From contig JBEIPA010000007.1 in assembly GCA_040377305.1 (NCBI GenBank), forward strand, positions 1-64,000: a stretch of 64,000 nt of DNA, read 5' to 3'. Shown here piece by piece: positions 1 to 64,000 of this stretch. Both the position numbers and the translations under genes were made by a program. Each line of letters opens with the position of its first letter. Position 1 is the stretch's first letter. The notes below the pieces were generated by a model. The model searched no databases. It worked only from the letters and a program-made list of their open reading frames with translations, and was not told where the DNA came from. This DNA comes from Flavobacteriales bacterium (GTDB lineage: Bacteria; Bacteroidota; Bacteroidia; Palsa-965).

Positions 1-2
1 AC

Positions 3-1862
3 AATGCCGGAAACATTTGGGTCGGAACGAAGGAGGGAGCTTCACGTTTCGACATCAACACAAAAGTGTTCAACAATTACACCACCGATAACGGATTGGG
101 CGGCAACAACGTGTACAGAATTTTCCGCGACAGCAAAGGCAACATGTGGTTCGGGGCCTTGGGTGGATATCTGTCCGTGTTCGATGGACGCGCATTCACA
201 AAGTATGACGAGAAGAATGGAATCATTCACCGATTCATTCTAAGCATCAACGAAGACAAGGATCACAACATCTGGTTCGGTGCGTACGGTGGTGGATTGT
301 ATAAGTATGATGGAAGTAATTTCAGCAACTACACCACGAAAGATGGAATGACCACAGAGTCTCCATACGCCATCATTGCGGACAACGACAATAACATCTG
401 GATCGGCAACGGACGCGGTCTCGACAAGTTCAATCCGAGAGATACATCATTCACACATTACGGGAAGTACGATGGTTTCCTCGGAGTAGAAGTGAATCCG
501 AATGCGGTGAGTATTGGTCCCGACGGAAAGTTGTGGTTCGGTACCATCATGGGTGCAGTATGTTTTGATCCGGCGGAAAATGTGGTGAACACAACAGAGC
601 CGCTTACAAACATTGTCGGTTTGCGAATCTTCATGCAGGATGCAGAGTTCCCGGAGGAAAACATTTTCACGTACGATCAGAATCACATTACGTTTCTCTT
701 CAACGGAGTTTGTCTCACGAGCCCCGACAAAGTGCGTTACATGTATAAGCTCGAAGGTTTCGACAAAGATTGGTCGCCTCTTCCTGTGAAAATGAACGAA
801 GCAGTCTACACCAATCTTCCTGCTGGCGATTACACCTTCCTCGTGAAGGCAAGTAACAACGATGGCCTGTGGAACAAAGAGCCGGTGAAATATGTGTTCA
901 CCGTGAAGCCTCCGTTCTGGCAAACGTTTACGTTCTACGGATTGATGACCGTCTTTCTGATTTTCTGCATTTACGGATTTGATCAGATGCGCACGCGTCA
1001 GTTGAAGAAACAAAAAAAGCTACTCGAACTGAAAGTGGAAGAACGCACACAAGAGCTGGCTCTGAAGAACGAAGAACTTGCAGAGAAGAATAAAGAAGTA
1101 ACAGATAGTATCCGTTACGCAAAGCGCTTGCAGGATGCCATGTTGCTTCCCGGAAGTGAAATGGGCAAGGTGCTGGCAGATTCGTTCATTCTTTACAAAC
1201 CGAAAGACATTGTAAGCGGAGATTTTTATTTCTTCCGCAGCACAGAAGTGAATGGAAGAAAACGTTTCTGGATTGCAGCTGTCGATTGTACCGGCCACGG
1301 AGTTCCCGGTGCGTTCATGAGTATTGTTACGAATGACATGCTTGCGCGTGCACTCGAAGGAAACGAAGCTGCAACTCCGGCAGATGTTCTGGACAAGCTG
1401 AATATTCTGATGAGCGACAAGATGCGTCACACCATTGATGATGTTCGTGTGCGTGATGGAGTGGATATTGCGCTAGTCGTATTCGAACCAGCCACAATGG
1501 AACTTCATTATTCGGGTGCGTTCAATCCTATGTATCACTTCCGCGGAAAAATGTTTCAGGAATTCAAAGCCGATAAGGTTTCCATTGGAGGATTCAACGA
1601 AGAGAAAGGTAGAAAGTACACGAACCAATCCATGCAACTGCAAACCGGCGACACACTTTATCTTTTCTCTGATGGTTATGCCGATCAGTTTGGTGGTCCG
1701 CAAGGAAAAAAGTTCAAACTCACTCAAATGAAAGCCGTGTTGCTTTCAGTACAGGATCAGGATATGCGCGATCAGGAAAGAATTCTCGATCAAACTATTG
1801 AAGGATGGAGAGGAAGTCTGGAACAGGTAGATGATATGTTGATTGTGGGATTGAGAGTTTAG
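3..1862 (+). CDS. Membrane sensor: two-component-regulator beta-propeller + Y_Y_Y + TM + coiled coil + SpoIIE/PP2C phosphatase (5' truncated by window)
   Basis: Frame open from base 3 (NAGNIWVGTKEG...). Repeated DxxGNxWFG blades, YMYKLEGFDKDW...YTNLPAGDYTFLVKASNNDG, PPFW + TM, then KPKDIVSGDFY, DCTGHGVPGAFMS, FSDGYADQFGG, QVDD PP2C motifs. Confidence 0.9.
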   Translation, partial: NAGNIWVGTKEGASRFDINTKVFNNYTTDNGLGGNNVYRIFRDSKGNMWFGALGGYLSVFDGRAFTKYDEKNGIIHRFILSINEDKDHNIWFGAYGGGLYKYDGSNFSNYTTKDGMTTESPYAIIADNDNNIWIGNGRGLDKFNPRDTSFTHYGKYDGFLGVEVNPNAVSIGPDGKLWFGTIMGAVCFDPAENVVNTTEPLTNIVGLRIFMQDAEFPEENIFTYDQNHITFLFNGVCLTSPDKVRYMYKLEGFDKDWSPLPVKMNEAVYTNLPAGDYTFLVKASNNDGLWNKEPVKYVFTVKPPFWQTFTFYGLMTVFLIFCIYGFDQMRTRQLKKQKKLLELKVEERTQELALKNEELAEKNKEVTDSIRYAKRLQDAMLLPGSEMGKVLADSFILYKPKDIVSGDFYFFRSTEVNGRKRFWIAAVDCTGHGVPGAFMSIVTNDMLARALEGNEAATPADVLDKLNILMSDKMRHTIDDVRVRDGVDIALVVFEPATMELHYSGAFNPMYHFRGKMFQEFKADKVSIGGFNEEKGRKYTNQSMQLQTGDTLYLFSDGYADQFGGPQGKKFKLTQMKAVLLSVQDQDMRDQERILDQTIEGWRGSLEQVDDMLIVGLRV

Positions 1863-2352
1863 TTGAAAATTTGGCGTTTGACATTTGACATTTGACATTT
1901 GGCGTTCATGTGTGGTCTTGATGAAAATTGCGGTAGTCATGTTCAACGCCAAATTTCCAACGCCAAATGTTCAATTAAAAGAAGGAAAGTAAAACTGGAA
2001 CAGGTGGACGATATGTTGATTGTAGGCTTGAGAGTTTAGTTGAAAATTTGGCGTTTGACATTTGACATTTGGCGTTCATGCGGGGTCTTGATGAAAATGG
2101 CGGTAGTTATGTTCAACGCCAAATTTCCAACGCCAAATGTTCAATTAAAAGAAGGAAAGTAAAAATTGGAACAGGTAGATGATATGTTGATTGTGGGATT
2201 GAGAGTTTAGTTGAAAATTTGGCGTTTGACATTTGACATTTGGCGTTCATGTGTGGTCTTGATGAAAATTGCGGTAGTCATGTTCAACGCCAAATTTCCA
2301 ACGCCAAATGTTCAATTAAAAGAAGGAAAGTAAAACTGGAACAGGTGGATGA
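1818..2352 (+). repeat. Tandem array of 170-177 bp units (3 full + a 17-bp stub); each unit = last 15 codons of the upstream gene + heptamer hairpin element
   Basis: Units start at 1818, 1995, 2166, 2336 with (c/t)tggaacaggt; each full unit has ttgaaaatttggcgtt(tgacatt)n...aacgccaaatttccaacgccaaatgttcaa inverted arms. Confidence 0.95.
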
Positions 2353-2462
2353 AATATGCCGACGCTAAATTGAAATATCAGGAGGCGCATGAGCGGCTTC
2401 CAACAGAAACTTATCCGCAGGATCAGCTTCGGAAATGCGACCAAATATTAAAGGAGGACTAG
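2349..2462 (+). pseudogene. 37-codon remnant resembling the end of a TPR-like repeat protein
   Basis: Manual translation MKYADAKLKYQEAHERLPTETYPQDQLRKCDQILKED*, resembling KYxxAxxKYQEAxxxxPxExYPxxQxxKC TPR-like units; starts where the tandem array breaks off. Confidence 0.5.
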
Positions 2463-2528
2463 GTTGGAATTGAAAAATTGGACAGGCCTAAAAATCGAAT
2501 GTGTGACTGGTAAAGCCTCCTCGGCCGT

Positions 2529-3149
2529 ATGAAACAAGCATCTGCAGCAACCCAGGCGACGCTTTACGGTGGACTTTTACTAGCGTTGTGGGCGTTGTAC
2601 TTCTATTCATTCATCTTCAGATTGGACCCGATCGTGGAGTTCTTTTTCCACAGCTTTTTCGGAATCGCCAACTTAGGCTTGCTATTTTACGGTCAGTCAA
2701 TAGTGAAGCGCTTAAACCGAAATTACATTCCATGGGCTGTAGCGCTGTTTTTTCTCACACCTTTCGCGTTAATAGTTTTAGGTCAATTGTCTCGGGTGGA
2801 AGTAGTCATACCATTGAATTACATTGTAGAAGATCAAAGGTCAAATCCCAACAGGCTACCCACAATTTACCTTAAGACAGGAACTTCGTCGTTACTTGAT
2901 GCATTGGCGAATGACACGTTTACATTGCAACATCTTATCAGGACGTATCAGGATCACCTTAAAGATTACACACGAATGTTTCCTGTAGCTGCTGCGTACG
3001 AGCTGAACAGACGCAACGTGGAATTAGCTGCCGACCTAAAATTGAAACTCGATCAGTTTGCAAAGGAGAATGGCAAACCGGAGTTCCTATCGCTCGTAGA
3101 AGAAATCAGAGTGATGGCTCCCTGGGAAATGATAGAACGATTTAACTGA
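2529..3149 (+). CDS. Hypothetical membrane protein (about 3 N-terminal TM helices)
   Basis: 206-aa ORF with a hydrophobic N-terminal half; no family recognised. Confidence 0.7.
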   Translation: MKQASAATQATLYGGLLLALWALYFYSFIFRLDPIVEFFFHSFFGIANLGLLFYGQSIVKRLNRNYIPWAVALFFLTPFALIVLGQLSRVEVVIPLNYIVEDQRSNPNRLPTIYLKTGTSSLLDALANDTFTLQHLIRTYQDHLKDYTRMFPVAAAYELNRRNVELAADLKLKLDQFAKENGKPEFLSLVEEIRVMAPWEMIERFN

Positions 3150-3156
3150 GCGAGTG

Positions 3157-3690
3157 ATGGAAAGGGACAATTTCAATATTAGGATCGCAGAATCGGACGA
3201 CCTGAGTACACTCCGGGATTTAGGCATTTCTTCTTTCACCTCCGCCTACGCCCGCTTCAACACCACCGAAAACATGCACGCCTATCTCTCTGAGAATTTT
3301 TCCGAAGAGAAATTACTAAGTGAAATAAATGCCGGAGAAATTCTTGTCGGACTGCAGAATGAAACTATCGTCGCGTACACGAAACTTGTTATTCCGGATC
3401 CTTCAAAAATTCCGGGTAGCAATCCGCTGGAAATTGCACGACTCTATATCGACACTCAACTGATCGGTAAAGGAATCGGAGTTAACATGATTGCTGCGAT
3501 TGCAGAAGAAGCGCGCAAACGCGGATGCGATTCTATTTGTCTTGACGTGTGGCAGAAAAATTATCGCGCCATCAATTTCTACCAACGGGAAGGATTCCGG
3601 ATATTCGGTCTTACACAGTTCCGGTTAGGAGATGATGTGCAAGATGATTTTGTGATGGTGCGAAAGCTAAGGGATGCGAAGCATTATTGA
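3157..3690 (+). CDS. GNAT N-acetyltransferase (PaiA-like)
   Basis: LEIARLYI, GKGIG, LDVWQKNYRAINFYQREGF, FRLGDDVQDDFVM motifs. Confidence 0.85.
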   Translation: MERDNFNIRIAESDDLSTLRDLGISSFTSAYARFNTTENMHAYLSENFSEEKLLSEINAGEILVGLQNETIVAYTKLVIPDPSKIPGSNPLEIARLYIDTQLIGKGIGVNMIAAIAEEARKRGCDSICLDVWQKNYRAINFYQREGFRIFGLTQFRLGDDVQDDFVMVRKLRDAKHY

Positions 3691-3715
3691 ATCCTGCGAA
3701 GCTCACAAAAGTATA

Positions 3716-3746
3716 CCCTCTCCTTTGGAGAGGGGTTGGGGTGAGG
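3716..3746. repeat. REP-like palindrome
   Basis: ccctctcc-ttt-ggagaggg-gttggggtgagg, intergenic. Confidence 0.6.
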
Positions 3747-3880
3747 CTCTTTGATTCCCGAAGAGCAACACACCAGCCATTATTATGACCAATTTCTGGT
3801 GGTACAACGTTTTTTACTCCCGTCTCCCGTCTGTCACCTCCCGTCTTATCGTAACTTCGTTATCTAACTCAAACTCATCT

Positions 3881-4366
3881 ATGAACACACTTACTACACT
3901 TCTTGTATCAGCACTCATTCCACTGCTAATCGGGTTTGTCTATTATCATCCGAAAGTATTCGGAAATTTCTGGATGCGTGTTGCCGAAGTATCAGAAGAC
4001 AAATTGAAAACCGGGAATTTCGTTGGTATTCTCATCATGACCTATGTACTCGGATTTCTGATTTCAGCGCTGATGATGTCAATGGTGATACACCAGATGC
4101 ATGTCTTTTCTCTTTTTGCAGAACTTCCGGATAAAGATACACTGGGTGCCGATTTCCTTGCTAAATATGGAACTCTTTTCCGTACGTTCAAGCACGGCGC
4201 ATTTCATGGCGTACTCACGGCAGTTTTGTTTGTAACTCCAATCATTGGAATCAACGCAATGTTCGAACGTCGTGGATTCAAATACATCATGGTGCATTCC
4301 GGCTTCTGGATCATTTCGTTTGCTCTTATGGGCGGACTAATCTGCCAGTTCGCAATGCGTTCGTAA
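3881..4366 (+). CDS. DUF1761-like membrane protein
   Basis: LIGFVYYHPKVFGNFWM, RTFKHGAFHG, NAMFERRGFKYI; start moved to ATG 3881, downstream of taacttcg at 3852. Confidence 0.85.
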   Translation: MNTLTTLLVSALIPLLIGFVYYHPKVFGNFWMRVAEVSEDKLKTGNFVGILIMTYVLGFLISALMMSMVIHQMHVFSLFAELPDKDTLGADFLAKYGTLFRTFKHGAFHGVLTAVLFVTPIIGINAMFERRGFKYIMVHSGFWIISFALMGGLICQFAMRS

Positions 4367-4888
4367 ATGACTGAAGAAATTATTTTTGAAACGCAGCGTC
4401 TTCAGTTACGGAAAGTTAATCCGCAGGAAGACGCTGCGTTTTTTATTGAACTCGTGAACAGTCCGAAATGGCTGAAGTACATCGGCGACCGCAACCTCCA
4501 CACGCTGGAAACCACCATTAAGTATTTGGAGGATCGTGTAATGAAGAGTTATACCGACAATGGTTACGGCGGTTATATCGTTATTGAAAAATCATCTGGC
4601 AACAGAGTAGGTACAGCAGGATTGTATAAACGTCCTGTGCTCGATTGTCCTGATGTGGGTTACGCACTTCTTCCTGCTTACGAAGGAATGGGATACGCAT
4701 TTGAATCGGCAAACCGCATGATTGAACTGGCGCGCGAACTGAAACTACCCAAAGTATACGGGATTACAGTTGCGTATCATCAACGATCCATTCATCTGCT
4801 CGAAAAACTCGGGTTGAAATTCGAAAGGCTTTTCAGAATGGAAAATGATCCCGAAGAGTTGAGCCTCTATAGAATTGATCTCGCATGA
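4367..4888 (+). CDS. GNAT N-acetyltransferase (RimJ/RimL-like)
   Basis: ETQRLQLR, WLKYIGDRN, DVGYALLPAYEGMGYAFE, SIHLLEKLGLKF. Confidence 0.88.
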   Translation: MTEEIIFETQRLQLRKVNPQEDAAFFIELVNSPKWLKYIGDRNLHTLETTIKYLEDRVMKSYTDNGYGGYIVIEKSSGNRVGTAGLYKRPVLDCPDVGYALLPAYEGMGYAFESANRMIELARELKLPKVYGITVAYHQRSIHLLEKLGLKFERLFRMENDPEELSLYRIDLA

Positions 4889-5274
4889 GTATACCACGTT
4901 GGAAAATATCGCTTTACGCAATGGCTGCGCTCTACATCGGTGCAGGCATCAATCACTTTTTGAATCCGGATTTCTACTTGTCGGTAATGCCCGATTGGTT
5001 ACCTCTGCACGAATGGTCGAACTGGCTTAGTGGAGTAGCGGAGATCGTTCTCGGAATCATGCTCATTCCATTGGCAACAAGAAGATTCGCCGCGTGGATG
5101 ATCATTCTCATGCTAAGCGTTTTCTTTTTCCTGATACACATTCCGATGTGTTTTCATTATGAAACAGGAACGATGATGTTTTGGATTGCGATAATTCGAC
5201 TTCCATTGCAGATTGTATTGATTAATTGGGCGTGGAAGTTTGCGAAGAAGAGAAAAATCAAAATCTCACATTAA
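4885..5274 (+). CDS. DoxX-like membrane protein
   Basis: AGINHFLNPDFYLSVMP, SGVAEIVLG, RLPLQIVLI; ATGA overlap with the upstream gene. Confidence 0.8.
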   Translation: MSIPRWKISLYAMAALYIGAGINHFLNPDFYLSVMPDWLPLHEWSNWLSGVAEIVLGIMLIPLATRRFAAWMIILMLSVFFFLIHIPMCFHYETGTMMFWIAIIRLPLQIVLINWAWKFAKKRKIKISH

Positions 5275-5378
5275 CTGCTGTCGCATTTTGGTTTCTGTCC
5301 AACACGATTTTCACTTGTCTATAGCGCTAATTTCACATTTCGTAACCCGATGGATGTGAGTTCGCAAGTGCCCCGATA

Positions 5379-5441
5379 CCGTATTAATACGGGGGCGTAA
5401 TCCCGTAGAAATACGGGGGAACAAAAGACGTATTTCTACGT
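5379..5441. promoter_or_regulatory. Three phased 14-bp dyads with CGTA...TACG cores (putative operator array)
   Basis: ccgtattaatacgg (5379, perfect palindrome), ccgtagaaatacgg (5403), acgtatttctacgt (5428); 24 and 25 bp spacing upstream of the 5490 ATG. Confidence 0.55.
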
Positions 5442-5489
5442 GTTGACACGAGTTGTTTTCTGGACTACTTTTCGAAAATAACCTACAAC

Positions 5490-7265
5490 ATGAAACAATT
5501 GCCCCTCCCCCTGCTCGTATTACATCGATTCGTACTCGTGCTTTCCTTTGTGCTATCAGCAACATTTACGAATGCTCAGAACAACTGGAACGTAAATGGT
5601 AATGCAACTACCAATGGAAATTTTCTTGGCACCACGAACAACGAACCGCTGATCTTCAAAACAAATTCACTCGAAGCACTTCGTATTAAACCGAACGGTG
5701 AGATCAAAGTAGCTTCTTTTGAAAATCTCGGTAAAGGTGTTGTTACGTTTAGCAACAATGGTGTACTTACTACGCGCATTTTTCCTAACGACACGAACCA
5801 GGTTTTCTGCGGCAGCGGAAACTTCAAGAGTGTTGCTGCACTCAGCGGTTGGACGCGCACCGGAAATGTGCTGTACAATTCAACGGGAGTGAATGTCGGA
5901 ATAGGCACGAACACTCCGCAGGTTGCGTTAGACGTAGTAGGGTCTGCCAACTTCACGGGTACAGTAACAGCGCAAGGTGTGTTCTTATCGAACAAAGTTT
6001 TAGCCGATACGTTGAAAGCTGCCAGCATGTTTTCACTGAACAACAATCTTCACATGAGTGGTGGTACGAGCAATGAAATGTATACCACAACTGGCGATCT
6101 GAAGATTCAATGTAATCCGAATGTGTATGCTTCGAGTGTGATTTTCGCAGCAGGGACAGGTGGGAATGTGGGGATTGGGACGTTTAGCCCCATATATAAA
6201 CTCGATGTGGATGGCAAATTGCGGGTGACGGATAAGATCCTTGTGAATAAAATAGCCCCGTTACCTGGCGATAGCGCAGTTTATATCGGCGATAGTTCCG
6301 TTGTCATTTCGAGCTGGAACGGGAACAAAATTTATGGTTCGACACAAGGCCTCGGAGTTGGTTCAAGTACCGCATTTGCACGCGGTCAGAATTCCGTTGC
6401 AATTGGCCAAAAAGTTCGCACGCCGGTTACAGCAAATAATGCAATAATTATAGGAACAGGACTCATAGCGGGAAATGGTGTCTTCGAAAACGCAATCCCT
6501 AATTCATTGATGGTCGGTTTCAATAGCGATAAACCGACATTATTCATGTCCCCAGCGGCAGGATTGGGTACGGTGGGGAAAGTTGGTGTAGCAACAATTA
6601 ACCCGGAAGGACTTTTTCAGGTAGGAGATGCATTTGGGAAAATCATCATGGCGCCAACTTTCAATGGAACGCAAGGGGCTCAGAGTACGATTGGTTTCAA
6701 CGTGCATCAGGATGCCGTGACAGGATGGTACACAGCAAGAGGAAATGGAAGTTCTAACGCCGGAAGTGCTATCACTCAAGATGATGAAGGAGCTTTGCGT
6801 TTCTATGTTTTTGATAAAACAAGTGGTGTTGATCAATCAGTTGACCAAATACATTTCGAAACACAATCGATACTGACGCTGTGGGGAGACAGAGTGCAGA
6901 TAGGACAGCGAAATCTGTCCAATTCGAGTCCGTACAACACAAGTTTTACCAAGCTCGCTGTTGATGGTGGAATAGTCTGCAAAGATTTAGTTGTTACTGC
7001 AGTTGATTGGCAGGATGAGGTATTTGATTCAACTTATTATCTCACCCCATTAGATTCCGTTGCCTCATTCATTTCGAATAATGGTCATCTACCAGGAGTG
7101 AAACCCCAGAGTGAAATCGAACAGAATGGAATGTCTATGAGCGAAACCATTGCCATGCAGCAACGCAAAATCGAGGAGCTCACACTTTATATTATTCAGC
7201 TCGATGCCCGACTCAAGGAAGTAGAAGAGAAGGACAAAAAAGTTACAGTTGAACAGCCGAAATAA
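5490..7265 (+). CDS. Secreted fibre-like protein with NVGIGT repeats and a C-terminal S74-like chaperone/coiled coil
   Basis: Signal peptide, GNFLGTTNNEPLIFKTN, NVGIGT twice, WQDEVFDSTYYL..NNGHLPGV..KIEELTLYIIQL. Confidence 0.8.
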   Translation: MKQLPLPLLVLHRFVLVLSFVLSATFTNAQNNWNVNGNATTNGNFLGTTNNEPLIFKTNSLEALRIKPNGEIKVASFENLGKGVVTFSNNGVLTTRIFPNDTNQVFCGSGNFKSVAALSGWTRTGNVLYNSTGVNVGIGTNTPQVALDVVGSANFTGTVTAQGVFLSNKVLADTLKAASMFSLNNNLHMSGGTSNEMYTTTGDLKIQCNPNVYASSVIFAAGTGGNVGIGTFSPIYKLDVDGKLRVTDKILVNKIAPLPGDSAVYIGDSSVVISSWNGNKIYGSTQGLGVGSSTAFARGQNSVAIGQKVRTPVTANNAIIIGTGLIAGNGVFENAIPNSLMVGFNSDKPTLFMSPAAGLGTVGKVGVATINPEGLFQVGDAFGKIIMAPTFNGTQGAQSTIGFNVHQDAVTGWYTARGNGSSNAGSAITQDDEGALRFYVFDKTSGVDQSVDQIHFETQSILTLWGDRVQIGQRNLSNSSPYNTSFTKLAVDGGIVCKDLVVTAVDWQDEVFDSTYYLTPLDSVASFISNNGHLPGVKPQSEIEQNGMSMSETIAMQQRKIEELTLYIIQLDARLKEVEEKDKKVTVEQPK

Positions 7266-7275
7266 TCTGCGCAAC

Positions 7276-10197
7276 ATGAAAAAGCTAACTTGTTTACTTC
7301 TCGGCTCACTCGCCTCTGTCCTCGTAATCGGACAAGCGACACCTGTTACTCCGGTTGAAACGATGAACGCGTTTACTGGTGTAACCTCCATCTTCGCTCC
7401 ATTTGAATTACATTCACCCTACAGCGGTGTTGGTCCTGTTCTGATTCAGGGCGCTGCTCAAGTCGATTTTACTGCGGGAGAACGTGTGCATCTGCAGCCG
7501 GGATTTCAGGCGGTCAACTTTACCGGTAATGGATATTTTCATGCACAGATTGGAGCAGCACCTGATTTTGATGTGGTGTTTATTGAGCCGAATGCGCAGT
7601 CCCCGCAAGTCGGACTCAATCAAAAACTTGAATTGGGTATGATTTTGCCAGCTGCAATTGCCCAAGAAATCAATAATTATCTAGCGACAGGAGTCGGTGT
7701 GAATCCATTCGATCAAGAGCAAATTAATATTGAAGCGAATTTTAGCCATGGAAGTGTTCATTATAAAACCTACGCGTTTTTTTACGAGGAGTTTGAAAGG
7801 GATGCAAACACCCTAATTCCAGAAACACCATATAACTGGCTACCCCAAACTACATCGTACAACTGGAGGATCCGTTTCGCTCCACGTGATCTTGGTGAAT
7901 GGAAGTTAGACATCTCAATATATCTTCAGAACAGTACACAACCTATAAATGTGGTCAGTGATATTGTATTTAATTGCATTCCATCTTCGAACCCAGGGTT
8001 TCTAAGGGTTGGATCCGACAATAGGCATTTGAAATTCAGTACATCTGGTAATAGTTTCTTCGCGATTGGTCAGAACGTGGCGTGGTGTGATGCATTTTTT
8101 AGAGGGGGCACACCAACCACTATAAATCGGCCGCACTCGACAGGCATCTTAGATATTCACAATTATATTTCTTCAATCGGGGATAATGAAGGTAATTTCG
8201 TTCGATTTCTTGTTACGCCACAATTCGGTGAAATTGAATGGGGTGAGATTGGTAATTATTCTTCCGTGAATTCTTCGGGAATCGGACAAACTTCAAACAC
8301 CGGGTTAGCACAAGCGTGGGAACTGGATCAGTTGTTCGAGCTGTGTGAATCAAAAAACGTGTACATGATGTTGAATATTCCCTTTCATGGCGAATATACC
8401 ATTGGCTCAAATGAGCCATATTGGGGATGGGAAAGTAATCCATACCACACCGGCATTTCAGATATCGTAAATCCAAAGGATTTATATCTTGACGAGAATC
8501 ACTATGTTGAAGTGTACAAGCATTTCATAAATAAATATCGTTACTATTTATCTAGGTATGGCTATTCTACGAGTTTGGGTGTTCTGCAGTTGTTCAGTGA
8601 ATTTGACAATTGGACGGAACATGAGAACATGCAGAACGACACACCGTTGAGAGCGGCTGCTTTTGCATTTCTCCTCGATCATACGGATTACATTAAATCA
8701 ATAGATGACGGCAGATCTCACTTGTTGTCAGTTTCCTTCGGAACCGAGCCATGGATAATGGGTCTTCCGTCCGATGACCATATATTCGATTCTCCTAATA
8801 TCGATGTCACCAGCGCGAATAGTTATACGAATGAAAGAACTGCTGCTTGGTACCTGTTTTCAGAATACAATGGTTGCTTCGCTTGTTCTGGTACCGATGA
8901 ACGACTATTTGATAACTGGGACAAGCCAGGATTGCTAACAGAAACTGGATTGAGTTCCCCGCGAACTGCAACAATAATACTTAACGGTGATCCTGTTGAT
9001 GTTCCAGAGGCTGATGCGGATGATGTTTCCGGCTGCAGCGATATTACATTTCACAATTATATGTGGTCGTCCGCTTTCAGTGGAGGTTATGGTACAGCTC
9101 TGAACTGGTGGAATTGGGATAGTGATGACTACAGAGAGAACAATTATCCTGCAATCGCGCATTTCTTTTCATTATTTGATTTTGAAGAAAGTTCCTATTC
9201 TGAACCCGGTCGCTGGGACGATGCGACGTTTCCTACTAGCCAATCGTCACGATTAGAAACGGTTTATTTGAAGTCAGTTACTCACGATCATGTGATAGGT
9301 TGGGCCCATAACATGACATATTGGTGGGGCAATATTGATGAGAATTGCGGTGATCGTTACAACCTCACAATGCCAATCATGCCGGGTGATAATGACGACC
9401 CCGGGATAACCAACCCCATCTCTGCACCAGTGGATGCGTTAGGAGATCCATTTCCAACTCGTGTTGAAGGTCTGAATTTTGGCAGATATCGTATCCAAAT
9501 GTACAATACGACAGGTGGAGGAGGACCTTATCTGAGCCCAAGGTATAAGTGGACTGACCTTTTCGGTCGACTAGAGGTTCCGAGTCCTAACATCGGATTC
9601 TTATATGAGGCGGATTATGCATTTAGTGCAGACCTTGATCCATTGCTAGGCCTTAGGGAAAGCAATGAGATAACGTTAGACACAGTTTTTCAGTGTGCGG
9701 ATTCAGTCGTGGTTGCTGAAGCAGTATTTGAAAACGACTCGAGTGAAATGCTTACTTATCATTGGTACTTGAACAGCGCTTTGTATTATGAAGGCGCGCA
9801 CCCGACTTTTTCATTTCTAACGGCCGGAGTGCATGATATAGTCCTTGTTATCAGAAATTCCGCAGACACGGTAATAACATATTCTCAATGTATTATTGTT
9901 GAAGATTGCAACGCAATTAATAGTGATCGCCTGTTGAATCCAATTAACGACGATGAAAATGATATAGTGAGCCTATATCCTAATCCGGCCACCACCGAGA
10001 TAGTAATTTCCAGCGGAGGCAACATCGAAATAAATGCTGTGTCGGTATATCATACTGACGGTAGGCTATTGATGAGAATGGAAGGTATTAATTCAAAGCA
10101 GTATATTGTAGACATATCACAAATGGAACCGGGGTCATATATGATAATTGTGACTTCAAACGTGGGGTTGCAAGTAAAGAAGTTTATCAAAATTTAA
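7276..10197 (+). CDS. T9SS-secreted clan GH-A (GH5-like) glycoside hydrolase with DUF5060-like and PKD-like modules
   Basis: Signal peptide MKKLTCLLLG; VHLQPGFQA; WRIRFAPRDLGEW; FFAIGQNVAW; LFSE and LLTETG as candidate catalytic Glu motifs; YPNPA...KKFIKI CTD. Confidence 0.75.
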   Translation: MKKLTCLLLGSLASVLVIGQATPVTPVETMNAFTGVTSIFAPFELHSPYSGVGPVLIQGAAQVDFTAGERVHLQPGFQAVNFTGNGYFHAQIGAAPDFDVVFIEPNAQSPQVGLNQKLELGMILPAAIAQEINNYLATGVGVNPFDQEQINIEANFSHGSVHYKTYAFFYEEFERDANTLIPETPYNWLPQTTSYNWRIRFAPRDLGEWKLDISIYLQNSTQPINVVSDIVFNCIPSSNPGFLRVGSDNRHLKFSTSGNSFFAIGQNVAWCDAFFRGGTPTTINRPHSTGILDIHNYISSIGDNEGNFVRFLVTPQFGEIEWGEIGNYSSVNSSGIGQTSNTGLAQAWELDQLFELCESKNVYMMLNIPFHGEYTIGSNEPYWGWESNPYHTGISDIVNPKDLYLDENHYVEVYKHFINKYRYYLSRYGYSTSLGVLQLFSEFDNWTEHENMQNDTPLRAAAFAFLLDHTDYIKSIDDGRSHLLSVSFGTEPWIMGLPSDDHIFDSPNIDVTSANSYTNERTAAWYLFSEYNGCFACSGTDERLFDNWDKPGLLTETGLSSPRTATIILNGDPVDVPEADADDVSGCSDITFHNYMWSSAFSGGYGTALNWWNWDSDDYRENNYPAIAHFFSLFDFEESSYSEPGRWDDATFPTSQSSRLETVYLKSVTHDHVIGWAHNMTYWWGNIDENCGDRYNLTMPIMPGDNDDPGITNPISAPVDALGDPFPTRVEGLNFGRYRIQMYNTTGGGGPYLSPRYKWTDLFGRLEVPSPNIGFLYEADYAFSADLDPLLGLRESNEITLDTVFQCADSVVVAEAVFENDSSEMLTYHWYLNSALYYEGAHPTFSFLTAGVHDIVLVIRNSADTVITYSQCIIVEDCNAINSDRLLNPINDDENDIVSLYPNPATTEIVISSGGNIEINAVSVYHTDGRLLMRMEGINSKQYIVDISQMEPGSYMIIVTSNVGLQVKKFIKI

Positions 10198-10201
10198 AGT
10201 T

Positions 10202-10795
10202 ATGAGAACCATATGGACTTGCGCCTTCGTCCTGGTTGTACTGACCTTGCATGCAAAGCGCGACTCGCTAGAATTCCAGCATAATATTGGAGCGGAGTGC
10301 GGTGGCAATAGTCCATTTTATGTTGATCGTCCTATACTGATGTCGAATATTTATTATCAAGTTATGGCACGGTCAATTAACAATAATAAATCGATCACAT
10401 CCAAGATCGGTTACATGTCAGGCCTTACGCGTAATGCGGATCGCCTGCATGAGATGATTTTTGAATCAGGAATTTTATTTGGTAAAGGGGCCTGTCGATT
10501 GGATTGCTGTTTAGGTTACACGATGCTATTGGGACGACAGTTAATTCGGATAAAAACTTCAGGAACCTATGAGGAACAATACACGGAGGTTAATTTCTAT
10601 GACTTTTTAGTTACCAGAATTGGACTTTCAATATTTCCGAAAAGATCACCGCATTTATTTTTTCGTTTTGGTTATACGCCACATTGGATTTTACCACACA
10701 ATCCAATCCCTGACCCCAGTGAATCGAATTATCCTCAATCTCTTCCAAGGTTTAACCCCTTGTGGATTGGTGTTAGCGTTGGTGTAACATTCTAA
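10202..10795 (+). CDS. Hypothetical outer-membrane beta-strand protein
   Basis: Signal peptide, alternating-strand pattern, ends WIGVSVGVTF. Confidence 0.65.
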   Translation: MRTIWTCAFVLVVLTLHAKRDSLEFQHNIGAECGGNSPFYVDRPILMSNIYYQVMARSINNNKSITSKIGYMSGLTRNADRLHEMIFESGILFGKGACRLDCCLGYTMLLGRQLIRIKTSGTYEEQYTEVNFYDFLVTRIGLSIFPKRSPHLFFRFGYTPHWILPHNPIPDPSESNYPQSLPRFNPLWIGVSVGVTF

Positions 10796-10805
10796 ATTTT
10801 GCAGG

Positions 10806-11996
10806 ATGAATAAAATAAGGTTAGTCATATTACTCGGTCTTAGCGGCATCCATGTTTATGCTCAAACCTGGACCCCGCTCTCCTGCGGCTCTTCCGCCGA
10901 AGTCCACAGAATCGATTTTCCTGCCGTTGATACCGGTTACGTTTCATTGAGCAACAACACACTGAGAAGAACTACCAACTCCGGTGCAAATTGGTCGCCC
11001 TGCACAGTTCCTGCCAATTCCATTGTTCAACTTGATTTTGTCACTGGCCAGAGAGGTTGTATGGTTCAAACGAACGGAATCAGCCTTACAACAGACGGTG
11101 CGCAAACATGGGCACCGGTTCTCACAAACGTATCGCTGGATTTCTACGATGTGTTTTTTGTAAATGCGAATGTGGGTTTTACAAGTGCGCTAAATTCAAA
11201 TCTCGATTCAGTCTACATTTTTCAGACTACTAATAGCGGATCAAACTGGAATCTGGTTTCCGCGCATGGAGGACCGTACAACATATTCTATCCGGAGTTG
11301 TATTTTATTTCACCGTTAATCGGCTTCACGACTTTTGATGCTGGCATTTTGAAAACAATCGATGGGGGCGTTACCTGGAACGTAGTATTCACTGATCCGA
11401 ATACCGATGTTTGGAATTCGATGTCGTCACCTGATGGTGTTACAATTCGTGGAGGTGGAATGCTTGGATGGCTGTACGAATCAGCAAATACAGGTGCAAG
11501 TTGGACTTCCACAACGCAGTTAACTTATCCCGGATATGGAATGTTCTTTTCAACCGCAACGCATGGATTCTATTGTGGAGGAAACGGCTTTGGAAGTGGT
11601 GCAATAGAAGAAACAAATAATGGAGGAACGACATGGACGCCAGTGCATACAGGTAACTCATTCTGGTGTATGGATTTTCCTGCTGTGAATCGTGGCTATG
11701 TTGGTGGAACGAATGGCGTAGTGGTTCGCTATGATGGCGGTCCTCAATCCGTGAACGAGCTTTCGTCATCTCAAGTGTTTCTCTTTCCCAATCCCGCAAA
11801 CAATTTCGTATCTCTCCAAAACACTAAACCAAATTCAATCATCACATTCACTAACTGTATCGGCGAAATTGTTTTCACTACTATTGTAGAGGAGTCACAA
11901 ACAACCGTTGATGTTTCCACTTTACCCCCGGGAATTTATCTCTGTGAGGTTCGCGATGGAGAAAGGACTGAAACGCATAAGCTTGTAGTTCTGTAA
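10806..11996 (+). CDS. YCF48/BNR-repeat beta-propeller with T9SS CTD
   Basis: Repeated TT(N/D)(S/G)GxxW Asp-box motifs; FPNPA...LPPGIYL...HKLVVL CTD. Confidence 0.85.
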   Translation: MNKIRLVILLGLSGIHVYAQTWTPLSCGSSAEVHRIDFPAVDTGYVSLSNNTLRRTTNSGANWSPCTVPANSIVQLDFVTGQRGCMVQTNGISLTTDGAQTWAPVLTNVSLDFYDVFFVNANVGFTSALNSNLDSVYIFQTTNSGSNWNLVSAHGGPYNIFYPELYFISPLIGFTTFDAGILKTIDGGVTWNVVFTDPNTDVWNSMSSPDGVTIRGGGMLGWLYESANTGASWTSTTQLTYPGYGMFFSTATHGFYCGGNGFGSGAIEETNNGGTTWTPVHTGNSFWCMDFPAVNRGYVGGTNGVVVRYDGGPQSVNELSSSQVFLFPNPANNFVSLQNTKPNSIITFTNCIGEIVFTTIVEESQTTVDVSTLPPGIYLCEVRDGERTETHKLVVL

Positions 11997-12057
11997 TTCC
12001 CACAGGAGGAGACCTCAACACACTTCGTGGGTTAAACCCTTTGTGGGGTTGTTGCAA

Positions 12058-14181
12058 TTAGTTAATCCTCACTCCCCAAGCACACACATCATCAATCTGC
12101 TCAATTTCTCCGCGCCAGTTTCTCAAAGTATCGTCGAGCATTTTCTTTTGTTCACTCATGCTAAGCGAATGCAACTTGAGTAGAAGTTCTCTCAGTTGTG
12201 CCACTTTAAACTTCTTGCCATTCGGTCCGCCAAACTGATCGGCAAAGCCATCAGAGAACATATACAACATATCTCCGCGCTGTAAATCAATACGGTGTGT
12301 CGTGAAGGGTTTATTGTCGACATACTTACCAATCGGTTGCTTGTCGGCTTTGTATTCTAACAATGCCCCGTTTCTGACAATGAACAATCCGATATTGGCG
12401 CCAGCCCAAAGAAGCTGATTATCTTTTAGTGAACACAAGCTGATGTCCATTCCATCGAGTACTTGTTCTTCACTCTTCCCGAATTCTTCCATCACAATAT
12501 CTCGCGTCTTCTCAAGAATTTTCGCGGGATCCGTCAACCCGTGTTCACGTACACTGCGATTCAGACCATTGTTACAGAATACTGAGACAAGCGCTCCAGG
12601 AACACCATGACCCGTACAATCGGCAACCGCAAAAAGTGTCGCATCGTTTTTCCGTTCGAGCCAATAGAAGTCTCCGGCAACAATGTCTTTTGGTTTGTAC
12701 AAAACGAAGCTTGATGGTAAAAACTGGCTTACTACTTTATCCGGAGGAAGAATTGCATTCTGAATTCGGCGCGCGTAGTTAATACTATCAAGAATTTCCT
12801 TGTTCTTATGTCCGAGCTGGTGGTGTGCAGTTTCTACCACGTGTTTCTGTTCTTCAATGATCAGTTTTTGTTTTCTGGTGAGTTGAAGACGATTGAACAC
12901 AAAAATCAAAAACGCAACAACGAGTATCAACCCTATGATTGCGGCGATAATGATGATGCGCTGCTTAGCCTGCTTCTCCGCTTCGATGGTCAGTTCAGTC
13001 GCGTGCGTAGCGTCGTCCAGAATTTTCTGCTTGTCGTATTTGTATTGTGCTTGCTGACGGGTTGTAGCTGCCTGAGATTCTTCATTGCTGATGCGATCGC
13101 GATTCTCAATGTACAACTTGAACATCTCAAGAGCTTTGATGTAATTTCCCTGCTTCTCGTAAATGAATGATAGCGCCTCAGCGGCGGTGGAAATGTTCTC
13201 CGGGTAATTGAGCTCGAGCGAAGTTTTCAGACTGCGCTCACCATAGTAGATGCCGGAATCAAGTTGGTTAAGCTCGCCAAAGACACTTGCAATGGCCGCC
13301 TCACTCTTTGCGATGTAAGCTTTCGATCCGTATTGAAGCCGAAGTGCAAGACTTTGGCGATAACAGATCAGTGACGAATCAAGATTTCCTGAACGCTTGT
13401 ACATTCCTCCAAGATTCCCAAGTGCCGTAAACATCCCTCTGTAATTCTTATTGGCAGCACAGATCTCGTAGCTGGTGGAATAATAATAGCGCGCACTATC
13501 GTAATCGCCGTAATCGTCGAAGATCACACCAATATTGTTCAGCCCTTGCGCAACACCTTTATGATCATTGGCCATCGCACGCTCATTCATGCTGCGGCGA
13601 TAACATTCCAGTGCTTTCACTGTATCGTGCTGACTGTGATAGAGCAAGCCTAGATTGTTATACGTATTTCCGATTCCTTTGTGATCACGCAGTGCTTCAC
13701 GGATCAGTATAGCGCGCTCGTAATATTTCAGTGCAAGTTCAATGTCGCCGAGACTGTAATACGTAAGACCAATGTTGTTGCAGACGTTCGCAACTCCACC
13801 ACTATCGTTTACATTTTCGAAAAGTACCAGGGCACTGCTGTAGTTCTCAATTCCTTTTTCAAAATTTCCATCTTCCTTGTAGCAAAAGCCCAGATTGTTC
13901 AGGCACATGGCTTTGTACCGCTCAAAAGTCTGTCGCAAAGGAACATTACTTGTTGCAGAAACTGCCAGTCGCTCGCAATCAACTGTTAGCGTGTCCCAAT
14001 ATCCTATGCGCAGGATGGGCATGTATTCACCCAACGCATAACGCGCATGAATTTTGGAGGTATCGTGCGAGGCTTTTGAGGTGATAACTGTCCTCAGGCT
14101 ATCCGCATACGGATCGTTACCTGCGAATAAGTAAGGGCAGGAGAGAAATGAAAAAAGAAAAAGGAGAGAATAACGGAGCAC
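12058..14181 (-). CDS. TPR-repeat membrane sensor with SpoIIE/PP2C phosphatase
   Basis: Multiple NN(L/I)G TPR units, one TM, KPKDIVAGDFYW, DCTGHGVPGA, FSDGFADQFGG, QIDD. Confidence 0.9.
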   Translation of the reverse strand: MLRYSLLFLFSFLSCPYLFAGNDPYADSLRTVITSKASHDTSKIHARYALGEYMPILRIGYWDTLTVDCERLAVSATSNVPLRQTFERYKAMCLNNLGFCYKEDGNFEKGIENYSSALVLFENVNDSGGVANVCNNIGLTYYSLGDIELALKYYERAILIREALRDHKGIGNTYNNLGLLYHSQHDTVKALECYRRSMNERAMANDHKGVAQGLNNIGVIFDDYGDYDSARYYYSTSYEICAANKNYRGMFTALGNLGGMYKRSGNLDSSLICYRQSLALRLQYGSKAYIAKSEAAIASVFGELNQLDSGIYYGERSLKTSLELNYPENISTAAEALSFIYEKQGNYIKALEMFKLYIENRDRISNEESQAATTRQQAQYKYDKQKILDDATHATELTIEAEKQAKQRIIIIAAIIGLILVVAFLIFVFNRLQLTRKQKLIIEEQKHVVETAHHQLGHKNKEILDSINYARRIQNAILPPDKVVSQFLPSSFVLYKPKDIVAGDFYWLERKNDATLFAVADCTGHGVPGALVSVFCNNGLNRSVREHGLTDPAKILEKTRDIVMEEFGKSEEQVLDGMDISLCSLKDNQLLWAGANIGLFIVRNGALLEYKADKQPIGKYVDNKPFTTHRIDLQRGDMLYMFSDGFADQFGGPNGKKFKVAQLRELLLKLHSLSMSEQKKMLDDTLRNWRGEIEQIDDVCAWGVRIN

Positions 14182-14237
14182 AGGACAAAATACGCAAATC
14201 TGTTTACACTATTCTAACCGTTTGCTAAGTGAACGAA

Positions 14238-15443
14238 CTATTCCACCTCGCAAACAAACAGCTTACTCTCCTTATTTCCTTTCAGAGAAAAAAGAGATTG
14301 GAATCCAACTTCTGCAATGATGAAATTCACTGCGGGCGATTTGTATTCTTCAACCACATTACGGATTTCGATATCCTTCAACTCCGACTTGTCGGTGAAG
14401 CGAATGTAAACTTTGATTGAGAAGTCGTTGTCGAGTAAAGCCTTTCCGGGATTTTTTCCGTGGTTGTTCTTTTCCAACTTCTTCAGCTTGCGATAACCGT
14501 ACTTGTAATCGTAGGTTAATGCGGAAACATCAGATAGAACCGCACTACCGGTCGGGTGACTTCCAGCGCCTTTACCCACGAAAGTTTGCTTGCACGAATA
14601 AGCGCCTTCTACTTCGATTGCGTTGTACTCGTACAATACTTTGAAAAGTTCATCGTCCTGTTTTACAAATCGCGGCATCACGTACACACGGAATTTATCC
14701 CCCGATTTTGCTGCGCTACCAATGAGTTTTATGCGTAAACCTTTTTCTTTCGCATAACGAATATCGCTGAAGGAAATGTTTTGTATACCGAGATTCAAAA
14801 CGTCATCCGGCTTGAGCACAACTCCAAACGCATGCACATTGAGCAGAATGGTTTTGAACAATGTGTCATAACCGGCAACATCCATCCATGGATCCAATTC
14901 AGCAAACCCGCTATCCTGCGCATCTTTCAGAACAACACCGTAATCTTTATTCTCCAATTCCATTCGGGTGAGAATATAGTTCGTTGTTCCGTTGAGAATG
15001 CCCCGCAGACTGCTCAACAACTCATTGTCGTAATATTCTTCGAGTGTACGGATGATGGGAATACTTCCGCCAGCCGATCCTTCGTAGATCAACGCCTTGC
15101 CGGTTTCAACCTGTATGCGATACAACTCATCGAAGTATGTAGCCAGCATTTTTTTACTCGCGCTCACTACGTGCATGCCATTGCGCATCGCTGTACTTGC
15201 AATTCGGTATGCTTCTTCGGTATCCGTGATCATTTCCACCACCACATCAACATCTTTTCGGTCGAGAATATCTTTCGACTCATAAGAAAGCAGCGACTGA
15301 TCAACACTTCGCTTCTTCGTGCGGTCTTTCACACCAATGCCGTGGATATTCGCCTGCAACACTTCAGAATGGTTCAACACATCGTACAATCCTTGTCCAA
15401 CGCAACCGAATCCAAACAACGCTACTGATATTTTATTTTCCAT
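14238..15443 (-). CDS. hom: Homoserine dehydrogenase
   Basis: GFGCVG Rossmann motif, YEGSAGGSIPII, GILNGTTNYIL, GKGAGSHPTGSAVLSD. Confidence 0.93.
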   Translation of the reverse strand: MENKISVALFGFGCVGQGLYDVLNHSEVLQANIHGIGVKDRTKKRSVDQSLLSYESKDILDRKDVDVVVEMITDTEEAYRIASTAMRNGMHVVSASKKMLATYFDELYRIQVETGKALIYEGSAGGSIPIIRTLEEYYDNELLSSLRGILNGTTNYILTRMELENKDYGVVLKDAQDSGFAELDPWMDVAGYDTLFKTILLNVHAFGVVLKPDDVLNLGIQNISFSDIRYAKEKGLRIKLIGSAAKSGDKFRVYVMPRFVKQDDELFKVLYEYNAIEVEGAYSCKQTFVGKGAGSHPTGSAVLSDVSALTYDYKYGYRKLKKLEKNNHGKNPGKALLDNDFSIKVYIRFTDKSELKDIEIRNVVEEYKSPAVNFIIAEVGFQSLFSLKGNKESKLFVCEVE

Positions 15444-15447
15444 GGCT

Positions 15448-15455
15448 CAAATGTA
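15448..15455 (-). promoter_or_regulatory. Bacteroidota -7 promoter element for hom
   Basis: Minus-strand TACATTTG matches TAnnTTTG, 4 nt before the ATG. Confidence 0.5.
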
Positions 15456-15509
15456 AACTTTGGTTGTATTAACTCATTGACTCTTTCTATGCAATTATTG
15501 ATATGATGG

Positions 15510-15602
15510 ATATGTAATCGCTGATTCACGGTTCTCCCCTTTTTCCGAAGGGACTCCTTCGGAGGGGGAGTTAGAGGGGCGAGTGAATCAGCGATTACAT
15601 AT
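15510..15602. repeat. Nested hairpin: perfect 20-bp inverted repeat enclosing a REP-like palindrome
   Basis: atatgtaatcgctgattcac (15510-15529) / gtgaatcagcgattacatat (15583-15602); inner tccgaagg-gact-ccttcgga. Confidence 0.8.
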
Positions 15603-16245
15603 GTAGTCCGCACTCTGTCTTCGACCGATTCACCCATCGTCCTTCTCTACCTCGTCCTTTCACCGTACAATGAATGCAACCCACGGAATTGAAACCGTGT
15701 TTCAGTAGCGGATGTTCCGGTAACGAATGTTTGATTATGTATGCTTTCGCTTCTTCATCACTCATATCGATGATCGGATAGAACTTCAGAATTCCGCTCT
15801 TCTCTTCGAAAATGTGCATCTGTTTTCGATAGCTGTTCTGACTTTGCATCAAACCGCTAACCCATACTTCATAACCTGCTTTGATTTTATCGAGAGGTTC
15901 AACTTTATTGATCGAGCAACACAAATCAGGATCCTTACTCCAGGTTTGATCACTGTTGGTGAAATTGTTCTTCCACTCTTCCGGTGTCACGGTGTGAACG
16001 GTAAGTCCAAGCTGTTTCGTCAGCAGCTCTTTGTATTCGAGTGTTTCTGCGAAGTGATAAGTTGTGTCCAGAAAGATCACGTCCTGATTTTTGTTGGCTT
16101 CACTGAAGATGTTGAGTAACACAGCCGATGTTGTTCCGAATGAAGACGTGAGCAGAACCTTGTCGAAATCAACATACAATTGCTTCACGCGTTCAATGGG
16201 CGTGAGGTTGATGTATTTGTTATTTAGTTCCTGTAGGTTCTTCAC
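15595..16245 (-). CDS. cysH: APS/PAPS reductase (Fe-S type)
   Basis: SSFG, FLDTTYHF, CCSINKVEP, SVGCIHCT, REGRW, ECGLH; start set at the GTGA overlap with the upstream gene. Confidence 0.92.
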   Translation of the reverse strand: MKNLQELNNKYINLTPIERVKQLYVDFDKVLLTSSFGTTSAVLLNIFSEANKNQDVIFLDTTYHFAETLEYKELLTKQLGLTVHTVTPEEWKNNFTNSDQTWSKDPDLCCSINKVEPLDKIKAGYEVWVSGLMQSQNSYRKQMHIFEEKSGILKFYPIIDMSDEEAKAYIIKHSLPEHPLLKHGFNSVGCIHCTVKGRGREGRWVNRSKTECGLHM

Positions 16246-17789
16246 AGTAGTACGGAAAGGAGATTCTTGAGACTTACAATGATGATCGCTATAGCAACTA
16301 CAATCAGACCGGTGCGAACAGGAATTTTGGAAGTCAGATAAGCCGCAATCGGAGCAGCAATTACTCCCCCAATAACAAGCCCCGTAATTTCCTGCCAATG
16401 TGTAATTCCCAGAAAGATGAAGAACGTAAATGTGCTCGTGAGTGTAACGAAGAACTCAGCCAACGACACCGAACCCACAGTGTACTTTACATTTCTTCCT
16501 TGTGCGATGAGGGTTGATGAAACAATCGGTCCCCAGCCTCCGCCACCAATGGAATCCAAAAATGCGCCGAAGAAACCGAGGAGCCCAATGCGTTTTACTT
16601 TCCGCTTCTCTTTGAGTTTCTTGATGGCTTTCGTGAGAATTATTCCTCCCAGAATCAATGTGTAGACGGAGACAAATGGTTTTACGTAGACAGCATATTC
16701 TTCCAGACTTGAAAGCACATAAGCACCAATTGCTGCACCGATGATTCCCGGAATCAACAAATGACGAAAGAGCTTACCGTTTACATTTTTAAACTTCAAG
16801 TGGCTCAATCCGGACGCTCCTGTTGTAAATACTTCGGAAGCATGCACACTTGCACTCGTTGCCGCAGGAGAAATTCCGAACGACATCAGAAACGTGGATG
16901 CTGTAACTCCATACGCCATGCCGAGTGAACCGTCAACCATCTGCGCGATGAATCCTGCCGCTACGCAAATCAGCAAGCGAGAGTCAACCTGATCGTAAAC
17001 TGTGCCGGCATATCCGCCGATTGTTTCAAACGGAATAAGACTGAACAGCAGATGTCCGACCACCATCAGACCCAGTGCCGCGAAACCAAATAGCGACCAG
17101 TATTTCCAGGTTCGCTTTTTGCGTTCAACAAGCTCGCCGGCGAGGTGCGGCTGCAGCGAAATAATATTTTTGTTCTTATTGAGAACAGCAGTGACTTCAT
17201 TGAGCACACGGACTTTTTCCGCGAAATCTCCTTTCAGATGTTCACGAAGTTCATGCAGATTCTCCAGCGTCTGCTGACTTTCTTCCGGAATTGATTCGGC
17301 AAGAATTTCTTTCAGTCGCTTGGTAAACGTTGGCGATTTTCCGTTGGAAGAAATGGCAATTTTCAAATCACCTTTCCGCACAACAGACGACAAGTAGAAA
17401 TCGCAGTACGCTGGTGTGTCGGCAACATTGACGAGGAGATTTCTCTTATGCGCTTCAAGAACAAGTTGATTCACCAGATCAAAATCATTGACCGCAATGA
17501 AAACGATATCCTGCTCGTCGAAGTCATCGTTAGTTACTGCGCGCTCTTCCAGAGAAAGATTCGGATATTGTTCCGCAAGCTTTCGTATTTCAGTCTTTAT
17601 CGTTTTGCCAACGAGCTTTACCTGTGTTGCCGGACTATTTCCGAGTACTGCATGAAGTTTTTCTGCGGCAACGTTTCCACCACCGATGACAAGCAAGCGC
17701 AAATCTTCCAGTTTCAGAAAAACGGGGAAGAGCTTGTTGATGCCGGAAGTTTCGGAGGCAACGTCTGCAGAAATTTCTTCAGTATTCAC
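16242..17789 (-). CDS. Fusion: precorrin-2 dehydrogenase/ferrochelatase (SirC/Met8-like) + TauE/SafE (TSUP) transporter
   Basis: FPVFLKL, VIGGGNVA, VNVAD..CDFY, KIAISSNGKSP; then AGFIAQMVDGSLGMAYG, DSIGGGGWGP and multiple TMs. Confidence 0.88.
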   Translation of the reverse strand: MNTEEISADVASETSGINKLFPVFLKLEDLRLLVIGGGNVAAEKLHAVLGNSPATQVKLVGKTIKTEIRKLAEQYPNLSLEERAVTNDDFDEQDIVFIAVNDFDLVNQLVLEAHKRNLLVNVADTPAYCDFYLSSVVRKGDLKIAISSNGKSPTFTKRLKEILAESIPEESQQTLENLHELREHLKGDFAEKVRVLNEVTAVLNKNKNIISLQPHLAGELVERKKRTWKYWSLFGFAALGLMVVGHLLFSLIPFETIGGYAGTVYDQVDSRLLICVAAGFIAQMVDGSLGMAYGVTASTFLMSFGISPAATSASVHASEVFTTGASGLSHLKFKNVNGKLFRHLLIPGIIGAAIGAYVLSSLEEYAVYVKPFVSVYTLILGGIILTKAIKKLKEKRKVKRIGLLGFFGAFLDSIGGGGWGPIVSSTLIAQGRNVKYTVGSVSLAEFFVTLTSTFTFFIFLGITHWQEITGLVIGGVIAAPIAAYLTSKIPVRTGLIVVAIAIIIVSLKNLLSVLL

Positions 17790-18526
17790 TTCGCCGCCTC
17801 CTTGGGTTTAGGTGCAAGCGTGAACTGATAGATAATTCTTCCGTTGTGAAACTCATCCACGACTGTGCTGTTTCGTTGCAGATACAGGTATAAATAGGTC
17901 AGTTGAATACTGTGGTTGGCATTGAATTTATAACCAACTCCAGCCCACGACCGATTCTGATCGAACGCAGAAAAACCATTAGTTTTTTGGTAAACGAAAA
18001 ATTCATTTCCGGCAATCAGGAAAAGCGGAGATGGTCTTTCTGCACTTCCAAACGAGTACGTGTAATCAACACGCAATCGCAAGCGGAAGGAATGAAAGGT
18101 GAAATTATCGGCAAGTTCAATACCGGCATATTCCTTAATGAAACGCTGTTCAAAACGCGCTCGTGGATAAATCACATGGTGTGAATTCGGTTTGAATTTA
18201 TAACCGACTTCCTGCCACGGTCGTAATTCGGGGCGCGCAGGAAGTTCGTTAGGGTTGGGATAGAGCTGCCAATAGGAAATGCCCGGTGACAACAGCAATC
18301 CCTTTTTGCTTTTCCACGTGGCACAGGGTCGTATCGTCCATTGGAAAATATCACCATCGGTGTATTCATAACGAAATTGTGCATCCAGCCACGCCGACCA
18401 ACTTTCGTTGAATTTGTATTCACCCAAAAGTCCAGTCCACACCAGACTGCGTGTGTTCACAACGCGATCTTGCGCTGAACTGCCTAATGAACTAACTAAA
18501 GCAATCATTACGAGTAACTTTTTCAT
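17786..18526 (-). CDS. DUF2490-like outer-membrane barrel (paralog 2)
   Basis: Signal peptide, ELRPWQE, RARFEQRF, RLRLR, GNEFF, FDQNRSWAGVGY. Confidence 0.8.
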   Translation of the reverse strand: MKKLLVMIALVSSLGSSAQDRVVNTRSLVWTGLLGEYKFNESWSAWLDAQFRYEYTDGDIFQWTIRPCATWKSKKGLLLSPGISYWQLYPNPNELPARPELRPWQEVGYKFKPNSHHVIYPRARFEQRFIKEYAGIELADNFTFHSFRLRLRVDYTYSFGSAERPSPLFLIAGNEFFVYQKTNGFSAFDQNRSWAGVGYKFNANHSIQLTYLYLYLQRNSTVVDEFHNGRIIYQFTLAPKPKEAAK

Positions 18527-18579
18527 ACACACCTTCTTGCTGAAAATTGCAACGCGAAGGTACGTTTTGGGTGTGAAAC

Positions 18580-19326
18580 TTATTTCTGAGAATCGTCAAT
18601 TTGCTGTCGGGTTTGCCCAGTGAATTGTAGTGTTAACCGAATCACGTGGAATTGATCAAAAATAGTACGGGCCCGTTGCTGATAAATGTGGAGATACGTG
18701 AGTTGCGCAGCGAAAGACGCAGTGATCTTGTATGCGAATCCTACCCAAATGCGATTTTGATCATGTGATGTAAAACCGTTTTCGCGACGATGAAACATGA
18801 TTTCGTCTCCAAGCACGAGGGACCATCTTCGGGTTCCTGAATCGCCCAAGGAATAGAAGTACTCCGCACGAAACCTCAGCCGATAAGTGTGAAAGTTAAA
18901 TTCATCAGCGAGTTCAGTACCGTCATACTCTTTAAAGAATCGTTGTTCAAAACGAACACGTGGATAAAAGCTGTGATGAATTCCGAAATCAAATTTCCTT
19001 CCCGCTTCCTGCCACGGTCTGAGCTCCGGTCGCGATGGGCGTCCGTTGGGATTTGAATAGTGAAGGAATGCACAACCACCCGCTGTTAACTGAATTCCGA
19101 ATGCGTTTTTGTATTGCAAACCGCTCCGTATGCCCGATTGGAAAATGTCACCGTCTGTTGTTTCAATGCGAAACAATGCATCGTTCACGATAGACCACTT
19201 CTCGTTGAGCTTGTAGTGTAGTGTTACCGATCCCCAGAACAAGTTGCGCGTATTGACCGTTCGCGATGTTTGAGCGGGAAGGAATGTTGTGATGAGCAAG
19301 GCCAGCACAACCAGGTACTTTTTCAT
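18580..19326 (-). CDS. DUF2490-like outer-membrane barrel (paralog 1)
   Basis: Signal peptide, ELRPWQE, RVRFEQRF, RLRFR, GDEIM, DQNRIWVGFAY. Confidence 0.8.
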   Translation of the reverse strand: MKKYLVVLALLITTFLPAQTSRTVNTRNLFWGSVTLHYKLNEKWSIVNDALFRIETTDGDIFQSGIRSGLQYKNAFGIQLTAGGCAFLHYSNPNGRPSRPELRPWQEAGRKFDFGIHHSFYPRVRFEQRFFKEYDGTELADEFNFHTYRLRFRAEYFYSLGDSGTRRWSLVLGDEIMFHRRENGFTSHDQNRIWVGFAYKITASFAAQLTYLHIYQQRARTIFDQFHVIRLTLQFTGQTRQQIDDSQK

Positions 19327-19333
19327 TTAGTCC

Positions 19334-19969
19334 TCAAAGATTTGGTTGTGGAGTCGTTCGCAGATAAGATTTGATGCGTGTGTATCCTTTCGGAAACTTC
19401 GCAGCAATTTCTTCGTCTTTAACTGCCGGCACAATTATTACATCATCGCCATGTTTCCAATCGGCTGGTGTGGCAACACTATAGTTTGCGGTGAGCTGAA
19501 GTGAATCGATCACACGAATGAGTTCATCGAAATTTCTTCCCGTGCTCGCTGGATAAGTGATGGTCAGTTTTATTTTCTTGTCAGGACCAATCACAAATAC
19601 AGAACGTACCGTGAATTTCTCACTGGCATTCGGATGAATCATATCGTAAAGGGTCGCAACATTTCGATCAGAATCCGCAATGATCGGAAAGTTCACCGTC
19701 GTATTCTGGGTTTCGTTAATGTCTTTAACCCAGCTGATGTGCGACTCAAGCGGATCAACACTCACAGCAAGCACTTTCACCCCGCGCTTGTCGAATTCGG
19801 ATTTAAGCTTTGCGGTGCGTCCAAGTTCGGTTGTGCAAACCGGTGTATAATCGGCAGGATGTGAAAACAAAACACCCCAACTGTTGCTTAGCCATTCGTG
19901 GAAGTTGATTGTTCCTTCTGTTGTTTGAGCGCTGAAGTCTGGCGCAAGATCTCCTAATCGTAGTGACAT
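19334..19969 (-). CDS. 1-Cys peroxiredoxin (Prx6 family)
   Basis: FSHPADYTPVCTTE, TVRSVFVI, YPASTGRNFDE, ATPADW. Confidence 0.95.
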   Translation of the reverse strand: MSLRLGDLAPDFSAQTTEGTINFHEWLSNSWGVLFSHPADYTPVCTTELGRTAKLKSEFDKRGVKVLAVSVDPLESHISWVKDINETQNTTVNFPIIADSDRNVATLYDMIHPNASEKFTVRSVFVIGPDKKIKLTITYPASTGRNFDELIRVIDSLQLTANYSVATPADWKHGDDVIIVPAVKDEEIAAKFPKGYTRIKSYLRTTPQPNL

Positions 19970-19993
19970 GTTATTTGGTTTTAAGGGTTTGTG

Positions 19994-20764
19994 CTAATTG
20001 AGTAATTGATTCTCCAGCGAAAGTACGTAGGCTGCTTGAGGATTCTTGCGAACAACCTCACCAATGACAATGACAGCGGGCGACTTTATTCCTTCCTGCT
20101 TGACTACATCAACGATTGTATCGACAGAACCAATGGCAGCGTTTTCTGTCGGAAGCGATCCGTCCTGAATTACCGCAACAGGCGTAGAGCCTTGTCCAAA
20201 CTTCTGAAACACATTTACAATTTCAGGAAGCTTTGCAAGACCCATCAATACGATGACAGTTGCTTTTGATTGCGCGGCGAGTTTGAAATCTTCCGGAAGT
20301 TTTCCTTCGCTGTTTCTTCCGGTAAGAACCCAGAAACTTTCTGTTACACCACGATGCGTTACGGGAATTCGTTGCAAGGCCGGAACACCAATTGAACTGG
20401 TGATTCCCGGTACAATATCTGTCGGAATATTAAACTGCTCCACATATTCGAGTTCTTCACTTCCGCGTCCGAATACAAATGAATCACCGCCTTTCAAGCG
20501 AACAACGTGTCCGTGGGTGAAAGCATAATCAACAAGTAGCGTGTTTATCTGTTCTTGCGGGTACGCATGGTGACCTTCGCGTTTTCCCACGTAAATTTTC
20601 TTCGCATCAATGGGCGCGTACTTGAATATTTCGGGATTAACGAGTGCATCATAAAGAATTACGTCTGCTTCACTAAGTGCATTAATTCCTTTTACGGTGA
20701 TCAAATCCGGGTCTCCGGGGCCTGCACCTACGAGTGTTACTTTGGGGAAAATATGTTTTGACAT
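19994..20764 (-). CDS. cobA: Uroporphyrinogen-III C-methyltransferase (siroheme synthesis)
   Basis: LVGAGPGDPDLIT, VILYDALV, VVRLKGGD, VPGITS, IPVTHRG; start set at MSKHIFPK. Confidence 0.93.
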   Translation of the reverse strand: MSKHIFPKVTLVGAGPGDPDLITVKGINALSEADVILYDALVNPEIFKYAPIDAKKIYVGKREGHHAYPQEQINTLLVDYAFTHGHVVRLKGGDSFVFGRGSEELEYVEQFNIPTDIVPGITSSIGVPALQRIPVTHRGVTESFWVLTGRNSEGKLPEDFKLAAQSKATVIVLMGLAKLPEIVNVFQKFGQGSTPVAVIQDGSLPTENAAIGSVDTIVDVVKQEGIKSPAVIVIGEVVRKNPQAAYVLSLENQLLN

Positions 20765-20781
20765 TTTAGTCGTTGTTGTGC

Positions 20782-20802
20782 TGACAGGTCTCCGACCTGA
20801 CA
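20782..20802. promoter_or_regulatory. Palindrome upstream of cobA (second copy of the motif upstream of the sulfite reductase)
   Basis: tgacaggtc-tcc-gacctgaca; 20 of 21 bases match 23082-23102. Confidence 0.7.
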
Positions 20803-20817
20803 TGCTGGTTTTAATTG

Positions 20818-20870
20818 GTTGTTCCTCCGTTCGATAATCGGCTTGCCATTCCGAACGGAGCGGGAACAAC
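20818..20870 (-). promoter_or_regulatory. Long RNA hairpin directly after leader peptide 2
   Basis: gttgttcc/ggaacaac and ctccgttcg/cgaacggag arms; no U-tract on the minus strand. Confidence 0.7.
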
Positions 20871-20875
20871 AAGCA

Positions 20876-20923
20876 TCACATGCACATACAACATCGCAGT
20901 TGGCGAGACTGCCATCCAATCAT
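20876..20923 (-). CDS. Putative leader peptide 2, MIGWQSRQLRCCMCM
   Basis: atg att gga tgg cag tct cgc caa ctg cga tgt tgt atg tgc atg tga; five consecutive Cys/Met codons, located between sulfite reductase and cobA. Confidence 0.65.
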   Translation of the reverse strand: MIGWQSRQLRCCMCM

Positions 20924-20948
20924 CCGATCATCTAATAATCCTATCATC

Positions 20949-23075
20949 TCAATTCAGTGTTGGATCTATTACAAATGTTTGTTTTTCCAGTTCCGGGATA
21001 GAATCAAGAAACAAGCGCGCTTCATTGATATACTTGATCGCAAATTCCTTCTCGGGCTTGTTCAACGAGATTTGTGTCACGAGCTCTTTGAATGTCACCG
21101 GAATCAAAAGCTCCAGTTGAAAGTGCTTGTCAAAATCATGTATGATTCCATGTTGTGTATTCACTTGTACATCACGTTTCAGCAAAAGCGCTTTGGCAGC
21201 GTGAATAAATGCATTGTACGCTTTATACGTTGCGTCATTGTAGCGACCCGCTGAGAAATTCTCATGGGCAGCTTGTAACGCATCTTTTGCCTCGAAGAGT
21301 AGGGTTGCGGTCAAATCAATTTTCACCCCGGCACATTCTCCGATTCCGATTGCAGTTGCGTACCGCTCTTCCTGTCCCCAGTCAATGAACTCTTGTGCTT
21401 TCACATCGTGTGTTGAAGAAAATGCTTTGAGCAACTGATAGAAGTAGTCTTTGCCTTTGCGATCGTAGTACGCAATGAAATCTTCGGACTGATATTTCAA
21501 TTGGGAAAAATCCGCAAGCAAAGTGCGCAACACCGCAGTGGCCCGCTTCGAAGGAAATTTCAGGATCTTGTCGGCAATCCTGCCTTCACCATTTCCTGAA
21601 ATTCCTCCGCCGAGCAGAAGTTGTAAAGCGGGAACCACATCATTACCCGACTTTACAGAACTGCCGTGAAATCCGATTGACGCAACCGCGTGTTGTCCGC
21701 AACTGTTCATGCAACCACTGATTTTTATTGAAAGATCTTTCTGCGCTGCGAATTGCTGAAATTCAGTTTGAATCACATTTTCCAATGCAGCAGATACACT
21801 AGTGCTGTTTGAAATTGCCAGGTTGCACGTGTCTGTTCCCGGGCAGGAAGTAATATCTGCGAAGGCGTTGGCGCCAACTTCGGCAAAACTATTGGGGTTC
21901 AGTTCGCGATAGAGTGCAGGTAATGCAGTTTCATGAACATACCGAAGTAGCAAGCTTTGTCCGATTGTAACGCGCACATCATCGGCAGCGTATTTCTCAG
22001 CGATGGTTGCGAATACACGCACCCGATCCGAAAGAATGTTTCCTTGCGGAATCTTTACAAATACACCGTACCATCCTTGCTGTTTCTGTTCAAAGGTGTT
22101 CGCTGATTTCCACGCCTGAAATTTCTCATCATTCGTCACACGAAAAGTTGTGAATGCTTGCTGCAGAACCTTAGGGGTTGATTCTTCCGCGACCTCAATT
22201 TTCTGTTTCGTGTGCAACAATGCGCCCTTCTCGATTTCAGTCAAACGCAATACTTCTTCAATGCCGAGTTTCGCAACGAGATACTTCAATCGCGCTTTCT
22301 GACGATTGTTTCTTTCTCCGTGACGATCGAAGACACGGATCAAAGCCTCTGAGAACGGAATCAATTCATCGACCGGAAGAAATTCAAACGCAATGTGCGC
22401 CGGAATCGGTTGTGCACCGAGTCCACCTCCCAGCAGGACTTTAAATCCTCGGGTGATTTTTCCATCAATGATTTCCACTTTCGGAATGAAACCGAGATCG
22501 TGAATGAAGCTGATTGCTGTATCGTTGTCGGATGAAGAAAACGAAATCTTGATTTTTCTTCCGAGATCCTGCTGAATCGGATTGCGCAGGAAGTGACGGA
22601 ACAGCGCATTTGCGTACGGCGTGATATCGAATGGTTCGTTTGGATCAATTCCCGCAAGAACAGAACCGGTGATATTACGCACCGTGTTTCCGCAAGCTTC
22701 ACGCAAAGTGAGTTCATCGCGCTCAAGTTCTGCCCACAATTGCGGTGTACGATCAAGACTCACGAAATGAAACTGCACATCTTGCCTTGTGGTAAGGTGA
22801 AGATTTCCGGTTGAGTACTCATCACTCAGATCAGCAAGCCGCCGCAGTTGCACGAAGGAAAGTTTTCCATGAGGAACTTTGATGCGAACCATGTTCACGC
22901 CTTGCTGACGCTGCCCATACACACCACGCGCCAGACGCAGTGCACGGAATTTCTCCGGATCAATTTTGCCTTCCTGGAAAAGTTGAATCTTCTCCGCAAG
23001 TTGAGCGATATCTTTTTCGATGATCACTTGTCCATTTACCGCCGGACTTTCTAATTCTGTTCTGAAGCTTTGCAT
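20949..23075 (-). CDS. Ferredoxin-type sulfite/nitrite reductase hemoprotein with C-terminal HEPN-like domain
   Basis: RLARGVYGQRQ, HLTTRQD, EACGNTVRN, SCPGTDTC and SGCMNSCGQH siroheme/Fe-S ligands; C-terminal AYNAFIHAAKALLL..NTQHGII; start MQSFRTE. Confidence 0.92.
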   Translation of the reverse strand: MQSFRTELESPAVNGQVIIEKDIAQLAEKIQLFQEGKIDPEKFRALRLARGVYGQRQQGVNMVRIKVPHGKLSFVQLRRLADLSDEYSTGNLHLTTRQDVQFHFVSLDRTPQLWAELERDELTLREACGNTVRNITGSVLAGIDPNEPFDITPYANALFRHFLRNPIQQDLGRKIKISFSSSDNDTAISFIHDLGFIPKVEIIDGKITRGFKVLLGGGLGAQPIPAHIAFEFLPVDELIPFSEALIRVFDRHGERNNRQKARLKYLVAKLGIEEVLRLTEIEKGALLHTKQKIEVAEESTPKVLQQAFTTFRVTNDEKFQAWKSANTFEQKQQGWYGVFVKIPQGNILSDRVRVFATIAEKYAADDVRVTIGQSLLLRYVHETALPALYRELNPNSFAEVGANAFADITSCPGTDTCNLAISNSTSVSAALENVIQTEFQQFAAQKDLSIKISGCMNSCGQHAVASIGFHGSSVKSGNDVVPALQLLLGGGISGNGEGRIADKILKFPSKRATAVLRTLLADFSQLKYQSEDFIAYYDRKGKDYFYQLLKAFSSTHDVKAQEFIDWGQEERYATAIGIGECAGVKIDLTATLLFEAKDALQAAHENFSAGRYNDATYKAYNAFIHAAKALLLKRDVQVNTQHGIIHDFDKHFQLELLIPVTFKELVTQISLNKPEKEFAIKYINEARLFLDSIPELEKQTFVIDPTLN

Positions 23076-23081
23076 TTGTAT

Positions 23082-23102
23082 TGTCAGGTCTCCGACCTGA
23101 CA
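23082..23102. promoter_or_regulatory. Perfect palindrome 6 nt upstream of the sulfite reductase start
   Basis: tgtcaggtc-tcc-gacctgaca. Confidence 0.7.
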
Positions 23103-23114
23103 TGGTTTTAGTTT

Positions 23115-23165
23115 GTGATGTCGGGATCCCAATCCCGACGGTGATGTCGGGATCCCAATCCCGAC
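23115..23165. repeat. Two tandem copies (26-bp period) of a REP-like hairpin
   Basis: gtgatgtcgggatcccaatcccgac twice; core gtcgggat-ccca-atcccgac. Confidence 0.8.
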
Positions 23166-23175
23166 ATTTACTCAG

Positions 23176-23246
23176 AGGTCTCGGGCGGAATTGAACCGCC
23201 ATATCAAGTTTTGCAGACTTGTGCCTAACCATTCGGCCACAAGACC
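23176..23246 (-). tRNA. tRNA-Cys (GCA), CCA not encoded
   Basis: GGTCTTG/CGAGACC acceptor stem, D-arm GCCGAATGGTTAGGC, anticodon arm CAAGT-CT-GCA-AA-ACTTG, T-arm GGCGG-TTCAATT-CCGCC, U discriminator. Confidence 0.96.
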
Positions 23247-23297
23247 AGTTTATTGTTTCACTAATTTTTCCTTTGGGAATCGCGAGAGCGTAGAAAT

Positions 23298-23332
23298 AAA
23301 AAAGCCTCCGCGGTTCTATCCGGGAGGCTTTT
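23298..23332 (-). terminator. Intrinsic terminator of the Met/Cys attenuator
   Basis: mRNA aaaagcctcccgg-atagaa-ccgcggaggcttttttattt. Confidence 0.88.
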
Positions 23333-23355
23333 GCTCAACACACCAACATTTGTTT

Positions 23356-23451
23356 TCACATTCGTGTATCACCTCCCGTACTGCACATCATGCAGCAGCA
23401 CATCATACACATCATGTATGACTGAGAGTTGATATTACGAGTGATTTTCAT
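23356..23451 (-). CDS. Attenuator leader peptide 1, MKITRNINSQSYMMCMMCCCMMCSTGGDTRM
   Basis: 31 codons with 11 consecutive Met/Cys codons; codons 25-27 (acg gga ggt) contain cgggagg, complementary to cctcccg in the terminator 5' arm. Confidence 0.88.
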   Translation of the reverse strand: MKITRNINSQSYMMCMMCCCMMCSTGGDTRM

Positions 23452-23499
23452 GTTGATATAATTCTAATTTTTTTGAAAGGCCGAAACCTTTTGCGTGGA

Positions 23500-23532
23500 C
23501 AAAGATATGCGCGAATATTTCAGTAAAACAAA
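23500..23532 (-). promoter_or_regulatory. Bacteroidota housekeeping-sigma promoter of the sulfur operon
   Basis: Minus strand TTTG-N21-TATCTTTG (-33/-7 consensus), 48 nt upstream of the leader ATG. Confidence 0.75.
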
Positions 23533-23662
23533 TTTCGTCGTAAAAAAAGTTGAGTTCGCGTGATAAAAGGCGGAACTGAACAACATAATTATAGCATGTA
23601 TTCAATTGATAAGCAGCGTATTGCGGCGGACCAAAAATATTTTGAATTCGGGAGTTGGACAG

Positions 23663-25042
23663 CTACTTTTTTCGATCTGTTGTTTTGACAAGAACGCCAT
23701 TCTCATAAAGTTCTTCGCGCACAAGCTTGCCGCGCTCATCATAAACTTTCCACCAACCTGTTTTGGTGTAAGTTGGTTCTCCCGAAAGGTGGTGCGCCCA
23801 AGCTATTGGAAGATATTCTCCTTCTTCCTTTTTCTTCGAATTTGGATAATAGAAAGTCCATACTCCCGTGCGCAAATAACGGTAAGTTCCGGATGGAGTG
23901 TATAATCGTGCAGTGTCTTGGGATAACAATGGTGAGCGTAGGTAGTGTATTACAGAATCTATACTCACGGTAGGTTTATCATGAGAATATTCATGACAGA
24001 TCCAGAAGCAGAGTCCGATTTCTCTTAGCTCCAGTTCATATTGCCAGGGTACCGGAACACGACACGCTCGCTTCTGCGAGGACTGCGCGAGCAGGTAGCC
24101 AGGATTAGTTGATAGAGTTCCATTGGAAATTAAATTCCCTTCCTGATCGAATTCCTTTAACGAAGTTCTTCCAGTACTCTCGTCATGAAAATATTCTTCT
24201 CGTTTCTTTCCATTCACATGGTACCAGATGCATGAGCCGGAATATTCATCATTCTTAAAATGACATATTGAAATAATTCTTCCCTGTTGCCAAGAAGTAT
24301 CTGTGCCGTTTCTTTCGCCATGTAAGTATTCCCGAGATGAAACCAACTCTTTGTTGAAATACGATTTCCATCGTCCTTCTTTTTTTCCGGACTTGAAATT
24401 GCCTTTACTGTATTGAAATTTGTCGTGCACTTCAATCCATTCTCCTTCTTCTTTTCCGTTAATGTATGTACCGCCTCCAATTAAGGTATCGTGTGAAGTA
24501 ACCACCCATTTTCCGTGATAACCAAATTCATTCACGGAACCTTTCCAGGTGAGGTACCCTTGTTGGATTTCCCAAAGTCCTTCCGGTACATCATTTACAA
24601 AATGCCGGATCTCGGTCACTTTACCTTCTTCGTCAAACACTAGCCAATCGCCATGTGCTTTCCCACCCTGGTAGTATCTTTTCTCCTCTACGATAGTCGA
24701 GTATTGGTGATAGTAAACCACCTCACCATTCAGCAGATTATTCTTATAGTTGAATTTAGCTGAAGGATCATTGGATCTCCATTCCCCTTCCTTCTTCCCA
24801 TTCCGGTAGGTTCCTGAGTAGGTTGTATATCCATTCCGCTTGATCTCCCACCAGCCTTCTTTCAGTCCATTCTCCACACGACCAACTGCCGTCCAGCCCC
24901 CACATAAATCAAAAGTGTCAGTTAATGAAGCCGCGTTCTCAACTTCATCACCATTGGGATAAATCGTGATTGTTCCGGTTCTATTCTGCCCTGCGAGTGT
25001 GGCACACAACAAGACCAAAAACCATGTCGCAAGTTTTCCCAT
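23663..25042 (-). CDS. Secreted MORN-variant repeat protein (YwqK-like)
   Basis: Signal peptide and repeated GxYxNGKKEGxW units. Confidence 0.82.
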   Translation of the reverse strand: MGKLATWFLVLLCATLAGQNRTGTITIYPNGDEVENAASLTDTFDLCGGWTAVGRVENGLKEGWWEIKRNGYTTYSGTYRNGKKEGEWRSNDPSAKFNYKNNLLNGEVVYYHQYSTIVEEKRYYQGGKAHGDWLVFDEEGKVTEIRHFVNDVPEGLWEIQQGYLTWKGSVNEFGYHGKWVVTSHDTLIGGGTYINGKEEGEWIEVHDKFQYSKGNFKSGKKEGRWKSYFNKELVSSREYLHGERNGTDTSWQQGRIISICHFKNDEYSGSCIWYHVNGKKREEYFHDESTGRTSLKEFDQEGNLISNGTLSTNPGYLLAQSSQKRACRVPVPWQYELELREIGLCFWICHEYSHDKPTVSIDSVIHYLRSPLLSQDTARLYTPSGTYRYLRTGVWTFYYPNSKKKEEGEYLPIAWAHHLSGEPTYTKTGWWKVYDERGKLVREELYENGVLVKTTDRKK

Positions 25043-25086
25043 GAGAAATCAGAATTATTCAGAAAGACAAAAGATACAGCTTCCGG

Positions 25087-25494
25087 TTAGAATTTCCGGT
25101 GTTCGCTCACGTACTTCGTGATATATTCTACAATCACTTTCGTGTCCGTTCCCGGTGCAAACAATTCACCAACCCCCAATTCCTGCAGCTTCTTCATGTC
25201 AGCATCCGGAATAATTCCGCCACCTGTAAGAAGTACATCGTTCAAACCTTTTTCCTTCATGAGGTTCATCACTTTCGGAAAAACAGTCATGTGTGCACCC
25301 GAGAGAATGCTCACACCAATTGCATCAACGTCTTCCTGCAGTGCTGCGTTCACAACCATTTCTGGTGTCTGACGAAGTCCGGTGTAAATCACTTCCATTC
25401 CTGCATCACGCAAAAAAGAAGCAATCACTTTCGCTCCACGATCGTGACCGTCGAGACCAACTTTTGCAATAAGAACTCTGATAGGACGATTCAT
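25087..25494 (-). CDS. Methylmalonyl-CoA mutase-type stand-alone cobalamin-binding subunit
   Basis: [13 protein letters not shown] (DxHxxG), [25 protein letters not shown]. Confidence 0.93.
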
Positions 25495-25540
25495 TGTGTG
25501 CCAAAGATAATCAAATCAACTGTAGGCACGCTGCAGTCAA

Positions 25541-25608
25541 CCCTCGACTCCGCTCGGTCTAACAAAATCGCACGCTATGATCCTTGTCAGACTGAGCGGA
25601 GTCGAAGG
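25541..25608. repeat. Inverted REP-like doublet
   Basis: ccctcgactccgctcggtctaacaa / ttgtcagactgagcggagtcgaagg. Confidence 0.75.
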
Positions 25609-25620
25609 CGGACAAGAGGA

Positions 25621-26598
25621 TCAGAAGAAATATTGAATGCCCAAATGTCCCCAGATATGTGTCTTCCCATTAGAGAATTCACGTGTAAGGAACGTATTGA
25701 AATATTCCAGGCGCCATTTGTGGTAACCGGCAACTGCACCAATGGTCAGAAGAAAAACGCTGCGATTTATATTGTCCTGCGCAATTGAATACATGCTGTT
25801 CTTATTGAAAAGTCCACCTTGCAAGGTTGCATCACGCCCTATGACTTTGCATTCACCATTTGCATATCCCCAAAGTAAAAAGCGTTTGGAATAGCCAGGT
25901 GCTTCAAAGTAGTTCTGCATCATACCTGCACGCAATTTGATTCCGGCACTGGCATTCGTGTAAATTGTTCCAAGACTGGTAGCACCAAAACCGATGAGTT
26001 CGATGAATTTATTGGAGATCAATCCTTTTTCAATTTTCACAGAATAGTTCACATAAAGATCATTCTCAATCTGAAATTGCCAACCGCGTGGCTCCGGATT
26101 ACGTGTGTTGGCGTGAATGAATTTCTGCGTTTCGTATGCAAAGGAATACGGACCGATCAATCCAATGTCAAGTCGCGATGTTAATTTCAATCGCTTGTCC
26201 AGGTTGCAGGACACACGATTTACCCCGGTATAAAGCGCACCAGCGAACGGCCGATCACCAACGAGAATGGAATCAGATAGAATACTCGTCGGTGTGAACG
26301 CAACATGACCATAACCCATTCCGAACGATTGATCATTTCCGTTTGGAAGGTGTAAGAGAATTTTTGAAACAGGACTTTTCTGCAACCAACGGAAATTGAA
26401 GTCAATGAAAGAGCCGCCGGTGTAATAGTAATCAGTAGTGGTGTCGAACGTTGCGGACAATAAATCGTTCTGGTACGCAACAGAGAAGGAGCGAACGAGA
26501 GGGATTGAATCGATCGATTGCGCGCGAATAACGAAGGGCAACAAATACATCACTAGTACTACGAGAAATTGCTTTGACTGTCTACTGCCCGACTGCAT
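25621..26598 (-). CDS. Lipid A deacylase LpxR family (DUF2219-like) barrel; start uncertain
   Basis: YQND, TDYYYTGG, FTP, DRPFAG, GLIGP, QKFIH, PRGWQFQI, DATLQGG; ends YFF. Confidence 0.82.
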   Translation of the reverse strand: MQSGSRQSKQFLVVLVMYLLPFVIRAQSIDSIPLVRSFSVAYQNDLLSATFDTTTDYYYTGGSFIDFNFRWLQKSPVSKILLHLPNGNDQSFGMGYGHVAFTPTSILSDSILVGDRPFAGALYTGVNRVSCNLDKRLKLTSRLDIGLIGPYSFAYETQKFIHANTRNPEPRGWQFQIENDLYVNYSVKIEKGLISNKFIELIGFGATSLGTIYTNASAGIKLRAGMMQNYFEAPGYSKRFLLWGYANGECKVIGRDATLQGGLFNKNSMYSIAQDNINRSVFLLTIGAVAGYHKWRLEYFNTFLTREFSNGKTHIWGHLGIQYFF

Positions 26599-26609
26599 AC
26601 TGCCTACTG
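26576..26609. repeat. CAGTAGG-family heptamer tract
   Basis: gactgtctactgcccgactgcatactgcctactg, overlapping the kinase stop and the LpxR-like ORF start. Confidence 0.75.
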
Positions 26610-29600
26610 TTCATCAAAGCTTACGAAGAACGACGACCCTTTATCCTTCGCAGTCTCAAACCATATCATACCGCCACAACCTTCAACAATATTCTTCACC
26701 ATCGCGAGACCCAATCCCATACCCGTTGATTTCGTTGTGAAATTCGGAACGAAAATTTTGTCAATCACTTCATCCGAAATTCCTGTGCCATTGTCTTTCA
26801 CGGCAACAATGAAATGATTGCCCTGTTTCGAAAGCGCGATTTCCACTTTTCCTTTTCGGTCTGATGGAATTGCCTGTATCGCATTGCGGAAAAGATTGTT
26901 GAACACTCGTGGTAATTGTTCGCGATCGCCGGAGATGATCATTTCACCTTTCACTTCATCGCGACAAACAAATTCTACCCCTTCATCATTCTCGTAGAAA
27001 AGCTCAAGTGTATTGTGAACCACCGTGCGCAAATCCATTGTCTCAAGAACAGGTTTCGGCATCTTCGCGAAATCAGCAAATGCACTTGCGATAGAAGCAA
27101 GCGTATCAATTTGCTCAACAACCGTGCGCGACAACCGCTCAACTTTCTGATCAATGTCGGGCGCCTTGTCCTTGTAAGCACGTTCAAGCAACTGAATGCT
27201 CAAACGCATTGGCGTAAGCGGATTTTTAATCTCGTGTGCAACCTGCTTCGCCATTTCTCTCCACGCACTTTCACGTTCCGACTGTGCAAGAAGCTCTGCC
27301 GAATTCGAAAGCTCTAAAATCATGCGGTTGTATTCCTGTACCAGTGCACCGATTTCATCTTTGTTCTTCCATTCAATCGGATCATTTTTGCCGAGCTTCA
27401 CTTGTCGCATTTTGTCCTGGATGAGCCTCAACGGGTGCGTCAGATAATTCGAGATAAAAATCGCAGCGAGTACAGCCAACGCAAACAGGAACACGTATAC
27501 GTTGATCAACGCCACCATGAACGTGGAAATCTCTTTCTCAAGATCATTCTGTTTCGCGAAATAAGGAATGTTCAGATACGCCTGCAATTCTCCTTCACGA
27601 TTCTTCACGGGCAAATACGCTGAGAGATAAGCCAGGTTGCCAATATTTTCATCGTGAATGAACTCCGACTTTTTACGGATGCTGATTTCACTGTACGCAT
27701 CCGGATTCATCTTACGCGATGCCAATCCCTGTTCAAAAACTTTTGGTCGCGATGAAGCGTAAAGATTTCCTTCGAGATCGTACAGGTTAATGTCGGTGAA
27801 GAACACGTTGGAGAATTTCTTCAGCAAGTACGTCGCATAATCGCGGTAGGAAGGAGTGAGAACATCGTCCTGCAGTTTGCCTTCAATCTCGATTACTATG
27901 GAATGCGCTTTTTCGCTGATGATTTCCGCGTTCTTGGTTTGGTATTGCTGACGGATGTAATAAATCGATCCACCGCCAAACAATCCGAGTGACACAAGTA
28001 CGATCATCACAAGTACAAGCTGAATCCTATACTTGAACGTGAGATTCGAAAACGTCGGACCCTGGATCACAAGTTGTCTCAGAAAAACCGAAACGATCAG
28101 CAACAAGCTGAAGAATGCGAAGATGTAAGAGAAGCTGGTGGTTTTTCCGAGCCATCCTTCTTCCGGTTTACTCAGAAGTACAACCGTAGAATCATCCGGG
28201 CGATACACGAGATGATCCCAGCCTTCAGTGCTGCTGTATTCGTAAATACCATTGACGGCAAGAAACTCTGTACTCAAACTATACTGGTATTCACCTGCCT
28301 GATTAATGAGCTGACCGTTCTTGTATTTGCCGTAAGAATAGTTGAGCAGTTTTTGATTCAATCCTAATTCACGATCAAGCAGTAGTTCCGGAAAACCTAT
28401 TTCTTCCGACATCAGTTTCGAATCAAACTCAACGAAAAGTGTTCCTTGACCCAAATGCGTTTTGTGATCAGGATACTGCATTACAATATGCGCGAGATAA
28501 CTAATGCGCCCTGTACCATTGTCGAGGTAATAAAATCCGTCGCTTAATGTGGGCACACCCATGTTCGTGCACATATCTTCGAAATGAAGAATGTTGTCTG
28601 ACCAGGCCGAACTTGATCGCAGCAACGGAGTACACATGGTATCGAAGAAAGTAACTTTCACTTCGTACTTGTCCCAATAGCCGCTGAAGTATTGCTGGCG
28701 AATTGTTTTCTCAAACAAACCAAAGTCCTGTGTGCCACCTTGCGTTAGTGCGATTAGTTGTGTGTCTGTCGCAATCTTGTCGTCGATTTCCGAATACAAC
28801 AACTCGGCAATCGGATCTTGCTCTGCGGCAATCTTCTCGGCAAACACCACACGACTGTCATGTTCTTTGTGCATAGACTGCTTGAGCAACATGTGCGTTG
28901 TGTAAAAGGAGAACAGCAATACTAGAAACACAATGATTGAAAACGAGAACGATTCTCCTTCCGCGTCAGTGTTTCGCAACATCAAAACAAAAATGACAGC
29001 AGGAGGCCACAGAATAGCGAGTCCATCCACACTTCCGAATAAGTGATGAATGCCTACGACTATCGCTGTTGAAATCAGAAGCGGAACAAGTTTTTCCGTT
29101 CTCTTTTTCATTCCTGATTCCAGTACCCACAAAATAGATTCGGCGATAAGAAAGAACGCCGCAAGCATTAGGGCAATCATGAAAATGCCGGTATAGCTGT
29201 ACACCGAAAGACTGAACAGATTATTTACCTGGAAAGAGATGTCGGAATTCTGAACCAGTCCTGATATGGCAGAGTTAATTCCCCATGCCACTACAGAAGG
29301 AATTGCAAGCAGTAGAGTTGCAATGATATTTTTCCTGACTGGAGTTCCTTCGAGCTTTACCGGATGTTTCTTAAGCTGTGCGTTCGCATACACACTGAGG
29401 TAAAAGAAGAGCGCAACGTTGATCAGAAAATCGCCAAGGTTCGGATTCCAGAATGATTCGGCGTCACCATAGTGTAGCGGACTAAACAAAGGAAGATCAT
29501 AAAACGCAGAAGGGTAGTGGATGAGTATAGTCAGCCAACGCAACAGTATGATTGCTCCAATGAAGATTACTGCCGGCCACCGCGCACCTAGTTGTTGCTC

Positions 29601-30323
29601 GAGAGCGGAAGTTTCTCTATGCAAAAATGATATCAGGAAACATGTGCCCAGCAGTGTAAGCAGGATGTTCATTACAATCTGAAATACGGAAAGACCGGTG
29701 TTTCCTTCCTGTTTGAAGACGAGTGAGAACAGATAGCTTCCATCCGACGCATGCACACTGCTTGTTGAGGAAGGGGTCTCAACTTCAATTTCCGTTTCAG
29801 GCGGCATTCGGAATCCATTCGCGAATGAATTCACGAGATATTGATTCTCGTACGGATACTCGTTCTTGATGAGAAGCAAACCCACGAACGTCCTTCCGGT
29901 GTTGTCAGTTTTGAGAATAGTCTCAAACCAGCCGTTCCGTAAACGCGTCATTCGCTGATCGAGACAAACTTCCTGCATGTAATTTTCAACAGCTGCAGAA
30001 TTGTCGGACCAATATTTCAGTGTATCACCCTGATAGATGAGCAACACAATTCCTTCATCGCGGTAAGGATGCTCTGCGTGATGATCTTCCAGGAAAATCT
30101 GGTTGTAAGTTTTGCCCTGCGATTGAAGCACGAGCGAATCGAGTTCATCCTGCAAATGCTTTTCCTTCTCGTGAAGCGTGGAGATGAAACTGTCGATACC
30201 CGGTGCGCCCCCGCTATCGGTGCTGATCGAGATAAAGTAAGCACTGAGCAGGCATATCACGCCGGCAATCAATGTACTAAACCGCGATTTAAAAAGGGAT
30301 TGCACCCGGGCAGCAAAACTCAT
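26604..30323 (-). CDS. Large multi-TM sensor histidine kinase (HAMP-HisKA-HATPase, NtrY-like core)
   Basis: DEIGALVQEYN, AWREMAKQVAHEIKNPLTP, NNLFRNAIQA, DNGTGI, FTTKSTGMGLGL. Confidence 0.93.
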   Translation of the reverse strand: MSFAARVQSLFKSRFSTLIAGVICLLSAYFISISTDSGGAPGIDSFISTLHEKEKHLQDELDSLVLQSQGKTYNQIFLEDHHAEHPYRDEGIVLLIYQGDTLKYWSDNSAAVENYMQEVCLDQRMTRLRNGWFETILKTDNTGRTFVGLLLIKNEYPYENQYLVNSFANGFRMPPETEIEVETPSSTSSVHASDGSYLFSLVFKQEGNTGLSVFQIVMNILLTLLGTCFLISFLHRETSALEQQLGARWPAVIFIGAIILLRWLTILIHYPSAFYDLPLFSPLHYGDAESFWNPNLGDFLINVALFFYLSVYANAQLKKHPVKLEGTPVRKNIIATLLLAIPSVVAWGINSAISGLVQNSDISFQVNNLFSLSVYSYTGIFMIALMLAAFFLIAESILWVLESGMKKRTEKLVPLLISTAIVVGIHHLFGSVDGLAILWPPAVIFVLMLRNTDAEGESFSFSIIVFLVLLFSFYTTHMLLKQSMHKEHDSRVVFAEKIAAEQDPIAELLYSEIDDKIATDTQLIALTQGGTQDFGLFEKTIRQQYFSGYWDKYEVKVTFFDTMCTPLLRSSSAWSDNILHFEDMCTNMGVPTLSDGFYYLDNGTGRISYLAHIVMQYPDHKTHLGQGTLFVEFDSKLMSEEIGFPELLLDRELGLNQKLLNYSYGKYKNGQLINQAGEYQYSLSTEFLAVNGIYEYSSTEGWDHLVYRPDDSTVVLLSKPEEGWLGKTTSFSYIFAFFSLLLIVSVFLRQLVIQGPTFSNLTFKYRIQLVLVMIVLVSLGLFGGGSIYYIRQQYQTKNAEIISEKAHSIVIEIEGKLQDDVLTPSYRDYATYLLKKFSNVFFTDINLYDLEGNLYASSRPKVFEQGLASRKMNPDAYSEISIRKKSEFIHDENIGNLAYLSAYLPVKNREGELQAYLNIPYFAKQNDLEKEISTFMVALINVYVFLFALAVLAAIFISNYLTHPLRLIQDKMRQVKLGKNDPIEWKNKDEIGALVQEYNRMILELSNSAELLAQSERESAWREMAKQVAHEIKNPLTPMRLSIQLLERAYKDKAPDIDQKVERLSRTVVEQIDTLASIASAFADFAKMPKPVLETMDLRTVVHNTLELFYENDEGVEFVCRDEVKGEMIISGDREQLPRVFNNLFRNAIQAIPSDRKGKVEIALSKQGNHFIVAVKDNGTGISDEVIDKIFVPNFTTKSTGMGLGLAMVKNIVEGCGGMIWFETAKDKGSSFFVSFDEQ

Positions 30324-30399
30324 TCAAACAAATTTAACTATTGAATTGACAGCAAGAGGGTATGTAGCGGGGCGATAGCCGAAAATATCATGCCATAAT

Positions 30400-30533
30400 C
30401 AGTAGGCAGTAGGGCAGTGGGCAGTAGGCAGTTAGGGGTTCAGGTAATAACAGATTCTTCTAGAGAAATTGCCTGAGGCTGTGGACCAAATTTTGTTTTG
30501 ACTGCCAACTGAACGACTGCCAGACTGCCTACT
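30400..30533. repeat. CAGTAGG-family heptamer inverted element between divergent genes
   Basis: cagtaggcagtagggcagtgggcagtaggcagt ... gactgccaactgaacgactgccagactgcctact. Confidence 0.8.
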
Positions 30534-30553
30534 TTTTCTTAGCTTCGCTACCT

Positions 30554-33070
30554 ATGGCAAAGCGCGTTACCCCGCTGAAGGCTTCAGGGACAACTTCCAA
30601 ATCCGGCACTAAATTCACTCAGCTTCCGAACCTGGGTTCGAATGGCTATCTCTTCCTGCGTCAATTTTGGGTGCAGGCTATCGCAATTGTTGCAATTGCT
30701 GTGGTGTTCAATGCAAATTCGTGGCAGAACGAGTATGCGCTTGACGACGACATCGTTATGCGCCAGAACGTCTACGTGCAAAAAGGCGTTTCGGGCATAA
30801 GTGAAATCATGGGCAACGATGCCTACAAGAGCTTCTACCAGAGTATGGGTGTAGAACAGCAGCTCTCGGGTGGTCGTTATCGTCCATTATCAATTGTCAC
30901 TTTCGCCATTGAGCAATCCATGTTCGGTGAATGTTACGGAGAACGTTTCGAGGAAGTCCGCGATTCGCTCTTTAACATGCAGAAGCAGGGAATTTCAGAT
31001 ATCGGAAGTCAGTCGCGACTCATTGGAGAGAAGAATGTGCTCGAACTGCAGATCAAGGAGTCAAATATGGCACTCGCTCCTTACCGGCACATCTTCCAGA
31101 TCTTTTGGTTCGCATTATCAATGATCGTGCTGTTGCAGTTTCTGCGCAATCACGTCTTCCGTTCGAATACAGACATTGCATTCCTCACCACAATCCTGTT
31201 TGTCATTCACCCGATTCACACCGAGGTTATTGCCAACGTGAAATCGCGCGATGAAATTTTCTCTTTGATGTTCATCGTGCTCACGCTGGGAGAATTCCTC
31301 TGGTACGATGTGCGGCGAAAATCAAAACACCTGATATTGGGTTGCGTTTGGTGGCTGCTGGCATTGTTGTCGAAAGAATATGCCGCACTTCTATTGGTGC
31401 TGATTCCGATCTCGCTCATGGTATTCCACAAGCGTAAACTGAGTGATCTGACTTACCTCGCGTTACCTATCGGAGGAATGATGTTGCTCTACCTCATGAT
31501 TCGTGCCGGCACTGTCGGCTTCCACGGTCAACCTATCTCGAAATCAAATCAGGATCCACTGAACGATCCGTATATGTTTGCGAAGGGCCCACAGAAGTTC
31601 CTCTCGAAACTCAACCGACTCGACGATTACATCTGGTTGCTCATTTGTCCGTTCCCATTGGCGGCGGATTACTCGTATCAACACTTCCCATATTCTGGTC
31701 TCGATGATCCGTGGGTGTACCTTTCATTGTTCACGATGCTAGGCTTGTTTGCTCTCACCGTTTATCTGTGGATCAAACGGCACGTGCTTGCGTTTGCCTT
31801 GTTATTCTTCTGGGCGTTCTTCATGCTCATCAACAACATGTTGTTCGACATTGGAGCAACAATGGGTGAACGATTAATTTATCACTCCTCGCTCGGCTTC
31901 TGCATGTGTGCCGGCTGGGGAATTGTCTGGCTTGCAGAGAAACTTCAGGAACAGCAACGGAAATTCCTGGTAACGTTTATTGTCGTTGCGCTTACAATTC
32001 CTGCATTGATAATCACGTTGCAGCGAAACCGCGAGTGGAAAAATGACGAAACACTTTTCATCGCCGATGTACAGAAACATCCGGAGAGTGCGCTGTGTAA
32101 TGGTAATGCCGGTGCTCGTTTTATGGACCGCGGACTGAAATACCTCAACGATTCTACCATGCAGGATTCGGTGAACTATTATGCCGATACCGCGATATTC
32201 TATCTCGACAAAGCGGTGAAATTACATCCGCGTTATGCGAACGGCTGGCTGAACCTCGGCTTGTGTTATTACAACAAGAAAGATTACGAGCAGGCAGCCT
32301 ACTCGTGGGAGAAAGTGTACGGCATTTTCCCGTCGAACCCGATTCTTCAGAGCTACGCACAGATGCTGATTGCTTCGGCGAATCAGCGCGCGATGGTCAA
32401 AGATTATGCAGGCGCTTCCATGTTCTATAATTACGGTTTGCGGGCCTATCCTGCCGACAGTAAAATTTGGGCAGACTACGCAGGCTCAAGCTTCATGGCA
32501 CAAAAATTTGATCAGGCGCAACACGCATTCGATCAGGCTTACCAACGCACGACAGATCAGGCGCTGAAAGACAATCTGGCGCAAGGTTATCGTGCGGCAC
32601 ATTACAACGACAGTGTGCAACGTTTGTGGCTGAGCGATTCACTGAATCCGAATTACAACATGGCCGTAGTGAGAGGAATCATTGGCACACCCGATTTCTA
32701 TGCGCAGGCACATCGCAACCTCGATCGTGTTTTAGCAGTACAACCAGAGAATATCGAAGCGAAACGTTTGCTCGACAGCGTCATCGGGTTGGAGAAAAAA
32801 GCTCTGGCCGCAAAGCAGATTGTGGTCGACTCCAGTAAGATTTCCATGGATGCGCCAGTTGTACCGCCCGTAAATAATGTAGATACTGCGGCACTGAGCA
32901 AGACGAACCAGGCCAATGCTCCGATAGCAGATCCTGTAGATCTTGAGACCGACAAGACGACGACTTACCTCATTTTCTCTTGTTTCCTGGCACTTCTGCT
33001 TGGCGGAACTATATTCTGGGTGCATTGGCAAGACTCAAAAGATCCGCTGCGAACACTTAGTCTGCAGTAA
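30554..33070 (+). CDS. TMTC-like (DUF1736) GT-C membrane protein with TPR repeats
   Basis: NEYALDD, RYRPLS, LFVIHPIHTEVIANVKSRDE, ALLSKE, PLAADYS, GERLIY, RNREWKNDETLF, then TPRs and an extra C-terminal TM. Confidence 0.85.
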   Translation: MAKRVTPLKASGTTSKSGTKFTQLPNLGSNGYLFLRQFWVQAIAIVAIAVVFNANSWQNEYALDDDIVMRQNVYVQKGVSGISEIMGNDAYKSFYQSMGVEQQLSGGRYRPLSIVTFAIEQSMFGECYGERFEEVRDSLFNMQKQGISDIGSQSRLIGEKNVLELQIKESNMALAPYRHIFQIFWFALSMIVLLQFLRNHVFRSNTDIAFLTTILFVIHPIHTEVIANVKSRDEIFSLMFIVLTLGEFLWYDVRRKSKHLILGCVWWLLALLSKEYAALLLVLIPISLMVFHKRKLSDLTYLALPIGGMMLLYLMIRAGTVGFHGQPISKSNQDPLNDPYMFAKGPQKFLSKLNRLDDYIWLLICPFPLAADYSYQHFPYSGLDDPWVYLSLFTMLGLFALTVYLWIKRHVLAFALLFFWAFFMLINNMLFDIGATMGERLIYHSSLGFCMCAGWGIVWLAEKLQEQQRKFLVTFIVVALTIPALIITLQRNREWKNDETLFIADVQKHPESALCNGNAGARFMDRGLKYLNDSTMQDSVNYYADTAIFYLDKAVKLHPRYANGWLNLGLCYYNKKDYEQAAYSWEKVYGIFPSNPILQSYAQMLIASANQRAMVKDYAGASMFYNYGLRAYPADSKIWADYAGSSFMAQKFDQAQHAFDQAYQRTTDQALKDNLAQGYRAAHYNDSVQRLWLSDSLNPNYNMAVVRGIIGTPDFYAQAHRNLDRVLAVQPENIEAKRLLDSVIGLEKKALAAKQIVVDSSKISMDAPVVPPVNNVDTAALSKTNQANAPIADPVDLETDKTTTYLIFSCFLALLLGGTIFWVHWQDSKDPLRTLSLQ

Positions 33071-33193
33071 ATAGTGCAGCAGTAAGTGTGTAAACAAGAA
33101 CTATTTCGCAAGTCGATCGGACGCGCACTTCGCTCTGAAATAGACGAATAGGCGCTTTGACTGCCGACTGCGGGACTGCACTACTGCCAACTG
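33062..33193. repeat. CAGTAGG-family heptamer element (degenerate)
   Basis: ctgcagtaaatagtgcagcagt ... gactgccgactgcgggactgcactactgccaactg. Confidence 0.65.
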
Positions 33194-33275
33194 GTAACAA
33201 AGTCGTGTTGAAAATTCCATAACCCCCCGGTAACTTTCAAAAAGGGCATTGCGTTACATTTGTAACAGAATCATT

Positions 33276-33551
33276 ATGGCATTTCGGGAAGATCTTCTCA
33301 AAAAGTACTTTGCTAAGGCAGATATCGGTGGAACACCGAGTATCAATGACCTGCGCGACCGTGAATTTAACGGGGAAGCGCTCTCTGCCGATGAGCAGTT
33401 GGCGTTGAGAACCTTTGACCGATACAGAATCGAACAATTGAACGGAATTTCTGACGATAAAGAATTCCATGAGCGTTACCGCCAATTGCAGGTAATGGCC
33501 AACCTCGGCGACTGGAGAGACTTCCTCAACATCGCGGGCGACAACAACTAA
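33276..33551 (+). CDS. Small hypothetical protein (91 aa)
   Basis: MAFREDLLKK...; TACATTTG -7 element at 33255. Confidence 0.75.
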   Translation: MAFREDLLKKYFAKADIGGTPSINDLRDREFNGEALSADEQLALRTFDRYRIEQLNGISDDKEFHERYRQLQVMANLGDWRDFLNIAGDNN

Positions 33552-33611
33552 TTCCCCCTTTCTTTTTTTTCTTTGCCGGGTCTCTATCACGTGTGATAGG
33601 GATTTTATACC

Positions 33612-33753
33612 AGTAGGCAGTAGGCAGTAGTGCAGTAGGCAGTGAGAACAACGGCGTCTTTTTAGAATGTAACACAAAAAAAAGGATCGCGACTAACGAT
33701 CCTTTTCCTTTATTTTTTTGACTGCCAACTGCACTACTGCCTACTGCCTACTG
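33612..33753. repeat. CAGTAGG-family inverted element enclosing a terminator-like hairpin
   Basis: 33-bp arms with one mismatch; inner aaaaggatcg-cgactaa-cgatcctttt. Confidence 0.85.
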
Positions 33754-33754
33754 T

Positions 33755-34273
33755 TTAATGGTGGTGTCCACCCGGTCCATGCACATGTCCGTGATCAAGT
33801 TCTTCTTTAGATGCTTCACGCACCTCAAGTACTTCTCCGGCGAAATGCAGTTCTTTTCCTGCAAGCGGGTGATTGAAATCCATCTTGATATTACTCAAAC
33901 CGATTTCAATTACTTTTCCCCACAAACGGTGTCCTTCGTTGTCGACCATCGGAACATTTTTTCCGAGCGCAATCATTTCTGTGTCGAGCTTTCCTGACTG
34001 ATCAAGAAAATTTTCGATCGGAAGATTTACAATATGATCTTCCTGATATTCGCCGTAACCGCTAGCTGCGTTAACGCGAAAATCAAAAGTATCTCCAGCC
34101 TTTTTGCCTTTCAGGTTTGCTTCGAAATCAGGAAGCAATTGACCTGCGCCAATCAAGAACACAAATGGATCTTCAGTAGAAGTTTTTTCGATGGTGATTT
34201 CTGCTCCCCCGTTTTCTCCGGGAACAGTGAGATGGTAATTCACCGATACCACTTGTTTTTCTGTGATTGTCAT
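33755..34273 (-). CDS. slyD: FKBP-type peptidyl-prolyl isomerase SlyD
   Basis: FLIGAGQLLPDFE, GYGE, DFNHPLAGKELHF, His-rich tail HGHVHGPGGHHH; TAACTTTG upstream at 34296. Confidence 0.93.
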   Translation of the reverse strand: MTITEKQVVSVNYHLTVPGENGGAEITIEKTSTEDPFVFLIGAGQLLPDFEANLKGKKAGDTFDFRVNAASGYGEYQEDHIVNLPIENFLDQSGKLDTEMIALGKNVPMVDNEGHRLWGKVIEIGLSNIKMDFNHPLAGKELHFAGEVLEVREASKEELDHGHVHGPGGHHH

Positions 34274-34369
34274 GCGACGATTTTTTTATGGTCGACAAAG
34301 TTACGGTTTACCTGCTCACAACGTCACATGGTCTACGTGAAAATGTCGAGATCACTGCTGACCTTAAAT

Positions 34370-34420
34370 AATTCCGTGATTCCGCGATTCCGGATTTCGA
34401 AATCACGGAATTCGGAATGA
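34370..34420. repeat. Short-period palindromic tract
   Basis: aattccgtgatt...aatcacggaatt with ttccgNga subrepeats. Confidence 0.55.
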
Positions 34421-34502
34421 TTTCGGACGTAGTTTAAATGCTTGGTTCAGTGATACTGTGTCCCGATCTCTTTACCTTCGGACTAGTAACACATCAGCAT
34501 TT

Positions 34503-35660
34503 ATGCCCGAATTCAAAGGATCAATCAGCTCCAAACTGCCTCGCGTAGGCACAACCATTTTCACCGTTATGTCTAAAATGGCGGCGGAACACAAGGCTAT
34601 TAATCTCTCACAAGGATTTCCTGACTTTGATTGTCCGCCGAAACTGATTGAGCTCGTGACGAAAGCAATGAAAGCCGGACACAACCAGTATGCTCCAATG
34701 CCGGGCGTGCTCGCGTTGCGCGAAGCAATTGCAGAGAAAACCGAAGCACTGTACGGAACAAAATATGATCCTGAAACGGAAGTTACCGTTACGGCTGGTG
34801 CAACACAGGCAATCTATACTGCAATTGGTGCTGTGATCCGTGAAGGAGATGAAGTGATCATTTTCGAGCCTGCATACGATTGTTACGAACCCGCAGTGGA
34901 ACTGAACGGCGGAACACCTGTTTTCGTTTCATTGAAAGCGCCGAACTATAACATCGATTGGAATGAAGTGAAGAAGCTGATCAATCACCGCACAAAGATG
35001 ATCATCATCAACACGCCGCATAATCCAACTGGTGCAGTAATGAGTGCTGATGATATGAAGCAGCTCGACAAACTCACGAAGAATTCCGACATCATTGTGC
35101 TTTCCGATGAAGTATACGAACACATTCTCTTCGACGGACGAACTCATGAAAGTGTTTCGAAGTATCCGGATCTTGCCGGTAGAAGTTTTATCGTGTCTTC
35201 ATTCGGAAAAACATTTCACACCACCGGGTGGAAGCTCGGTTATTGTGTGGCGCCAAAGCAATTGATGACTGAGTTTCGCAAGGTGCACCAGTTTCTGGTG
35301 TTCTCCTGCAACACGGCAATGCAGGTTGCTTGCGCAGAATTTCTGCAGGACAAAGATCACTACCTCGGTCTCGGACAATTTTATCAGGAGAAGCGCGATT
35401 ACTTTGTAAACCTCGTAAAAGGTTCCCGTTTTTCAATGGTGACTGCTCCGGGAACATACTTTCAACTGCTCCAATACAACAGTATTTCACAGGAGAAAGA
35501 CACAGATTTCGCTGTGCGTGTTCTGAAAGAGAACGGTGTAGCGGCAATTCCGATTTCCGTGTTCTACCACAAACCTGTTTACGATTACATGCTGCGTTTC
35601 TGTTTCGCGAAGAAAAATGAAACGCTTGAAAAAGCTGCAGAAGTGCTTTGTAAAGTTTAA
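34503..35660 (+). CDS. ybdL: Methionine aminotransferase (class I/II PLP)
   Basis: SKLPRVGTTIFTVMS, INLSQGFPDF, NTPHNPTG, SDEVYEH, SFGKTFHTTGWKLGY, RFCFAK. Confidence 0.92.
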   Translation: MPEFKGSISSKLPRVGTTIFTVMSKMAAEHKAINLSQGFPDFDCPPKLIELVTKAMKAGHNQYAPMPGVLALREAIAEKTEALYGTKYDPETEVTVTAGATQAIYTAIGAVIREGDEVIIFEPAYDCYEPAVELNGGTPVFVSLKAPNYNIDWNEVKKLINHRTKMIIINTPHNPTGAVMSADDMKQLDKLTKNSDIIVLSDEVYEHILFDGRTHESVSKYPDLAGRSFIVSSFGKTFHTTGWKLGYCVAPKQLMTEFRKVHQFLVFSCNTAMQVACAEFLQDKDHYLGLGQFYQEKRDYFVNLVKGSRFSMVTAPGTYFQLLQYNSISQEKDTDFAVRVLKENGVAAIPISVFYHKPVYDYMLRFCFAKKNETLEKAAEVLCKV

Positions 35661-35731
35661 AACCAGGGTTTAACCGCCGCGTCACATTTTTACGGCGCGC
35701 CGCCGCGATAAAATTTGTTGTACGTTTGATT

Positions 35732-36718
35732 ATGGCTTCTCCTCGCGCATTTTTTCTTTCACTGCTCCTGCTGATTTCCTTTGTAGTGAATTCACAAACT
35801 GATTCGCTCGTAAATGATTCTCTGTCTGCGGATGAGGAAGTCGTGCGAAAAGACACCGTGAAAGTGGGCGTGTACATCACTTCCATTTACTCGCTTGGAT
35901 TTGCAGAGAACGATTTCGGAATTGACTTCTGGGTTTGGTTCGTACATAAAGATCCGAATACTGATCCGAAGGAAACCATGGAAATATTCAATTCGGAAAG
36001 TCAGATTTTCGAATACGGAACCAATGAAGAAAAAGGCGATTACATGTGGTCCGTGCAGAAGTGCCGCGCTATGATCAAAAAGAATTGGGAGATTTCCCGC
36101 TTCCCGCTCGACGATCAAACGCTTGACGTTATTCTCGAAGAAACGGATCGCGATACTTCTGAGCTGGTATATATCGCCGACGTAGAAAATTCCAAGATCG
36201 ATCCTTCGGTTGATCTGAGCGGATGGACCGTAACCGAGTTTGACGTAATTCCCCTGGTAAAATCGTACAACACCACGTACGGCGACCCTACACTCACCGG
36301 CGAAAGTTCGTATGCCCGTCTCCAGTTCACTACAAAAATTACACGCGAAAGCGGACGAATTTTTCTGAAGCTCTTCCTCGGATTATACGTCGCGTTTCTG
36401 ATCGCACTTGCGGTGTTCTTCCTTGATGGTTCTGAAATCGGTGCACGTACATCGCTCGCCGTTGGTGCTTTGTTCGCTGCAGTTGGTAACAAGTACATTG
36501 TCGATTCATCCATGCCCGATCATACTTCGTTCACGGTGGTCGACAAAATTCACAATCTTACTTTCGCTTTGATTTTCATGAGTATTGTGTTCAACGTAAT
36601 TTCGAACGCATCATTCCGAAAAGGGAAAGCACAACTCGGACGACGAATTGACTACGGTGCATTCGTGTTCCTGATGCTTGCATACATCGTCGGCCATTTC
36701 TTCATAGTTTCAGATTAA
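35732..36718 (+). CDS. Prokaryotic pentameric ligand-gated ion channel (GLIC/ELIC-like) homologue
   Basis: Signal peptide; VKVGVYITSI..DFWVWF; RFPLDDQTL Pro-loop; LSGW; TRES pre-M1; four TMs with ARTSLAVGALFAAV (M2) and MP..SFTVVD (M2-M3). Confidence 0.78.
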   Translation: MASPRAFFLSLLLLISFVVNSQTDSLVNDSLSADEEVVRKDTVKVGVYITSIYSLGFAENDFGIDFWVWFVHKDPNTDPKETMEIFNSESQIFEYGTNEEKGDYMWSVQKCRAMIKKNWEISRFPLDDQTLDVILEETDRDTSELVYIADVENSKIDPSVDLSGWTVTEFDVIPLVKSYNTTYGDPTLTGESSYARLQFTTKITRESGRIFLKLFLGLYVAFLIALAVFFLDGSEIGARTSLAVGALFAAVGNKYIVDSSMPDHTSFTVVDKIHNLTFALIFMSIVFNVISNASFRKGKAQLGRRIDYGAFVFLMLAYIVGHFFIVSD

Positions 36719-36723
36719 TCGCA

Positions 36724-37533
36724 ATGAATCCTGATTATCTCAACGTCGCAGCTATACAAACTTCTCTTCATTGGGAAGACAAAGAAGCTAATCTCCACAT
36801 GCTTGGAGAAAAGATCCGTCCATTTTCAGATCCTGTAGATGTTTTCATTCTGCCGGAGATGTTCACCACAGGTTTCAGTATGCGCGCGGAAAAATTCGCT
36901 GAGCCAATGGATGGTCCCACGCACTCGTGGATGCGCGAACTGGCGAAACTGAAAAACGCTGCGATCACAGGAAGCTTCATTGTGAAAGATGGAAGCAACT
37001 ACTTCAATCGGATGCTTTGGGTGAATCCCGATGGAAGTACGGTTCATTACGACAAGCGTCATCTCTTTCGCATGGGACAGGAAGATCAGCATTACGGAGT
37101 AGGAGAGAAGCGTGTGATTGTCGAGTACAATGGATGGAAAATCTGTCTGCAGGTTTGCTACGATCTTCGTTTTCCGGTGTGGTCAAGAAATCGCTACAGC
37201 CATGAAGAGGGGAAGATGGTAGCAGAATACGATACGCTCATCTACGTTGCGAATTGGCCCGAGCGCCGTTCTCATCCCTGGAAAACTTTGCTGATGGCGC
37301 GCGCAATTGAAAATGCTTGCTATGTGGTTGGTGTCAATCGGGTGGGAAATGATGGCAACTTTATCTATCACTCCGGCGATACTGCGGTATACGATTTCAA
37401 AGGAGCACTGGTAACCGGAGCTATGATTTCTACAGAGGAAATTATCACCGCACGTTTATCGAAACAAGACTTGCGTGATTATCGGAAAGCGTTTCCGGTG
37501 GGGCTTGATGCTGATCACTTCGAAATTCAGTAG
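36724..37533 (+). CDS. yafV: Omega-amidase (nitrilase family)
   Basis: LPEMFTTGF, YDKRHLF, VCYDLRFPVWSRN, ANWP, ARAIEN. Confidence 0.9.
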   Translation: MNPDYLNVAAIQTSLHWEDKEANLHMLGEKIRPFSDPVDVFILPEMFTTGFSMRAEKFAEPMDGPTHSWMRELAKLKNAAITGSFIVKDGSNYFNRMLWVNPDGSTVHYDKRHLFRMGQEDQHYGVGEKRVIVEYNGWKICLQVCYDLRFPVWSRNRYSHEEGKMVAEYDTLIYVANWPERRSHPWKTLLMARAIENACYVVGVNRVGNDGNFIYHSGDTAVYDFKGALVTGAMISTEEIITARLSKQDLRDYRKAFPVGLDADHFEIQ

Positions 37534-37734
37534 GCAGTCTGGCAGTAGTGCAGTAGGCAGTCTGGCAGTAGTGCAGTAGGCAGTCTCTAGTTAGTGTAAT
37601 AACGGAAACTATAATCGAAGACGGGATAGTTTATCATGCCGTTCATGGCTGGTTTGAAGGGAATTTGTTGTCGCACGAATTTAGGAAGACCATTTTTTTG
37701 ACTGCCGACTGCACTACTGCCAGACTGCCTACTG
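37528..37734. repeat. CAGTAGG-family inverted element spanning both stop codons of convergent genes
   Basis: Left arm has 21-bp tandem units; right arm 37700-37734 is its reverse complement over 35 bp with one mismatch. Confidence 0.9.
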
Positions 37735-39384
37735 TAAGATCCACTCAATATCCATATCCCAGCCCGCTCTCACTTTCACACTCACTGCATAGTAGATCAC
37801 TTTCTCCGGCTGTTTTTTGTTGAGATAATTTCCCGGTGTGAATTTTCCGTTGCCATCTTCATCGCGCACTAAGCGTACCCGATAATTTCCTGCTGCCATC
37901 GTTCCAAACTGAATTTCCGCGGGACCGTTGATCACCGTATCGCGCACCACATTGTCTTTGTCATCTACAACTTCCACGAGATATTTTCCCGCTTCCAGAC
38001 TCGGCATTTTCACCGACAGATTTCCGAAAGAGCGCGAAGCATTCACGGTGAAAGACATTCGCAGCGTATCGTTCTTCTGTCCGAATACGTCTTTAATTGC
38101 TCCCGGAGGAATGTACAAGGAGAACGCGCTGTCTTCCGGAAATGGAATGTTGAATAGAATCGTTCTGGAATATGCCGTGTGCTGAATATTCTTGCGAACT
38201 GTATCGCGACCCATTTTCAGAATGATCTTCGAAGTATCGAGTGTGAAAATCGGATTCGTAGATCTTAGCGTGTATTGCATGCCAGGCAAAAGCTTTCCAA
38301 CCGCGTTCGAAGTAATAACCAATGCACGGGGATCTTGTGCACCCGCACGTGCAGGCTTCTTCGTTACTTTCTGCATGCGCATTGGAATTGTGTCAAGTAC
38401 TTCGTCACCGCTCTTAGTAATGAAAGTCATCGAATCCAGCTCGACCGAGGAAAACCAAATGTTTACACTGTCTTTTCCGACGTTGTATTCTTCGAAGGGC
38501 TTCATCGTTGGTGGAAGCGGATCGAGATAGGTTACTGAGAAATTCTCAACCGGCTGATTATACACAAAACGGAAACGTCCCGCTCCAGGTTGTTCTGCTC
38601 TTGCGAGAAATTGTTTCGGTGATTTCTCACGGAACATCATCAAGCGAACAGAATCGCGATCGGCAGTAAGATTGATCAACGAATCTGTAAATGCAATCCG
38701 TTCGTCCGGCGTGTTGTACAGATAATCTTCGCCCTGATCATCGAGCGCAAATAGTTTGTACGATGATGCAGCAAGATTCGTGATCTCGTAATTTCCGTTG
38801 TCATCTGTGCGCGTGTAGTAGTACGGTTTCTGTTTGTAGATCACAGAATCTTTGGTGTCGCGGTACAACATTACGAGCACATTTTTCTCGCCACGCAATG
38901 TTTGCGCATTCACAACGGTTCCGCTCAGTTTCAGTGAATCAATAAATGGTCCCGTTGAAAACACAAACCGGAAATTATTCAGCGTGTTAGTCTCAGTGAT
39001 ATCACGAATTGCTTTTCCGAAACTGATCGAGTACGTTGTATTCGGCTCCAGCGAATCTTTGAATTCAATGATGAGATCTTTCTTGCGAATACTCACTTCC
39101 GGTTTGCGCTTTACCGACGGAGAAATGATCATTTGCTTGTTCAGTTCATTCAGCGAAATGTATTCATCAAACGTGATGACGATTTTCTTGCCGGTGAAAT
39201 TTGTCGCAGCACTATCCGGAGTGCAGCTCACAACACGTGGTGGCGTAGCATCTTTGGGACCGCCGTCCGGTGTTACAATCTGCGCGCAACCCAGCATCAA
39301 TGCGCAATACGCAATAGCCAATACGTAATAAGGCCACAACCTTTGCGCATTGCGTATTGATGATTGCGCATTGTCAAAGTTCAT
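37729..39384 (-). CDS. Ig-like (Big_5) domain lipoprotein
   Basis: Lipobox LMLGC, AQIVTPDGGPKDATPP, ITFDEYI, TTYSISFG, FVFSTG, DEDGNGKF. Confidence 0.85.
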   Translation of the reverse strand: MNFDNAQSSIRNAQRLWPYYVLAIAYCALMLGCAQIVTPDGGPKDATPPRVVSCTPDSAATNFTGKKIVITFDEYISLNELNKQMIISPSVKRKPEVSIRKKDLIIEFKDSLEPNTTYSISFGKAIRDITETNTLNNFRFVFSTGPFIDSLKLSGTVVNAQTLRGEKNVLVMLYRDTKDSVIYKQKPYYYTRTDDNGNYEITNLAASSYKLFALDDQGEDYLYNTPDERIAFTDSLINLTADRDSVRLMMFREKSPKQFLARAEQPGAGRFRFVYNQPVENFSVTYLDPLPPTMKPFEEYNVGKDSVNIWFSSVELDSMTFITKSGDEVLDTIPMRMQKVTKKPARAGAQDPRALVITSNAVGKLLPGMQYTLRSTNPIFTLDTSKIILKMGRDTVRKNIQHTAYSRTILFNIPFPEDSAFSLYIPPGAIKDVFGQKNDTLRMSFTVNASRSFGNLSVKMPSLEAGKYLVEVVDDKDNVVRDTVINGPAEIQFGTMAAGNYRVRLVRDEDGNGKFTPGNYLNKKQPEKVIYYAVSVKVRAGWDMDIEWILQ

Positions 39385-39871
39385 CGGCGTGATTTAAAGT
39401 CCCAATCCAGGCACAAACTTCTTCGAGATACTTCTGATCTGTCGTATCGAAATCGTTCAGTTTATCACTGTCGACGTCAAGAACCATTGTTACTTCTCCG
39501 GCAGCGTTCAAAACCGGAACAACAATTTCCGATTTGCTATCGGAGCTGCATGCAATATGACCGGGAAAAGCATCAACATCGGGAACAAGAATCGTTTGCT
39601 TCTCTTTCCACGACGTTCCGCACACACCTTTGCCTAATGCAATGCGTGTACAAGCCAGCGGACCCTGAAAAGGACCAAGTACCAGTTCGTTTCCACGTAC
39701 GATGTAAAACCCAACCCAGAAAAATCCGAAGGTCTGACGTAACGCCGCAGCAATGTTCGCAAGATTCGCAACACGGTTTTTCTCGACTTCGCACAAAGCT
39801 TTCAGCTGCGGAATAAGCGCAGTGTACTTTTCAGCTTTTGTTTGACCGGTGATGTTTAAGGTTTCTGCCAC
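39374..39871 (-). CDS. msrC: GAF-domain free methionine-R-sulfoxide reductase
   Basis: ANLAN, WVGFY, LGPFQGPLAC, GKGVCG, FPGHIAC, SEIVVP, LDVDS. Confidence 0.9.
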   Translation of the reverse strand: MAETLNITGQTKAEKYTALIPQLKALCEVEKNRVANLANIAAALRQTFGFFWVGFYIVRGNELVLGPFQGPLACTRIALGKGVCGTSWKEKQTILVPDVDAFPGHIACSSDSKSEIVVPVLNAAGEVTMVLDVDSDKLNDFDTTDQKYLEEVCAWIGTLNHADEL

Positions 39872-39906
39872 TGGAAGGCAAAGATACGATTAGCAGCTAG
39901 CAAATG

Positions 39907-40119
39907 GGAACGCGGATTTTGCTAGCCGTTGTTTTCTACGTTATCGCTCGGATGAGTACGGTAAATACAGCGTTTCGTTAACGGATTTTATGAGATAGGA
40001 TTGAATCTAATCTATTAAGATCGCGCCGTTTCGCAATGGGCTTTGGGCATTAACACCTAACACCTCCGTTTCGCCGCGTCGCCGTGTAAAGCGTCGCAGA
40101 CAACCGGAATCCGCGTTCC
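39907..40119. repeat. Intergenic element with 12-bp inverted ends, containing an 87-bp copy of the 43.7-kb repeat
   Basis: ggaacgcggatt (39907) / aatccgcgttcc (40108); 40019-40105 matches 43704-43790 with 8 mismatches. Confidence 0.75.
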
Positions 40120-40130
40120 TTTTTCCGACA

Positions 40131-40841
40131 CTAATCCCGTGCGGCCGCCAACGACACCACACTAATCTTCACACCCTCCACATCCAGCAGTGGCAGCACG
40201 CTCGCCTCAATCGTTGCGCCAGTCGTGATTACATCATCCACAATCAAAATATGCTTCCCCTCGATTTTCTTCTTCGCTGAAACGGCAAATACTTCACCCA
40301 CGTTTTCCCATCGCTCCTCACGACTCTTTCGTGTTTGTGATGTAGTCGCTTTGAGTCGCAACAAAACCTTGTCTGACCACGGCACATTCATCCCTTCCGA
40401 AAGCCCTTGCGCGAAACAAGCGGCCTGGTTGTACCCGCGTTTGTGGAGTTTATCCTCATGCAGCGGCACCGGCAGAATGAGGTCGGCAGTTAAAAATGGT
40501 GAAATAGTCTTAAGGATTGTTCCATAGTAATAACCTGCCGCAACACCCGCATCCTTTCGTCCGTTATACTTCAGGTTATGGACCAACTCCTGAACTTTGC
40601 CCTGCCCGGTGAACACAAAACAGGCAGCCGCGGCTTCCAATGGGAAACGCCCCCAGAACACCCGACTTGCGGGATTCGCAGCCGGATTCAGCTCATCATA
40701 CGTTCTTGGAAGTTCCTGTTCGCACGAAAAACAAAAGCCTTGTTCAGTTTTCAACAGGTGACCGTTACAAACTACACACAGCTTTGGGTACACTAACCCT
40801 ACAAAATCTTCAGCGAGTTGAACTAACTTTCCGGCGTTCAT
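40131..40841 (-). CDS. comF: ComF-family phosphoribosyltransferase-like protein
   Basis: CVVC...CFSC, LVHNLKY, PVPLH, RGYNQA, ILIVDDVITTGAT. Confidence 0.92.
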   Translation of the reverse strand: MNAGKLVQLAEDFVGLVYPKLCVVCNGHLLKTEQGFCFSCEQELPRTYDELNPAANPASRVFWGRFPLEAAAACFVFTGQGKVQELVHNLKYNGRKDAGVAAGYYYGTILKTISPFLTADLILPVPLHEDKLHKRGYNQAACFAQGLSEGMNVPWSDKVLLRLKATTSQTRKSREERWENVGEVFAVSAKKKIEGKHILIVDDVITTGATIEASVLPLLDVEGVKISVVSLAAARD

Positions 40842-40915
40842 TATTGTTTACTTTTGTGGCAAATTCGGAATGCAATTTGCTGCAACTAAAATAAAGCATA
40901 ATCGCGCAAAGTACT

Positions 40916-41854
40916 ATGGAAGAAAAGAAGAATAATGACCAAGAGAATAACAAGAAATTGCACCTCGTGTATTTACTGGTGATTTTCCTGTTAGGAGCCG
41001 CGTGTATTTATCTGGTTATGCAGGTTCGCGACCTCAAGGTGCAGGTGGTAGAAACTACAACCAACATCACGAATGTTATTCAGGAACGTGATGACGTAAC
41101 TTCGGATCTCGAAGCATTACGTGGACAGTATGAGCAATTGCAAACAACCGATGCTGCGCTGAACCTCGAACTCGAAGGCAAGAGAGCCTATATCGATTCA
41201 CTTCTTGTGGAAGCTGAAAAGCACAAAGGCGATAAAGCTATCATTGCAAAGCTGAAGAAGGAAACAGAAACGCTTCGTCGCATCATGCAAGGTTATGTGC
41301 GCACAATTGATTCATTGAATACACTCAACAATACGCTTCGCGATGAAAAGCAGCAAGTGCTGAATGAACTCGGTTCTGAAAAGGAAAAGAGCGCGAACAT
41401 CTCGAAGGAAAAAGACGGACTGCAGAGTCGCATCAATCAGGCTGCATTGCTTACAACGCTGAACGTGCGCGCATCCGGTGTGAATTCATCACGCGGCGGC
41501 AAAAAGGAATCGGAAACAAACAAAGCAAGCAAAGCAGACAAACTGAAAGTCTCATTTGATATTGCCGATAACGATCTCACGAAGGCGGGCGCACATACCG
41601 TGTACTTACGCATCATGACTCCGGACGGAAAAGAACTTACGAAGTCAGAAGATCCGGATCACCAGTTTACGTGGGGAGAAAACCGCGGCTTCTTTGCTGC
41701 GAGGAAATCAATCGACTATCAGAATCAGGCAATGACTGTGCTGATGTACGTAGACAAGCCGAATCCGGACAACGAATTCCTTCCGGGATCATACCGTGTC
41801 GAGATTGTATGCGATAACGCGATTATTGGCGAGACATCGTTTACGTTGCAATAG
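40916..41854 (+). CDS. Membrane-anchored coiled-coil protein
   Basis: One N-terminal TM, long heptad region, beta-rich C-terminus; TACTTTTG upstream. Confidence 0.8.
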   Translation: MEEKKNNDQENNKKLHLVYLLVIFLLGAACIYLVMQVRDLKVQVVETTTNITNVIQERDDVTSDLEALRGQYEQLQTTDAALNLELEGKRAYIDSLLVEAEKHKGDKAIIAKLKKETETLRRIMQGYVRTIDSLNTLNNTLRDEKQQVLNELGSEKEKSANISKEKDGLQSRINQAALLTTLNVRASGVNSSRGGKKESETNKASKADKLKVSFDIADNDLTKAGAHTVYLRIMTPDGKELTKSEDPDHQFTWGENRGFFAARKSIDYQNQAMTVLMYVDKPNPDNEFLPGSYRVEIVCDNAIIGETSFTLQ

Positions 41855-41867
41855 AAAATCAGAGCAC

Positions 41868-41905
41868 AAAAAAGCGGCGCACTGTTCATTCAGCGCGCCG
41901 CTTTT
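41868..41905. terminator. Bidirectional intrinsic terminator
   Basis: aaaaaagcggcgc...gcgccgctttt between convergent genes. Confidence 0.8.
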
Positions 41906-41918
41906 CTATTTTGGGCTG

Positions 41919-43604
41919 TTACTCCTTGATAATTTTTAGTGTGCGGGAAGTGTTCGTTCCGCTAACCTTCAGAAAGTAAATTCCTGCAGGACGATCAGCA
42001 AGATCAATGGTGTATGAAAATGCAGTTCCTTCCGGGTTCACCAAACTGCTTTGCATGATGCGACCACCCGCATCCAATAATTCAATGGTATAAGGTTCGT
42101 TGTTGCTATCCTGAAAATTCAGTTGAACAGAGGATGCTGTTGGATTCGGGTAAAAGGAGAAATTGTTTTCCGTAGCATCCTCAATTCCCGTGAATGAATC
42201 AGTAACGATGAACTGCGCCATCATCCCATTGTCTTCGTGAACGAGGTTGTGACAATGATACATGTATGGCATTGTATCGTTTGCGAAGTCCTCAAACTTC
42301 ATGATAACCTGCACCACTTCATTCGGGAGGATATAAAAAACATCTTTCAGTCCTCCTTCATACGCAGGTGGTTGATTGCCGTTTCGCGATAGGATGTAAA
42401 ATGGCACATCGTGTATGTGAATGGGATGCGCAATATTCGTGTTGTTTGTGAATTGCCATACCTCCAGATTGTTCAGTGGAATGGTGTCGTTGATCACCAT
42501 CATGTCGAACGCAAGAAAATTGATTGTGAAATTGGCCATGGTCGCAAACATGCCATTTCCATCCAGAGTTTTGTATCGGAGTGTATTGACATTCGCAATA
42601 TTCCAGGGTGTAACGTTTATCAGCGAGGAGGGAATTGTCGTCACAGGATTTCCCGTAGGAGCAACAACGTTAATCTGCATGATACCAAAATTAGTGGCGT
42701 TCAGAACGCTCGCACCGTTGGGCATTCCGCCACCTCCGGGTTCATTGTTAGCGAACGCAGAAGCGTAACTCATCATCACGAAATTATTTCCCTGGTCATT
42801 GGTGAGATCAAGGAGAATTTCGAATCGCTCACCAGATGCAATTTTCAATCGTGTTACAGGAACAGGTTGGCTCAGCAAACCGCCATCGGATGCAATGACA
42901 TAGAACGTGCGATTATCGCTGAACCCGAGATTGTAGCTTCTCACATTTGATCCGTTCAACACCCGTAAACGAACAACTTGCGCCGGCGCATCGAGATACG
43001 CGTGCATCGTTCCATTCACAACCATGGAATCTGCTAATCCATCAACGATCAAATCACCATTTGCATTGAACGTGCGATCCTGCAACACAACCGGAATATC
43101 ATCTGTTCCATACGTGCGCGGTAAATTCAAAGCGGCTTCAACCGTGTCTTTCACAATAATCATCCCAGCGAGACCCATATAAACCTGAGTGCCGGTGTTC
43201 ATGTGTAAATGCGGATGATACCAGCACGTAGACGCTGCATTGCGGATTCCGAATCCAACTTGCCAGGTTGTACCGGCATTAATTACATTATGCGGACCAC
43301 CATCCATTGTTGCAGGAATATGTAGTCCGTGCCAGTGCATTGTTGTAGTTTGTGTGAGATTATTCACCACAGCGATATTTACCGAATCATCTTTGTTCAC
43401 CACGAGTGTGGGTCCGAGATACGAACCGTTCACGCCATACGTAGCTGTATTATTCGCTCCAAAGAAATGATGTGAAGAATCGGCAACTGTGAGCGTGAAG
43501 TTGTTTCCGGAAATAGCAGCAGGAATTGCCAACGGGTTGTAGTACAACTGGGCATTTAACAGGGTTGTACAGGAAGTCGCGAGGAAGAGAAATAAGATTT
43601 TCAT
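41919..43604 (-). CDS. Multicopper oxidase with T9SS CTD
   Basis: HWHG, WYHPH, HPIHIH, HCHNLVHEDNGMM copper motifs; YPNP...AGIYFL...KIIKE CTD. Confidence 0.93.
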   Translation of the reverse strand: MKILFLFLATSCTTLLNAQLYYNPLAIPAAISGNNFTLTVADSSHHFFGANNTATYGVNGSYLGPTLVVNKDDSVNIAVVNNLTQTTTMHWHGLHIPATMDGGPHNVINAGTTWQVGFGIRNAASTCWYHPHLHMNTGTQVYMGLAGMIIVKDTVEAALNLPRTYGTDDIPVVLQDRTFNANGDLIVDGLADSMVVNGTMHAYLDAPAQVVRLRVLNGSNVRSYNLGFSDNRTFYVIASDGGLLSQPVPVTRLKIASGERFEILLDLTNDQGNNFVMMSYASAFANNEPGGGGMPNGASVLNATNFGIMQINVVAPTGNPVTTIPSSLINVTPWNIANVNTLRYKTLDGNGMFATMANFTINFLAFDMMVINDTIPLNNLEVWQFTNNTNIAHPIHIHDVPFYILSRNGNQPPAYEGGLKDVFYILPNEVVQVIMKFEDFANDTMPYMYHCHNLVHEDNGMMAQFIVTDSFTGIEDATENNFSFYPNPTASSVQLNFQDSNNEPYTIELLDAGGRIMQSSLVNPEGTAFSYTIDLADRPAGIYFLKVSGTNTSRTLKIIKE

Positions 43605-43689
43605 AGCGATCAAAACTAGGAAATGAATGGTGATGATCACATGACGGAAATCAGGTAACGGATGTCACGGTACTATTCGGGTTCCATTC

Positions 43690-43947
43690 TAAATCGCGTC
43701 AGCGATCACGCCGTGTCCAAATGGGCAATGGGCATTAGCACCTAACACCTCCGTTTCACCGCGTCGCCGTGTAAAGCGTCGCAGACAACCACTAATTCGC
43801 AAACACCATACTCTTCCTGTCCACTAGTAAATCGCTTCAGCGATCACGCCGTGTCCAAATGGGCAATGGGCATTAGCACCTAACACCTCCGTTTCACCGC
43901 GTCGCCGTGTAAAGCGTCGCAGACAACCACTAATTCGCAAACACCAT
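43690..43947. repeat. 120-bp direct duplication (138-bp period) including the last codons of the peptidase gene
   Basis: 43690-43809 vs 43828-43947 differ at one base. Confidence 0.95.
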
Positions 43948-45660
43948 CGATTTCGTTTCAACGGTTGTTCCATCAATCACCAGCGAATAGAAGAAAGTTC
44001 CTGTCGCGCCATAACCATGCGTGTACAGCACTTCATTCAATCCCGGTTGTAACGTCAGCGGAATTTCTTCCACGAGTCTTCCCTGCAAATCGGTTATTGT
44101 AAGCGATGCTTTCTTGTACGACGGCATCTGATCAACCTGGAAGAGTATGTACGTTGCTTCGTCAAACGGATTCGGTTGATTCTGCATGAGGGAAACTCCC
44201 GGAATCATCTGTTCGTATTCCTCGATTCCAACCGGAGAAATCTGAATCTCACGCGAAGGAATACTTTCAATTCCATTCGTATCAACCGACATTACGCTCA
44301 CACGATACCATGCTGCTGTGGGAACATCAATGGTGTCTGTCAATGTTCCGGTGAAGGTGTAAACGGAATCCCAATCGTTCGTTAATGTGCGAACACCAAC
44401 ACGATACGTTGCGTATTGCGTTTGTTGTGTGATCGTCACTACGAGATCACTGTCATTCACACCAAGAACAAAATCCGGAATCTTCGGACCGATCGCAGCC
44501 ATCGCAATTGCATTCGCGTTGATCACCGTGTTTCTGGCGAGGTAATTGAAATCGATGTAGAAACTGTCGACGATCTGATCGTTGTTGGTATCGACTCCGA
44601 GTGTATCGCGATAACTGTGCTGCCGATCGCTGTAACCCGGTTGGGATACATCTGCATCGCCGTGTTCATTCGCTGCTGTCAGGCGCATGGCCGTGAATAA
44701 ATTCTGCCGGAACGGAATATGATCACCACCGCGACCGGTTCTGTCTTCCGGCGACTGTATGCGTATATCCGTTTGCACGGCGACGAACGGAGCAATTTCT
44801 TCTTTGTATTCGAGCTTGATAAAACGGCAATAGCCTTTGTGTGGAGAGTTGAAGCTCCCTGCAGAAAACAAACGCACGCCAACACTGTCGATGTGTCCCA
44901 ATCCCGGACAGCTCGGTGCAGAAGAAGTAATTCCACACATGATTCCACCGGTAACATCGTTGTTCTGTACGGCAGCAATCGGAATGTCGAGTTGATTGCA
45001 ATAATCTGCGAATGCTTCTGCACCATACAAACCTTGCTCTTCGCCAATCGTAACGAGAAAGACGATCGTGTGATTGTAACTGTATTTGCTCATCACACGC
45101 GCGAGTTCAATGACCAATGCAGTTCCGGTTGCGTTGTCTTCCACACCTTCTGCCTGGCACAACGAATCGCACAAGCTCTCACAACGCGAATCCATGTGTG
45201 CTTCTACAAAAATCACGCGATGGTCGGCAGTGTCCATTCCCGGAAGCACCGCGAAAATATTCCTGTGTTGCGGTGTTGTGCAAATCAATTGATCAAATTG
45301 CAGATACGAGGGAATCAATCGATTCTCATTCGCCAAACTAAACTCCATGAACTTCTGGTAAACCCAACGTCGCGACGCACCAACACCAAACGTATTCGAC
45401 ACCGTATCAGAACCTGTATTGCGATTCCCGAACGAAGCCAACGTGATGATATAACTCTTCAGCGAATCTGGATTTACTTCCGACATGATTCCTGTGGCAA
45501 TACTATCCGGATGATTGATCACAGTGCTCGCCATAAACTGCGCTGGATCGTAATTTCCGCGCATCACATCTTCTGCGAGTGGAGTGGTGGAGATGATGTT
45601 GGTTTGGGAATAACCGGCGAATGGAATTGCGAAGAATAAAAGGATGTAGATATGTTTCAT
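43930..45660 (-). CDS. M28-family metallopeptidase with T9SS-type CTD
   Basis: EAHMDSR, GVEDNATG, GEEQGLYG, NNDVTG, GRGGDHIPF; QNQPNPF CTD. Confidence 0.87.
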   Translation of the reverse strand: MKHIYILLFFAIPFAGYSQTNIISTTPLAEDVMRGNYDPAQFMASTVINHPDSIATGIMSEVNPDSLKSYIITLASFGNRNTGSDTVSNTFGVGASRRWVYQKFMEFSLANENRLIPSYLQFDQLICTTPQHRNIFAVLPGMDTADHRVIFVEAHMDSRCESLCDSLCQAEGVEDNATGTALVIELARVMSKYSYNHTIVFLVTIGEEQGLYGAEAFADYCNQLDIPIAAVQNNDVTGGIMCGITSSAPSCPGLGHIDSVGVRLFSAGSFNSPHKGYCRFIKLEYKEEIAPFVAVQTDIRIQSPEDRTGRGGDHIPFRQNLFTAMRLTAANEHGDADVSQPGYSDRQHSYRDTLGVDTNNDQIVDSFYIDFNYLARNTVINANAIAMAAIGPKIPDFVLGVNDSDLVVTITQQTQYATYRVGVRTLTNDWDSVYTFTGTLTDTIDVPTAAWYRVSVMSVDTNGIESIPSREIQISPVGIEEYEQMIPGVSLMQNQPNPFDEATYILFQVDQMPSYKKASLTITDLQGRLVEEIPLTLQPGLNEVLYTHGYGATGTFFYSLVIDGTTVETKSMVFAN

Positions 45661-45733
45661 GGCAACCACAAGTTACAAATTCCGTCATTGTTTTGAGAAT
45701 CACCTGTTCCAGACTAATTTGCAGACACTTCGT

Positions 45734-46393
45734 ATGCGCTCAAGACTAGCCATTTTCATTTTGCTTTATTCTTCGATGGCTTACGCTCAATCATCGAGTC
45801 CAATCATTTGGGCATTTGGTCTCGGGGGCTCTGCAGGTTACCAGCAACCACGTTACGTCGACACCGACTTTTCCGGAATTGACAACTTCAGTTATCAAAG
45901 CAAATTACAATGGCTTGGAGCAGTAAACGTTCGAATGTATCCGGATGATAGATTCTGTATTCAATTTTCTACAGGAATGCGCGACGCCGGCTGGAGAAAG
46001 GTTAATGATGATCCTTCACTGGAACCACATTGGCTTCGAACAGACTATTCCTTCTTGTATACGTTCATGGATGTTTCAATAGGCACTGGCTTCGGTCGCA
46101 AAAATCCATTGCTGCATCCAACGTTCGGCTTCACACAACAATTTGCGATTTCAAGTCGCGAGAAAACTTATTACGAAGACGGTCACACGGAATCTTCAGA
46201 AGCGCGCCTCGTTCCAAACAAGTATCCGAACTCAATTTACATCGCATTTAATTACACATGGAATGTTGGCGCCCATTCCGACATCGGATTTCAGTATCGC
46301 TGTGAAGTAGGTATCAAGAAGTACCATGATGTTATTGTGCGCAGTCCACAAATTCAGCATAGCGTAGGTGTTAACTACCATTTCTCGTTGTAG
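45734..46393 (+). CDS. Small outer-membrane beta-barrel protein
   Basis: Signal peptide MRSRLAIF..AYAQ; ends SVGVNYHFSL. Confidence 0.7.
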   Translation: MRSRLAIFILLYSSMAYAQSSSPIIWAFGLGGSAGYQQPRYVDTDFSGIDNFSYQSKLQWLGAVNVRMYPDDRFCIQFSTGMRDAGWRKVNDDPSLEPHWLRTDYSFLYTFMDVSIGTGFGRKNPLLHPTFGFTQQFAISSREKTYYEDGHTESSEARLVPNKYPNSIYIAFNYTWNVGAHSDIGFQYRCEVGIKKYHDVIVRSPQIQHSVGVNYHFSL

Positions 46394-46466
46394 ATTTTTC
46401 TCGCCAAAATGTGCACACAGAAAAAAACAGATCAAACGGATTAGCACGGATTTGCCTGTGGTTTTT

Positions 46467-46502
46467 TGACTGCCTACTGCATGACTGCACTACTGCCTAC
46501 TG
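46467..46502. repeat. CAGTAGG-family heptamer tract
   Basis: gactgcctactgcatgactgcactactgcctactg, adjacent to the stop at 46504. Confidence 0.8.
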
Positions 46503-46503
46503 T

Positions 46504-49500
46504 TTAAAACATCGCCCTCACCTGCGCCGTCCCCGTATGTATCGGCTTATTATCCGGCGTCTTCCTTCCTTCATAGCCCAATGTCAATTGCAATCCACCA
46601 CCCAGCGATTGTTGCCAGCCCGCTTTCCAGGTAAAATTTTCTCCGGGCTTTAGTCCTTCGAGCATTTCGTAGCCTATGGTGGAATTTACGGTGCCGTCAT
46701 AAGCGATTCGGAAGTAATTGAATTCTGCATCAAGCGAACCTTTCGATGCTTTAGTCGCGCGAAACTCAACACCGAATTTCTGAATAGCTGTTTTTTCTCC
46801 ACCGAGATCGGCATCGTTTTTCTTCTCAGAGTAACGGTACAGCAAACTCACCCGGAAAGTTGTTCCCGGTTGGTAACTCAACTTTGGTTCGGCATCGAAA
46901 TAGTTGATGAAGTAATTCCGCGTAGAGAAATATTCGGAAGTGTTGGATTTTTTACCGCGCTTGTATTCGGTGATGAGTGAGAATGCACGGGTTACGTTCC
47001 AGCGTACACGAACCTGGTTGTACTCGTTGCCGCGAGATTCCAATCCATTGGTGAGAAGATTTTTCCCTTTCACACTCTGCCACGTGTGATCAATGCCAAA
47101 CTTGCTCGAAAGCTGATTGAAGAAAACCGTGTTGCGAACTGTTGCGTTCAATGTCACGAGTGCAGTATCACCGGCATCATCGATCTGCGGGAGATACGCG
47201 TGTTCGAACTGTTCACTCTGTGTTTTGCGATCAACGCGATATGCTGCCTGATCAGAAAAGCGTGTGAGGAATTTGCGGAATCCTTTTTTGCTCTGCCAGG
47301 TCTGCGGTGTGCGCAAACGAATGCTCTGTGAAAACTGATTCGTGTACACTTTTACATACTGATTCGTCGGCGTGTAAACGCGGATGTATAGCGCCTGATC
47401 AGAGAACAACGCGATTTCAAATTCGTTGAGCTCTTTCACGCCGTTGCTGTTGTAGTCGGTCCACGCATACGCGCCTTGCCCTGCCGGAACTTCGAGGTAG
47501 AAAAACTCTTTCTTCACTTCGAGGCCCGAGCCAGCTTCGTAGAACGTGTTGAGATCGATGGCTCCTTTGAACAGTTTGATGGAGTATTCGATACGACCGA
47601 CCACCGTATTATCCGGTTGTGATTGCGTGATGAGATAATTCCGGATGTCGAGCTTACGATAACTTGCGGTGATGTTCAGGCGTTGATTCTTCAGCTGATT
47701 AAATCCAACAGTAGCACCGATGTTTTCACCGAACGTAGCCAGATCAAGTTTGGTGTTCATCGGCAACCAATCACTGCGTTGTTTGTAGAATCCGCGAACG
47801 AATGTTTTGGATGAATCACCAATGAGCATGTACGATTCCCATTCGATGTAGCCGAAACTTTGCGCTTGTAGTGTATCGCTGTTGGGACGATGTACATTGC
47901 TGAATTCAATTTCTTCCCAACCGCCAATGGAAATATGCTTCGTCAGCGGAATTGAAATCTGCGCACGCTGGCGACTAAAATCGGTTTTACCATACGCGCC
48001 GGTGGATGTCAGGTAACTCGCATTAAGTGTTGCACGAACACGCTTGTGATTCACGCCCAAAAGAATTCCGTTTTTGATTCCGGTGTACTGCGCGCCTTCG
48101 TTGAACGCAGAAAAATCGTAACCGGTGATGAATTTGCCCTTCGTTGATGCATAACGGAAATTCGAAATCACCATGTGTTGATCTGTACTCGGCTTGCGTG
48201 TCGAATTCCAACCCAGATTCCAGTCGCGTTCGAATTCAACGGGACGATACCGTTCTACAAACGTGAAGTTCTTGCTCATGTACTCGTACTTCACGGCTAG
48301 CGAAAACTCAACTGAATCATTCACCCGGAATTTCTTTCTGTAACCGAACGATCCGGCGTAACCCTGATCGTCTTCACTGTTGATCGGTGAAAAAGTATTC
48401 AGATCGTAATTGCTCAACGCTGCTTCTGCCGTGATGCCACCTGATTTGGTGTTGCGTTCTCCACCGAAAGTCACCATCTGTCGTTTCTTCGGTGTCACGA
48501 TCAAAATCACAGGCTCGTAATCGCCTTGCGGAACTCCATTCACCGGGGCAGTCCACTCAAACACTTTACCGTTCGCGGCAGAAGTAATCTGCCGATAGTT
48601 TCCGTTGTTCGGACCCACATACGAGAATGCAGCACGCCAATGCGCAAGTTCAGAATCGGTCGAGTACACAAACACATTCGGATAAAGAACAGCATTCACT
48701 AACGTATCCACTTGTCGGTATCGTACTTCCGTATCAGAGAATCCAACACTATCAGAACCCGGGATCACCGCCTGATTCAATGTATCACCAACTTCCGAGA
48801 GAATGAGAACGTCATTCGGCGTGAGCGATTGTTGTACCGGTTGGTTCTTGTGATCCTGTTCGGAGTAAACATTGAGTGTAAAGCGAGTGGTTTTCAGCGG
48901 AATGTTTTTGCCATTATCAATTCCGGGCATAGGTGAAGTATTTTGCCAGGTAATTGCGCTATGAATCAGGGAGCGTGAATAATTTCTGTCGCTGTACTGA
49001 AACTCCACAACAATCCGCTTGTCTTTCGTGATGAGCTGCTTCGCGGTGAACGTAACTTCTGCCGTGTTGTAGTCGATGATGTAATCGTTGTCTTGTCCGC
49101 GTACCATCAGCCTTCCATCGACAAAAACTTTCTCCGTTCCCGAAAGCACAATGATGAACAATTCATTCTCTGCACCACGCAGGCGATACGGACCTTGATT
49201 TCCTTCTACGCCCTGAATAACATTTCGCGCAAATTTTCCTTTCGAAAGTGCTGCAGCTCCGGAGACGCGCAGTTTCGTTCCGAGTGAGTCATTTTTAGTT
49301 CCAACAACCGGACGTGCTGGCGATTGTCTTTCGTTCTGTGTGATGGGAACAACTGTGGTGAACGATAAACCTTGTCCGCGCTTGTTGAATTTCATGAAGT
49401 ACGAATTCGGCCGCTCCGTAAAAAAATCTCCTGCAATCAACTTGGTAGTCGGCGATGAAATCTGAATGAAGACGCGATCGAATTCCTGAAGCTGCTGCGT

Positions 49501-50064
49501 TGTTCCGTCGGCTTGTATGGGAAGATTGTCGTCTGTCGCAACCATCATCAGGTCGACATTGTCCGTAAGCCTACCTGAAATCTGCAGATTCAAATTCGAG
49601 TTAACGGAAACATCGCGCGTATTTCCGAATGAAATTCCCCGCGACAAACTTCCGCTCTTGTTCAGTCCGCCCATTGCAAACGGATCTTCGGTTTTCGATT
49701 TCGGATTATACGTAAACGGATTCACACGATTGTCCGGACTCGATGTCATTGCTCCCTGATTCTTGTGCGATCGTTCCTGCACAAACAAAAGCGGAAATAC
49801 ATCATACGAAACGGTGATGCTGTCTGCGCTTGTGTTTTTCAGAATCAGCAATGCAGCGGGAGTATTCAGCGTGTAGTCAACCGAATCAACCAGCGTGCGC
49901 GAACCAATTTTCGCTTTGAATGTTCCCGGAATTACACTGAGCGTGTCGATTTGTATTGTATCGTTAGTCGCCGAAAAAGTTTTTTCGCGTTTAGGAAAAA
50001 ATCCTTGCGACGAAGCGTCAACCGCACAGAACACCAATAACAATACAATGAAGATGCGGATCAT
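46504..50064 (-). CDS. Very large outer-membrane beta-barrel protein
   Basis: Signal peptide, GSLSRGISFGN, GPYRL..EKVFVDG..DYIIDYNTAEVTF, amphipathic strands, ends QVRAMF. Confidence 0.85.
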   Translation of the reverse strand: MIRIFIVLLLVFCAVDASSQGFFPKREKTFSATNDTIQIDTLSVIPGTFKAKIGSRTLVDSVDYTLNTPAALLILKNTSADSITVSYDVFPLLFVQERSHKNQGAMTSSPDNRVNPFTYNPKSKTEDPFAMGGLNKSGSLSRGISFGNTRDVSVNSNLNLQISGRLTDNVDLMMVATDDNLPIQADGTTQQLQEFDRVFIQISSPTTKLIAGDFFTERPNSYFMKFNKRGQGLSFTTVVPITQNERQSPARPVVGTKNDSLGTKLRVSGAAALSKGKFARNVIQGVEGNQGPYRLRGAENELFIIVLSGTEKVFVDGRLMVRGQDNDYIIDYNTAEVTFTAKQLITKDKRIVVEFQYSDRNYSRSLIHSAITWQNTSPMPGIDNGKNIPLKTTRFTLNVYSEQDHKNQPVQQSLTPNDVLILSEVGDTLNQAVIPGSDSVGFSDTEVRYRQVDTLVNAVLYPNVFVYSTDSELAHWRAAFSYVGPNNGNYRQITSAANGKVFEWTAPVNGVPQGDYEPVILIVTPKKRQMVTFGGERNTKSGGITAEAALSNYDLNTFSPINSEDDQGYAGSFGYRKKFRVNDSVEFSLAVKYEYMSKNFTFVERYRPVEFERDWNLGWNSTRKPSTDQHMVISNFRYASTKGKFITGYDFSAFNEGAQYTGIKNGILLGVNHKRVRATLNASYLTSTGAYGKTDFSRQRAQISIPLTKHISIGGWEEIEFSNVHRPNSDTLQAQSFGYIEWESYMLIGDSSKTFVRGFYKQRSDWLPMNTKLDLATFGENIGATVGFNQLKNQRLNITASYRKLDIRNYLITQSQPDNTVVGRIEYSIKLFKGAIDLNTFYEAGSGLEVKKEFFYLEVPAGQGAYAWTDYNSNGVKELNEFEIALFSDQALYIRVYTPTNQYVKVYTNQFSQSIRLRTPQTWQSKKGFRKFLTRFSDQAAYRVDRKTQSEQFEHAYLPQIDDAGDTALVTLNATVRNTVFFNQLSSKFGIDHTWQSVKGKNLLTNGLESRGNEYNQVRVRWNVTRAFSLITEYKRGKKSNTSEYFSTRNYFINYFDAEPKLSYQPGTTFRVSLLYRYSEKKNDADLGGEKTAIQKFGVEFRATKASKGSLDAEFNYFRIAYDGTVNSTIGYEMLEGLKPGENFTWKAGWQQSLGGGLQLTLGYEGRKTPDNKPIHTGTAQVRAMF

Positions 50065-50127
50065 TCGTCGTATAAAGTTAAGGCTATTCGCGCTCAGTTT
50101 TGGTTTCATCTGTAATCCGCAATCAGA

Positions 50128-50164
50128 ACTTTGCGGTCCTCTGCGCCTTTGCGCCTCTGCGGTT
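50128..50164. repeat. ct(t/c)tgcg short tandem tract
   Basis: ctttgcggtcctctgcgcctttgcgcctctgcggtt. Confidence 0.55.
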
Positions 50165-50249
50165 TGCTGACCATGTTAATCTTGGGTCTCACAAAACTGA
50201 GTACCGAGCACGAGGAACATTTACCTTCGGGCTTTTCAAACGCAAAAGC

Positions 50250-51017
50250 ATGACAAAAATTGTCTCCTACAACGTTAACGGCATTCGTGCAGCATTGGGA
50301 AAAGGTTGGATCGAATGGCTGCAGCAGGAAGATCCCGATATCGTGATGCTTCAGGAGATAAAAGCGGAACAGACTCAACTCGATTTATCGGTGTTTGCGA
50401 AAGCAGGATACGAGCACACCTATTGGCATTCGGCAGAGAAAAAAGGCTACAGCGGAGTTGCAATACTCTCGAAGAAAAAGCCCGTTCACGTTGAAGTGGG
50501 TTGCGGCAACAAAATCTACGATTCGGAAGGAAGAATTTTGCGTGCCGATTACAGCGATTTCTCTGTGATGAGTTTGTATTTGCCTTCAGGTACAACCGGA
50601 GAAATACGCCAGCAGTTCAAATACGAATGCATGGACTTTTTCCAGTTGTATATAGACAAGCTTAAGAAGGAAAAACCCAATCTCGTTATTGGTGGCGACT
50701 GGAATATCTGTCACCGTGAAATCGATATTCACAATCCGAAAACCAACGCAAACTCGAGTGGATTTTTACCTGAAGAACGCGCATGGATTGGTCGTTTCAT
50801 TGACAGTGGCTTCATCGACACGTTCCGTCATTTCAACAAGGAACCGCACAACTATACATGGTGGACCTTCCGTGCAAACGCCAGGGCCAAGAATCTTGGG
50901 TGGCGTATCGATTATCATATGGCCACAGAAGGAATGCAGAAGGAACTGACTGCTGCAGCGATCTTATCAGACGTGAAACACTCGGATCATTGTCCGATTT
51001 CACTGACAATCAGGTAA
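50250..51017 (+). CDS. xth: Exodeoxyribonuclease III
   Basis: SYNVNGIRA, LQEIK, GYSGVA, EGR, GDWNI, GWRIDY, SDHCP. Confidence 0.95.
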   Translation: MTKIVSYNVNGIRAALGKGWIEWLQQEDPDIVMLQEIKAEQTQLDLSVFAKAGYEHTYWHSAEKKGYSGVAILSKKKPVHVEVGCGNKIYDSEGRILRADYSDFSVMSLYLPSGTTGEIRQQFKYECMDFFQLYIDKLKKEKPNLVIGGDWNICHREIDIHNPKTNANSSGFLPEERAWIGRFIDSGFIDTFRHFNKEPHNYTWWTFRANARAKNLGWRIDYHMATEGMQKELTAAAILSDVKHSDHCPISLTIR

Positions 51018-51120
51018 GTACCACTCTTTTCATAAAAATAGGCTCCGCTTGTCATTGAGGACCCCGCTCTATGCGTTTTTTGCCTATTTTTAGCGCTGAA
51101 AACGCCAGAACCCATTTATT

Positions 51121-52911
51121 ATGAAAAGATTGGCCGGTGCTCTTGCTATTACCCTCACATTTGGAGCGGTAAGTTTGGTAAATAAGAGCTGCTCTCCAGG
51201 TCCAGACGGTCCCATTTCCACTCGCACGGCTCAAGGGCCTGTGAAGTACGGAGGTGTGTTCCGCATGAACGAGATTGAAGATTTCCGTACACTCTATCCG
51301 CTGAATATCGTTGAGGTAGTTGGTCACCACATTGGGACGCAGGTGTACGAAGGACTAGTGAAGTTTAACCAGAAAGATCTTTCTGTTATTCCTGCGCTCG
51401 CTACGCGTTGGGAAGCACTCGACAGCAATACGCGTTACGTGTTTCACCTTCGCGACGGAGTGTTGTTTCACGATGACGAATGCTTTACAGCTACACAAGG
51501 AAAAGGTCGCGAGGTTACTGCAGCTGATGTGAAGTTCACATTCGACAGGCTTTGCACTTCTTCACCGAACAACCAACAGTTTACTTACACTTTCAAAGAC
51601 CGTGTAGTTGGCGCGAATGAATATTTCGCAGCAACAGAAAAAGGACAAAATCCTGCTGGTGGTGTTTCCGGTGTTACGGTTCTTGATGACTCTACACTCG
51701 AAGTGAAATTGCTTCTTCCAATGCCGGGCTTCCTTCAGATTCTTGCAACGCAAGGTGGATGGGTTTACCCGCAGGAAGCTTTTGATAAATACGGCGACGA
51801 CATGCGCACCCACTGCGTAGGAACCGGCCCGTTCAAAGTGAAAAGCATCACAGAAGGCGAATCAGTAATTCTCGATTACAACCCGAACTACTGGATGTTC
51901 GACGAGCATGGTAATCGTTTGCCTTACCTCGATATCGTGCAATTCCGTTTCATCAAGGATAAACGTTCAGAAATCATCGCGTTCCGTAACAAAGAGCTCG
52001 ACATGGTTTTCCGTTTGCCTGTTGAAATGGCGAAAGACATTCTCGGTGAGCTTGATGAAGCAAAAGTGCATGGAACAGATTTCATTATGCAAACTGCTCC
52101 CGCAATGAGTTTGACATACTACGGATTCCAGCATAAGCTTGCTCCGTTCGATAACCAGAAAGTTCGTCTTGCATTCAACTACGCAATAAACCGCGAAGAA
52201 ATTGCAGACAAGAAACTCATGGGTGATGCAATCCCGGGAACTCACGGTATTGTGCCTGCGAGCATTCCTGGTTATGATACGGATAGCATTAAAGGATATT
52301 CTTACGATCCGGATCTTGCACGCAAGTATTTAGCTGAGGCTGGATATCCTGGCGGAAAAGGATTCCCTGAAATCACATTGCGCATCAACAGCGGCGGTGG
52401 CGACCGTAACACAATCACTGCTGATTATGTAGCGCACCAACTCAACGAAGTTCTCGGTATCTCTGTGAAAGTGGAAACCATTCCATTCGCACAACACCTT
52501 GAGTCAATCGAGACCGGGAAATCCCTCTTCTGGCGTACAGGCTGGATCGCTGACTATCCGGATCCGGAAACATTCCTGACTACATTGTACAGCGCACACA
52601 TTCCTTCTGACATGAATGCGCGTTCGTCAACAAACTCAGTTCGTTACTCGAACCCACGTTTCGATTCATTGTATAATGCGGCAGTTCACGAAGCTGATCC
52701 GAAGAAACGTGCTGATCTTTTCCTCGCAGCAGATCGCGTGCAGGTTGAAGACGCAGCAATCATGCCGATCTACTACGAATTGAATGACCGTCTCGTACAG
52801 CGCAACGTTCGCAACTTCGATATCAACCCAATGGAATTCCGCGACATGACACGCGTATGGCTCGATGTTGAAGAGCCTGCAGCAGGTGCGGATACAGCGG
52901 CGAAGAAATAG
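51121..52911 (+). CDS. ABC transporter substrate-binding protein, family 5 (OppA/DppA-like)
   Basis: YEGLV, FHLRDGVLFHD, VTAADVKFT, GTGPF, VRLAFNYAINR, GWIADYPDPETFL. Confidence 0.92.
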   Translation: MKRLAGALAITLTFGAVSLVNKSCSPGPDGPISTRTAQGPVKYGGVFRMNEIEDFRTLYPLNIVEVVGHHIGTQVYEGLVKFNQKDLSVIPALATRWEALDSNTRYVFHLRDGVLFHDDECFTATQGKGREVTAADVKFTFDRLCTSSPNNQQFTYTFKDRVVGANEYFAATEKGQNPAGGVSGVTVLDDSTLEVKLLLPMPGFLQILATQGGWVYPQEAFDKYGDDMRTHCVGTGPFKVKSITEGESVILDYNPNYWMFDEHGNRLPYLDIVQFRFIKDKRSEIIAFRNKELDMVFRLPVEMAKDILGELDEAKVHGTDFIMQTAPAMSLTYYGFQHKLAPFDNQKVRLAFNYAINREEIADKKLMGDAIPGTHGIVPASIPGYDTDSIKGYSYDPDLARKYLAEAGYPGGKGFPEITLRINSGGGDRNTITADYVAHQLNEVLGISVKVETIPFAQHLESIETGKSLFWRTGWIADYPDPETFLTTLYSAHIPSDMNARSSTNSVRYSNPRFDSLYNAAVHEADPKKRADLFLAADRVQVEDAAIMPIYYELNDRLVQRNVRNFDINPMEFRDMTRVWLDVEEPAAGADTAAKK

Positions 52912-52922
52912 AACTATCCATC

Positions 52923-52966
52923 AAAGAAAAATCCCTGACAGCAAAACTGATCAGGGATTTTTCTTT
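52923..52966. terminator. Bidirectional intrinsic terminator
   Basis: aaagaaaaatccctga...tcagggatttttcttt. Confidence 0.85.
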
Positions 52967-52983
52967 TAGACAATGTGATAGAT

Positions 52984-53019
52984 ACTGCCTACTGACCTAC
53001 AGCATTACTGCCTACTGAC
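52984..53019. repeat. CAGTAGG-family heptamer tract overlapping a gene end
   Basis: actgcctactgacctacagcattactgcctactgac; encodes the final VSRQ* of the minus-strand gene. Confidence 0.75.
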
Positions 53020-53721
53020 CGAGATTTCTCTCAGTAACATCCTCTTCGCAATCGGCAGAAACGTGGGCTCTAAAGGAATGTCTTTTCCGCTGACCGCAAC
53101 ATATACTGCGGGATTCGGCAGCGCTTGATTAGTTCGAATGAGTTCAGCCTTGATCGACTCAAATGTGTTGGTGAACGTGCGCTTCCACGATGCGATGTAT
53201 GTTGTACGTAACGATCTCCATCCAGACTCCGGATTGTCATAGATCGTCATTTCGTAATTGTATACGCGTGTGTCACCTGCATTCTGACTCAACAACAAAT
53301 ATCCTTCCGACGTATGCAGTGGAACAATTCCTACAGGAGATAATTCAATTCCGCTTTCAATGAACTCATAGATCGCGCGACCTTCTTTCATCCATTCTTC
53401 AAATTTCGGAATGGAGAAGGTGAGCAGGCGTTCAATGGCAATCATGCTTTCGTCGTCCTGCATGAGTGCCTGAAATTCGAGTTGCAATCCGTCTTTTTCT
53501 ATGCCCGTAATTTTACGCGGGAATTGCGAAGCCAGATCGGTCTTGTTCTGACTGAGAATGGTCGCGTTTCGGTAATGGGAGATCAGCTCGCTCAAAGCCG
53601 GGTAGAGTCGAATCGTTCGGAAATCGTTTTCGACACTCTGGAGCCAGGCCAGCAGGAGGTACTTCTTGTATTCGAAATCGAGCGTCTTTTCGGTAATCCA
53701 GTTTTCGCTAAGTGGGTTCAT
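53005..53721 (-). CDS. Hypothetical protein
   Basis: LSENWITE..DFEYKKYLLLAWLQ..LYP..PVGIVPL..TFLPIAKR; protein-like composition, function unknown. Confidence 0.82.
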   Translation of the reverse strand: MNPLSENWITEKTLDFEYKKYLLLAWLQSVENDFRTIRLYPALSELISHYRNATILSQNKTDLASQFPRKITGIEKDGLQLEFQALMQDDESMIAIERLLTFSIPKFEEWMKEGRAIYEFIESGIELSPVGIVPLHTSEGYLLLSQNAGDTRVYNYEMTIYDNPESGWRSLRTTYIASWKRTFTNTFESIKAELIRTNQALPNPAVYVAVSGKDIPLEPTFLPIAKRMLLREISVSRQ

Positions 53722-53877
53722 GGCCAGTTGAGGCATAGTTTATGCTCTATAAACGCAGAAAACCGCCCTTGTGTTTCACGCTGTATTCACATTCCGCAGG
53801 TTAATAACTTGATTTAACACCGAATTCCAGCGCAACTCAACTTTCTATCTTTGTCGGATAGTTTCAAACCCTTTTCT

Positions 53878-54885
53878 ATGACAGGCAGAATTCTCGCTTT
53901 CACAATTACAACTTTATTTCTGATCGGCGCGTGCGTCCCTGCACGTAAGTTCGAAGAAGAAAAAGTAAAACGCGTTGCAGCAGAAAAAGCGCTCGACAGT
54001 ATGAAAACTGTTTGTGCCGATTACGATGCAAAGCAAGCTGAACTAAGCAAACAATTCAAAGAGTGCGACGAAGAGCGTGCTAAGCTGAAAGCAGACACAA
54101 TGGGTTGCGGTATGCGTTACCGTATTCTCACCATGCAGTACAATCAGCTTACTGCGAACTACGAGTTGCTGCTTAAGCAGAACAAGGATCTAATGGCTCG
54201 TCAGTCGTCAGAGAACTCAAATCTCGTAGGACAACTCAACGTGACTCAGGAGCAGCTGTTCCGTAAAGAAGATTCATTGAAGAAGCTCGACATAAGCCTC
54301 AAGCAACAGAGAAAATCACTGGATTCTTTGAATGCGCTCTTGCTGAAACGTGAAGTGCGTGTTCGCGAATTGGAGCGCGCTCTTGCAGCGAAAGATTCTG
54401 CAGTGCTCGCGCTTCAGACGAAAGTGAAGAATGCGCTCGTTGGCTTCGAAGGAAAAGGACTAACCATCACACAGAAGAACGGTAAAGTATACGTGTCTAT
54501 GGACGAGAAACTCATGTTCTCTACCGGAAGCACATCCGTGCAGAAGGGTGGGGTGGATGCGCTTGTTGCATTGGCGAAAGTCCTCGTATCGAATCCGGAC
54601 ATCAACATCATGGTTGAAGGTCATACAGACGATGTGCCGATGAAGGGCAGTGGTGAAATAAAAGACAACTGGGATCTTTCCGTGATGCGTGCAACCTCGG
54701 TGACGAAAATCTTAATACTGAACGGAGTTCCGGCAACACGACTTACAGCAGCAGGTCGCGGGGAGCATTTCCCTGTTGTACCAAACACATCTGCAGAGAA
54801 CCGTGCGAAGAATCGTCGTACAGAAATTATCCTCATTCCTAACCTGGATGATCTGTTCAAAGTGCTCGAGCCAACGAACAAGTAA
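53878..54885 (+). CDS. OmpA/MotB-family coiled-coil lipoprotein
   Basis: Lipobox IGAC, coiled coil, GKVYVS, VEGHTD, NWDLSVMRA, AAGRGE, NRRTEI; TATCTTTG at 53847. Confidence 0.92.
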   Translation: MTGRILAFTITTLFLIGACVPARKFEEEKVKRVAAEKALDSMKTVCADYDAKQAELSKQFKECDEERAKLKADTMGCGMRYRILTMQYNQLTANYELLLKQNKDLMARQSSENSNLVGQLNVTQEQLFRKEDSLKKLDISLKQQRKSLDSLNALLLKREVRVRELERALAAKDSAVLALQTKVKNALVGFEGKGLTITQKNGKVYVSMDEKLMFSTGSTSVQKGGVDALVALAKVLVSNPDINIMVEGHTDDVPMKGSGEIKDNWDLSVMRATSVTKILILNGVPATRLTAAGRGEHFPVVPNTSAENRAKNRRTEIILIPNLDDLFKVLEPTNK

Positions 54886-54907
54886 AGATTGCCACATACC
54901 AGTGTAT

Positions 54908-54938
54908 AAAGAGCCGGATGTTAAATGCCGGCTTTTTT
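54908..54938 (+). terminator. Intrinsic terminator
   Basis: agccgg-atgttaaatg-ccggct-ttttt. Confidence 0.7.
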
Positions 54939-55022
54939 ATGCATTCTCCGGGTTAACTTTCGCTTAAAGGCAAGGTAATGTGGAAACTTCCGTTTAATGC
55001 GTCGTACTGTAAAGCCCTACTT

Positions 55023-58000
55023 ATGCAGCGCACATTATTCATCCTGGTTTTCCTCCTGCCTTTTCTGCTTCCTGCTCAGCATGAGAAGTCGCTGTCTCCA
55101 TACTTTATTGTAAATGTCGATAGCGGAGAATCAGTTCCGGATTTTCCTTTGCACGCTACTTCGGCAGATGTAATTATCAGCGGGGTGATTGCAGACGTTA
55201 CAATTACACAAGTCTACACGAATCATTCTACGCGGGCACTCGAAGCAATTTATGTTTTTCCGGGATCAACAAATGCTGCCGTGTACGCCATGGAAATGCA
55301 GATCGGCAGACGTACGATTGAAGCTCAGATCATGGAAAAGAACGCAGCGCGACTGACGTATGAGAATGCAAAAGAAGAAGGAAGAACAACGTCTCTGCTG
55401 GAGCAGGATCGTCCGAATGTATTCTCCATGAACGTGGCGAATGTTATGCCGGGAGATTCTATCGTTGTGCGGATTTCATATACCGAACGACTCATTCCAA
55501 CAGATGGTGTGTATGAATTTGTTTATCCAACAGTAGTTGCGCCGAGATACACCGGCGCAGGAGCTCCAATCGCAAGTATCGACCCACTAACAGGAATTGC
55601 AGAAGGTAAAACTCCGTACACCGAAAAAGGAATCAAGCCATCGTATGATTTTGGCATGAACGTGAGTATTGCTTCAGGTATTCCATTCGAGTTTATCAGA
55701 AGTACGACGCACAAAACAATGTTGTCTTTCGAATCTGCGAATGCTGCAACTATACTGTTAGATAAATCGGAAACCGAAGGAGGCAATCGCGATTTCATTC
55801 TGCAGTATCGTTTTGCAGGAGGAAAAATCGAAACCGGCCTCATGTTGTACGAAGGAAAAGACGAAAACTTTTTCATGCTCATGATGGAGCCTCCGAAACG
55901 CGTCCCGCTCGACAGCATTCCACCGCGCGAATACATTTTCATTATGGACGTTTCCGGTTCAATGGGAGGTTACCCGATTGAAACGTCGAAACAACTGCTG
56001 CGTAATCTCGTCGGAGGATTACGTCTTACTGATAAGTTTAATGTCATTCAGTTTGCAGGCGGTGGAGCTCAGTTCACACCTGAATCAGTTAATGCAACCG
56101 CACAGAACATCGATTCAGCAATTGCATTTATTAATCGCGTGCAACCCGGTGGCGGAACTGAACTCAACAACGCAATGCGCATGGCCATGTTTATTCCGCA
56201 ACAGGAAGGATATTCGCGTTCCATTGTAATTGTTACCGACGGATTAATTTCCGCAGAGTCGACGGTGTTACGATCCATGCGCAACCATCTTGATTCTGCG
56301 AATGTATTTGCATTCGGAATTGGTAGCAGCTGCAATCGCTACTTGATAGAAGCCATGGCATTTTGCGGGAGCGGAGAACCGACAGTTGTTACGAAAGCAA
56401 CCGAAGCGGATTCTGCGGCAGAACGTTTCCGACAATACATTTCTTCACCGGTGCTTTCAGACATCCAGATTCGCTACGAAGGATTTGAGACTTACGATGT
56501 AGAACCGGTTGCTGTGCCCGATCTTTTCGCTTCACGTCCGCTGATCATCACGGGAAAGTATAAAGGCAAAGCAACGGGAAAAATAGCGGTTAGCGGAACA
56601 ACAGGCGCTGGTGCATATCGCAAAGAAATTTCTGTTGATTCTGTGAAGCCGCGCAAAAAGAATAGAGCAATCAGTTTATTGTGGGCGCGCGACCGTATAA
56701 AATATCTGACTTATCTCGATGATCCTCGCGGACAATATTATTATCGCACCGGAAATGATTCGGCCGTGAAAACTGAAATCACACAGTTAGGGATGCGCTA
56801 CGGACTACTCACGAACTACACTTCATTTGTCGCAGTGGATAAGCGTGTTCGCAATAAAAATCCTGAAGCAGATTCTGCGGTAACTCAACCTTTGCCACTT
56901 CCGGCCGGAATGGACAATTCGGCAATCGGAATGCATGGCACACTACAGGAGGTTTCCATTACTTCATACAAAGTCGTACTCGATCATTCCTTTGGTTGTA
57001 TTGCTTCTGTGTCATATTGCATGGTAGTGCCTTCGCGACCGACCTTTGCAGCAGGCCCGTCGGGTATGCAAGAGCCGCCAACGGTAGGAGATTTCAACCG
57101 TTTTTACAATGGAGGACTCCTATTGCCTGTGATTACAAATTACGAAACACCATTTTTCACTGCGGGAGCTTCCGGTCGAATGCTGAACTTATTCAGTGGG
57201 GATATGCTTGGTACATATACATCGGGCAGGCATGGAGTTGATGGATCACCAATGTCATCTCCATTCAATAACGGAAACTTTGCATTTAATACCTGGCTTC
57301 CTGGCAGAAATCTGTTAAACGTATCTGCTACACATTACGGAACACAGAATCTCTACTATGGCAATGAATGGTCTATAAATGATAGACTGAATTCACTTCT
57401 GGAAATCGGCGAACAATGGAAAGGCGTAAGCACTGACCGTAACGGAGATGGCTACGAAGACTTGTCGAACGGAACAAGTCTTTCTCTCCATCATCGTTTA
57501 ACATACGATTATCAGACGAAGGACTATCTGCGCTCACACTATTTTACAAATGATATTTTCATGCATTCATCGTGGCTGAAAGGTGGACAAATTTCAGCTC
57601 CGGTTTATGTAACTCACGACCGAACAATGGGATTCTATATGTCGCCGCGAGCGTTCCTTGAAGTTTCCGACGGCAATTATGTCGACGTAAAAGCATCCGT
57701 AGCTGTTGCTTCGATGAATGACGGATGGGGCATTGATCGTTTCAATCTCAACACTACGCAAATTACAGCACAAGCTTCGTACAATTGGACGCATGGTGCA
57801 ATGTCTTATGAGACCGGACTCGATGGTTGGATTTCGTTCGGAGAAGAACGTTGGAATGATTCTCGTTTTAATGCGGAACATCAATCGGCTGGTGCATATG
57901 CGGGAGCCAATTACAGAAGAAGTGACTGGCTTGTGAATGGTGCGGTTCGTGCAGAATACAATGATGTAGGAGGAATTGCTGTGCTACCAGCGGTGAATAT

Positions 58001-58736
58001 CTCACGCTCGTGGAACAGCATGTATTTCAGCGTAGCTGGAAATCGTTACCGCGATGTGCCGTTTGGTGTTGGACAATTGCTTCCCTTGTTTTATAGTTCA
58101 CGTACGTTACAGATTGCTTCGGATGTCGGACTAAATCAGGGGTGGGACTTCGAAGTAAATATTGGTCTCGATAAATTGTTTAAACGCGATTTGTATCTCG
58201 GGTTCACATACGGAGCAACTCTTCCGGAACATACCGTGATTGTGGATGTCGATTCAGACGCATCGAAAACTTCAGTCTATGGAGTAAACGGTGGAGCTCT
58301 AATTCATCGTGCAATCACAAAATTCAACATTGACTTGCAACGTTGGAAACTGGAAGCCTATTACATGTTTACATACGTACCATACACGTTTGGAGAAACG
58401 ATAAAGCAGCAACCGTTGTTACCGATGCATCGTGGGTATGGCTCAATAACCTGGCGTAGCAGAACCGATCAGATTCACACGCGCATGCAGATTTGTTATA
58501 CAGGTGAACAACGCATTCCGCAAGCAGGCTGGTCTTCTGATTATGCAACAATCAATCTGCAGATGAAATATAAATTTAGTGGAGGTCGTTTCACAGTTTC
58601 TGCAAATGTGTTCAACTTGCTTGACTATCGACAGAAGCAATTCCTGATGACCACCAACGATCAGTTTGATGGATGGAAACTCTGGGCGCCAATAACCGGA
58701 AGGACTTTCCAGGCCGGATTGAGCATGCAGTTTTAG
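55023..58736 (+). CDS. VIT + vWA protein fused to a TonB-dependent-receptor-like beta-barrel
   Basis: Signal peptide; LEAIYVFP, SLLEQDRPNVF (VIT); DVSGS, GGGTE, TDG (MIDAS); YGLLTNYTSFVAVD; then LQEVSIT, barrel strands, NVFNLLD and GRTFQAGLSMQF. Confidence 0.82.
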   Translation: MQRTLFILVFLLPFLLPAQHEKSLSPYFIVNVDSGESVPDFPLHATSADVIISGVIADVTITQVYTNHSTRALEAIYVFPGSTNAAVYAMEMQIGRRTIEAQIMEKNAARLTYENAKEEGRTTSLLEQDRPNVFSMNVANVMPGDSIVVRISYTERLIPTDGVYEFVYPTVVAPRYTGAGAPIASIDPLTGIAEGKTPYTEKGIKPSYDFGMNVSIASGIPFEFIRSTTHKTMLSFESANAATILLDKSETEGGNRDFILQYRFAGGKIETGLMLYEGKDENFFMLMMEPPKRVPLDSIPPREYIFIMDVSGSMGGYPIETSKQLLRNLVGGLRLTDKFNVIQFAGGGAQFTPESVNATAQNIDSAIAFINRVQPGGGTELNNAMRMAMFIPQQEGYSRSIVIVTDGLISAESTVLRSMRNHLDSANVFAFGIGSSCNRYLIEAMAFCGSGEPTVVTKATEADSAAERFRQYISSPVLSDIQIRYEGFETYDVEPVAVPDLFASRPLIITGKYKGKATGKIAVSGTTGAGAYRKEISVDSVKPRKKNRAISLLWARDRIKYLTYLDDPRGQYYYRTGNDSAVKTEITQLGMRYGLLTNYTSFVAVDKRVRNKNPEADSAVTQPLPLPAGMDNSAIGMHGTLQEVSITSYKVVLDHSFGCIASVSYCMVVPSRPTFAAGPSGMQEPPTVGDFNRFYNGGLLLPVITNYETPFFTAGASGRMLNLFSGDMLGTYTSGRHGVDGSPMSSPFNNGNFAFNTWLPGRNLLNVSATHYGTQNLYYGNEWSINDRLNSLLEIGEQWKGVSTDRNGDGYEDLSNGTSLSLHHRLTYDYQTKDYLRSHYFTNDIFMHSSWLKGGQISAPVYVTHDRTMGFYMSPRAFLEVSDGNYVDVKASVAVASMNDGWGIDRFNLNTTQITAQASYNWTHGAMSYETGLDGWISFGEERWNDSRFNAEHQSAGAYAGANYRRSDWLVNGAVRAEYNDVGGIAVLPAVNISRSWNSMYFSVAGNRYRDVPFGVGQLLPLFYSSRTLQIASDVGLNQGWDFEVNIGLDKLFKRDLYLGFTYGATLPEHTVIVDVDSDASKTSVYGVNGGALIHRAITKFNIDLQRWKLEAYYMFTYVPYTFGETIKQQPLLPMHRGYGSITWRSRTDQIHTRMQICYTGEQRIPQAGWSSDYATINLQMKYKFSGGRFTVSANVFNLLDYRQKQFLMTTNDQFDGWKLWAPITGRTFQAGLSMQF

Positions 58737-58764
58737 GAATTTACGTTTTCTTGACTCTTTCCAG

Positions 58765-58891
58765 CGGCTGAAGCCACCGGTTATCATTTTCATCGTGTAG
58801 TGTGGGTGCAAAAAAATGGATCGCAGAGCGATCCATTTTTTTGCCATTACTAGTAAGGTGACGAGAAATGATAACCGTCTGGCTTCAGCCG
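58765..58891. repeat. MITE/REP-like palindromic element, copy 1
   Basis: cggctgaagcca..cggttatcattt / aaatgataaccg..tggcttcagccg; inner aaaaaaatggatcgc-aga-gcgatccattttttt. Confidence 0.85.
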
Positions 58892-58989
58892 ACGGTGCAG
58901 ACTCTGCTGCACAAAAATCTATTTCGAGCCAACACCGCCGGAGAGAACCCGGAAAACGTAACTATGTCCGGTATGAAGTATATTCGTGC

Positions 58990-60021
58990 ATGGAACGCCG
59001 TAAATTCATTCGTAATATTTCACTTGGTGCCGGACTGCTTGCCGGAGGAAGCTTATTTTCACGCGAGAGTCAAGAGAGTAACCTGTTAGTCGGAAGTTCC
59101 ATGCCGGATACGATATTGCCACCTAAGCTCAATCGTGGTGATACCGTTGCATTAATGGCTCCAGCCGGCGCAATCTTCAACGACGAAACAACTCCAAAAG
59201 CGAAAGCAGCATTAGAAGCAATGGGTTTTCGTGTGATAGTCGGAGAGACTGCAAGCAAACGTTTTGGTTATCTCGCTGGCGATGATCAGTTTCGAGCGAG
59301 TGAATTCACGAAGTTTCTCCTCGACAAGAACGTGAAAGCCATTGTCGCACTACGCGGTGGGTGGGGATGTGCGCGCATGTTACCGTACATCGACATGACG
59401 TTGATTCCGGAAAATCCGAAAATCATTTGCGGGTTCAGCGACATTACAACACTGCTGCTTGCGATCACGAAACAAATAGGACTCGTAACGTTTCACGGAC
59501 CGGTTGGAAATTCTACCTGGGAAGGAATGACGACTGAGAATTTTCTGGATGTTGTACAGGCAAGAAAATCATCGATCGTGATGAAGAGTCCGGATACAAA
59601 AGTGATTCGCGATGGTGTTGCAAGCGGACGATTGCTGGGAGGAAATCTCTCTATCATCTGCAGTCTCATCGGAACTCCACATATACCCGATTTCACGAGC
59701 AGCATTCTCTTCCTCGAAGAAACAGAAGAGGAACCGTATCGTATCGATCGTTTGCTTACGCAATTGCAGCAGGCGGGAATTCTGGATAAGCTCAGCGGAG
59801 TTGTGTTCGGAACCTGTGCGAAATGTGAACCGGAAGAACCGGAGAAATCATTCACACTCGATGAAGTACTTGACTTTCATTTCAAGAACAGAAAGTATCC
59901 GGTTATCAAAGGATTTGCAATCGGTCACATCAAAGATAAATTCACAATACCGGTTGGTATGCCGGCTACGTTGGATGCAGGGAAGTTGACGTTGACTCTT
60001 ACAGAAGCTGCAGTGAAGTAG
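58990..60021 (+). CDS. LD-carboxypeptidase (peptidase S66) with Tat-like signal
   Basis: MERRKFI; RGGWG, GFSDITT, FHGP, GGNL, FLEE, IGH. Confidence 0.9.
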   Translation: MERRKFIRNISLGAGLLAGGSLFSRESQESNLLVGSSMPDTILPPKLNRGDTVALMAPAGAIFNDETTPKAKAALEAMGFRVIVGETASKRFGYLAGDDQFRASEFTKFLLDKNVKAIVALRGGWGCARMLPYIDMTLIPENPKIICGFSDITTLLLAITKQIGLVTFHGPVGNSTWEGMTTENFLDVVQARKSSIVMKSPDTKVIRDGVASGRLLGGNLSIICSLIGTPHIPDFTSSILFLEETEEEPYRIDRLLTQLQQAGILDKLSGVVFGTCAKCEPEEPEKSFTLDEVLDFHFKNRKYPVIKGFAIGHIKDKFTIPVGMPATLDAGKLTLTLTEAAVK

Positions 60022-60035
60022 AGTTCTGTCGCCGG

Positions 60036-60164
60036 CGGCTGAAGCCGCGCGGTTATCATGTGCTATCTTTTGGGAAGTTTGCAATGAGAAAAAATGGCAG
60101 AGCCATTTTTTCTCATTGCAAAACAATAGATAAAGTACAACATGATAACCGCGGGCTTCAGCCC
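60036..60164. repeat. MITE/REP-like palindromic element, copy 2
   Basis: cggctgaagcc.cgcggttatcatgt / acatgataaccgcgggcttcagcc; inner tttgcaatgagaaaaaatggc-aga-gccattttttctcattgcaaa. Confidence 0.85.
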
Positions 60165-60185
60165 GTGGAAATTGAGAGACGCTTT

Positions 60186-60779
60186 CTATATCTCAAATCC
60201 AATTCCCACATTCACCATAACATTCCTCTGCTGTTCACGCTCACTCGTGTGCTGAATAACATCGGTTAATCCGTGATAATAGCCTGCGTCAAAGTTCAAC
60301 CAGGTGTTATCGTGAATTCTGTAATTGAATCCACCCGCCGCAGTAATTCCGAAATCGAATTTATCTTCTGATGTGTACGTGGGTCCTGTTTGTTTCACAA
60401 GGAATCCCATGGAAGGACCCGCCATCACTTTCGGTCGCAGATCATTGCCCCAGCCTCCGAAGAAGTAAATCGCGCGGATAGGAACACGGAGATAATCGTA
60501 TTGCGTATTCGTCTTTCCGCTTTCAGGAAGAAACTTGTGCGATCCTTCAATGGAATAGCGCACATCCATACCAATACCCCAGTGTTCAATGGGAGAATAA
60601 ATTGCAAATCCGCCGGCACTGTAAGCAGGATGATATTCCGAATTCGCTACCGGCGACATCCACGCGTGGCCGAAACCAATTACCGGCCCAACCGAGAATT
60701 CCTTACGTGCCGGTTCTTTTTGGGCATTGGCTGCAACTGCAAAGAACAATGCAAACGGCAATATGAGGATGCGTTTCAT
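60186..60779 (-). CDS. PorT-like small outer-membrane beta-barrel
   Basis: Signal peptide, YSIEG, YLRVP, AGPSMGFLV, FDFG, YYHGLTD; ends GIGFEI. Confidence 0.85.
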   Translation of the reverse strand: MKRILILPFALFFAVAANAQKEPARKEFSVGPVIGFGHAWMSPVANSEYHPAYSAGGFAIYSPIEHWGIGMDVRYSIEGSHKFLPESGKTNTQYDYLRVPIRAIYFFGGWGNDLRPKVMAGPSMGFLVKQTGPTYTSEDKFDFGITAAGGFNYRIHDNTWLNFDAGYYHGLTDVIQHTSEREQQRNVMVNVGIGFEI

Positions 60780-60980
60780 GACGACACGAGATGGTTTGAA
60801 TCATTAAACCAGTCAAAAACATGCCACTGGTAATTCTGGCATTTTACCGCGAAATCGTCGTTTTAACAGTTCGTACAACTGTTCCCATTGGGGAAGAACG
60901 TGTAAGAAATTCCACGAGGCATATTGCAGTTGGATCGATGTCTGCTTAAATTGGTACTTTCAATTCAATCAAATAACGAC

Positions 60981-61619
60981 ATGAAAAAGTTCTTCTTTGT
61001 TCTCTTTTCAGCGATGACAATGGGTGCATTTGCACAACCGGTTGCAAACTGTTCGATGATGTGTGTGCTCAACATCACGTTGGATACTGCAAATAATGAA
61101 ATGGAAGTCACGCTCTTCAGTGGCGATACGAATCACATCAACTATCCAACCATTCAGGTGATTGATATGAATGGAGACACGGTTGGAAATCCTGCAGGCA
61201 CATTTTATTTCTTCGCACAGTTGCAGGGCACAATGACACATGAGATTCCAACTACACTTACCACACTTCCTCAGCCATTCAACTGTACGGTTCTTGTAAC
61301 GGATCAGGTGTGGGATACAACCTGCTACTTCACATATCCGATGAGTTGCCCAATGAACATCATCAACCCGGATGAGCGCAACGCTTTTGAAGTGTATCCG
61401 AATCCAGCAACGGATGTGTTGACGATCATGTTGCCGGGAAATTATTCAGGTAAAGCAAAAGTCGGCATCTCCAATATGCTTGGCGAAGTGTTCACAGGAT
61501 CCATGGTTGCACACAACGGCAAAATTGATCTCGACGTTAACGATCTGGCCAGCGGAGTTTACTTCGTAAGCGTTATGGTTGACGATAAGCAGTATATGCA
61601 GCGGTTTATCCGGAAGTAG
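60981..61619 (+). CDS. Small T9SS cargo protein
   Basis: Signal peptide MKKFFF..AFAQ; YPNPATD..LASGVYFV..RFIRK CTD. Confidence 0.85.
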   Translation: MKKFFFVLFSAMTMGAFAQPVANCSMMCVLNITLDTANNEMEVTLFSGDTNHINYPTIQVIDMNGDTVGNPAGTFYFFAQLQGTMTHEIPTTLTTLPQPFNCTVLVTDQVWDTTCYFTYPMSCPMNIINPDERNAFEVYPNPATDVLTIMLPGNYSGKAKVGISNMLGEVFTGSMVAHNGKIDLDVNDLASGVYFVSVMVDDKQYMQRFIRK

Positions 61620-61677
61620 CACGGCCCACCCTCAGGATATAGTGCAGATTTGTTACTTGTTAGCAGCTAACACCTAC

Positions 61678-61714
61678 AGCATTTGCACATCTGCACATTT
61701 ACACATTTGCAAAT
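61678..61714. repeat. Octamer tandem tract (catttgca-like)
   Basis: gcatttgcacatctgcacattttacacatttgcaaat between convergent genes. Confidence 0.6.
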
Positions 61715-61726
61715 AAGGCAGAAGTT

Positions 61727-62338
61727 CTAGAGTGTTCCAAAGCTAAACCCACGCACCTTCATCTCTTCAATATAACGAGGCAACGCATACAGCATGCGCT
61801 CCTTCGCTTTTTCGCTGTCGTGGAAAACAACAATTGATCCGGCGCGTGAATACATCAACGCCAGCTCGAGGCAATGTTCCTTCGCGTATGTTTTATCGAA
61901 ATCATACGTGAGCACATCCCACATAATGACTTTGCAACGGCGGGAAAGTGTGGAGAACTGCGAACGACGCATGTGTCCGTAAGGTGGACGAAATAATGTG
62001 GTCTGGAACAACGCACTGCATTCTTTCACATCGCGCATGTAATCGAACCAGGGAAGTTTCCATCCGTCAACGTGATGCATGGTGTGATTGCCAACAGAAT
62101 GTCCGTCGGAAATAATCTGCTGAAAAATTTCCGGATGCTTCTGTACGTTTTCTCCTACGCAGAAGAACGTTGCTTTCACATCGTACTTCTTTAAAACAGA
62201 CAGTGCCTCGGTAGTGATACCGGGCACTGGTCCATCATCAAACGTGATGTAAATTTTCTTTTCTTTCTTAGACATTCTCCACGTCGCTCCCGGATAAACC
62301 TGGCGAAACAGTTGTGGAGGACGAACCATGAGAGGCAT
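61727..62338 (-). CDS. Polysaccharide deacetylase (NodB/CE4)
   Basis: TFDDGP, ATFFCVG, GNHTMHH, LFRPPYG, GSIVVFHD. Confidence 0.94.
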   Translation of the reverse strand: MPLMVRPPQLFRQVYPGATWRMSKKEKKIYITFDDGPVPGITTEALSVLKKYDVKATFFCVGENVQKHPEIFQQIISDGHSVGNHTMHHVDGWKLPWFDYMRDVKECSALFQTTLFRPPYGHMRRSQFSTLSRRCKVIMWDVLTYDFDKTYAKEHCLELALMYSRAGSIVVFHDSEKAKERMLYALPRYIEEMKVRGFSFGTL

Positions 62339-62340
62339 AA

Positions 62341-64000
62341 CTACTGGTCCGGTTTTTTATTCGGATTCGTAGAGTCACTCATGTTCTGCATGGCCTCCAT
62401 GAGCGAATCCATATTGATTCCACCTGTTGGCATTTGCGGTTGTCCCATTGGTGCAGGCGGTGGTGGAATCGGAAGACCCATTGCCTGGTAACGTGTTTCG
62501 TACTTCGCACGCATTTCCGTTTGACCGTATTGTGCGGAGAAATTCGTCAACATGTCGAGTGCGGAATTCAATCGTCCGATATCACCTTCATACGATTTGC
62601 TGTCGCGCGATTTCTGTGCAACACCTGAGAAGAACAGATATTCTTCCGCACACACATCGAACAAAGCATCCGAAAGTTTTTTGGCTTTATCCGTTGCACC
62701 GGCTTTGTAGTAATTCTCTACGGCGTAAACCATCGCAGGTTCGAGTGGAATAATGCTTTGCGGCATTACTGTCTGCATGTAATCAAGTACTTCAATCGCC
62801 TTGTCAGATTTTCCTTCGTCATTCAACATTTTCGCGAGCGACATCATCTGTAAACGCTGGTTCGTTGTGAAGCGAAGGTTGTTTTCATCCATGTAGATTT
62901 GCGCACCCGGAACTTCGAGACCGCCCCACTTGAATTTCTTCATAATGTTCTCGTACATGATGTCGGTGTTACAACCAACAACTTCGTTGAACAGTCCGCG
63001 CTTGTCGCCTTTGATTGGCACAAGACGATATGCAAGTCCTTCAAGACGGAACCAATCATCTAAGTTCAAATAGCTGTCGCCACCTGCAGTTACCGCGAAG
63101 TAAACAGGACGCTCCCAGTCAAATGTTGCAAGAAGATCGAGGATCATCAGATCGGCTTTCAACAAGTATGATTTGTTGATTGTCCAGCTGAGTGTATCGG
63201 CGATGAGGCTATCAGGTGTACCCGGAAGCACAGCGCCGTTTCTGCGGCATGCTTCTTTGTTCACTGTGATGTACACTTTGTTTGTAGGCAACATGTACAT
63301 AGTATCTGTATACGGCTCATCGTTGTCGTCTTTGCGGTAACGAAGCTGTGTTACGCTCTTGTCGCCTTTGATGATAAGATCAATCAACTGACGGGCGCTC
63401 ATTGGTTTCGCAGTAGCCATTTTCTGACGATCGAAGAATACCTGATCGCAAGAACCTGAACGGTATTTCGCGCGCGGCAATGAGAACGGAACAGCATCTG
63501 AATCGTATGCTTTACGTGAAGCCTGATCGATGTACCAATCTGTATTGAGGAGACTCAGGTTGAGTACGCGCATGTCTGTGCGGTAGCCTTCCACTTCCTG
63601 TTCGTACCACAGCGGGAACGTATCGTTATCTCCGTTGGTAAACAGCACGGCGTTTGGTGCGCAAGTGGCCAGGTAGTTTCCTGCAAAGTCTCTCGCCGTG
63701 TATCGGTTTGAACGATTGTGATCATCCCAACCTTCACTCGCCATCAGAATAGGAACGCCAATACAAACTACCAACGCTGCAAATCCAGGAGCCATTGCTG
63801 AACCGCCGGTTGATGGTTCAAGCGGATTACGACTACCACGCATCGCAAAGCGAATCACGTGTGCAATTGCAAACACACCAAGTCCAATCCAGATCGCATA
63901 CGCATAGAATGAGCCGGTGTATGCATAGTCACGCTCTCGTGGTTGCAACGGATACTGGTTCAGATAAACTACAATTGCTAATCCGGTGAAGAGGAACATG
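62341..64000 (-). CDS. DUF2723 (TMEM260-like) membrane protein, C-terminal part (5' end outside window)
   Basis: QPRERDYAY.GSFYA..IWIG, WDDHNRS, LFTNGDNDTFPLWY.QEVEGYRTD, LSLLNTDWY, EGLAYRLVP. Confidence 0.88.
   Translation of the reverse strand, partial: MFLFTGLAIVVYLNQYPLQPRERDYAYTGSFYAYAIWIGLGVFAIAHVIRFAMRGSRNPLEPSTGGSAMAPGFAALVVCIGVPILMASEGWDDHNRSNRYTARDFAGNYLATCAPNAVLFTNGDNDTFPLWYEQEVEGYRTDMRVLNLSLLNTDWYIDQASRKAYDSDAVPFSLPRAKYRSGSCDQVFFDRQKMATAKPMSARQLIDLIIKGDKSVTQLRYRKDDNDEPYTDTMYMLPTNKVYITVNKEACRRNGAVLPGTPDSLIADTLSWTINKSYLLKADLMILDLLATFDWERPVYFAVTAGGDSYLNLDDWFRLEGLAYRLVPIKGDKRGLFNEVVGCNTDIMYENIMKKFKWGGLEVPGAQIYMDENNLRFTTNQRLQMMSLAKMLNDEGKSDKAIEVLDYMQTVMPQSIIPLEPAMVYAVENYYKAGATDKAKKLSDALFDVCAEEYLFFSGVAQKSRDSKSYEGDIGRLNSALDMLTNFSAQYGQTEMRAKYETRYQAMGLPIPPPPAPMGQPQMPTGGINMDSLMEAMQNMSDSTNPNKKPDQ

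Follow-up and report, generated by a model that had tools for sequence, protein, structure and literature searches.

A clade-wide cysteine micro-ORF between sir and cobA in Bacteroidia, a candidate translational switch on cobA

In the leader-peptide transcription attenuators trpL and hisL, the control codons of a short ORF are read by the ribosome. Tandem uORF attenuators are said to precede Salmonella mgtCBR, the tandem control of rtpA was reportedly described by Chen and Yanofsky in 2003 and 2004, and, to our knowledge, there are also older comparative attenuator predictions, which lay outside our literature search. Amino-acid-sensing ORFs are usually sought in 5′ leaders. The short cysteine ORF analysed here is operon-internal and appears to be fed by the stop codon of the gene upstream.

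A close counterpart is Ms5788A of mycobacteria. According to the part of the report cited here, its Cys codons pair with the Shine–Dalgarno (SD) region, and compensatory mutants restore control (Canestrari et al., 10.1101/834739); the same part describes it as leaderless, first in its transcript and masking the SD region. As far as that part of the report goes, our locus resembles Ms5788A in having a short ORF with consecutive Cys codons (here CC), in the pairing of these codons, here by prediction, with the translation start region of the following gene, which a stall is predicted to free, and in having sulfur-metabolism genes downstream and no need for a terminator. It differs in that the micro-ORF is operon-internal, starts at an upstream stop codon and lies behind a separate 5′ Cys/Met attenuator, and in that its predicted target is an A/C-rich, SD-free region. 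Since it is neither leaderless nor the first ORF and has no SD target, the micro-ORF is not of the Ms5788A type as defined.

A second counterpart is rtpA (anti-TRAP) of Bacillus subtilis, in which, in the portion of the account cited, two tiers respond to one uncharged tRNA, first at transcription and then through a leader-peptide stall that acts on initiation (PMC10327191). Our locus would share this two-tier arrangement. In rtpA, however, the amino acid is Trp, the first tier is a T-box, and both tiers lie in the 5′ leader of one gene and not behind a coding gene. With trpL, hisL and mgtCBR the locus shares control codons read by the ribosome, and this anatomy is seen in the operon's own 5′ leader, whereas the internal element, unlike attenuators of the trpL/hisL type, has no conserved terminator. 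Finally, translational coupling is explained by models of termination-reinitiation or RNA unfolding, as set out in the cited sections of PMC12548453. As in coupled gene pairs, the start of the micro-ORF overlaps the upstream stop or lies within a few bases of it; unlike in such pairs, the coupled ORF is here a presumed sensor and not a structural gene. A literature search that covered titles and abstract openings, with most subscription papers outside its scope, returned no account of Bacteroidota Cys leaders or of a Cys ORF placed internally ahead of cobA.

The features of the locus within the window, i.e., the whole 64 kb stretch of DNA that was analysed, are the following.

23451-23356, minus: 5′ leader ORF MKITRNINSQSYMMCMMCCCMMCSTGGDTRM*, a 31-codon Cys/Met leader, the first tier
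23296-23332, minus: intrinsic-terminator-like hairpin with U-tract, 3′ of the 5′ leader (z = -6.7 for leader plus terminator)
23175-23246, minus: tRNA-Cys(GCA), 3′ of the leader terminator and 5′ of sir
23075-20949, minus: sir, siroheme nitrite/sulfite reductase with a C-terminal HEPN domain, 708 aa (Pfam NIR_SIR, NIR_SIR_ferr, HEPN)
20948-20912, minus: GATGATAG-type 8-mer repeat array in the 5′ half of the micro-ORF, three units (24 nt) between its in-frame ATGs
20947-20876, minus: internal micro-ORF MIGLLDDRMIGWQSRQLRCCMCM*, 23 codons, with a second in-frame ATG at 20923
20893-20879, minus: control codons TGT TGT ATG TGC ATG; the closing helix is predicted to have its 5′ arm at 20892-20882
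20870-20818, minus: 53-nt hairpin with no U-tract, its sequence not conserved beyond the closest relatives
20804-20782, minus: REP-like palindrome containing the in-frame AUG 20803, with a second copy at 23104-23085 before sir
20781-20772, minus: GCACAACAAC, -17..-8 of cobA, the predicted 3′ arm, which includes A-12 and A-13
20764-19994, minus: cobA, uroporphyrinogen-III C-methyltransferase, 256 aa, the predicted target of the switch

The gene identities given in the original prediction were borne out: the reductase carries the NIR_SIR and HEPN domains, and CobA exceeds the NCBIfam cut-offs. The start of cobA agrees with the starts in L031 and L116, the closest relatives. The sir protein stays under every NCBIfam equivalog cut-off, with the NirA family as the best match, and its presumed role in sulfite reduction is suggested by the cysH and cysG neighbours. 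The order on the minus strand is the Cys/Met leader, the terminator-like hairpin, tRNA-Cys, sir, a spacer of 184 nt, cobA and then the downstream genes. Namely, 3′ of cobA lie a 1-Cys peroxiredoxin gene (prx), two DUF2490 genes and a sirohaem-synthase/TauE fusion (cysG-TauE), followed by a PAPS/APS-reductase gene (cysH-like) and a homoserine dehydrogenase gene (hom). The micro-ORF lies ahead of genes of sulfur or cysteine metabolism. Judging by the gene order, the set from the leader to hom presumably forms a sulfur-assimilation operon read as a single transcript. The Rfam search of the 64 kb window at the gathering score matched tRNA only, with no riboswitch or T-box. A long palindromic element was also seen at 15600-15510 (minus), between the cysH-like gene and hom.

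As predicted, a frame encoding MIGWQSRQLRCCMCM* lies between the reductase gene and cobA at 20923-20876 (minus). The frame stands as it was read, but translation more likely starts at 20947 than at 20923; this earlier ATG lies 1 nt beyond the sir stop codon (20951-20949). Both ATGs fall inside the 8-mer array. This array gives ~50-58 BLAST matches in the genome, where 35 three-unit arrays are found at one mismatch, and its commonness initially spoke for the micro-ORF being an accident. Among the loci listed, the array at the micro-ORF is common only to this locus, L031 and L116, and in all three the ATG at the sir stop is in frame with TGT-TGT. A sigma-70 scan, whose model does not cover Bacteroidota promoters and may have overlooked an internal start site, found no promoter-like site in the spacer. 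The promoter and terminator scan of 14000-24000 returned 10 sites of each kind, where 14.5 and 11 would be expected, and it must be regarded as insensitive since it missed the leader terminator. A 5-bp terminator-like match within the micro-ORF (20912-20896) was at chance level and was discarded.

For the comparison among relatives, sir loci were collected from relatives, from 9 of the 64 parts of GTDB (80 loci), from metagenomes (63 loci) and from relatives of three ORF-bearing genomes. Among the 201 distinct loci, the gene next to sir was cobA in 183 and cysG-TauE in 6, and 12 had no recognised neighbour. An ATG-initiated ORF with adjacent Cys codons was present in the spacer of 46 of the 201 loci, or 45 after dropping L002, in which the CC ORF lies at +161 and is not the stop-proximal one. 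The removal of five near-duplicates (L033, L220, L232, L242, L246) left 40 de-duplicated loci. One of them, L005 (genome G012, unpublished), is counted both in these 40 and in the 18 loci of the own genus, and contributes one case each to the tallies for ORF, TGT, ACAAC and pairing.

In the FastTree phylogeny of 175 loci, all 44 ORF-bearing loci fell into one clade of 81 loci (support 0.91), and none was among the other 94; L250 was too short to be placed. The ORF-bearing records that carry a name are uncultured Bacteroidia throughout. The sampled loci of Pedobacter, Mucilaginibacter, Pontibacter, Chitinophaga and flavobacteria were without the micro-ORF, and many of them were without a spacer. 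Within the own genus of the studied genome (18 sir-cobA loci), the Cys pair was kept in 8, a stop-proximal ORF without the pair was present in 7, neither in 1, and 2 had no spacer. In 34 of the 40 de-duplicated loci, an ATG lies at -8..+6 of the sir stop (in 16 of these at +1), which is the start position of a termination-reinitiation coupled pair. The micro-ORFs are 18-36 codons long, and the only traits common to all are the paired Cys codons and how far they lie from the start (Cys1 at codon 10-22). The original prediction had been made to depend on conservation of the frame, and across the clade the frame is indeed kept, as is the di-Cys tract, in its sequence context and in its position. 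We conclude that the operon-internal Cys micro-ORF is a real element of clade-wide occurrence.

In the degenerate spacers of L016, L134, L143, L144, L175, L010 and L155, TGTTG is kept but is read as Cys-Trp or Cys-stop, and some of these frames extend beyond the cobA start. In L053 (G065:C165:14357-14722), sir is followed by an insert, a duplicated HEPN-like ORF, and the micro-ORF now lies behind this insert, still before cobA.

The translation of the micro-ORF was assessed in spacers of at least 45 nt, selected without requiring an ORF (n = 81). A near-stop ATG and TGYTGY occurred together in 34 of them, and in all 34 the two were in frame with the frame open; a near-stop ATG alone is common, being present in 21 of the 41 spacers without TGYTGY. 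When the own-genus group was set apart, codons -8..-2 ahead of the two Cys codons gave, in the remaining 32 loci, pS 0.77 and pN 0.48 in frame, against pS/pN of 0.49/0.53 and 0.52/0.54 in the shifted frames. The coding signal was weak in the own-genus group (8 loci; pS 0.83, pN 0.71). Meanwhile, near-identical strains, seen in low-depth contigs, showed no frame-breaking change in the Cys tract. The micro-ORF is very probably translated.

The choice of codons in the tract is also uneven. Cys1 is TGT in 38 of 40 loci and Cys2 in 37 of 40, while Cys3 is TGT in just 12 of 34, and the TGT share of Cys codons in sir and cobA is 123/251 (49%). In the same 12 loci, TGT accounted for 4 of 32 Cys codons in the 5′ leaders versus 23 of 24 in the internal ORF. 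The Tyr preceding the Cys pair is encoded by TAT in 15 of 15 cases (768/1190 in genes). This fixation of TGT (and TAT) codons indicates that UGUUGUUG is kept as RNA and not merely as Cys.

At the other end of the spacer, ACAAC, the complement to this sequence, occurs at -35..+3 of cobA in 23 of the 40 ORF loci versus 6 of 42 long ORF-less cobA spacers, and in 5 of 60 start regions of neighbouring genes from these loci. Within the clade, it stands before cobA in 22 of 39 loci with the ORF versus 2 of 20 without it. A genome-wide control of 1962 starts gave ACAAC in 5.6%, which, owing to crude start calls, serves as a rough check only. The Watson–Crick match runs into the cobA AUG in five loci (L099, L129, L240, L243, L245) and also in L250. 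The tract-to-start duplex amounts to -10.6 kcal/mol for cognate and -9.6 kcal/mol for swapped partners (permutation p = 0.001, overstated like all p-values here because the loci are kin treated as independent), and the own cobA start beats the start of another gene for tract pairing in 47 of 60 comparisons. Among the TGC-bearing tracts, an exact G-containing complement was found in 2 of 5 (L034, L164) versus 0 of 35 TGT-TGT loci, and these two look like compensatory cases that support the pairing. Taken together, the evidence for translation of the micro-ORF and for constraint at the RNA level is good.

In both the MFE and the centroid folds of the minus strand, GUUGU-A-UGUGC (20892-20882) pairs with GCACA-ACAAC (20781-20772), which reproduces the predicted 10-bp helix with one bulge; 7 nt separate its end from the cobA AUG at 20764. 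The stability of the fold corresponds to z = -2.5, with 2 of 200 shuffles equally stable. When the last 20 nt were shuffled, 6 of 200 sequences reached the 9.9 expected tract-to-start pairs, so that the helix is modestly above chance for this genome alone. In Bacteroidia, four upstream adenines are initiation determinants, A-12 and A-13 among them, according to the part of PMC9976891 cited here, and the predicted helix buries these two.

A ribosome was modelled as a 30-nt footprint. When placed on the Cys codons, it changed the mean unpaired fraction of -17..-8 in this genome from 0.01 to 0.80. Over the set of loci, it lowered the mean opening cost of -20..+10 from 5.8 to 3.3 kcal/mol; this cost was 5.7 kcal/mol with an early footprint, 4.6 with a footprint at the stop and 3.8 after TGT-to-TGC recoding. 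For -22..+3, the unpaired fraction was 0.52 in the free state, 0.53 with the early footprint and 0.70 in the stalled state. A gain of more than 0.1 was obtained in 24 of 40 loci on stalling and in 4 of 40 with the early footprint, with a loss in 0 of 40; the 16 loci without a predicted switch include the two closest relatives.

Pairing of the tract with the cobA initiation region, a target without SD, is predicted here and in 25 of the 40 loci. In the other 15, fewer than 3 tract-to-start pairs are expected, among them L031 (0.0) and L116 (0.5), where local hairpins compete with this pairing, although in L116 an exact complement of 7 nt is present at -25..-19. Base shuffles of the own start region were beaten at p < 0.05 in just 11 of 40 loci (median percentile 0.12), so much of the pairing follows from the A/C-rich composition. 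In the group of L040, L048, L235 and L238, ACAAC is missing. For L040 and L238, the start was opened more by a footprint at the stop than by a stall (0.85 vs 0.39 and 0.73 vs 0.60), i.e., with opposite sign. In this genome, the footprint at the micro-ORF stop opens the start equally to the stall (0.80), so the output would depend on dwell time only.

The in-frame AUG at 20803 would start cobA 13 codons early and has A at -3, -6, -12 and -13. Its region is unchanged on stalling in the model (0.64 vs 0.63), and this AUG is a possible bypass of the switch in this genome. In summary, the proposed translational masking of cobA gains from the fixed TGT-TGT, the ACAAC enrichment, the advantage of cognate over swapped partners and the two putative compensatory cases, and loses by the 15 of 40 loci with fewer than 3 expected pairs; we regard the evidence that the Cys tract would mask the cobA start as moderate.

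The 53-nt hairpin without a U-tract lies where it had been described. It is single-copy in the genome, other loci have unrelated hairpins or none, and it was rejected as a conserved element; it likely serves only to bring the helix arms nearer. No intrinsic terminator with an antiterminator was found behind the micro-ORF in this spacer, and none is conserved across the 40 loci. The 20-nt palindrome (20804-20785, 23104-23085) has two copies in the genome at ≤2 mismatches, just before cobA and sir, and the wider palindrome pattern gives 30 strand-hits. Near-identical strains carry its perfect form before cobA.

Some other structures were seen in relatives. In L040, L048, L235, L238, L242 and L244, a conserved long hairpin spans the stretch between the stop of the micro-ORF and roughly -12 of cobA, and the 3′ arm recurs there as a second, internal copy; this may be a different switch, of opposite sign. 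In L218, L219, L232, L240, L248 and L250, hairpins across the micro-ORF stop codon vary on both arms, as judged by eye. A three-segment switch read by eye in L218 was rejected, as the start-proximal helix formed in the free, stalled and stop states.

With slightly better than even confidence, we favour the reading that the micro-ORF is a translational cysteine switch on cobA, similar to Ms5788A but operon-internal, stop-coupled and SD-free. Ribosomes finishing sir would load the micro-ORF by termination-reinitiation. When Cys-tRNA is ample, the micro-ORF would be crossed fast, the helix would reform and the cobA start would be closed. When charged tRNA-Cys is scarce, ribosomes would stall on UGU-UGU, the ACAAC-rich stretch would be freed and cobA would be translated. 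Stalling would then raise CobA, and with it the siroheme precursor, only while sir is translated and cysteine is short; methionine may be sensed in addition, through the Met codons that follow the Cys run. It is possible, though we put it forward tentatively, that the element works as an AND gate, in which ribosomes finishing sir enter a Cys ORF whose UGU codons mask an SD-free, adenine-based cobA start, so that production of siroheme precursor would require both ongoing translation of the apo-enzyme and a shortage of cysteine.

The CobA step consumes SAM and uroporphyrinogen, which gives a rationale for matching it to the supply of the client enzyme, and the switch, if true, would explain such matching. 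The AND gate, if true, would amount to attenuation through masking of the Bacteroidia upstream adenines by a sensor loaded by the preceding gene. More generally, short intercistronic ORFs, which annotation skips, could then retune single genes in a polycistronic message. As Bacteroidia initiate without SD pairing, the element also offers a natural, mutable test of the bases that must be free for initiation.

The Cys sensor may have another output, namely Rho-dependent termination, mRNA decay or ribosome hand-over to cobA, with a sign that may vary by sub-clade, and we hold this to be rather unlikely. It would suit the Cys runs kept in loci without predicted pairing (L040, L048, L131, L218, L235, L238, L248), the excess of C over G in 27 of 40 spacers and the hairpin found between the ORF and cobA in most loci, which differs by locus and is often mobile-palindrome-like. 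Yet it leaves the fixed TGT-TGT and the ACAAC enrichment unexplained; terminator-like hairpins with a U-run were found by a loose scan in only 9 of 40 loci, at scattered positions and not here, and the spacer of this genome, with 29 C to 26 G, lends no support to the Rho form. That the peptide itself acts, for instance by arresting the ribosome as a nascent chain or by carrying metal or sulfur to the reductase on its Cys residues, seems very unlikely: a peptide function would not account for the use of TGT instead of TGC, and neither the 5′ leader ORF nor the internal micro-ORF matched NCBIfam. One sub-clade does keep Y-I-x-I-K-Y-D/E with synonymous variation (pS 0.85, pN 0.14), a result biased by the choice of its 18 loci by that very motif, so that the unselected test given above is preferred; the motif is absent in this genus.

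The ORF could also be a decaying ancestral sensor or a neutral coupling bridge in this lineage, with the 10-bp match a by-product of the A/C-rich start and the REP-like insert. The Cys pair is missing in 10 of the 18 own-genus loci, the 5′ half of the micro-ORF is repeat-derived, a REP-like palindrome sits in the spacer, L031 and L116 lack the predicted switch, and 59 of 200 shuffles for this genome yield at least 5 pairs. We nevertheless consider this explanation unlikely, as the three repeat-array loci all keep the sir-stop ATG in frame with TGT-TGT, the loci that lost the Cys pair are mostly without ACAAC as well (2/20), and near-identical strains have an intact tract frame and a change at 20771 that turns U-G into U-A and extends the helix (one event, depth ~3).

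The 5′ leader of the sir operon, the first tier, has the anatomy of a classical leader-peptide transcription attenuator. Placed between the terminator of this leader and sir, the tRNA-Cys gene may itself be under attenuator control. Such 5′ Cys/Met leaders ahead of sir were found in many loci of the set. Two tandem Cys/Met leader ORFs precede sir in L005, L006, L008-L012, L014, L017-L019, L022, L024 and L106, so that together with the internal ORF some operons carry three Cys ORFs; the same scan gave one leader in the studied genome. Another short Cys/Met ORF, with a hairpin and a U-run behind it, was observed ahead of an adenylylsulfate kinase gene (G000:C49:71862-71933 on the plus strand and L253:363-434).

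What the first reader, a model, noticed from the sequence alone, without database searches (positions are those of the whole stretch)
23115..23300. tRNA-Cys is the first cistron behind the attenuator
Seen: an intact tRNA-Cys(GCA) starts about 50 nt downstream of the terminator on the same strand, and I see no TAnnTTTG element in between. It is followed by two tandem hairpins and then the reductase. Inference: the tRNA whose charging the leader senses is itself induced by Cys/Met limitation, a feedback loop. Excising the tRNA would also give the enzyme mRNA a new 5' end, capped by the 23115-23165 hairpins and decoupled from the leader.
Basis: partly seen in the sequence, partly recalled or inferred. 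Interest (0 to 1): 0.78.

Follow-up and report, generated by a model that had tools for sequence, protein, structure and literature searches.

The report
Spare cysteine tRNA behind sulfur attenuator
A second, intact cysteine tRNA gene sits directly behind a short methionine/cysteine-rich leader gene and its terminator at the head of a sulfur-assimilation operon, so the bacterium likely makes extra cysteine tRNA only when sulfur amino acids run short, a control of a tRNA gene that I did not find described.

Summary
Confirmed. tRNA-Cys(GCA) at 23246-23175 lies 52 nt behind the terminator of a Met/Cys leader attenuator, with no TAnnTTTG between. It is a second copy: a housekeeping tRNA-Cys with its own promoter motif sits on C30, 57/72 identical. 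All 5 divergent tRNA-Cys copies in 27 genus genomes occupy this slot, two of them with no sir behind. They are 60-85% alike yet keep the cloverleaf, GCA and U73. Only 5 of 21 leader loci carry the tRNA, scattered on the tree. A genome-wide scan found the same layout in Lachnospiraceae and Abditibacterium. Best reading: sulfur shortage lets transcription read through and makes spare, chargeable tRNA-Cys with the enzymes (inferred, no RNA data). The 'capping' hairpins are dispersed repeats, not part of the device. This scan noted related layouts before on other DNA (Acidobacteria, phages, other Bacteroidota). Ten literature searches found no attenuator-controlled tRNA gene.

The parts
23500..23534 (-). 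Bacteroidota-type promoter motif (TTTG box near 23534-23527; -7 box TAnnTTTG at 23507-23500); predicted
   Evidence: sequence; positions; a -7 motif lies 208-451 nt upstream of the terminator end at all 21 leader loci
23356..23451 (-). 31-codon leader ORF (P0001) with ten Met/Cys codons in a row (codons 13-23 hold MMCMMCCCMMC)
   Evidence: the only Met/Cys-rich mini-ORF with a terminator in the genome; conserved in relatives
23372..23378 (-). antiterminator 5' arm; predicted to pair with the 5' arm of the terminator
23298..23332 (-). intrinsic terminator hairpin with U tract
23175..23246 (-). tRNA-Cys(GCA), second copy; G1-C72, U73, A15:U48; CCA not encoded
23115..23165 (-). two exact 26-nt copies of a dispersed REP-like palindrome; not a conserved part of the device
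23082..23102 (-). 21-nt palindrome, near-identical copy before cobA (about 20782-20802)
20949..23075 (-). nitrite/sulfite reductase with C-terminal HEPN domain (sir), 708 aa
   Evidence: Pfam NIR_SIR, NIR_SIR_ferr, HEPN; NCBIfam matches all below cut-off
20876..20947 (-). second 23-codon Cys/Met mini-ORF starting 1 nt after the sir stop
14238..20764 (-). rest of the predicted operon: cobA, 1-Cys-type peroxiredoxin, two DUF2490, sirohaem synthase-TauE fusion, cysH, homoserine dehydrogenase
   Evidence: seven of the eight operon proteins have Met at or below 2.0% and five at or below 1%, genome median 2.6%

Best explanation
A second tRNA-Cys gene lies 52 nt behind the terminator of a Met/Cys-codon leader at the head of a sulfur-assimilation operon, and it is likely transcribed only when ribosomes stall in that leader and the predicted antiterminator lets RNA polymerase read through. 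Steps: (1) shown in sequence: promoter motif, leader ORF, terminator, tRNA, sir operon on one strand with no promoter motif before the tRNA. (2) Predicted: a ribosome paused at codons 12-21 leaves the antiterminator arm free, which captures the terminator's 5' arm; past codon 21-22 the arm is covered and the terminator forms. (3) Inferred: RNase P and RNase Z cut the tRNA out of the read-through transcript, CCA is added, and the single CysRS charges it through U73 and GCA. (4) Inferred purpose: the spare tRNA tops up the tRNA-Cys pool during sulfur shortage, steers scarce and newly made cysteine towards translation, and so helps ribosomes clear Cys codons, those of the leader included, which damps the operon again (negative feedback).
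For: Second copy beside a housekeeping gene with its own -7 motif. In 27 genus genomes, 27 tRNA-Cys pattern hits: 22 housekeeping-type, 5 divergent, and all 5 lie 5-52 nt behind this attenuator, including G020 and G023, where sir was not found and a peroxiredoxin follows. No other tRNA type occurs at any of 21 leader loci. The five copies are 60-85% alike, against a mean of 84% among 28 housekeeping-type copies from across the class, yet with the housekeeping copy added 97.6% of cells pair, 12 of 21 pairs show double changes (0/500 shuffles), and GCA, G1-C72, U73 are invariant. U73 and GCA are the major Cys determinants (PMC9976931, passages). Exact TAnnTTTG within 114 nt: 16 of 30 cluster-first tRNA genes of this genome, 0 of 5 attenuator copies. 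Contigs from three other DNA runs carry terminator, tRNA and sir in this order; in two the spacer is replaced by unrelated DNA. Stall simulation switches at codon 21-22 and holds in 8 of 8 loci tried. RNase P RNA, RNase Z, a CCA-type nucleotidyltransferase domain and one CysRS are present. The same layout recurs in 4 Lachnospiraceae and 1 Abditibacterium genome before amino-acid ABC transporter, nitrogenase-like or sulfatase genes.
Against: No RNA evidence of any kind was available. 16 of 21 leader loci lack the tRNA, among them the sister genome G015 with an identical leader peptide, so it is dispensable. The five carriers are scattered on the RpoB tree (5 changes; 500 of 500 shuffles as low), which fits repeated loss of a weakly useful gene as well as repeated gain. 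The G024 copy has lost G19 and C56 and missed Rfam's gathering score. At equilibrium the terminator beats the antiterminator (-31.8 against -29.6 kcal/mol), so the switch depends on folding order; antiterminator covariation is modest (83% paired, 8/500 shuffles). More tRNA cannot raise flux if cysteine supply alone limits it (inference). The Lachnospiraceae copies carry A73 or G73, so they may not be CysRS substrates and may not be the same device. G022 showed no housekeeping copy in its assembly. 14 of 30 ordinary tRNA genes also lack the exact promoter motif.
Confidence: 0.57

Rival explanations
1. Processing tag: the tRNA is kept mainly so that RNase P and RNase Z cut the operon mRNA free of the leader and set its 5' end and stability; the tRNA product matters little.
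For: CCA is not encoded, so an RNase Z-type cut behind the discriminator is expected. Lachnospiraceae copies keep the fold but not U73. A stable hairpin follows 8 nt behind the tRNA here.
Against: Any tRNA would serve, yet 5 of 5 in the genus are Cys and keep GCA and U73 through 15-40% divergence. The hairpins are dispersed repeats, missing at three of four other carriers and present in tRNA-less G015.
Confidence: 0.12
2. Passenger or fading relic: a tRNA-Cys entered this spot once or a few times, is co-transcribed by accident, and is being lost.
For: Patchy presence (5 of 21), scattered on the tree, one copy degenerate. The spacer also collects repeats.
Against: Compensatory changes in every variable stem; all extra copies in one slot; the layout recurs in two other phyla; no close phage donor, best full-length match 71-74%; no integrase-like frame noticed next to the locus (by eye).
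Confidence: 0.15
3. Signal or decoy: the induced tRNA stays mostly uncharged (or is charged with another amino acid) and so amplifies the starvation signal or relieves stalls at Cys codons by misreading.
For: Extra tRNA under amino-acid shortage would be largely uncharged (inference). In Lachnospiraceae 14 of 14 sulfur-locus copies have A73 or G73 and 8 of 14 a G4.U69 pair, while 6 of 6 housekeeping copies have U73.
Against: The copy in this window and its four relatives keep U73 and GCA. G4.U69 alanylation is described for vertebrate, not bacterial, AlaRS (PMC9976931, passages).
Confidence: 0.1
4. Constitutive spare: the tRNA has its own non-consensus promoter and ignores the attenuator.
For: 14 of 30 ordinary tRNA genes here lack the exact motif too.
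Against: Spacers of 5, 11 and 19 nt in three genomes leave no room behind the terminator; the spacer is replaced in two related contigs while terminator and tRNA persist.
Confidence: 0.06

Closest known systems
Ribosome-mediated transcription attenuators (trpL, hisL, thrL, pheM of E. coli; recalled; mechanism also in passages of bioRxiv 10.1101/834739)
   Same: Leader ORF with a run of cognate codons, competing antiterminator and terminator, biosynthetic genes behind.
   Different: The first gene behind the terminator is the cognate tRNA itself; specificity is Met plus Cys; no Rfam leader family reaches its threshold here.
uORFC-8-2 Cys-codon attenuator candidate before cysS in Rhodobacterales (PMC8632094, passages)
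   Same: Cys codons in a uORF with a terminator, proposed to raise Cys-tRNA output when charged tRNA-Cys is short.
   Different: It controls the synthetase, not the tRNA; two Cys codons, not a Met/Cys run; other phylum.
Polycysteine sORF attenuators of mycobacteria (bioRxiv 10.1101/834739, passages)
   Same: Cys-codon run senses charged tRNA-Cys and controls sulfur genes; shown by experiment.
   Different: Acts on translation initiation without a terminator; no tRNA gene downstream in the passages read.
tRNA-Cys genes in SepRS/SepCysS operons (PMC5424206, PMC8762117, passages)
   Same: A tRNA-Cys gene clustered with sulfur-metabolism genes.
   Different: There the tRNA is the scaffold for Cys synthesis; no SepCysS above cut-off here; 'attenuat' occurs 0 times in PMC5424206.
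Stress-induced cryptic tRNA operon (L-array) of cyanobacteria (PMC8421152, search listing and start of abstract only)
   Same: Spare, normally quiet tRNA genes linked to translational stress.
   Different: A large multi-tRNA array; here one cognate tRNA under a codon-specific leader.

Membership tests
Ribosome-mediated transcription attenuator | short leader ORF with a run of codons for the pathway's amino acids | tested here: met
Ribosome-mediated transcription attenuator | intrinsic terminator behind the leader | tested here: met
   -20.3 kcal/mol hairpin plus U tract; consensus hairpin in 16 loci; the simple scan missed it because of a bulge
Ribosome-mediated transcription attenuator | antiterminator that overlaps the terminator and is freed by a stall in the run | tested here: met
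   in silico only; 83% paired, 3 double changes, 8/500 shuffles
Ribosome-mediated transcription attenuator | read-through rises on starvation and depends on leader translation | not testable with these tools
   no RNA run listed
Canonical bacterial tRNA-Cys | cloverleaf with 7-bp acceptor stem, short variable loop, intact D and T loops | tested here: met
Canonical bacterial tRNA-Cys | GCA anticodon and U73 | tested here: met
   determinants from PMC9976931
Canonical bacterial tRNA-Cys | matured and cysteinylated in vivo | not testable with these tools
   enzymes present; activity untested
T-box riboswitch | T-box stem I, specifier loop and antiterminator bulge | tested here: not met
   no T-box match at gathering score or at E<=10
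tRNA-dependent Cys synthesis (SepRS/SepCysS) | SepCysS gene in the genome | tested here: not met
   best 37 bits against cut-off 365
tRNA-dependent Cys synthesis (SepRS/SepCysS) | SepRS gene in the genome | not tested
   not searched by its own family
Phage- or array-borne tRNA | close match to a phage tRNA, or place within a tRNA array | tested here: not met
   only tRNA in 64 kb; best full-length phage matches 71-74%
REP-like dispersed palindrome (hairpins 23115-23165) | short palindrome in many, often tandem, copies across the genome | tested here: met
   8 copies at <=2, 14 at <=3 mismatches, tandem on C21 and C49; 'REP-like' is a descriptive, recalled label, no mobilising enzyme was sought

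The most novel reading that the evidence does not exclude
Bacteria of several phyla have independently put a dedicated tRNA-Cys under a Cys/Met leader attenuator, so that the ribosome adjusts the supply of the very tRNA it waits for: a codon-specific feedback on tRNA gene expression, with a chargeable U73 form in Bacteroidia and a non-canonical A73/G73 form in Lachnospiraceae that may read Cys codons with another amino acid during sulfur starvation.
Probability: 0.35. Interest if true: 0.82.

Novelty: new variant of a known kind. Interest (0 to 1): 0.63.

Why it matters
Bacterial tRNA genes are usually thought of as controlled in bulk by growth rate and the stringent response (established knowledge). 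A single tRNA gene switched by stalling on its own codons would be amino-acid-specific control of tRNA supply, and it makes an old question testable: does extra tRNA help or hurt when its amino acid is scarce? E. coli is reported to degrade most tRNA early in starvation (PMC5314770, abstract), which is the opposite move. The natural pairs with and without the tRNA behind an identical leader (G000 and G015) and the recurrence in other phyla give ready comparisons.

Tried and rejected
Expression: no RNA holder listed, so no read-through or 5'-end test; only DNA contigs were laid. Class-wide pattern search, 401 genomes: too loose, 71 genomes matched; 28 tRNA-Cys from the 30 loci returned had no leader, the other hits were judged from their first 80 letters only; the layout was not found outside the genus in those searched, nor in the 8 other genomes of the order. 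Lachnospiraceae family sample: 2 of 251 genomes, both already known. Viral contigs: 1 hit, a chance match without leader. Phage donor: none close. Abditibacterium order: 12 of 28 genomes had a tRNA-Cys hit, the 11 others are housekeeping-type without leader. My pattern needs A38 and so misses C38 tRNA-Cys such as the Lachnospiraceae housekeeping form; the genome-wide count of 8 is a lower bound and cannot see a tRNA placed further down an operon. Other leaders with a cognate tRNA in this genome: the His leader on C17 has none. Idea that the tRNA serves Cys-rich operon proteins: rejected, they are Cys- and Met-poor. One search used a wrong pairing register and was redone. PMC4695836 (passages) held nothing on regulated tRNA genes. 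I recall predictions of T-boxes before some clostridial tRNA genes; searches did not bring them up, so this stays unverified and could lower novelty.

Full report
Observation. The minus strand reads: promoter motif TAnnTTTG at 23507-23500, a 31-codon ORF at 23451-23356 with a run of Met and Cys codons, a terminator at 23332-23298, tRNA-Cys(GCA) at 23246-23175 (ARAGORN; Rfam 65.8 bits), palindromes at 23165-23115 and 23102-23082, and a sulfite/nitrite reductase gene from 23075. Behind it follow cobA, a peroxiredoxin, two DUF2490 genes, a sirohaem synthase-TauE fusion, cysH and homoserine dehydrogenase. These proteins are poor in Met (0.4-2.0% against a median of 2.6% over 3459 ORFs) and mostly in Cys, as expected of genes needed when sulfur is short (established knowledge, recalled). 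No TAnnTTTG with up to one mismatch lies in the 114 nt before the tRNA.

The attenuator. A genome-wide scan found only this Met/Cys-rich mini-ORF with a terminator. Folding the RNA left free by a ribosome at successive codons gives the antiterminator (probability 1.0 before the terminator's 3' arm is made) for A-site codons 12-21 or 12-20, and none from codon 22 or 21 on, for 12 or 15 covered bases. The full RNA prefers the terminator, -31.8 against -29.6 kcal/mol, so the switch would be kinetic. The same switch appears in 8 of 8 loci tried. Across 16 aligned loci the terminator is the consensus hairpin; the antiterminator helix is 83% paired with three double changes (8 of 500 shuffles), which is modest support. 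No Rfam leader or T-box family matches.

The tRNA is a spare. The genome has 52 tRNA calls, two of them Cys. The C30 copy has a -7 motif 65 nt upstream and is identical or near-identical across the genus; the window copy matches it at 57 of 72 positions, with compensating changes in three stems and in the 15:48 pair. One CysRS, RNase P RNA, RNase Z and a CCA-type nucleotidyltransferase domain are present; SepCysS is not found above cut-off.

Relatives. Of 27 genus genomes, 23 gave tRNA-Cys pattern hits: 22 housekeeping-type rows (one from unpublished G012, on which nothing else rests) and 5 divergent rows. All five (G000, G020, G022, G023, G024) lie behind the Met/Cys attenuator, at 52, 19, 44, 5 and 11 nt. 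In G020 and G023 sir was not found and a peroxiredoxin gene follows, so the tRNA tracks the attenuator, not sir. Of 21 leader loci examined (17 genus, 4 sister genus; G012 and five in-gene matches dropped, G019 added), 5 carry a tRNA, always Cys. The five are only 60-85% alike, while 28 housekeeping-type copies from across the class average 84%. Yet in an alignment with the housekeeping copy 97.6% of cells pair, 12 of 21 pairs change on both sides (0 of 500 shuffles; related sequences inflate this) and GCA, G1-C72 and U73 never vary. U73 and GCA are the major Cys determinants (PMC9976931, passages). The G024 copy has lost G19 and C56 and missed Rfam's threshold. On an RpoB tree of 27 genomes the carriers need 5 changes, no fewer than shuffled labels; the sister genome G015, with the same leader peptide, lacks the tRNA. 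One old gain with many losses, or several gains, both fit. Contigs from three other DNA runs hold terminator, tRNA and sir in order; in two the 51-61-nt spacer region is replaced by 80-85 unrelated letters. An exact -7 motif lies within 114 nt of 16 of 30 cluster-first tRNA genes here but 0 of 5 attenuator copies.

Other phyla. One scan of 185,579 genomes for a Met-Cys-Cys-Cys run 111-171 nt before a tRNA-Cys gave 8 loci, and all 8 show leader, terminator and tRNA: three genus members, four Lachnospiraceae (before an amino-acid ABC transporter or a nifB/nifX/nifH-like cluster) and one Abditibacterium (before sulfatase-maturation, sulfotransferase and sulfatase genes). A metagenome scan added one Lachnospiraceae-type contig. 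The pattern is narrow, so this is a lower bound. The Lachnospiraceae copies differ in kind: A73 or G73, mostly a short D loop and an A.G mismatch in the anticodon stem, while their housekeeping copies have U73 and C38. Ten more such genes from a 101-genome Roseburia sample lie mostly in sulfur loci but not behind this leader type.

The hairpins. 23115-23165 is two exact 26-nt copies of a palindrome found 8 times at two and 14 times at three mismatches, in tandem elsewhere too. G015 has them without a tRNA; of the other four carriers three have no stable hairpin in the next 70 nt and one has a different one. They may protect this mRNA by accident but are not part of the conserved design.

Mechanism. 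Most likely (0.57): Cys/Met shortage stalls the ribosome, the antiterminator forms, and the read-through transcript yields a mature, CysRS-chargeable spare tRNA along with the sulfur enzymes; the larger pool steers cysteine to translation and shortens stalls, also in the leader. The layout and identity elements are shown; switch, maturation, charging and purpose are predicted or inferred. Rivals: fading passenger (0.15), processing tag (0.12), uncharged signal or decoy (0.10), own promoter (0.06).

What is known. It works like a classical leader-peptide attenuator and meets every feature testable here. Closest in print: a Cys uORF attenuator candidate before cysS (PMC8632094, passages), mycobacterial polycysteine attenuators (bioRxiv 10.1101/834739, passages), and tRNA-Cys genes in SepRS/SepCysS operons (PMC5424206 and PMC8762117, passages). 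PMC5314770 (abstract) reports tRNA decay in starvation. Ten searches found no paper on an attenuator-controlled tRNA gene; the library lacks most subscription journals and I read no supplements. Earlier unchecked notes of this scan report a Cys leader before prx and a spare tRNA-Cys in Acidobacteria, codon-matched leaders before phage tRNAs, and spare tRNA-Cys in Bacteroidota sulfur operons; I did not test those and they are not independent support.

Verdict. Real, selected for tRNA structure and Cys identity, rare and patchy, recurring across phyla, untested in RNA. New variant of a known kind; interest 0.63.

Noticed in passing
window 20947-20876 (-): A second 23-codon mini-ORF ending in a Cys/Met run starts 1 nt after the sir stop. 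A similar Cys-containing mini-ORF starts 0-4 nt after the sir stop in 9 of 14 genus loci in which the stop was located; no terminator noticed behind it.
   Followed up: partly
L158-L167, L068, L070, L073, L074 (Lachnospiraceae): A family of atypical tRNA(GCA) genes: A73 in 12 and G73 in 2 of 14, G4.U69 in 8 of 14, up to three copies per genome (G726), mostly next to cysK-, metK-, metN- or nifB-like genes (named by eye from ORF starts); housekeeping copies have U73. May not be CysRS substrates.
   Followed up: partly
L158, L161, L166: Instead of a Met/Cys leader, a small ORF resembling the YezD/DUF2292 type (recalled, not scanned) and a conserved hairpin with U tract precede the atypical tRNA.
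   Followed up: no
L006-L013, L015, L071 upstream of sir or prx: Many relatives have two Met/Cys leader-terminator units in tandem; this genome and its close clade have one.
   Followed up: no
G000:C7:88552-97060 (-): A 15-gene tRNA array without tRNA-Cys and without TAnnTTTG motifs, probably on a mobile element.
   Followed up: no
window 23102-23082 and about 20802-20782 (-): The same 21-nt palindrome, beginning with an ATG, lies just before the starts of both sir and cobA.
   Followed up: partly
G000:C49:72006-74952 (+): cysC-cysD-cysN lie apart from this operon with no Met/Cys leader found.
   Followed up: partly
G000:C17:118828 (-): His-rich leader with terminator before a hisG-like gene; no tRNA behind it.
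   Followed up: no
L101 (G023) and L098 (G013) behind the terminator: A few bases resembling the sir start remain where sir itself was not found.
   Followed up: no

Follow-up and report, generated by a model that had tools for sequence, protein, structure and literature searches.

Why should a run of methionine and cysteine codons, followed by a terminator, stand in front of a sulfite-reduction gene cluster in a Flavobacteriales genome? In the window (the whole 64,000-nucleotide stretch of DNA analysed here), the initial annotation had read this arrangement as a leader-peptide attenuator responding to shortage of either sulfur amino acid. From our analysis of the locus, its genome and its relatives, the element probably acts as a transcription attenuator read by the ribosome: stalling on Cys or, probably, Met codons would free an antiterminator. 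We consider ribosome-mediated attenuation in general to be very probable, and its dual Met/Cys version to be probable. The putative regulatory region contains the following features.

23500..23532, minus strand: Bacteroidota-type promoter motif, with TTTG at 23532-23529, a 21-nt spacer and TATCTTTG at 23507-23500
23356..23451, minus strand: leader ORF of 31 codons, peptide MKITRNINSQSYMMCMMCCCMMCSTGGDTRM, with an A-rich upstream context and A at -3
23383..23415, minus strand: control codons 13-23 (6 Met, 5 Cys), run MMCMMCCCMMC
23415-23389, minus strand: control codons 13-21, predicted to be effective; codons 22-23 are predicted to be masked by the ribosome footprint
23371..23378, minus strand: antiterminator strand CGGGAGGT, 13 nt past the CCC triplet of the run, pairing with the terminator 5' arm at 23328-23321
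23337..23370, minus strand: inner hairpin within the predicted antiterminator helix, including the leader stop codon
23294..23332, minus strand: intrinsic-terminator-like hairpin and U tract, about -18 kcal/mol

The individual elements were present much as first described. The claimed TTTG-N21-TATCTTTG motif lies at 23532-23500, and we take it to be a promoter on the basis of the -33/-7 Bacteroidota consensus. The leader ATG lies 48 nt downstream of this motif, and the 31-codon frame contains the reported six ATG and five TGY codons. The proposed complementarity is found between CGGGAGG (23378-23372) and CCTCCCG (23327-23321), and the stated distance of 23 nt from stop codon to U-tailed terminator holds if the AAAAG arm is included; the hairpin proper occupies 23332-23302 and is followed by TTTTTTATTT. 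A generic sigma-70 promoter/terminator scan detected neither the promoter nor the terminator of the leader, and the leader peptide had no Pfam or NCBIfam match. The leader region was more stable than 200/200 shuffles (z = -4.16). An 801-base stretch was found unchanged in one sequencing run and near-identical leader pieces in two more, all of them DNA data.

The leader is not a chance occurrence in the 5.18-Mb host genome. A six-frame scan returned two stop-to-stop frames with 10/10 Met/Cys codons, the window leader and a poly-Cys stretch without Met. A loose Met/Cys filter passed 376 short ORFs, of which 28 had a terminator and three also had the promoter motif. Two of these three candidates head sulfate-assimilation genes: the window leader, and a leader with peptide MKNNSAIYKSLLKTMSCCMCISR (G000:C49:71862-71933, plus strand, locus L167) directly before cysC-cysD-cysN, which has the promoter motif, an antiterminator immediately past its stop codon and a terminator. 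Together they would constitute a two-operon regulon. No Met/Cys leader was found upstream of the metX-like, metZ or cysteine-synthase-like genes of this genome. A His leader, MNMNKTTFHHHMLHHCKL (G000:C17:118828, minus strand), with promoter motif, terminator and complementary strand, precedes two ORFs that we name HisG and HisD by likeness. A SAM-I riboswitch scoring above cut-off precedes metH (G000:C49:49754-49959, minus strand, locus L135); a palindromic insertion lengthens it to about 206 nt.

We investigated conservation at loci chosen by homology to the reductase of the cluster and not by the leader itself, fetching 30 loci from 32 matching genomes among 61 searched. The initial annotation had proposed scanning upstream of orthologous sulfite reductases for Met/Cys codon runs and for terminator/antiterminator covariation. 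The first part of this gave a clear result, with a Met/Cys leader and terminator within 1.5 kb upstream of the reductase at 26/30 loci, 18 of which had two in series, but covariation in fixed alignment columns of the antiterminator was weak (see below). Within the same family a leader was present at 22/22 loci and a tandem pair at 16/22. The four loci without a leader in 1.5 kb belong to other families, and at least two of them have a coding gene just upstream; their leaders may lie further away. The leaders come in two builds, a short type that ends just before the antiterminator, to which the cysC leader of the host belongs, and a long type, as in the window, that runs through it.

Two consecutive units are found in most members of the family; the window copy is a single unit. 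In a quick protein tree, the window genome groups with three other carriers of one long unit in a clade (support 100) that is nested among tandem carriers (99), and loss of the first unit in this clade is therefore probable; G004 is a tandem carrier that was mislabelled in the tree through de-duplication. At cysC, a short-type unit lies upstream at 15/21 same-genus loci, the host genome included, and at 0/7 loci of other families. The TAnnTTTG promoter motif was found upstream of 43/44 first units and 0/19 second units. The unpublished genome G012 contributes two units at the reductase and one at cysC to these counts, and none of the claims depends on it alone. Among 185,579 species scanned for the pattern there were 104 matches, of which 45 were complete units, all titled Bacteroidota or Ignavibacteria; the failures were 5 Bacteroidota matches and 54/54 from other phyla. 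The next gene behind the 45 units was cysK-like in 22, metY-like in 5 and a reductase in another 5; three units preceded a peroxiredoxin and one a tRNA-Cys, and for nine the next gene was out of view. One cysK and one metY were confirmed by HMM and the remainder judged by N-terminal likeness. Cultured carriers of such leaders are Draconibacterium, Maribellus and Mangrovibacterium.

The placement of the control codons was measured relative to the antiterminator in 63 units from the gene-chosen loci; four were dropped for having no 5-bp helix or a misplaced one, and 48 were non-redundant. In 3-nt bins before the antiterminator, Met and Cys together made up 85-98% of codons at 11-25 nt, 40% at 8-10 nt and only 3/75 codons (4%) at 0-7 nt, an edge that fits the ribosome footprint. 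ATG accounted for 125/381 codons in the counted interval, compared with 15 for its nine single-change neighbour codons together, and occurred 125 times in frame versus twice out of frame. Both Cys codons were used (TGT 72, TGC 95). Since the filter could itself favour Met, the count was repeated on the 36 units whose Cys codons suffice to pass it: Met still made up 83/252 codons, compared with 2.3% in the long ORFs of the genome, and 34/36 of these units had at least two. A Met-free unit exists in G047, and metY leaders were not visibly richer in Met than cysK leaders. The units come from kin that are not independent, and the p-values of the codon, promoter and pairing statistics are overstated. 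The comparisons indicate that Met is selected as a codon in these leaders. Dual sensing gains support because Met is placed as sharply as Cys, lies in frame and persists in the units that pass on Cys alone.

When the antiterminator helix was tested in fixed columns, covariation was weak in a MAFFT alignment of 24/25 long-type units, from which the G012 unit was left out: 71% were paired (30/500 shuffles), and covariation gave 50/500. This is probably due to a one-base register slip between lineages. As this result was unconvincing, we added a register-free swap test. In 53 units, searched in a region set by the position of the Cys codons, pairing with the unit's own terminator arm averaged -11.2 kcal/mol, compared with -8.8 kcal/mol for permuted arms (0/10,000 permutations). 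The short (A-type) units alone gave 29/10,000, and at tandem loci own arms were preferred over a within-genome swap in 19/19. Unit by unit, only 37/53 beat 95/100 shuffles in pairing.

Folding with and without a ribosome footprint, also proposed at the outset, supported the attenuator reading. In constrained folding of nascent RNA that includes the terminator 5' arm but lacks the 3' arm, the antiterminator formed with a probability of about 1 when the ribosomal A site was at codons 12-21. The predicted point of loss was codon 22 or 23, according to a covered stretch of 12 or 9 nt. The last control codons, 22-23 (with 21 borderline), lie under the footprint and are predicted to be unable to open the switch. 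In naked RNA of the window copy the leader is predicted to fold on itself, leaving no antiterminator and allowing the terminator to form. For the complete segment the terminator state (-31.6 kcal/mol) was 2 kcal/mol more stable than the antiterminator state (-29.6), and the equilibrium probability of the terminator was at least 0.99 at every ribosome position; since the terminator wins at equilibrium, the switch would have to be kinetic. A protector (1:2) hairpin was predicted in the window copy and in 20/50 units overall, with 30/50 forming the antiterminator on naked RNA; by these predictions the protector is not general among the units. A string found between the leader stop and the terminator, TGTTGGTGTGTTGAGC (window 23330-23347, minus strand), is kept in many long-type units, at loci L002-L004, L007, L009, L012, L019 and L149. 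In the naked-RNA folding of the window copy it pairs with the leader start region, and it might act as a pause element.

The initial annotation had placed this leader at the head of a sulfur-assimilation operon. A sulfite-reduction cluster does lie downstream, but the first gene is an extra tRNA-Cys, which had been overlooked. The genes behind the terminator are as follows.

23175..23246, minus strand: extra tRNA-Cys(GCA), first gene past the terminator; a second copy on contig C30 is identical at 57/72 nt
23076..23174, minus strand: REP-like short repeated palindromes between the tRNA and the reductase
20949..23075, minus strand: nitrite/sulfite reductase family protein, 708 aa, with a C-terminal HEPN domain (20949-21310)
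19994..20764, minus strand: uroporphyrinogen-III C-methyltransferase (siroheme synthesis)
19334..19969, minus strand: 1-Cys peroxiredoxin
18580-19326 and 17786-18532, minus strand: two DUF2490 proteins
16242..17789, minus strand: siroheme synthase N-terminal domain (CysG-N) fused to a TauE/SafE permease
15595..16245, minus strand: CysH, phosphoadenylyl-sulfate reductase
14238..15443, minus strand: homoserine dehydrogenase (carbon skeleton for Met), the last same-strand gene of the cluster

The reductase scores below all NCBIfam cut-offs and is assigned as a sulfite reductase by gene context. Homoserine dehydrogenase is found in the cluster of relatives too. The REP-like palindromes at 23076-23174 are probably recent insertions, because in one contig of another sequencing run 15 nt stand in place of this first set; similar palindromic repeats also occur between cluster genes at 15520-15600.

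The tRNA-Cys has a cloverleaf, a GCA anticodon and a U73 discriminator, a base with a role in tRNA-Cys identity; the 3' CCA is encoded in neither genomic copy. With zero or one mismatch allowed, the interval between terminator and reductase contained no TAnnTTTG motif, from which we infer that the tRNA is made by read-through. Among the 35 family genomes, nine have a tRNA-Cys inside the leader-headed cluster: in seven it comes directly past the last terminator (G029 has two copies), and in the other two it is one gene further on. In 8/9 a separate tRNA-Cys copy was found elsewhere. Eight of the operon copies, from seven genomes, had a mean column identity of 76%, yet 97.5% of pairs were kept, with 14/20 pairs changed on both sides (0/500 shuffles), and all eight kept GCA and U73. 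Judged by this pattern, they look functional. The leader-linked tRNA-Cys was absent from the closest relatives G015, G007, G010 and G014; by this distribution it is easily lost, as G015 has an identical leader peptide and is without the tRNA. In G029 and G020, where a reductase query at 1e-100 gave no match, leaders and tRNA-Cys precede peroxiredoxin and homoserine dehydrogenase (L148, G029:C2; L149, G020:C89). Second tRNA-Cys matches in G051, within a tRNA array, and in G025 were not linked to a leader. The host genome itself has an array of 15 tRNA genes (G000:C7:88552-97060), one of them with a TAT anticodon, and the array in G051 is a similar one of 20 genes (L151).

Two pattern searches for the leader-tRNA arrangement were narrow in reach. 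A leader-to-tRNA pattern matched 2/35 family genomes, one of these a chance hit, and was too rigid to recover the window locus; a phylum-wide terminator and tRNA-Cys pattern gave 2/401, which is no measure of spread as it could not match the longer spacing of the window. A separate cassette was found in other Bacteroidia, in which the promoter motif, a short leader and a terminator precede tRNA-Cys in 15 loci (L189:1370-1670; L195-L208), drawn from genomes and metagenome contigs and several of them near-identical. The three loci with tRNA-Cys and tRNA-Phe have three to four Phe codons in the control stretch (Phe+Cys leaders), and the 12 with tRNA-Cys alone have Cys leaders with one to two Phe codons, many near-identical and most with GTG starts. 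This cassette backs the idea that the tRNA cargo is purposeful. Most likely the extra tRNA-Cys would raise the share of scarce cysteine going to translation; alternatively, processing at the tRNA could separate the leader from the mRNA.

The mechanism that we propose is as follows. When a ribosome stalls at Cys or, probably, Met codons, the antiterminator strand would be free to block the terminator, and the antiterminator would form on nascent RNA before the terminator 3' arm is made. A ribosome reaching codon 23 or further would prevent this, and the terminator would then form. Read-through would extend into the extra tRNA-Cys and the sulfite-reduction genes, which would be co-transcribed. 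Such a device would involve translation of the leader, kinetic control and a response to uncharged tRNA-Cys and elongator tRNA-Met. Sensing of Met raises a problem of logic, in that Met also starts the leader: since the naked RNA of the window copy is predicted to terminate, a Met shortage that blocked leader initiation would repress the cluster and not induce it. Metabolically, Met sensing is sensible because the MetZ and MetX-like proteins encoded in the host genome could feed sulfide directly into Met synthesis, and homoserine dehydrogenase is in the cluster. We regard as evenly balanced the fuller proposal of a Met-responsive attenuator with a feedback loop, in which low charged tRNA-Cys would call up both a spare tRNA-Cys and sulfur assimilation, as part of a wider habit among Bacteroidia of keeping tRNA genes behind codon-matched leaders.

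The strongest competitor to dual sensing, which we consider improbable, is that the attenuator reads Cys only, with Met codons being spacers, by-products of ATG-TGY repeat slippage, or inert since Met shortage blocks initiation, an idea that the terminating naked RNA of the window copy favours. The CC/CCC element is the most constant core of the run, Cys is commoner than Met at 14-25 nt, some units have little or no Met (G043, G047), the cargo tRNA is a tRNA-Cys, and metH of the host genome is already under a SAM-I riboswitch. However, neutral spacers would accept Ile, Val, Leu, Thr and Lys codons, and ATG (125) far outnumbers its nine neighbours (15). Met also swaps for Cys position by position, stops at the footprint edge where Cys stops and hardly ever occurs out of frame. 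The homoserine dehydrogenase in the cluster and the similar leaders heading metY likewise count against a Cys-only reading.

Two further explanations were considered. Met/Cys clusters bind soft metals and are redox-active, and the cluster encodes a peroxiredoxin, so that the nascent peptide might act like an arrest peptide that reacts with a ligand (metal, oxidant or SAM), or the product might be a metal-binding micropeptide. This is hard to reconcile with how little the peptides share outside the Met/Cys run, with lengths of about 15 to 35 residues, with the interchange of Met and Cys, with a run positioned relative to an RNA helix and not to the peptide ends, and with the lack of any protein family match, and we consider it very unlikely. 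We give marginally less credence still to a constitutive partial terminator or processing signal with an untranslated ORF and regulation by a protein factor. It would suit a terminator that wins at equilibrium, but in-frame codon selection, fixed spacing and own-arm specificity would be purposeless without translation. Ribosome-mediated attenuation remains our preferred reading, and the fixed spacing between codons and antiterminator in relatives, the own-arm specificity, the sulfur genes downstream and the promoter motif before first units bear out the trp/his/thr-type layout first claimed for this locus.

Reading two amino acids with one leader is established for the thr and ilv attenuators, which are multivalent. 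Compared with the classical attenuators, the present leaders differ in sensing the pair Met and Cys, in lacking a conserved protector hairpin, in often being tandem in relatives and in having a tRNA as first cargo, and they are known here from sequence alone. The trp and his attenuators of E. coli and Salmonella, as covered in PMC1183508, likewise have a leader ORF, control codons for the product of the pathway, a competing antiterminator and an intrinsic terminator. The same source describes super-attenuation, the termination that occurs without leader translation, which is what is predicted for the window copy, and an RNA-polymerase pause site as essential to attenuation.

Among Cys-codon leaders, the Rhodobacterales motif uORFC-8-2, upstream of cysS (Brewer et al. 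2021, PMC8632094), resembles the window leader in having a Cys-codon leader, an intrinsic terminator and read-through on low Cys-tRNA, and is likewise only predicted; in the passage on this motif it differs in having two Cys codons with no Met mentioned, in being alphaproteobacterial and in controlling a synthetase. In mycobacteria, polycysteine leaderless sORFs act as translational attenuators, as shown experimentally (10.1101/834739), and Cys leaders without terminators have been predicted in Actinobacteria (PMC1262725). The mycobacterial sORFs share the opening of sulfur/cysteine genes by stalling on Cys codons, but hide a Shine-Dalgarno sequence, have no intrinsic terminator, and are leaderless, poly-Cys only and actinobacterial. 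The window leader was not assigned to that class, as it starts 48 nt past the promoter motif, has a terminator and is followed by a tRNA gene.

RNA-level control of amino-acid genes is represented in the same phylum, for other amino acids, by the Bacteroid-trp motif RF01692 (PMC2864571) and by the His leader of the host, which has the same promoter-leader-antiterminator-terminator build as the window leader. SAM-I riboswitches (RF00162) and T-boxes likewise act on sulfur amino-acid genes through terminator/antiterminator control. A SAM riboswitch or T-box was considered for the window element and rejected, as an Rfam search of 22800-23900 found neither and placed only the tRNA above cut-off; the best leader family, Phe_leader, was below threshold (19.9 bits vs a cut-off of 55).

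Attenuator surveys covering Bacteroidota exist in subscription journals. In the full-text literature searched, which comprised main texts and few subscription journals, we found no Met-codon attenuator, no Bacteroidota Met/Cys leader and no leader-controlled tRNA gene, and nothing usable on the charging of initiator versus elongator tRNA-Met. Passages of PMC7366714, PMC6429828, PMC4833913, PMC2965389, PMC2494555 and PMC2864571 contained no such leader; also relevant here may be the sORFs listed in PMC7366714 and the motifs tabulated in PMC8632094. On strong comparative support, the element is likely of classical attenuator build, with a sensor pair and a tRNA cargo that were absent from the literature searched.

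If this reading is correct, many Bacteroidota would control sulfate assimilation through ribosome-read leaders that answer to both sulfur amino acids. Met is an awkward signal for a leader that it also starts, and such leaders would allow one to test directly whether the elongator tRNA-Met loses its charge earlier than the initiator. The single unit here, the tandem units of sister lineages and the cultured carriers lend themselves to comparison. Annotation of sulfur genes, for example those for the DUF2490 proteins and the HEPN-fused reductase, could also profit from the leaders. With a tRNA gene as the cargo of an attenuator, control specific to one amino acid would extend to the supply of tRNA itself.
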